From contig NW_021836542.1 of assembly GCF_006345805.1 (NCBI RefSeq), forward strand, positions 1 through 23,727: DNA of 23,727 nucleotides. The letters are read 5' to 3'. Numbering within the stretch: position 1 is the first letter of the stretch; the number at the start of each line of letters is the position of its first letter. Positions 1 to 23,727 of this stretch are shown here, piece after piece. The translations under genes and the position numbers were made by a program. Below the pieces are notes generated by a model. The model was not told the origin of the DNA and searched no databases. It saw only the letters and a list, made by a program, of their open reading frames with translations. This DNA is from Octopus sinensis (Eukaryota).

Positions 1-4
1 CACA

Positions 5-30
5 TCGGACACAAGTCCTTCATCAGAAAA
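5..30 (-). ncRNA. Degenerate or edge-truncated hammerhead ribozyme-like motif
   Basis: Minus strand reads CTGATGA-A-GGAC-TTGT-GTCC-GA(TGTG): 5' core box plus a perfect 4-bp stem II. The GAAA box is broken and the rest lies outside the window. Confidence 0.4.
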
Positions 31-516
31 GATAAATGAATGAGAAAAGGTGGCTGAAAATTTATTTTAAAGTGTTTAAGGGTAAGTTGAATATGCCAAA
101 ACATTTCTTTGTGGTACTCACTTCACACTTCTTGCACTCTTGTATCATTTAAAAGAACACAAAGGACTGCAAAAACTTTAATTCCGTCTCTTAGAAATTT
201 AGGCCACGACCATCGTACTTTCCCAATTCTATCAAATTTCAGTTTACGTAGTTTGTGCAAGATGATGAACTTTGTTGAGATCCTACGCAAAATAGCACAA
301 CCCTATCATTAAGCAATCAAAATGCTCTCAAGTTTAGGCAAAACAGCTTCAAAAGCAGATGGTATTCCTGATGAGAGCCAGCTAGTATGTTATTACACTC
401 TAAGAACTTGTGCCTTTATCTCTTGGTAATCACTTCTATGACTGAAGTATTATGTCCAATCAGACAGGACTGTAATATTCGGTCATCTGTTCTGCATTCT
501 AACTTATGGCTTGATC

Positions 517-777
517 ATGGTATGCTATTTCGTTTTTGGATTTGGTTTGTAAGATTCTTTATATGAGTTCTTGTTTTGAAGCATATTCTGTTGTGTCTGG
601 GGAGAGTCATTTTCTTTTTGTACCTTATAATGTAACACAATCATCGGTAAAATTTCCACTTATTTTTATTTTTATTTTCCTATAAGAAATAAGTGGAAAC
701 TTTACCGGTGAGTGTGTTACATTATAAGGCACAACAAGAAAATTACTCTCCCCAGACACACCAGAATGGTATGCTAT
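517..777. mobile_element. Fold-back insertion (~80-bp inverted arms) flanked by a 12-bp direct repeat
   Basis: Arm 585-665 is the reverse complement of 687-767 with few mismatches. ATGGTATGCTAT occurs at 517-528 and 766-777. Confidence 0.8.
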
Positions 778-1651
778 GCTTTTTATACTAAGAGGTTTTG
801 AAGCTTTTGATTTGGAATATAACTAATGTGGCTTTGTTGGAGTAGTTTTGTCTAAATTGTTTTACACACGCACAAAGACACAAACACACACCACACACAC
901 ACACGTAATATTTCTTTGTATGTACAGAACACACAACAGCATTACCCAAGGTCAGATAAACAATCTTGTTGATTCGGATACTTCCTTGTAAGTACAAGGC
1001 TTTCGCGGTTTTTCTATATCAAGCTAATTATCACTGGATGATGTCTAACATAGTTTGGTTCTTGTGAGCACATGACAGGATCACTAATTGCCAAGCACTA
1101 CTCGTCGCCTGGATCGACTACTTCAGGGAGGGCATTTTCAAAATATTGCGCAAAGATAGGAGATTCCTTATTTTAAGAATGTCACTAAAAATGTTTAAAA
1201 ATAGTGGTATTGTTATGTCGCACGTTCGGATGACCGCTACTCCAGACGTCTAGGCTTCTCCCTCTATGTGTACGTATTGGGCTAGCCTACTTTACCGTTT
1301 GGGGGCGTCCACACAACAGGTGTTTAGCTTCATACAACTCTCAGTAGAAGTTTTTGGAACTTTTGAACAAATGACATGCGATTATATTTGTAAGCAGTGA
1401 AAAAACAATTCAGACACAATTTAAAAGGTCAAAATTGAGCTTTTAATATTTATTGATTGAAAATTATGAAGTAGTATTAGTAGGTAATGGTTTGAACTTA
1501 TCTAGAAGAGAGCATTGCATCTGAAGGACGATGATAGATATATTATCTTATTAAATTATTCTAGTGACCGTTGCAATATATGGGATTTCTCGGAGAGACA
1601 AAATCGACAGCAACTTCCATAAACATTTCGACACATCTATGAAACTCAAAA

Positions 1652-1882
1652 GGCGGCAGCTGGCAGAAACGTTAGCGCGCCGGGCGAAATGCTTAACGGT
1701 ATTTCGTCTGCCATTACGTTCTGAGTTCAAATTCCGCCGAGGTCGACTTTGCCTTTCATCCTTTCGGGGTCGATAGATTAAGTACTAGTTACGCACTGGA
1801 GTCGATATAATCGATTTAATCCGTTTGTCTGTCTTTGTTTGTCCCCTCTATGTTTAGCTCCTTGAGGGCAATAAGGAAATAA
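1652..1882 (+). mobile_element. tRNA-derived SINE, family B (tentatively Meta-domain-like centre), near full length
   Basis: A-box-like TGGCAGAAACG, B-box GTTCAAATTCC and central GCCTTTCATCCTTTCGGGGTCGAT. Very similar to the reverse complement of 7165-7392. Confidence 0.9.
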
Positions 1883-2295
1883 GAAGTTTGCTTCCCAACA
1901 ATATGGTTCCGGGTTCAGTCCCACTGTGTTGCACCTTGTGCACTGTCTCTCACACACACACATGGTTTCGAGTTGAGTCTCACTGCGCAGCATATTAGGC
2001 AAGTGCCTTCTACAACACCATTGGGCCGACCAGTGCCTTGTGAATGAATTTGGCCCACGAAAACTAGAAAGCATGTCGTACGTATATGTGTGTGGAAAAT
2101 GTTTGTGTGTGTTTTTCCTTCCACCACTTGACAAGTTTTGGTTTGTTTACGTCCAACTGGCTTAGCAGTCGCGACAAAAGAGCCAGACACAATAAGAATC
2201 AGATTTAAGCATTAATTATTGAGGTCAATTTGGTCGACTAAACAACTTAAGACAATGCTCCAGCAGGTCGGATTCCTATGAATGGTACAAAGAAA
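1883..2295 (+). mobile_element. SINE family A, diverged copy with a duplicated head segment
   Basis: Aligns by eye to 19656-20022 and 23032-23490. The B-box segment occurs twice (about 1900-1945 and 1960-2005). Confidence 0.75.
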
Positions 2296-3027
2296 AGAAA
2301 GAAAGCGATAAAATTCAGTCACAATAAGTAGTCTTTAGAAAATACTAATGTCTGATTGTTTTAGACTCGCAGATGTGAGTACCAAATTCAAAAATCCCAC
2401 GACCAACAATTCATTAACAATATTTCTTAAATTTTGTTGTCAACTTACATAAAACATAACTTTATCATGTTACAGACCAATTTTGTCGTTTACATTTTTG
2501 TGCTGTGGATAGTTTGTGATTATTTGATACAAATTACTTTATTATACGATGAGTATAACACATTCAAAACGTTGAGAAGAAGAGTATCTTTGTATATTTA
2601 CATTTGAGCTAAAGAGAGTTTATTTTGAAAAAAAAAAACACAAAAACTAGATAAATCGATTTAACTGGACGGAAGTATGTCCGTCACTTAAAATTTACAT
2701 GTAGCAATTAAAGGTTGCTTCGGAATACACTAATATCATGTATATCTATCGAAATTATATGTATAATTATATTTGTGTGTGTGTGGACATATTTAGGTAT
2801 GTGTGTGTTGGTATGTATTCAAATGCATGTAGGTGTGTATATATATACGTGGGTGCTGTGTAATTCTGTGCGTGTGTACTGTCTTACATTTAAATCTAAA
2901 AACATTTTCAAATATGAAAATAAAATAAACACTCACCAACATACACACAAATATGTAGGTGTGTGTGTATATATGCAGATATATATAATATATATATATG
3001 TATGTATGTACACTATACATAATCACG

Positions 3028-3344
<317 letters not shown>

Positions 3345-3652
3345 ATTAGGAAGTTTGAGAGGGTAAAAAGAGAGTGGCACAAGCTTGTAAAACAGTGAGG
3401 CAGAGATAGTAATTGAGTTGGAGAGCGTGGAGCGGTATTATGAGATCGTTAAAGAAATATAAGTATATATATGTATATATATGTATATATATGTATAACT
3501 ATAACAAACTAGAATATAGAAGAAAAAAAATATGTTGTTGGCTGTTTTTGATGGGGAAAATATTTAAGATTTAATGGATAAATATGCAAAAGGCTGGTAG
3601 GGGGACATTCGCATATGACAAATCGATAGATAATCAGATTGATTGATGTGTG

Positions 3653-3692
<40 letters not shown>

Positions 3693-4299
3693 CTAAATAG
3701 CTGGTTGTTGAAAATGATTGCTGGTAGATAACTTAGGTACAATTTATCTCTGTAAATTCACTGATAGACACATGTATGTGTATATATATATAAATATATT
3801 TTTTGCATGTTTCTGTGTATGTTTTATGTATCTGTGCATGATGTAATTATTAGTGGGATGTTTTGCTGTTGCAAGAGTGAATTACTAAATGAAACTCTGT
3901 GTGTACGTGTGTGTGTGTGTGTGAGTGTGTGTATGTGTGTTTGTGTGTGCACGTACATGTGCTTATGTTGTTTTAATGTCTGTCGTTCCATCTCTCAATT
4001 TGTCTATCTAACTTCTACATCTTGACGAGTTACATAGTCAATGAAGTCGTATTTGGAGGTTGAACAGCATATGTGTATATGAATATATACACGCAAACAT
4101 ACATATACACACATATATCTATGCATATGTGTGAGCGTGTGTCTGTGCGTATATATGTTATATACATATATGTATATATAAATATATATATATAGGTAAT
4201 GTAGATGCAGATTATATGTATGCATATATATATATATCGATTAATCATTTTATATAATCGATCTCTATATATATATATCTATATGTCCGTTTATCTTTC

Positions 4300-4895
4300 T
4301 ATCTGTCTACCTATCTGTCTATCTATCTATCTATGTATTTATCTATCTACCTAACTGTCTTTCCATTTTTCTCTCCTTTTTCTTATTCAATCTTCGAAAA
4401 GAAAAGCTCTACATTTGTATTTGTCCCCTCTGTGTTCAGCCTTCTGTGGCCAATAAAGAAAGTTATCTATCTACCCACCTATCTACGTACGTACGTACGT
4501 ACATACCTACCTACCTACATACCTACATACCTACGTAGTACGTACGTACGTACACTACCTACCCTCCTACGTACGTACCTACCTACTACTACTTACCTAC
4601 TACGTACGTACCTACCTAACTACCTAACCTACCCCTATCATCTCTATCTATCTATCTACTTACCTTACCTACCTATCAAGTATCTATCTATCTACCTATC
4701 TATTACCTAACTTACCTACCTACCTATCTATCTATCTATCTATCTATCTACCTCTCTATCTAATATTCTATATATATTATATATATATTTTTATATATAT
4801 ATATAGATATATATATTATTACCTATCTATCTAATCTACCTATCTACCTATCTCTCTCTTTCTCTATCTATCTATCTATCTATCTATCTACCTAT
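4300..4895. repeat. Compound (TATC)n/(TACC)n/(TACG)n/(TA)n microsatellite
   Basis: Directly visible, with many imperfect units. Confidence 0.95.
4415..4462 (+). mobile_element. SINE family B 3' tail fragment
   Basis: TTTGTCCCCTCTGTGTTCAGCCTTCTGTGGCCAATAAAGAAA matches the tail at about 1838-1880. Confidence 0.7.
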
Positions 4896-5091
4896 CTCAT
4901 AAAAATAGTTACCGTATGCCTATATACTTACATAAGTGTATAAACCTATATTAACAAAACAGCTGAAAATGACAAACGTACAAGCAAAATACACACATAC
5001 AATCATGCGTATAATTTGCAATCTTACAATAATACATAGATTGTGCGCTTATGCGTATGCATGGGTATGTAGACGTGTGTATATGACACTC

Positions 5092-5179
5092 TGTGTGTGT
5101 GTGTGTGTGTGTGTTGAGTGTGTGTGTATGTGTGGTGTGTGTGTGTGTGTATGTGTGGTGTGTGTGTGTGTGTGTGTGT
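5092..5179. repeat. (TG)n microsatellite
   Basis: Directly visible. Confidence 0.95.
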
Positions 5180-5380
5180 TAATGGCAGTATTGCAACTGA
5201 TATGATAATTAGAAAGGTATTAGAGTAGAAGTGGGAAAGTGTAATAATGTTGATATCAACAGTGATATGAGATTATAGAGAATGTAGATTATACAAAATG
5301 TGGCTAGATTTGGAAGAGCTATGATGGGGTGGAGGGGGAGTCGGATGAGGTAGATAGGAACAAAGAACATGATTATCATA

Positions 5381-5520
5381 CTACTGCTACTGCTGCTGCT
5401 GCCGCTGCTGCAGATGGTGCTGCTGTTGTTGGTTATACTGATGATGTTCTTACGGTTGTTGTTGTAGTTGTTACTGATGGTGATGATGTTGATGATGAGG
5501 ATGATGAGATGAGGATGATG
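5381..5520. repeat. Mixed trinucleotide repeat (GCT/GTT/GAT)
   Basis: Directly visible. It explains the poly-A/V/D ORF at 5329-5634. Confidence 0.85.
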
Positions 5521-5670
5521 AGTGTGATAACGGAACTGAAAATGGGAAGAGAATGGGAAGTTGTTATTGGGGTGTGTTATCTAAAAAGAAAAAAAAATAA
5601 CAGAAGGAAACGGGGGGGGATTTGTTTGTGGTGAGCAGATAGGCAGGCACACAGATATGTGTTAATCCTA

Positions 5671-5710
5671 TACACACGCACACAAACACACACACACACA
5701 CAACACATAC

Positions 5711-5760
<50 letters not shown>

Positions 5761-5803
5761 GATATATATATATATACACATAGATATAGAGAGAGGGAGA
5801 GAG
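5671..5803. repeat. (CA)n/(TA)n/(GA)n microsatellite
   Basis: Directly visible. Confidence 0.95.
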
Positions 5804-6072
5804 AAATGCTGATAGGTTGATAGATAGACACATAGATTGATAAGTAGGGAAGAAGAAATGATGCAAAAATTATTTCAACTGTTACTATATCATTTGTATC
5901 TCAGGGAAATAGAGGGGGGTTTGACACACACACACACACACGGACGTCTACGTGTGTTGTATATATATATGTATATGTGGGTGTGTCTGTGTGTGAGTGT
6001 GTGCATACGTATATCTATACACAAATATACATAGATAGATAAATACATACACACACACATATATTCTTACAT

Positions 6073-6242
6073 GCTTCCCTTCTCTGAATCTTTCATTTTC
6101 CTATGTTTCTGACGAAGAGCTCCGCTCGAAACGTAAAACTATCCTTCTTCCCTTCCTTCCTGGACGTCCAATAATACTATATTTGTTCCACGTCCTCGCG
6201 TTGTTTTGTTTTCTCTTGGTGGTTTCATGTTTGGATTAACTT
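6073..6242 (+). mobile_element. 170-bp hammerhead-bearing insertion (Penelope-like pLTR or retrozyme-like monomer) with a 13-bp TSD
   Basis: TATATTCTTACAT at 6060-6072 and 6243-6255 brackets a unit containing an HHR core and a T-rich tail. Confidence 0.8.
6105..6139 (+). ncRNA. Minimal type I hammerhead ribozyme
   Basis: Stem I GTTT(6105-08)/AAAC(6136-39); core CTGACGA 6109-15; extra A; stem II GAGC-TCC-GCTC; GAAAC 6128-32; GTA triplet 6133-35; loopless ACGT stem III. Confidence 0.8.
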
Positions 6243-6317
6243 TATATTCTTACATACATACATAATACATATATACATACATACATACGTACATACATAC
6301 ACGCATACATACTTAGG

Positions 6318-6685
6318 CATTGATGCAGTACCAGGCAGTGGCTCTCATGGTTGCTGATCTTAACTGATTGGAAGTGTTATCATGTAAATTATTTTGTCTT
6401 GGTGCAAAAGATGGGCTACAGCAAATATTCTGCTCAATACCACAGATTTGCTTGTCAGTTGTTTGATCTTAACCAGTCGATCATGTCCCTTAGTGGCTGA
6501 CGATATGTGCATCTCTGATCATGAGCAGAAGTAGTGGAGGAGCATCATAACCATGTGTTGAGAGGAATTCTTTGGGATTTGAATACACCTCTGGAAACAT
6601 GGGTGTTTTGTTCATCCTCCTTAAACAACTCTTATTCAGGGACCTTTTGATCGGGATGGGTTACTTGATTCTGCCAGTACCCCGT
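6318..6685. mobile_element. Probable interspersed repeat, class unknown
   Basis: Complex block next to (CATA)n that I recall as an abundant Octopus repeat. There is no second copy in the window to confirm it. Confidence 0.45.
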
Positions 6686-7164
6686 CTTAATATTAGTAAT
6701 ATTCTGAAAAAAAAAACTACTCATATTTTGTGATTGGGATTTTTTAGTTCTCCATTTCATCAGAAAATACGAGTTCACATTGTTTAGGGAAGAGACGATT
6801 GTCTCGAGAATATAGCTGTAAGTAAAATTTCTAAGTTGTTTTTCATTTGTACAAAAGCCCTGTACGATGTTTTCATATTGACTGCTATCTTTATAAGTAA
6901 AACAACCCTAATAATTAGGAGTAGATTTATCATTCAATACCACAACACATTCACGTCTCCTATGCCCACATATATACAAGGATACATTCCCACACATGCA
7001 CAGCATCAATCTTCTTCTTCCTCCCTTCTTCCATAGAACCTTATTCATATCTGGCCCCTTATCTTTTTTGCTGCCCTCCTTTCCTTTTCATTTGGATGAA
7101 AGTCTAACGTCCAAATCGTTGAGTTTCCTAATATAATGATGAGTTCTTAATATATATATATATA

Positions 7165-7392
7165 TATTTCTTTACTACCCACAAGGGGCTAAACACAGAC
7201 GGGACAAACAAGGACAGACGAACGGATTAAGTCGATTATATCGACCCCAGTGTGTAACTGGTACTTAATTTATCGACCCCGAAAGGATGAAAGGCAAAGT
7301 CGACCTCGGCGGAATTTGAACTCGGAACGTGACGACAGACGAAATACAGCTACGCATTTCGCCCGGCGTGCTAACGTTTCTGCCAGCTCGCC
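7165..7392 (-). mobile_element. SINE family B, near full length, between (TA)n tracts
   Basis: Reverse complement of 1652-1882. ORFs 1564-1776 and 7270-7515 share the spurious peptide LAETLARRAKC...SEFKFRRGRLCLSSFRGR. Confidence 0.92.
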
Positions 7393-7419
7393 GAATATAT
7401 ATATATAGAGAGAGGAGAG

Positions 7420-7420
<1 letters not shown>

Positions 7421-7500
<80 letters not shown>

Positions 7501-7501
7501 T
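7421..7501. repeat. (GATA)n microsatellite
   Basis: Directly visible. Confidence 0.97.
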
Positions 7502-8299
7502 ATGTCTAGAATCACACCGGACGCGGAAGAAGAGAGAAAATAGTAGTTCAGTGAAGGAAAAGTAGTGAGAGTGATAGCCCTAACTGAGAGGAAATGGCCG
7601 AAAGTAATAGCAATGAAAGAAAAGAAGGGGTGATGGATGAATAAAGAAGGAAGGAGTGAAAAAAATCAACGTTTCAACTCTGTGTGAGTATATGTGTGTA
7701 TGTGTGTGCGTGTACAAGGGAAGTATGTAAATGTTTGTATGTGTGATTATTATGAGCCTTATTTTGTACCTTATTTATATATAAAATACTACAATTTAGC
7801 CGTCATTATTGACAAAACGTGGTCAGCTGGTGAATCTTATAAAACATCAAATACTAAGAAGTATATACGAGTTCCAGATGAAGAAACAAGTATTCACGTC
7901 TGCTTATACACACACACATATATACATACATATATACATACATAGAAATTTTTGTGCTTATCTGTATGTAAGTGAGTGTGTATGTGTGCATGCGTGTGTA
8001 CGATTGTGTTTAGTAACGTGAAGTGAAACGAATATTGAATGAAAAGCAGTTGACAAAGGGATGTAAGCTTTTGTTGGTACTAAGAAATGGAAGGTTATCT
8101 CATGCTGTTTTATTAACAATGAATTTGTTCTTTCCTATTTGTAGTGTTGTTTGGTAGAACCACTGGTGATGAATGTCTGGGCTTTTTTATAATGTCTTAC
8201 ATACAAACACTTACTAATATACTTATATATAAATACAAATCCTTACAGCATAATCATCAAAATACACACGTACGTACGTACATTCTTCTCCGTGTATAT

Positions 8300-8466
8300 T
8301 TATATGTATGTATTGTGTGTATGTATTGTATGTATGTATGTACGTATGTATGTATGTACGTATGTAGGTATGTACGTATGTATGTATGTGTGTATGAGTG
8401 AGTGTATGTATGTGTGTATGTATGTATGCTTGTCTATGTATGTGTGTATGTATGTATGTATGTATG
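8300..8466. repeat. (TATG)n microsatellite
   Basis: Directly visible. Confidence 0.93.
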
Positions 8467-8477
8467 CTACACACACG

Positions 8478-8880
8478 CAAGCAGAGTGGCTGTGTGGTAA
8501 GAAGATTGATTCCCAACCACATGTTTTCGAGTTCAGTCCCCCTGCGTGGCACCTTGGGCCAGTGTCTTCTACTATAGCCTCGGGCCGACCAAAGCCTTGT
8601 GAGTGAATTTCTAGACGGAAACTAAAAGAAGCCTGTCGTATATATGAATATATTTGTGTGTTTGTGTATGTATATATGTGTGTCGTTGTGTCTGTTTGTC
8701 CCCAACATCGATTGACGACCGGTGTTGGTGTGTTTATGATCCTGTACTTTAGAGAAAAATTACCAGGTTTAACAAAATATAATTACTGGGATTGATTCAT
8801 TCGACTAAAAATCGTTGAAGTCGGTGCCGCAGCATGGACGCAGTCTAATGATTGAAACAAGTAAGGAATTAAAGATAAAA
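8478..8880 (+). mobile_element. SINE family A (tRNA head, CORE-like segment, internal TA/TG tract, 3' module)
   Basis: A-box-like TGGCTGTGTGG, B-box-like GTTCAGTCCC and CACCTTGGGC.AGTGTCTT CORE-like motif. Matches the other copies. Confidence 0.9.
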
Positions 8881-8889
8881 ATATATGAA

Positions 8890-9535
8890 GCCGGTTCGAC
8901 AAGATAGGAGAAATCAGCAGAGATCTATTATGGTATCTTTGCGACTTGGAATTTGACGAAAAGTATATCAATGAGTCTTAAGGTGCCCTATGATAGTAGC
9001 TTTGCCAAAAGAAAGGAGCTGTAAGTGACTGTCATAATTAATGAGAAAGAGCTCTGTTGTGTGACCTACGCAGAGTGTTTTGCTGTGATGTCTTTACAGG
9101 CCTGAATAGCTTTTACGAGTGAAGCAAGAGGAACACGGTTGAAGAATGTTTTACAATGAGCAGATACTCACGTTACGCAACCTCATGGAATCGTTTGTAT
9201 CTGCGTTGAGTTCAAAGAACAACAATGGAAGGTAGTCCTGCTATATAGAGTACCCTATGTCAACACCATATGACAACACTTTTTCAGACGTCACGTTGCT
9301 GCTTTAAAGATCCGAAAATCCAAACATAGGGAGATTCGAGATCGTCGCAGAGGTACATGGGACGTGTACTGGCCCCCTCCGCTATCTTCGATTTTTGTTT
9401 GTAGTAAATTCTATCATGTGGAAGTCCTTCAAATGGGAACAGGGTAACACATACTCCTTGACTTTGCTGGTGATCTAGGACTCGTTAGTGCCATATCTAC
9501 TTTAATGCAAATTCCAGGCCTTGTGCCTATCGTAG
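8890..9535 (+). pseudogene. Fossil RTE-clade LINE reverse transcriptase fragment
   Basis: Hand translation across frameshifts gives colinear RT motifs: IVALP/KKGAVSDCHN (~9006), EQILTLRNLMES, GRFEIV..GRVLAP, FLFVVNSIM and LDFAGDLGLVS (9457-9489; FADD mutated to FAGD). Confidence 0.8.
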
Positions 9536-9537
9536 CA

Positions 9538-9664
9538 ATGATTATTATCATCATCATCATCATTATTATCATTATTATTATTTTCATTATTATCATTATT
9601 ATCATTATTAATATTATTATTATTATCATTATTATCATTATTAATATTATTATTATCATTATTA

Positions 9665-9710
<46 letters not shown>
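9538..9710. repeat. (ATT/ATC)n microsatellite
   Basis: Directly visible. It is the source of the poly-Ile ORFs. Confidence 0.97.
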
Positions 9711-9711
<1 letters not shown>

Positions 9712-9720
9712 AAGTTGTAA

Positions 9721-9914
9721 GGCGGTGAGTTGGCAGAATCGTTAGCAGCATTTCGTCAGTTTTTACGTTCTGAGTTCAAATTTCGCCAACGTCGACTTTG
9801 CTTTTCATCCTTTCCCGGTCGATTAAATGAGTACCAGTTGAACACTGGTGTCCATGTAATCGACTCATCTCCGCTCCCAAAATTGCTGTCCTTGTGGCAA
9901 AATTAGAAACCATT
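9721..9914 (+). mobile_element. SINE family B-related copy with an internal deletion
   Basis: GGCGGTGAGTTGGCAGAATCGTTAGC...GAGTTCAAAT...TTTCATCCTTTC...AGTACCAGTT matches 1652-1810. Confidence 0.85.
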
Positions 9915-9960
9915 TTATTGAGTTGTGTGTTTGAATTAGTTGTGCGTCGAAACAATCAGA

Positions 9961-9995
<35 letters not shown>

Positions 9996-10059
9996 TCGTC
10001 CTTGTTGTGAGTCAATGCATTTTTTACCTACACTGTGTTACGAAGGAATAATAATAATT

Positions 10060-10190
10060 AATATTTCAAATATTTGTCACAAGGGCACCTTGGGGGAGGA
10101 GATTATGTCGATTACATTAACCCCAGTGTTTCACTGGTACCTATTTTATTAACTCCGAAAGGATGAATGGCAAATTCCCCCACGGCAGGA
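10060..10190 (-). mobile_element. SINE family B-related 3' half
   Basis: CACTGGTAC and CCGAAAGGATGAATGGCAAA are reverse complements of the family B centre. Confidence 0.75.
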
Positions 10191-10303
10191 TTGACTTTGC
10201 ATTTCATACTATGGGGATCGATTAAATAAGTACCAGTTACGCACTGAGGTAGATGTTGTCGACTTAATACTATCCCTCATGCTGCCCTTGTGGCAAATAT
10301 CAA
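10191..10303 (+). mobile_element. SINE family B-related 3' half
   Basis: GACTTTGCATTTCAT...AAGTACCAGTTACGCACTG...GTCGACTTAAT matches 1745-1820. Confidence 0.75.
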
Positions 10304-10877
10304 TAACAACAACAACAACAATAATAATAATAATAAGTGCTAAATGGGATGGTCAGGGACGCTGCTGACATGCCTTTGATCAGAGTTGACACGAGGCTAA
10401 AGCAACAATAGCAGCAACTTGCTAGAAGTAATTCATCGTAGAGAGTTCAAATTTAGGTGAGGTCAACGCTAGCTTTCAAACTTCTATTAAAAAAAACCTA
10501 TCAGTTGTTGTTGTTCTAATTAAGCCTCGGGTCACCTACGACCGAGTACACCTTCAGCGAGAGGCCTTCTAGTTGTAACGATTGTGTTTCATATTCAAAG
10601 AAGGTAAACCTATGACAACGTTCACCACGTGGTCCGCATACTCGTACTTAAGCCGATGTGCACCACGTGACACATATATTTCTTCAGAGAGTACGATGCA
10701 ATTCATTTTTTTAGTCATTAGAATGTGGCCATGCTGGGGCACGGCCGCGAAGAATTTTAATGGAACTGATCCACTCCTGTACTTATATATTTTAAGACTT
10801 GTACGCTTTGACACAACCGCAGATACACACACACTCACACACACACACACAAACTCGCATACACATATTCTTTTATT

Positions 10878-11060
10878 ATTTGACTTCTTTCAGACATTTG
10901 ACTGAGGTCATGCTACGACCGCCCAGCCCCCAGGACTTATTTCTTAAGCCTAGTGCTTATTTTATTGGTCTCTTTTGGCGAACCGGTATGTTATGGGGAC
11001 ATAAACACACAAACACTAGTTATCAAACGGTGACGGGGGACAAACGCAGACACAAATAAG
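10878..11060 (-). mobile_element. SINE family A 3' module
   Basis: CCCCAGGACTTATT...AAGCCTAGTGCTTATTTTATTGGTCTCTTTTGGCGAACC matches 15001-15060. Confidence 0.8.
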
Positions 11061-11096
<36 letters not shown>

Positions 11097-11309
11097 TATG
11101 TTAAAAAAGGTTTCAAACCTCATCAAGGGCTAGCAAAATCCTATGAAAATACCGGTTAGTCACTTATACAAAGAATGTGGAAAATTACAGTTAATATTCA
11201 ACTATAAGGCAACTATATGAGCCATAGTTTACATATATTTATTAAAATACGATAAGAAAATAGATATAATACATAATTATTATTTCTTAATTAAAATATT
11301 GACAAACAT

Positions 11310-11388
11310 CTCTTCGAGCTGTTTCAATTCTAGTCCTTCTGAAAATTAATAAATATAATTTAAATTTATTTGAAATCTCGTCAGGGGT
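11310..11388 (-). ncRNA. Degenerate hammerhead-like motif with a long stem II
   Basis: Minus strand: CCC-CTGACGA-GATTT...(internal AATAAAT/ATTTATT hairpin)...GAATT-GAAAC-AGCT-CG. The cleavage triplet and stem I are decayed. Confidence 0.4.
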
Positions 11389-11551
11389 AGTTTAATATAT
11401 GCAAAATAGGTGTTCAATTCCTGGATGTTGAGTGTACGGCTGCACATTCAACTTTCAAATAATTTTAAATTTTATTAATTAATAAATAATAATCTATTAA
11501 TTATCTCTCAATATTCTTGTCGTATTATATATATATATATATATATATATA

Positions 11552-11652
11552 GGGAGAGTTTATGAAAAAAACAAAAGATGAAGACATGTGGTGTACAAAA
11601 GAAACAGATGTATTAGTATAACGCTCAGGAATAGGAAAATTCTTTTATATTC
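11552..11652 (-). mobile_element. Truncated distant relative of the 6073-6242 unit (3' part only)
   Basis: The reverse complement shares TTCCTG..CGT...TAATAC and the T-rich tail with 6157-6215. It abuts (TA)n at 11526-11551. Confidence 0.5.
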
Positions 11653-11849
11653 CTCCAGCATGGCCACTGTGAAATGACGGCAAGTATCTTATGATTTTTT
11701 TAGGGAGGATCCCTGTATGTTATCTTGTGTTCCCTTGAACCGTCACTTTTAGTCATGAATTTTACAGGGCAGGATCAAAATTCCAAGATTCCTATAGGAA
11801 CATACATTTTTCAAGAGCTAAGTGACACCTGTGCTTATTCAGTAACGAG

Positions 11850-12080
11850 GTATGTAGGCCCACTGAGTTTGTGTTCTGAAAAAAGGCGCATAAGAACACA
11901 CAAACATGCCTCTGCAGATCTATTAGAAGACCCATCACAAGGTTGCCACATTTGCAGGAAAGTATGCAAATCAAACGATGGACTCATGAGCCATTTGCGC
12001 AAGTATGCTTGTGCAAACTTTACAACCATAAATATTTAAAAGGAGATGGCCATCTTTTGTCAAGAAGCGGCAATCACCAC
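11850..12080 (+). mobile_element. RTE-like LINE 3' end with a C-terminal zinc-finger remnant
   Basis: ORF 11725-12039 ends KRRIR...CHICRKVCKSNDGLMSHLRKY (CxxC-12-HxxxH with the last H replaced by Y). A short UTR, ATGGCCATCTTTTGTCAAGAAG, and a microsatellite tail follow, as at RTE/BovB-like ends. Confidence 0.7.
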
Positions 12081-12109
12081 ATATATACATACATACATAT
12101 ACACACACA

Positions 12110-12194
<85 letters not shown>

Positions 12195-12305
12195 CTGACA
12201 CAGATACATATCTTCACTCGAACGCACACGATGAAAATAAGTATACGTACACACATACATACACACATACATATGTATGTATGTATTTATATATAAATAC
12301 ATACT
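12080..12305. repeat. (CATA)/(CA)n/(TA)n microsatellite
   Basis: Directly visible. Confidence 0.95.
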
Positions 12306-12519
12306 TTCACATAAACACAGCTAAGTAATCCCATTGGATATTTATTGCTTCTGAGTTTTATAACCGTTTTATGTTTTTCTCAATATGCACTGTTGCAGGA
12401 TCTCGCTGACGTAAATGCTTTTAAATGGCGCACACACAGACACACTGTGATATGCTATAAAATACCGATCGTACCTGAAATCACACGCTCCATATCATGA
12501 TAGAAATGCAGTGTGTTGA

Positions 12520-12910
12520 TATGGATATATACATATATATATACATATATAAACCTATGTATGTGTTACGTATGTATGTATGTAGGTATGTATGTATGTA
12601 TATATCTATATGTCTATACACACAAGTACACAAACATTCTTACACTCAATCTCTTTCTATCTCTAACAACACTAACATTTTTATGATATATAGGCACAAG
12701 CATAAACATATATATACCATATATATATATACCCATACATACATACATACATACATATACATACATACACACACATACATATACGTACATACACACACAT
12801 ATATATATATATACACATACATACACATATATATATATATACATGTATATCTATACACATACATATATATATACATATATATACATACTGACATATATAT
12901 ACATACTGAC

Positions 12911-12941
<31 letters not shown>

Positions 12942-12975
12942 AATACATGCATATATATATATATACACACACACT

Positions 12976-13016
<41 letters not shown>

Positions 13017-13071
13017 TACATATATACACACATATATACATACACTCACATATGTACATACATGCACATAA

Positions 13072-13104
<33 letters not shown>

Positions 13105-13175
13105 GTGTGTGTGTGTGCGTGTGTGTATGTGTGTATGTATGTATATGTATGTGTATGTATATATAGGCATATATG
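12520..13175. repeat. Large compound TA/CA/TG/CATA microsatellite
   Basis: Directly visible. It is the source of the 228-aa and 194-aa low-complexity ORFs. Confidence 0.95.
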
Positions 13176-13373
13176 ATTCATAGATGGGAATCAGATATTC
13201 TCCCAATGGAGTACACTCAGTAGAGCTCAAGAGGCTGAAACTTGAGCAGGTCGAGGAGTAAACATAAGGATAAGCAAGTTAGGTCGATATACAAAGAATA
13301 TTAAACCCACACCACACACGTACACACTCACACGCATCCTCTCTCTTTCTCTCTCTCTCTGTGTTTCCCCTAT

Positions 13374-13415
<42 letters not shown>

Positions 13416-13469
13416 ATTATAGAGGGCTTAAATTTCTGTCACTACAACTGCTATATAGTGTTGTTCTTG

Positions 13470-13523
<54 letters not shown>
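13470..13523. repeat. (TAC)n microsatellite
   Basis: Directly visible. Confidence 0.97.
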
Positions 13524-13837
13524 AATTACGACTACTACAAGTATTCTTGCCATGCGTTTATCAATTTTGCATCTTCTATATTTTTTGTAAAAGCTCAAAC
13601 TTGCAAGTTTAATGAAGATTTTTCCCTTGGTTTTATCTTTTAAACATAATGCACTCCTAGCGGGAGGTTTTCCCTAATAATTGCAAGTATATTCCCAATG
13701 AACCTAATTCTATTTTTCACTCCCTACCCTCATCCATATGTGAAATATTTCCGTATATATGTTTTCCTTTTATTTTAGCTCTTGGACCCCCACGTCCATA
13801 CACAATGGTTCAGTGGTATATTTTGTTGGTTTTGTGT

Positions 13838-13891
13838 AAACAAATTGGACGACCCAGTTTCGTTTCCCAATGGGAGACGGTCCATTTGCTT
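13838..13891 (-). ncRNA. Hammerhead-fold relic lacking the UGANGA core
   Basis: Minus strand: AAGCAAATGGAC-C-GTCTCCC-ATT-GGGAAAC-GAAAC-TGG-GTC-GTCCAATTTGTTT. Stems I, II and III, the GAAA box and the GUC triplet are all in register. Confidence 0.6.
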
Positions 13892-14176
13892 GCTCCCAAC
13901 ATAATTGTCGTCATGAATGGAGACAAGCAGGATAGTAGCTGGTTTATCATGGAAATTTAAGGTCGGGGAAGCAGGGAGGGGAGATAACATCCTTTCATAC
14001 CCTTTGATGAAGGTCACTACACCTATTAATTATTTAACCTCTTCTTCGTAAGTAATAGCAACAACAATAACAACAACGCCTGCTACATGTGAGTTCATTT
14101 TATAGTATTTAGTGATATCCGTATTCAAACATACCTAGACTCACACAATGCAAGTCGTTCACGCTCTTATCACACA

Positions 14177-14218
<42 letters not shown>

Positions 14219-14267
14219 GTGTGTGTGTGTGTGTGTATGTGTTGTGTGTGTGTGTGTGTGTGTGTAA

Positions 14268-14570
14268 AAAAATACAAACTGGGACAAGAACGCAAAACAT
14301 TTAGAAGACGATACAAAAAACACGGACGAGACATTCGAAGCCTTCAATCTTCAGTTAAGAACCGGAACATCCTCGCAATTTCGGCTGATTAATCTTGAGA
14401 TTGCTCCGATCTGGCCAGCCCCAAAGGAAAAACTAAGCCAAGCGCATTAGATTCCTTGGAAGAAAGCCTCGAACGTATACAAAACAGGGACGGAAAAACG
14501 GACGATGTTACACGAATAAGAATACAAAAATACTTAAAAACAATAATGATAATAATAATAACAAAAACAA
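14268..14570. mobile_element. Probable interspersed repeat between microsatellites, class unknown
   Basis: Complex block bounded by (TG)n and (AAT)n/(TA)n that I recall as a multicopy Octopus repeat. Not verifiable within the window. Confidence 0.4.
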
Positions 14571-14619
14571 CATTATATATATAGTGTTTATATGTAGATT
14601 ACGTGGCAGTTGATCCGAT

Positions 14620-14660
14620 TAACGTGCACCCTTAACTACTGGGCCATTGCGCCTCCACAT
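14620..14660 (-). mobile_element. tRNA-like head fragment of SINE family C
   Basis: The reverse complement GGAGGCGCAATGGCCCAGTAGTTAAGGGTGC contains an A-box-like motif and resembles 17465-17490. Confidence 0.55.
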
Positions 14661-14711
14661 ATACAGATTATATATATACACACATACATTATATATATAA
14701 TGTGTGTGCAT

Positions 14712-14892
14712 GTGTGTGTGTTCCGTCACTGTTTGACAACCGTTGCTGGTGTGTTTACATCCCCGTAATTTAGCCGTTCGGGAGAAGAAACCAATGGAAT
14801 AATTACTAGGCGTAAGAGATAAGTCTTGGGGGCCGATTTTCTCGATTAAAACCATCATGGCCGCAGTCAAATGACTGAAACAAGTTAAAGAA
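14712..14892 (+). mobile_element. SINE family A 3' module
   Basis: TTGACAACCG...GGTGTGTTTAC...CATGGCCGCAGTCAAATGACTGAAACAAGT. Confidence 0.85.
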
Positions 14893-14931
14893 TGTATAAA
14901 CACACACACACACACACACATATATATTTTT

Positions 14932-15297
14932 TTCTCTTTTACTTGTTTCAGTCATTTGACTGCGGCCATGCTGGAGCACTGCCTTTAATCGAGCAACTCG
15001 ACCCCGGGACTTATTCTTTGTAAGCCCAGTACTTATTCTATCGGTCTCTTTTGCCGAACGGCCAAGTGACGGGGACATAAACAAACATAGACACACAAAC
15101 ATACACGCACATACATATATATATTATACACATATATACGACGGGCTTCTTTCAGTTTCCGTCTACCAAATCCACTCACAAGGCTTTGGTCGGCCCAAGG
15201 TCATAGTAGAAGACACTTGCCCAAGGTGCCACGCAGTGGGACTGAACCCGGAACCATGCGGTTGGTAAACAAGCTACTTACCACACAGCCACTCCTG
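14932..15297 (-). mobile_element. SINE family A, near full length, low divergence
   Basis: Reverse complement of 19656-20022 and 23032-23490. Confidence 0.93.
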
Positions 15298-15370
15298 TAA
15301 GCACAATTTTTATTCCATTCTTGATCATAACTGCCCGACGAACGGAAATGCGAGACACTGAGTCTCAGAT

Positions 15371-15371
<1 letters not shown>

Positions 15372-15440
<69 letters not shown>
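15372..15440. repeat. (TA)n(GA)n microsatellite
   Basis: Directly visible. Confidence 0.96.
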
Positions 15441-15445
<5 letters not shown>

Positions 15446-15641
15446 GTGGGGTAGATAACTACAGACAGACACAGAGACAGACACAAACATACATGCGAGC
15501 ACGCATAAACATTTATACAGAATTAAATATGCAACCAATCGCTTGTGTTCACTCAAAACCACTAAAAATGTCTTCGCACGCACACACACTCACACACACA
15601 TACATCTGAGAGCGCACACGTACGGACTCATAGTTACATAC

Positions 15642-15772
15642 AGGTGTGTGGCCTGACGGTGAGGGTATTTGTCTCTATATCATTGTGTTGGGAGTTCGAT
15701 TACCTGACCAGTATCAATATATTCCTTTTCAACTCGCTTCAGTCAACCCAAATATTAGTAGAAGCCATGTGC
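15642..15772 (+). mobile_element. Decayed tRNA-derived SINE (family C-like)
   Basis: A-box-like TGGCCTGACGG and B-box GTTCGATTAC at tRNA spacing. GCTTCAGTC is shared with about 17574-17582. Confidence 0.5.
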
Positions 15773-15779
15773 TAGTGCA

Positions 15780-15815
<36 letters not shown>

Positions 15816-17464
15816 CTCTCTTTCTCTCTCCTACTTTCTGTCATATGTTTGATGCTCCGCTGGCTCAGGTAAGCGTGGATGTCGACCATGTTCTGTTCGT
15901 GGCTCCAGACACACCTAAGTCAATTAGCGAAATGCAAAGTGCACAAAATGCAACAGAAAGTATAGCTTATATAGCAGTTACAATGTGAAAATCTCATTTT
16001 ATCCATTAGAAAACAGAAATTCTTACCTCAAATTAGTCACTTTTAGTCCATGTCAAAATTCTGTCCGCGATTTGGTCACAAACACAATTCTATTATATTC
16101 CAAAGGAAATATATATCACTGAGCAAGTCAGAGACAGTGTCGTGAAAATATTAACGCCAAATAATTGAGTGTTATATGTAGTTAACAGTTTCTTTGTGTT
16201 TTCGAATGGTTAAAATGAACCTTCAATGTTGAAATTGCTTTTGTTTCAACACACGGTCTCAGATTAGCTCACTTGTTTAGCCAGTGACATGTACAAGTCT
16301 GAAATACATCTTATAAAAGTTTCGTTGAATAGGAGATCTACTGTTCGATCGGCTGCTTCCGGATTGCACATCAGACATATAGATTTGCTCTTAATGACTG
16401 TCTGATAGAGAAAGCGGATATCTCCTTGTCACTAAAGTCTTGGTGTCAGCCAAATGACAACCGAAACCCATCGTGAATATCGTATAGCCAAATGTGATAA
16501 AGGTAAATTATCTCACCTCTATGAATAGAACAAAATCGTTGTAACGATCTAGATCGCAGAGTAAGAGGTTGAGGAAGAAACAGCTCGACAGTTCGACATT
16601 CAGAAAATAAGTAAATAAATGTGAGGTGTGTAAGAACAACTATGTTACTCTCTCACGGAACTGTAAATCCTAACCAACAATTGAAGGATTCACCCATATT
16701 GTATTCACCTGAATATTTCCTTATCCATCTTCCCAAACAATGTTTACTAAATCTCTGGAGTTTTGTTTCTTCTTAAGTCACCTTTCTCGGCACAGTCACT
16801 GGTTTCCCCTTTCACAGCAATAGAAAAAGTCCAGCTAACGGAAACCTGTTTTAAATCTCTGCCATTCTTGTGTTGATTAATGAATATACGTATGCATATT
16901 CGTGTATGTGCACGTGTGTATGAATATATGTAAGCATTTATTTGTATGCATGTGTGTGTGAGTGTGTGTGTGTGAGTGCATGTTTGTGTCTACGCCTGAG
17001 GCTTCCATGAGTTTCTATCTATTAAATGCATTCAAGTTTGTGTGCACAGGTGGTAGCAAAACGAGCTTCTTAACTAGGATGCCATGTTCGCGACTGGCTT
17101 CTTTCATTTTTTTCTGCTCTAGAGGCCAGTAACTGTAACTGCTGCAATCTACCCTCGCTTCCAGATGAATATCATCGTTGATATTTCAACTTTCCTTGAT
17201 ATCAGCCGTTTCTATTTTCTTCGCAAAACACACACACACACAGCAATATATTATTGCTTGCTGAGATCAAGTAAGCAGAGCAACCGCTTGATTTATTACA
17301 GTATAATAATTCATATATATTAGTGTTGACTGTAACAGATGCATACACTTTTCCCTCGGTCAGGAGATTTCCTGAAATATTCCCAATCCACATCGAAAGA
17401 CCTCACAAACAAGTGAAACGACTCTACATCCGTTGCAGTCAAAGATTTGCCATTAATAATTGCC

Positions 17465-17700
17465 TCGCGTAACATAGTGGTTAGGATGTTGGATTCATGA
17501 TCCTAAGATTGTGGTTTCTAATCCTGGGCCGGTTGATTTAGTGTGACTTGAGCAAAACACTTCATTTCATGTTGCTTCAGTCCACTTAGTTGGGAAACAT
17601 TTAGTAATCCAGTGATGGAAAGTGACCCTTCAATGGGGAGTATTTGTAACGCTAGAGAAGCCAGGAAACCAGACCTATGAATCTATATCACTTTGGAAAA
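17465..17700 (+). mobile_element. SINE family C (tRNA head plus CORE-like GTGACTTGAGCAAAACACTT), diverged
   Basis: TAACATAGTGGTTAGG A-box region, decayed B-box GTTTCTAATCC, then a CORE-like segment. Confidence 0.65.
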
Positions 17701-18030
17701 AGCTTTAGCCATTTTCAGATTTAGGTACCATCGACCCCTTTATCTTGATATAAAGGATACTATATCAGACAAAAAACAAAGGTAACACGGGCGGCACTTA
17801 AAAGTTGAAGGTTGATGTCGGGTAGAAATAATGCAAACCAATGTATTGCTGACATTCTAAAGTCTCTGATGGATTCTATGATGAATTTATTATCGAACTA
17901 GCACGCGCGCACACAGACACATACATTTATTTAAAGTAATCATTTATATTTTATCCTTTGTCTTTTCCTAATATTTGTCTTTTGTTGTGTTCTTTCTGTC
18001 TTACCCTTGATTTATATATATATATATAAT

Positions 18031-18371
18031 ACAGTTCTATATTTAAGAGAAGAGGAATTATGTACATTATTTATATTATTTACATTATGTGCATTCGACG
18101 GATATTTGTCCTCATCTTGTTTGTTGTTAACACAACGTTTCGGCTGATATACCGTCCAGCCTTCTTCAGGTGTCGGAGAAATTTCGAACCTGGGTTCTCA
18201 TTCCTAAGGTATTTTTCGATGTTGTCGTTGTTATTATTTTTATTAATATTATTATTATCATTATTATTATTATTATTATTATTTTATTATTATTATTATT
18301 ATTATTATTGCTGTTGTTGTTGTTGCTGTTGTTTTTGTTCAGGTCACTGCTTGGAATCGAACTCGGAATCT
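18031..18371 (-). mobile_element. B-box plus hammerhead unit, left arm of the palindrome
   Basis: Minus strand order: GTTCGATTCC (18353-62), (CAA)n(TAA)n, HHR (18129-74), then an AT-rich tail ending at (TA)n. Confidence 0.8.
18129..18174 (-). ncRNA. Minimal type I hammerhead ribozyme
   Basis: Minus strand: GACAC-CTGAAGA-A-GGCTG-GACGGTATAT-CAGCC-GAAAC-GTT-GTGTT. It has a 5-bp stem I, a 5-bp stem II, a palindromic AACGTT stem III and a GUU triplet. Confidence 0.82.
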
Positions 18372-18459
18372 AACCCGAAGAATCCGAGTTCTATTCCAAG
18401 CAGTGACCTGAACAGCAACAACAACAACAACAACAACAAAAACAACAACACACAACAAC

Positions 18460-18490
<31 letters not shown>

Positions 18491-18630
18491 TCGAAAAGTA
18501 CCATAGGAATGAGAACCCATGTTCGAAATTTCCCCAAGATACCATGAAAAAAGCTGGAAAGGTAAATCAATCGAAACGTTGTGTTAACAACAAACAAGAT
18601 GAGGAGAACTATACGTCGAATGCAAATAAT
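18372..18630 (+). mobile_element. B-box plus hammerhead unit, right arm (HHR decayed, 18538-18585)
   Basis: Reverse complement of 18085-18371. The HHR reads ATGAAAA-AAGCTG...CAATC-GAAACGTT-GTGTT. Confidence 0.8.
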
Positions 18631-18647
18631 ATATATATATATATATA

Positions 18648-18778
18648 GGCGCAGGCATAATTGCGCGGTAAAGAATCTCAGTGAAATTGCATGATATCTG
18701 GTTCAGCCTCACTGCTTGGCAGTTTGGACGAGTCCGGACCGACGAATGACTTGTGACTAAATTTCCTAGACTGAATAT
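18648..18778 (+). mobile_element. Highly diverged SINE family A 5' part
   Basis: GGCGCAGGC...GCGGTAAAGAA...GGTTCAGCCTCACTGCTTGGCA...GGACCGAC...CTTGTGA. Confidence 0.6.
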
Positions 18779-18887
18779 GTGTTTGTATGTCATTATTTAG
18801 TTCATTTCAAGATTTTTTGCCAATGGTTTCTTATCTAAATCCGATGGTCCTTCATTGGAATTTCAAAATCAGCAACGGAAATTTTGC

Positions 18888-19390
18888 ATGTATGTATGTA
18901 TGTATGTATGTATGTATGTATGTATGTATGTATGTATGTATGCATGTATGTATGTATGTATGTATGTATGTATGTATGTATGTATGTATGTATGTATGTA
19001 TGTATATGTATGTATGTATGTATGTATGCATGCATGCATGCATGTATGTATGTATGTATGTATGTATGCATGCATGCATGCATCATGCATGCATGTATGT
19101 TATGCATGCATGCATTATGTATGTATGTATGTATGTATGTATGTATGTTGGTATGTTGTATGTATTATGTATGTATATGTATGTATATTAGTTATGTATG
19201 TAATGTATGCTGCATGCATGCATGCATGTAGTATGTATGTATGTATGTATGTATGTATGTATGTATGTATGTATGCATGCATGCATGCATGTATGTATGT
19301 ATGCATGCATGTATGTATGTATGTATGTATGTATGTATGTATGTATGTATATATGTATGTATAGTATGTATGTATGTATGTATGTATGTA
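18888..19390. repeat. ~500-bp (TATG)n/(CATG)n microsatellite
   Basis: Directly visible. It is the source of the MYVC/HTYI ORFs. Confidence 0.98.
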
Positions 19391-19631
19391 TTTTGCTTTA
19401 TGTTTGTACACTTATGCATATAGTGACACATCTAGACGTGCTCATATACATCTGGAAAGATTTACAGGTTTTTACAGTTCCTGTGATGGATTGGATCTGT
19501 AGTTTTCGAATTAGCTTTTTCCTTTCTGGTTTTGAAAAGCCTAATTTCTCAAGATTGGTATTTAGGCAATGTGTTACATATTCCAGGGAGCCAATAATTA
19601 CAGGTATAAACCTGAACTTGTAATATGGATG
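19391..19631 (-). mobile_element. 3' end of an RLE-type non-LTR retrotransposon (R4/Dong/NeSL-like)
   Basis: YKFRFIPVIIGSLEYVTHCLNTNLEKLGF...IRKLQIQSITGTVKTCKSF resembles the PIVIGALG...LKKLG...LQ.S.L.GT..I terminal motif of restriction-like-endonuclease LINE ORFs. Confidence 0.7.
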
Positions 19632-19655
19632 TATATAAGTTTGCTTCTTTATATA

Positions 19656-20022
19656 GGCGCAGGAGTGGCTCTGTGGTAAGTAGCTTACTTCCCAACATGG
19701 TTCTGGGTCCAGTCCCACTGCGTAGCACCTTGGGCAAGTGTCTTCTACTATAGCCTCGGGCTGACCAAAGCCTTGTGAGTGGATTTGGTAGACGGAAACT
19801 GAAAGAGGCTCGTCTTATATATGCATGTGTGTGTATGTGTTTGTGTGTCTGTGTTTTTCCCCCAACATCGCTTGACAACAGATGCTACTGTGTTTACTTC
19901 CCCGTAACTTAGCGGTTCGGCAAAAAGACCGATATAATAAGTACTAGGCTTACAAAGTATAAGTCCTGGGGCCGATTTGCTCGACTAAAGGCGGTGCTCC
20001 AGCATGGCCACAAGTAAAAGAG
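19656..20022 (+). mobile_element. SINE family A, full length
   Basis: GGCGCAGGAGTGGCT...GGCAAGTGTCTTCTACTATAGCCTCGGG...GCTCCAGCATGGCC. There is a short deletion near the 3' end relative to 23445-23475. Confidence 0.93.
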
Positions 20023-20283
20023 TATATGTTTGTATATACGTATATGTACATATATATATATATATGTGTGTGCATGTGTGTGTGTACGTGTATGTGTATG
20101 TGTGGTGTGCGAATCTATGTATGTACTTATATATGTAGGCATGTATGTGAGTGTTTGCGAGGGTATGTGTTTTGGAGTTGAATTGTACGATAAAACCTTG
20201 AAGGAGATGCCCCAGCATGGGTGCTTGTGAGTGTTTAAAGGATACACACAAAATACCCACAAACACACCTCCCTTATGTCTTT

Positions 20284-20317
<34 letters not shown>

Positions 20318-20749
20318 GCACCTACATATGCTTAACTATGTGTATGTGTGTGTGTCTGTGTGTCTGTGTGTGTGTATACAAACACTTACATATTATCCTT
20401 ATGACCTTTTATCTACATTCCCACCGTTGACAAACAACTTCCACAACCTACCGACCATACTACTCTGCGCTCACCGACCACCTCCACTCTCCGTCCAATC
20501 CTTTCCTTTCTCAACAACAACAAAAAAAACAATAACAACAACGCAAAAACAGAACTTCAAACCGACCCTTCAGCACTCCTTCTTCTTCCCACAAATACTC
20601 TCCTTGGCTATTTCAGTCTTCCATCGAGTAGCAGCGGGATACAACGAGAATGGAAATACTACTAGTAGTAGTATTGTAGCATCAGTAGTATTACTAATGG
20701 TGTGTTTAGTATAATTTCAAGTAGTTGTTTGTTTGTGACTGACTTCTGT

Positions 20750-20904
20750 ACGTGTGTGTGTATGTGTGTATGTGTGTATGTGTGTGCACGCTTGTATGTT
20801 TAAATATGTATATATAAGTCTAGACAAATGTATGAATGTACGTATGTGTGTTTATATATATGTGTGTGTGTGTATATATATGAGCGTGTATATATGTGTG
20901 TGTG

Positions 20905-20935
<31 letters not shown>

Positions 20936-20970
20936 CACATGCATACATAAATATATACATATATATATAT
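20750..20970. repeat. TG/TA compound microsatellite
   Basis: Directly visible. Confidence 0.92.
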
Positions 20971-21350
20971 TCTTTTACCTGCTTCGGTCTTTTGACTGCT
21001 GCCATGCTGGAGCACTGCGTTTAGTGGAATGAAGACTCCCCAGGACTTATCCCTTTAAGTCCAGTATTTATTCTACCGGTCCCTTTTGCCGAAACGTAAA
21101 CACACCAACATCGGTTGTCAATCGATGGTGTTGACGAGAAGGGGGGACGGGAGGGGGCAGAACTAAACACGCAAATATATACATATTTGATATACGACGG
21201 GTTTCTTTCAGTTTCTGTTTACCAAATCCACTCACACATCTATGATCCTCCCGTGTTTATTGAAGAAAACAATTGCCCAAGGTGCCACGCAGTGGAACCG
21301 AAACCGTGTGTTTGGGAAGTGAGCTTCTTGCGACACCGCCACTCCACTGC
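20970..21350 (-). mobile_element. SINE family A, diverged near-full-length copy
   Basis: GCCATGCTGGAGCACTGC...CCCCAGGACTTAT...TTGCCCAAGGTGCCACGCAGTGG is colinear with 14932-15297. Confidence 0.85.
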
Positions 21351-21374
21351 ACATGTATATGCAAGTATATGCAT

Positions 21375-21497
21375 ATGTGTTTCTATGTGTCACCAGCCAT
21401 TGCTTGTCAACAGACGATGGTGTTGTGTTTTTACGTCCCTGTCATTTTGCCTTTCGGGAAAGGAGAACAATAAAATGTGTAACAGGCTTCAAAAAAC
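21375..21497 (+). mobile_element. Decayed SINE family A 3' module
   Basis: GCTTGTCAAC...GTGTTTTTACGTCCCTGT...TTCGGGAAAGGAGAACAATAAAAT...AGGCTT aligns to 19870-19950. Confidence 0.55.
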
Positions 21498-21599
21498 TCT
21501 CCGAGGCTGTAACCACAATTTAATGATTAAAATTAATACAGATTATATGTATATAATTACGATACGCACTCTCATTATACGTCTATTCTGTCTATCTAT

Positions 21600-22123
21600 C
21601 TCCCTCTCTTCTTCCTTTCTATTTTCTCTTCCACCATTACCCAATTCTTCTCCTTGAATCTGTCGTTGCTTACACGTGACTAACGGCTATCCATCTTTCT
21701 TTCTTTTACATCCTTCCTAAGGACAAGACGTGCTTTTACATGTCTCTTCTCAAAGCTTGTTTTTCCAGCGTTCACCACTTCACATCCTCTTGGCTTAACA
21801 GCCCTCAATGTTTGTATATACTGTTTTGTTCTCACTGTCCGGTTTTTGTTACCAATTTAACCCTCCGCAAAAGAACCAAAATTTTATTTAATTTGCTTTG
21901 CGGGAAGGACTATTTCAACGAAGTCGCGTCTTATCCTTGCCTTCGAAAACGTGGCGTAGATGAAACAGCGACAACTAAATAAGGGGAATATTCTTTATGT
22001 TGCATGTCTCGTTTCTCTGTTTGTTTGTTTCTTTGGTTGTTCGAAAACAAGTTCTTTTTGTATGTTTTTACATTTATGTTCTTGTTTCTCAGTTTGTCTA
22101 CGTCTTTTCGATGTCCTGTACCG
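21600..22123. mobile_element. Probable interspersed repeat with a T-rich end abutting (TA)n, class unknown
   Basis: Recalled as an abundant Octopus repeat. There is no second copy in the window. Confidence 0.4.
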
Positions 22124-22502
22124 ATATATGCATGTACATATACATATATATGTAAGTATGTACATATATGTATGTATATATGCATATACTTATATATGTA
22201 TAGGGTAAGATTCCATAGTTTTTGTGCACCTGATTCACTCACAGTGCATTACTCTGACAGTGTCTCTAAAAGCAGGCACTTCCCAAGAGTGACTGAAGCC
22301 CAAACACCACCTGATTGCACATTTATGTTTTGCATTGCCTTCTTCAAGTAATCTTAAGCGGAAATTGAAGTTCCAAACAAATGGTTACCCACATAAATTT
22401 TGACTATTCATATAGTCATATCACTAATAAATGATTTGCAAACATTCTTTGTGTCTGTAAGTGTTTGTATATAAATATATATATATATGTATGTATACAT
22501 GG

Positions 22503-22810
22503 TGTAGCTTTCAATGCCAAAATTTGGCACAATTCCTACCAGGATCCTCAATATGTATATTACAGCATACCTCTCTCTCCTTCGATACAGGGAGTAGAGC
22601 CTTAAGTATTTCAGCCTTTCCCAGTAGCTGAGCTGTTGAATAGAAACGATCTTTTTTGTGAAGCCTTGCTGGATTGCTTCAAGGTCCGCTTTTAATATTA
22701 CACTGTTGGGTGACCATAGCATATATAATAGCAGAAACAGCTGTAAGCTATTGTAGTTCAACCCATGTATACTCCTGGTTGCGTTTTCGTAACACGAAAC
22801 CTGCTCCTAT
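22503..22810 (-). mobile_element. CR1/L2-group LINE ORF2 C-terminal fragment
   Basis: LWSP...DLEAIQQGFTKKI..LSYWERLKYLRLYSLYRRRERYAVIYILRIL matches the WSP...LE.VQRRFTK.I..LSY.ERL..L.LYSL.RRR signature. Confidence 0.85.
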
Positions 22811-23031
22811 TTGCTTGGACATGAACTCGCTGGGAAACATCTGATTGAGCACACAAGATGTTCGTAGGTAGTCGACACCCGTAGCTAACAGTTGCATGCA
22901 TTCCTTCTCTTCCAGATTGTGAAAGCTTACCATAACGTTTAATCTAATTACAGTGATATTTTAAGACTTCATTTCTTTTATGATCTTATATATGGGTTAA
23001 TCGTTTATTGCCCTCATTTTCTTTATATATA

Positions 23032-23221
23032 AGCGTAGAAGTGACTGTGTGGTAAGTAGCTTGCTTACCAGCCACGTGGTTCCGGGTTCATTCCCACTGC
23101 GTGGCACCTTGGGCAAGTGTCTTCTACTAGAGCCTCGGGCCGACCAAAGGCTTGTGAGTGGATTTGGTAGACGGAAACTGAAAGAAGCCCGTCGTATATA
23201 TATATATGTATATATATATAC

Positions 23222-23268
<47 letters not shown>

Positions 23269-23490
23269 TGTGTGTGTATGCTTGTGTGTCTGTGTTTGTC
23301 CCCCACCACATCACTTGACAACAATGCTCGTGTGTTTACGACCCGTAACTTTGCAGTTCGGCAAAAGAGCCCGATAGAATAAGTACTAGGCTTACAAAGA
23401 ATAAGTCCTGGGAGGATTTGCTCGACTAAAGGCAGTGCTCCAGCATGGCCACTGTCAAATGACTGAAACATGTAAAGGTTAGTAAAAGAA
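23032..23490 (+). mobile_element. SINE family A, full length, with an expanded internal (TA)n(TG)n tract
   Basis: Colinear with 19656-20022. The internal tract spans 23195-23290. Confidence 0.93.
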
Positions 23491-23496
23491 TGTAAT

Positions 23497-23530
<34 letters not shown>

Positions 23531-23727
23531 ATATATTATATATATATATATTTATACACACATATATAAACAATTATAAACAAGGCAAAAGAAGATTTCT
23601 ATGCAATATCCTGAGAATAGCTTTAAATCGTCATTCACCACATTACAATGTACATTCACACCATGAATCCACGTCGTGCTGAAATCGAGGAATGCAAGCT
23701 AACAGAATTTTTTTTTAAAATTCGTTA

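What the first reader, a model, noticed from the sequence alone, without database searches (positions are those of the whole stretch)
6060..6255. Discrete 170-bp mobile unit carrying an intact minimal hammerhead ribozyme, flanked by a perfect 13-bp TSD
Seen: TATATTCTTACAT flanks 6073-6242. Inside is GTTT-CTGACGA-A-GAGC-TCC-GCTC-GAAAC-GTA-AAAC, with all conserved HHR core bases, an extra A after A9 and a loopless ACGT stem III. Known: minimal type I HHRs with a palindromic stem III occur in Penelope-like element pLTRs and metazoan non-LTR retrozymes, and they cleave mainly as dimers. Inference: this is a non-coding, ribozyme-bearing retroelement monomer mobilised in trans, with predicted cleavage after A6135.
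Basis: partly seen in the sequence, partly recalled or inferred. Interest (0 to 1): 0.8.

Follow-up and report, generated by a model that had tools for sequence, protein, structure and literature searches.

The report
Clipped tail of Penelope-like jumping gene
The hammerhead ribozyme motif and the 13-base target duplication are really there, but the stretch is a clipped tail copy of a very abundant Penelope-like jumping gene whose longer copies carry their own copying enzymes, a known kind of element, and this lone copy is likely inert.

Summary
Observation confirmed: a 13-bp direct repeat (6060-6072, 6243-6255) flanks a letter-perfect minimal hammerhead (6105-6139; predicted cut after 6135). 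The 170 bp is not a discrete unit. The family has at least 5,740 copies with a fixed 3' end at (TA)n and variable 5' ends. Long copies run on through a CA-rich 3' UTR into a GIY-YIG endonuclease and reverse transcriptase with a Neptune/Nematis-type zinc linker: 31 of 39 endonuclease-picked loci carry this unit downstream. One locus shows pLTR-ORF-pLTR. So the window holds a 5'-clipped pLTR tip of a Penelope-like element; such hammerheads were described in 2014. Earlier scan notes report the same kind in other genomes. One extra: 82 of 98 copies begin in a 37-nt zone ending about 119 nt upstream of the hammerhead cut site, and only one begins at the cut. This suggests run-off copying of uncut RNA primed internally at UAUAUA, rather than retrozyme circles. 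Cleavage is untested; 75 of 112 family copies carry a U4C core variant. A second, unrelated hammerhead lies in a tRNA-like SINE at about 18022-18238. Interest is low to modest.

The parts
6060..6072 (+). Left copy of 13-bp target-site duplication
   Evidence: unique pair in window, 0 hits in 1.18 Mb of other loci
6073..6073 (+). One base (G) that is not family sequence (relatives have T): untemplated or mutated
6074..6242 (+). 5'-clipped pLTR (3' terminus) of a Neptune/Nematis-type Penelope-like element; starts about 62 nt before the cut site, where most copies start 83-119 nt before it
6105..6108 (+). Hammerhead stem I, 5' strand (GUUU)
   Evidence: pairing kept by different letters in sister families
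6109..6116 (+). Core C3-A9 (CUGACGA) plus extra A between 9 and 10.1
   Evidence: extra nucleotide is a min-HHR trait in PMC4209133
6117..6127 (+). Stem II, 4 bp with 3-nt loop, G10.1-C11.1 closing pair
6128..6135 (+). G12-A15.1, palindromic ACGU (loopless stem III, dimer-type) and N17 = A; predicted cut after 6135
   Evidence: cleavage not tested
6136..6139 (+). Hammerhead stem I, 3' strand (AAAC)
6232..6242 (+). Fixed family 3' end (GGATTAAC+TT); in tandem copies it continues as TATATACCGCACGC into the element's 5' end
6243..6255 (+). Right copy of the target-site duplication; its first 5 bases (TATAT) equal the next 5 bases of the element's template, a likely priming microhomology
   Evidence: priming role inferred

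Best explanation
The stretch is a 5'-clipped copy of the 3' terminal repeat (pLTR) of a Neptune/Nematis-type Penelope-like retroelement, likely written into a TA-rich site by that element's own endonuclease and reverse transcriptase from an uncut RNA. Shown: sequence continuity with RT and GIY-YIG reading frames in long copies; the pLTR-TATATA-5' end-ORF-3' UTR-pLTR layout; a fixed 3' end at (TA)n; 5' ends that pile up 83-119 nt upstream of the hammerhead cut site. Inferred: (1) a transcript starts inside the pLTR near that pile-up (TCATTC/TCTTTC); (2) the GIY-YIG domain nicks a (TA)n-like target, and the freed 3' end pairs with UAUAU just behind the pLTR end; (3) RT copies backwards through the uncut hammerhead. 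Priming at the first UAUAUA would run off at the RNA 5' end and give the modal ~210-bp solo copies; priming at the downstream one would give the long copies; (4) this copy stopped early, at about -62, and a staggered second nick gave the 13-bp duplication. The hammerhead would cut only as a dimer or with protein help; this solo, diverged copy is likely inert. That it is a pLTR fragment of a Penelope-like element: about 0.95. The confidence given is for the whole mechanism.
For: 31 of 39 loci picked by the endonuclease alone (32 of 40 with the seed L092) have the unit 0.5-3.4 kb downstream on the same strand. L155 shows pLTR-ORF-pLTR; a 904-aa PLE-type homologue aligns over residues 179-898 there at 50-57%. 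DKG, CSRSRCNTC linker and CCHH GIY-YIG are visible. 28 exact pLTR-to-5'-end junctions, control 0. The window's subfamily (N17=A) has an endonuclease-linked copy, L348, 97% like L002 and 93% like the window copy. 82 of 98 copies picked by a 3' 24-mer start at -119..-83, 10 are shorter and 6 longer; the stop rate per base rises about 80-fold in that zone. Only L278 starts at about the cut site. 76 of 90 mapped 3' ends are followed by TA-type sequence. Short and endonuclease-linked copies share variants and clades (21 label changes vs 25.8 shuffled). Precedent: internal RT initiation, uncut RNA as main substrate and a protein-assisted HHR in anole Poseidon (PMC11167929); Penelope promoter inside the pLTR (PMC2377424 passages).
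Against: No transcription start was measured; the sequencing runs were contigs only. The pile-up could reflect an RT stall or joining to TA flanks by microhomology. No excess of a cap-derived G was seen (by eye). Several tandem copies have upstream pLTRs longer than the pile-up (L201, L204, L216, L218, L228), which needs read-through, circular or jumped templates as well. The tree shows slight clustering of labels (8 of 1000 shuffles as low), so solo-copy masters are not excluded. No unbroken ORF was found among the 40 loci, and L348 holds only the last ~240 nt of the ORF. Informative duplications are rare in the family: 4 of 86 vs 1.3 shuffled, 12 of 300 shuffles as high. In anole Poseidon, initiation was not homologous to the target, unlike step (2). 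Pfam GIY-YIG and RVT_1 scores on the fragments are below cut-off.
Confidence: 0.6

Rival explanations
1. Solo ~210-bp pLTR copies act as their own SINE-like masters: each carries the promoter and gains a (TA)n tail from its target, is transcribed, and is copied in trans by the Penelope-like protein. The window copy is a truncated offspring of such a master. This is the closest version of the first reader's idea.
For: Short copies vastly outnumber long ones (92 of 98 start at or 3' of -119). The window's subfamily is tight and star-like (98.6% nearest-neighbour identity). Slight label clustering on the tree. Non-autonomous pLTR-like PLE derivatives are described (Chlamys MRC1, PMC8557442 passage; bioRxiv 10.64898/2026.07.22.740005).
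Against: Most clades of short copies also hold endonuclease-linked copies; nearest-neighbour identity short-to-linked is 0.956 vs short-to-short 0.961. The window's subfamily has long copies, L347/L348.
Confidence: 0.25
2. All copies come from full-length RNA primed at the downstream pLTR, and the 5' pile-up is only a reverse-transcriptase stall or a microhomology join to TA flanks near ATTCAAAATG/ATATGTG, with no link to a transcription start.
For: Many 5' junctions fall on A/T letters shared with the flank; 5' truncation is the norm for PLE insertions.
Against: The CA/TA-rich 3' UTR just upstream offers far more microhomology, yet only 6 of 98 copies reach beyond -119. Two of four copies of a diverged sister family also start at the matching place (L299, L300).
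Confidence: 0.12
3. A non-LTR retrozyme monomer: hammerhead cleavage of tandem repeats yields a small circle that is reverse-transcribed and inserted.
For: Type I hammerhead, size range and TSD fit loosely (PMC7229834 passages); 11 of 28 junction loci are short pLTR-5'UTR-pLTR composites with two hammerhead regions.
Against: No tandem arrays of the unit were seen (one head-to-tail neighbour among 98, L242). The unit is contiguous with an ORF in long copies. Ends are fixed at TTAAC, not permuted or at the cut site. The 11 composites each have a different jump point. The hammerhead is of the minimal, not the canonical, type.
Confidence: 0.03

Closest known systems
Minimal hammerheads (min-HHR) in pLTRs of metazoan Penelope-like elements (Cervera & De la Pena 2014, PMC4209133; parts 1-2 of 4 read)
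   Same: Type I core, extra nucleotide between 9 and 10.1, G10.1-C11.1 pair, palindromic 15.2-16.2, short helix I, mostly single dispersed motifs ascribed to truncated PLEs.
   Different: Helix II is 4 bp with a 3-nt loop, not the 7-8 bp described for Schistosoma families; 75 of 112 family copies carry U4C; no mention of this family in the parts read.
Neptune (or Nematis) clade of EN+ Penelope-like elements (features from Craig et al. 2021, PMC8557442 passages)
   Same: RT then C-terminal GIY-YIG, CX2-5CxxC linker, CCHH motif, DKG motif, pLTRs, tandem and inverted partial copies, (TA)n targets.
   Different: Long CA-rich 3' UTR of variable length (unit lies 0.5-3.4 kb past the endonuclease); strong modal ~210-bp solo copy. 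Neptune versus Nematis was not resolved by a tree.
Poseidon from Anolis carolinensis (Frangieh et al. 2024, PMC11167929; parts 1-2 of 4 read)
   Same: Fixed insertion end set by internal RT initiation, AT-rich targets, hammerhead intact in copies and not needed for insertion.
   Different: There the start site lies inside the ORF and is not homologous to the target; here the fixed end is followed in the template by UAUAUA, which matches the target, and lies upstream of the ORF.
Metazoan non-LTR retrozymes (PMC7229834 passages; bioRxiv 10.64898/2026.07.22.740005, parts 1-3 of 5 read)
   Same: Short type I HHR-bearing repeats related to PLE pLTRs.
   Different: Those are tandem arrays with an HHR in each unit, processed to circles; this family is dispersed, has fixed 3' ends and is contiguous with its ORF.

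Membership tests
EN+ Penelope-like element | RT followed by C-terminal GIY-YIG endonuclease, contiguous with the terminal repeat | tested here: met
   In long copies, not in the window (tblastn of window empty).; Pfam hits on fragments are below cut-off
EN+ Penelope-like element | Single unbroken ORF | tested here: inconclusive
   All 40 loci are broken or truncated; pieces align colinearly to one 904-aa homologue
EN+ Penelope-like element | Partial-tandem pLTR layout | tested here: met
   L155; 28 exact junctions
EN+ Penelope-like element | Inverted 5'-truncated neighbours | tested here: met
   L157, L158; L202, L203, L209, L219, L225
Neptune/Nematis clades | CX2-5CxxC linker before GIY-YIG, CCHH motif, DKG motif | tested here: met
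   CSRSRCNTC, YCIKCNxCG..YIG..H..H, KPADKGG; criteria from PMC8557442
Neptune/Nematis clades | (TA)n target bias | tested here: met
   76 of 90 mapped 3' ends followed by TA-type sequence; part of it may be template-derived
Neptune clade proper | RT phylogeny groups with Neptune references | not tested
   No labelled reference sequences were held
min-HHR of PLEs | Conserved core, extra base after A9, G10.1-C11.1, palindromic stem III | tested here: met
   against PMC4209133
min-HHR of PLEs | Stems kept by covariation while sequence differs between families | tested here: met
   Stem I GUUU/AAAC, CUUU/AAAG, GACAC/GUGUU; stem II GAGC/GCUC, GGCUG/CAGCC; three families, read by eye
min-HHR of PLEs | Self-cleavage as dimer or with protein help | not testable with these tools
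   Needs in vitro assay
Rfam hammerhead families | Covariance-model match | tested here: not met
   No hammerhead hit at E<=10
Non-LTR retrozyme | Tandem array with an HHR in at least two consecutive units | tested here: not met
   Window copy is solo; one head-to-tail neighbour among 98 copies
Non-LTR retrozyme | Non-coding unit separate from an ORF | tested here: not met
   31 of 39 endonuclease-picked loci end in this unit
Non-LTR retrozyme | Circular RNA monomer | not testable with these tools
   Only contigs were available

The most novel reading that the evidence does not exclude
The thousands of ~210-bp solo copies are a genomic record of strong-stop-like cDNAs. A Neptune-type Penelope element primes reverse transcription inside its own RNA at a UAUAUA patch that pairs with the (TA)n target, much as Athena elements pair with telomeres, and runs off at a transcription start in the upstream pLTR. 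That would explain at once the (TA)n targeting, the fixed 3' end, the flood of solo hammerheads and how pLTRs are regenerated, and it shows the hammerhead is uncut in the templates used.
Probability: 0.4. Interest if true: 0.55.

Novelty: new member of a known kind. Interest (0 to 1): 0.27.

Why it matters
The locus itself is an ordinary dead retroelement fragment. The family is useful because its size turns insertion ends into a statistical readout of Penelope-like element mechanism, which is poorly known: where reverse transcription starts, whether the hammerhead is cut, and how pLTRs are remade. It names a testable transcription start and priming site, and offers natural core variants (U4/A17 in the window's subfamily, C4/U17 in the majority) for ribozyme assays.

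Tried and rejected
Rfam: no hammerhead model matches. An 86-nt DNA search of the 5' part returned nothing, because common words are skipped; patterns were used instead. L031 looked like a PLE inversion, but its flanks are mirrored too, so it is a fold-back duplication or assembly artefact. Cap-derived G at 5' junctions: no clear excess among 100 listed matches (by eye; that pattern's first letter W excludes most long copies, so it was not used for length statistics). Peak of 5' ends at the cut site: 1 of 98 and 21 exact TA-flanked matches genome-wide (17 of 20 checked are real short copies). No neighbouring-position control was run and a rough background estimate is of the same size, so there is no clear excess. 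Family-wide TSD test is weak because (TA)n hides duplications. Within-family core conservation: non-CpG rare-variant rate 0.012 in the core vs 0.024 in flanks and 0.032 in stems (112 copies); flank alignment noise may inflate this, and dead copies decay neutrally, so it is weak evidence. Copy-number estimates of about 25,000-34,000 assume independent markers, which subfamily structure violates. Sequencing runs: no RNA holder listed; laying four contig runs showed the family under three organism labels but no empty site, since the repeat flanks were skipped. ARAGORN and Rfam call no tRNA in the second hammerhead family. Rows dropped: L245 (duplicate flanks of L244) and L275 (no anchored alignment) from the 100-copy set; L245 stayed in the tree; one Pfam RVT_1 hit (L148:3668-5203) belongs to an unrelated LINE. 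Literature searches found no paper describing this family's hammerhead; Repbase and the supplements of PMC8557442, PMC4209133 and PMC13282606 were not read and may already list it.

Full report
1. Observation. The 13-mer at 6060-6072 and 6243-6255 occurs nowhere else in the window and 0 times in 1.18 Mb of other loci. The hammerhead has stem I GUUU/AAAC (6105-6108/6136-6139), core CUGACGA (6109-6115), an extra A, stem II GAGC/GCUC with a 3-nt loop, GAAA, a loopless ACGU and N17 = A6135. A descriptor finds 2 such motifs in the window and 0.0 on average in 300 Markov resamples. Rfam has no hammerhead hit at E<=10. In this copy the predicted fold sequesters both stems (8.9 kcal/mol penalty; 2.6-4.6 in three other copies).

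2. It is a high-copy family, and 170 bp is not its unit. The window is a whole small contig of a 2.72-Gb animal genome; an octopus-like host is my guess from recall and was not tested. The best relatives are 94-95% identical, share the 3' end GGATTAAC followed by (TA)n and extend further 5'. Exact counts: 2,742 for the 26-nt hammerhead, 5,740 for a 3' 24-mer, 7,781 vs 225 control for a loose hammerhead pattern. Rough capture-recapture gives 25,000-34,000 copies, probably inflated by subfamily structure.

3. The parent element. Walking 5' from longer copies leads through a CA-rich 3' UTR to a GIY-YIG endonuclease and RT. Of 40 loci picked by the endonuclease DNA, 32 have the unit 0.5-3.4 kb downstream on the same strand (31 of 39 without the seed); 8 do not, one of which ends at a contig end. 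L155 reads pLTR, TATATA, 5' end, ORF, 3' UTR, pLTR, (TA)n. The reading frames show KPADKGG, YIDD, the linker CSRSRCNTC and a CCHH-type GIY-YIG, which passages of PMC8557442 assign to Neptune/Nematis-type elements. Pfam scores on the fragments are below cut-off, but full-length homologues reach E 1e-62 at 41-43%, and one aligns over residues 179-898 in L155. No unbroken ORF was found. The window's subfamily (U4, A17; 27 of 30 nearest copies have A17) has an endonuclease-linked copy, L348. The window itself encodes no such protein.

4. End statistics. From the first 100 matches of the 3' 24-mer, which is blind to the hammerhead, 98 were mapped (L245 and L275 dropped). 82 start at -119..-83 from the cut site, 10 are shorter and 6 longer; the stop rate per base rises about 80-fold in that zone. 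The furthest common start is at TCATTC/TCTTTC; an initiator-like reading of it is recalled, not tested. One copy starts at about the cut site; 21 exact TA-flanked cut-site starts exist genome-wide, with no clear excess. 76 of 90 mapped 3' ends are followed by TA-type sequence. In 28 tandem junctions the element continues as T(T/A)TATATACCGCACGC, so the RNA carries UAUAUA right behind the fixed end, and the window's duplication begins with the same TATAT. Informative duplications are few (4 of 86 vs 1.3 shuffled; 12 of 300 shuffles as high). Short and endonuclease-linked copies are intermixed on a tree with slight clustering (21 changes vs 25.8, 8 of 1000).

5. The ribozyme across the family. 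In 112 hammerhead-blind copies, 75 have U4C and 110 have U17. A passage of PMC3088659 says U4C lowers activity in vitro yet suffices for viroid infectivity. Across three families the core is kept while stems change in compensating ways; one family has A6U. PMC4209133 reports no monomer cleavage and low dimer cleavage for a min-HHR. PMC11167929 reports protein-assisted cleavage that is dispensable for insertion.

6. Mechanism. Best reading (0.6): target-primed reverse transcription by the parent's enzymes, primed by pairing of a nicked TA target with the internal UAUAUA, copying through an uncut hammerhead. Run-off at a pLTR transcription start gives the modal ~210-bp solos; the window copy stopped earlier. 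Structure and end statistics are shown; start site, pairing and cleavage behaviour are inferred. Against it: some upstream pLTRs exceed the pile-up, no cap signature was seen, and no RNA evidence was available. Rivals: solo copies as SINE-like masters in trans (0.25), stall or microhomology only (0.12), retrozyme circle (0.03). The first three all make the locus a pLTR fragment of a Penelope-like element.

7. Known versus new. Minimal hammerheads in pLTRs, and their dispersal as single motifs of truncated elements, are in print since 2014; the link between retrozymes and pLTRs is in a 2026 preprint. Searches found no description of this family's ribozyme or of a 5' pile-up of solo pLTRs; Repbase and supplements were not seen. 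Papers: parts read for PMC4209133, PMC11167929 and the preprint; passages only for PMC8557442, PMC7229834, PMC2377424, PMC3088659 and PMC13282606. Four earlier scan notes from other genomes report the same kind; none matched this sequence. Verdict: new member of a known kind, interest 0.27.

Noticed in passing
It sits near the 3' end of a SINE-like repeat with a tRNA-like head (A/B-box-like motifs by eye, consensus recalled; not called by ARAGORN or Rfam) and an (AAT)n middle. 2,137 exact matches to a 35-nt pattern, control 0. Two copies lie head to head here, the + one with a decayed core. A tRNA-headed SINE with a PLE-type hammerhead could be a Penelope-dependent SINE; its partner was not searched for.
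   Followed up: partly
L205, L207, L208, L211-L213, L215, L217, L223, L225, L226: 11 of 28 junction loci are short pLTR-5'UTR piece-pLTR composites, each with a different jump point; they place two hammerhead regions a few hundred bases apart and could be raw material for retrozymes.
   Followed up: partly
L013, L018, L065 and others: A further family with an A6U core variant (CUGU.GA), stem I CUUU/AAAG and a 4-nt loop II, also in (TA)n.
   Followed up: no
L299, L300, L301, L303, L305: Diverged sister family (CUGAAGA, loop UUU) with similar 5' start and 3' end at (TA)n.
   Followed up: partly
L134, L160, L166 and L149, L162: Other hammerhead-like motifs with short stem II or different stem III seen in a generic scan.
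   Followed up: no
L031:3600-4600 (G000 C7, about 109.038 Mb): Mirror duplication of element and flank, probably a fold-back assembly artefact.
   Followed up: partly
window 6316-6420 and beyond; 1658-1881/7165-7388; 15126-15296/19696-19823/23037-23207: Other high-copy dispersed repeats, likely SINEs: one directly right of the insertion, others as inverted pairs at 90-92%.
   Followed up: no
G000 C18, about 3.7-5.8 Mb: Cluster of long family copies on one contig region, perhaps inside a larger duplicated unit.
   Followed up: no
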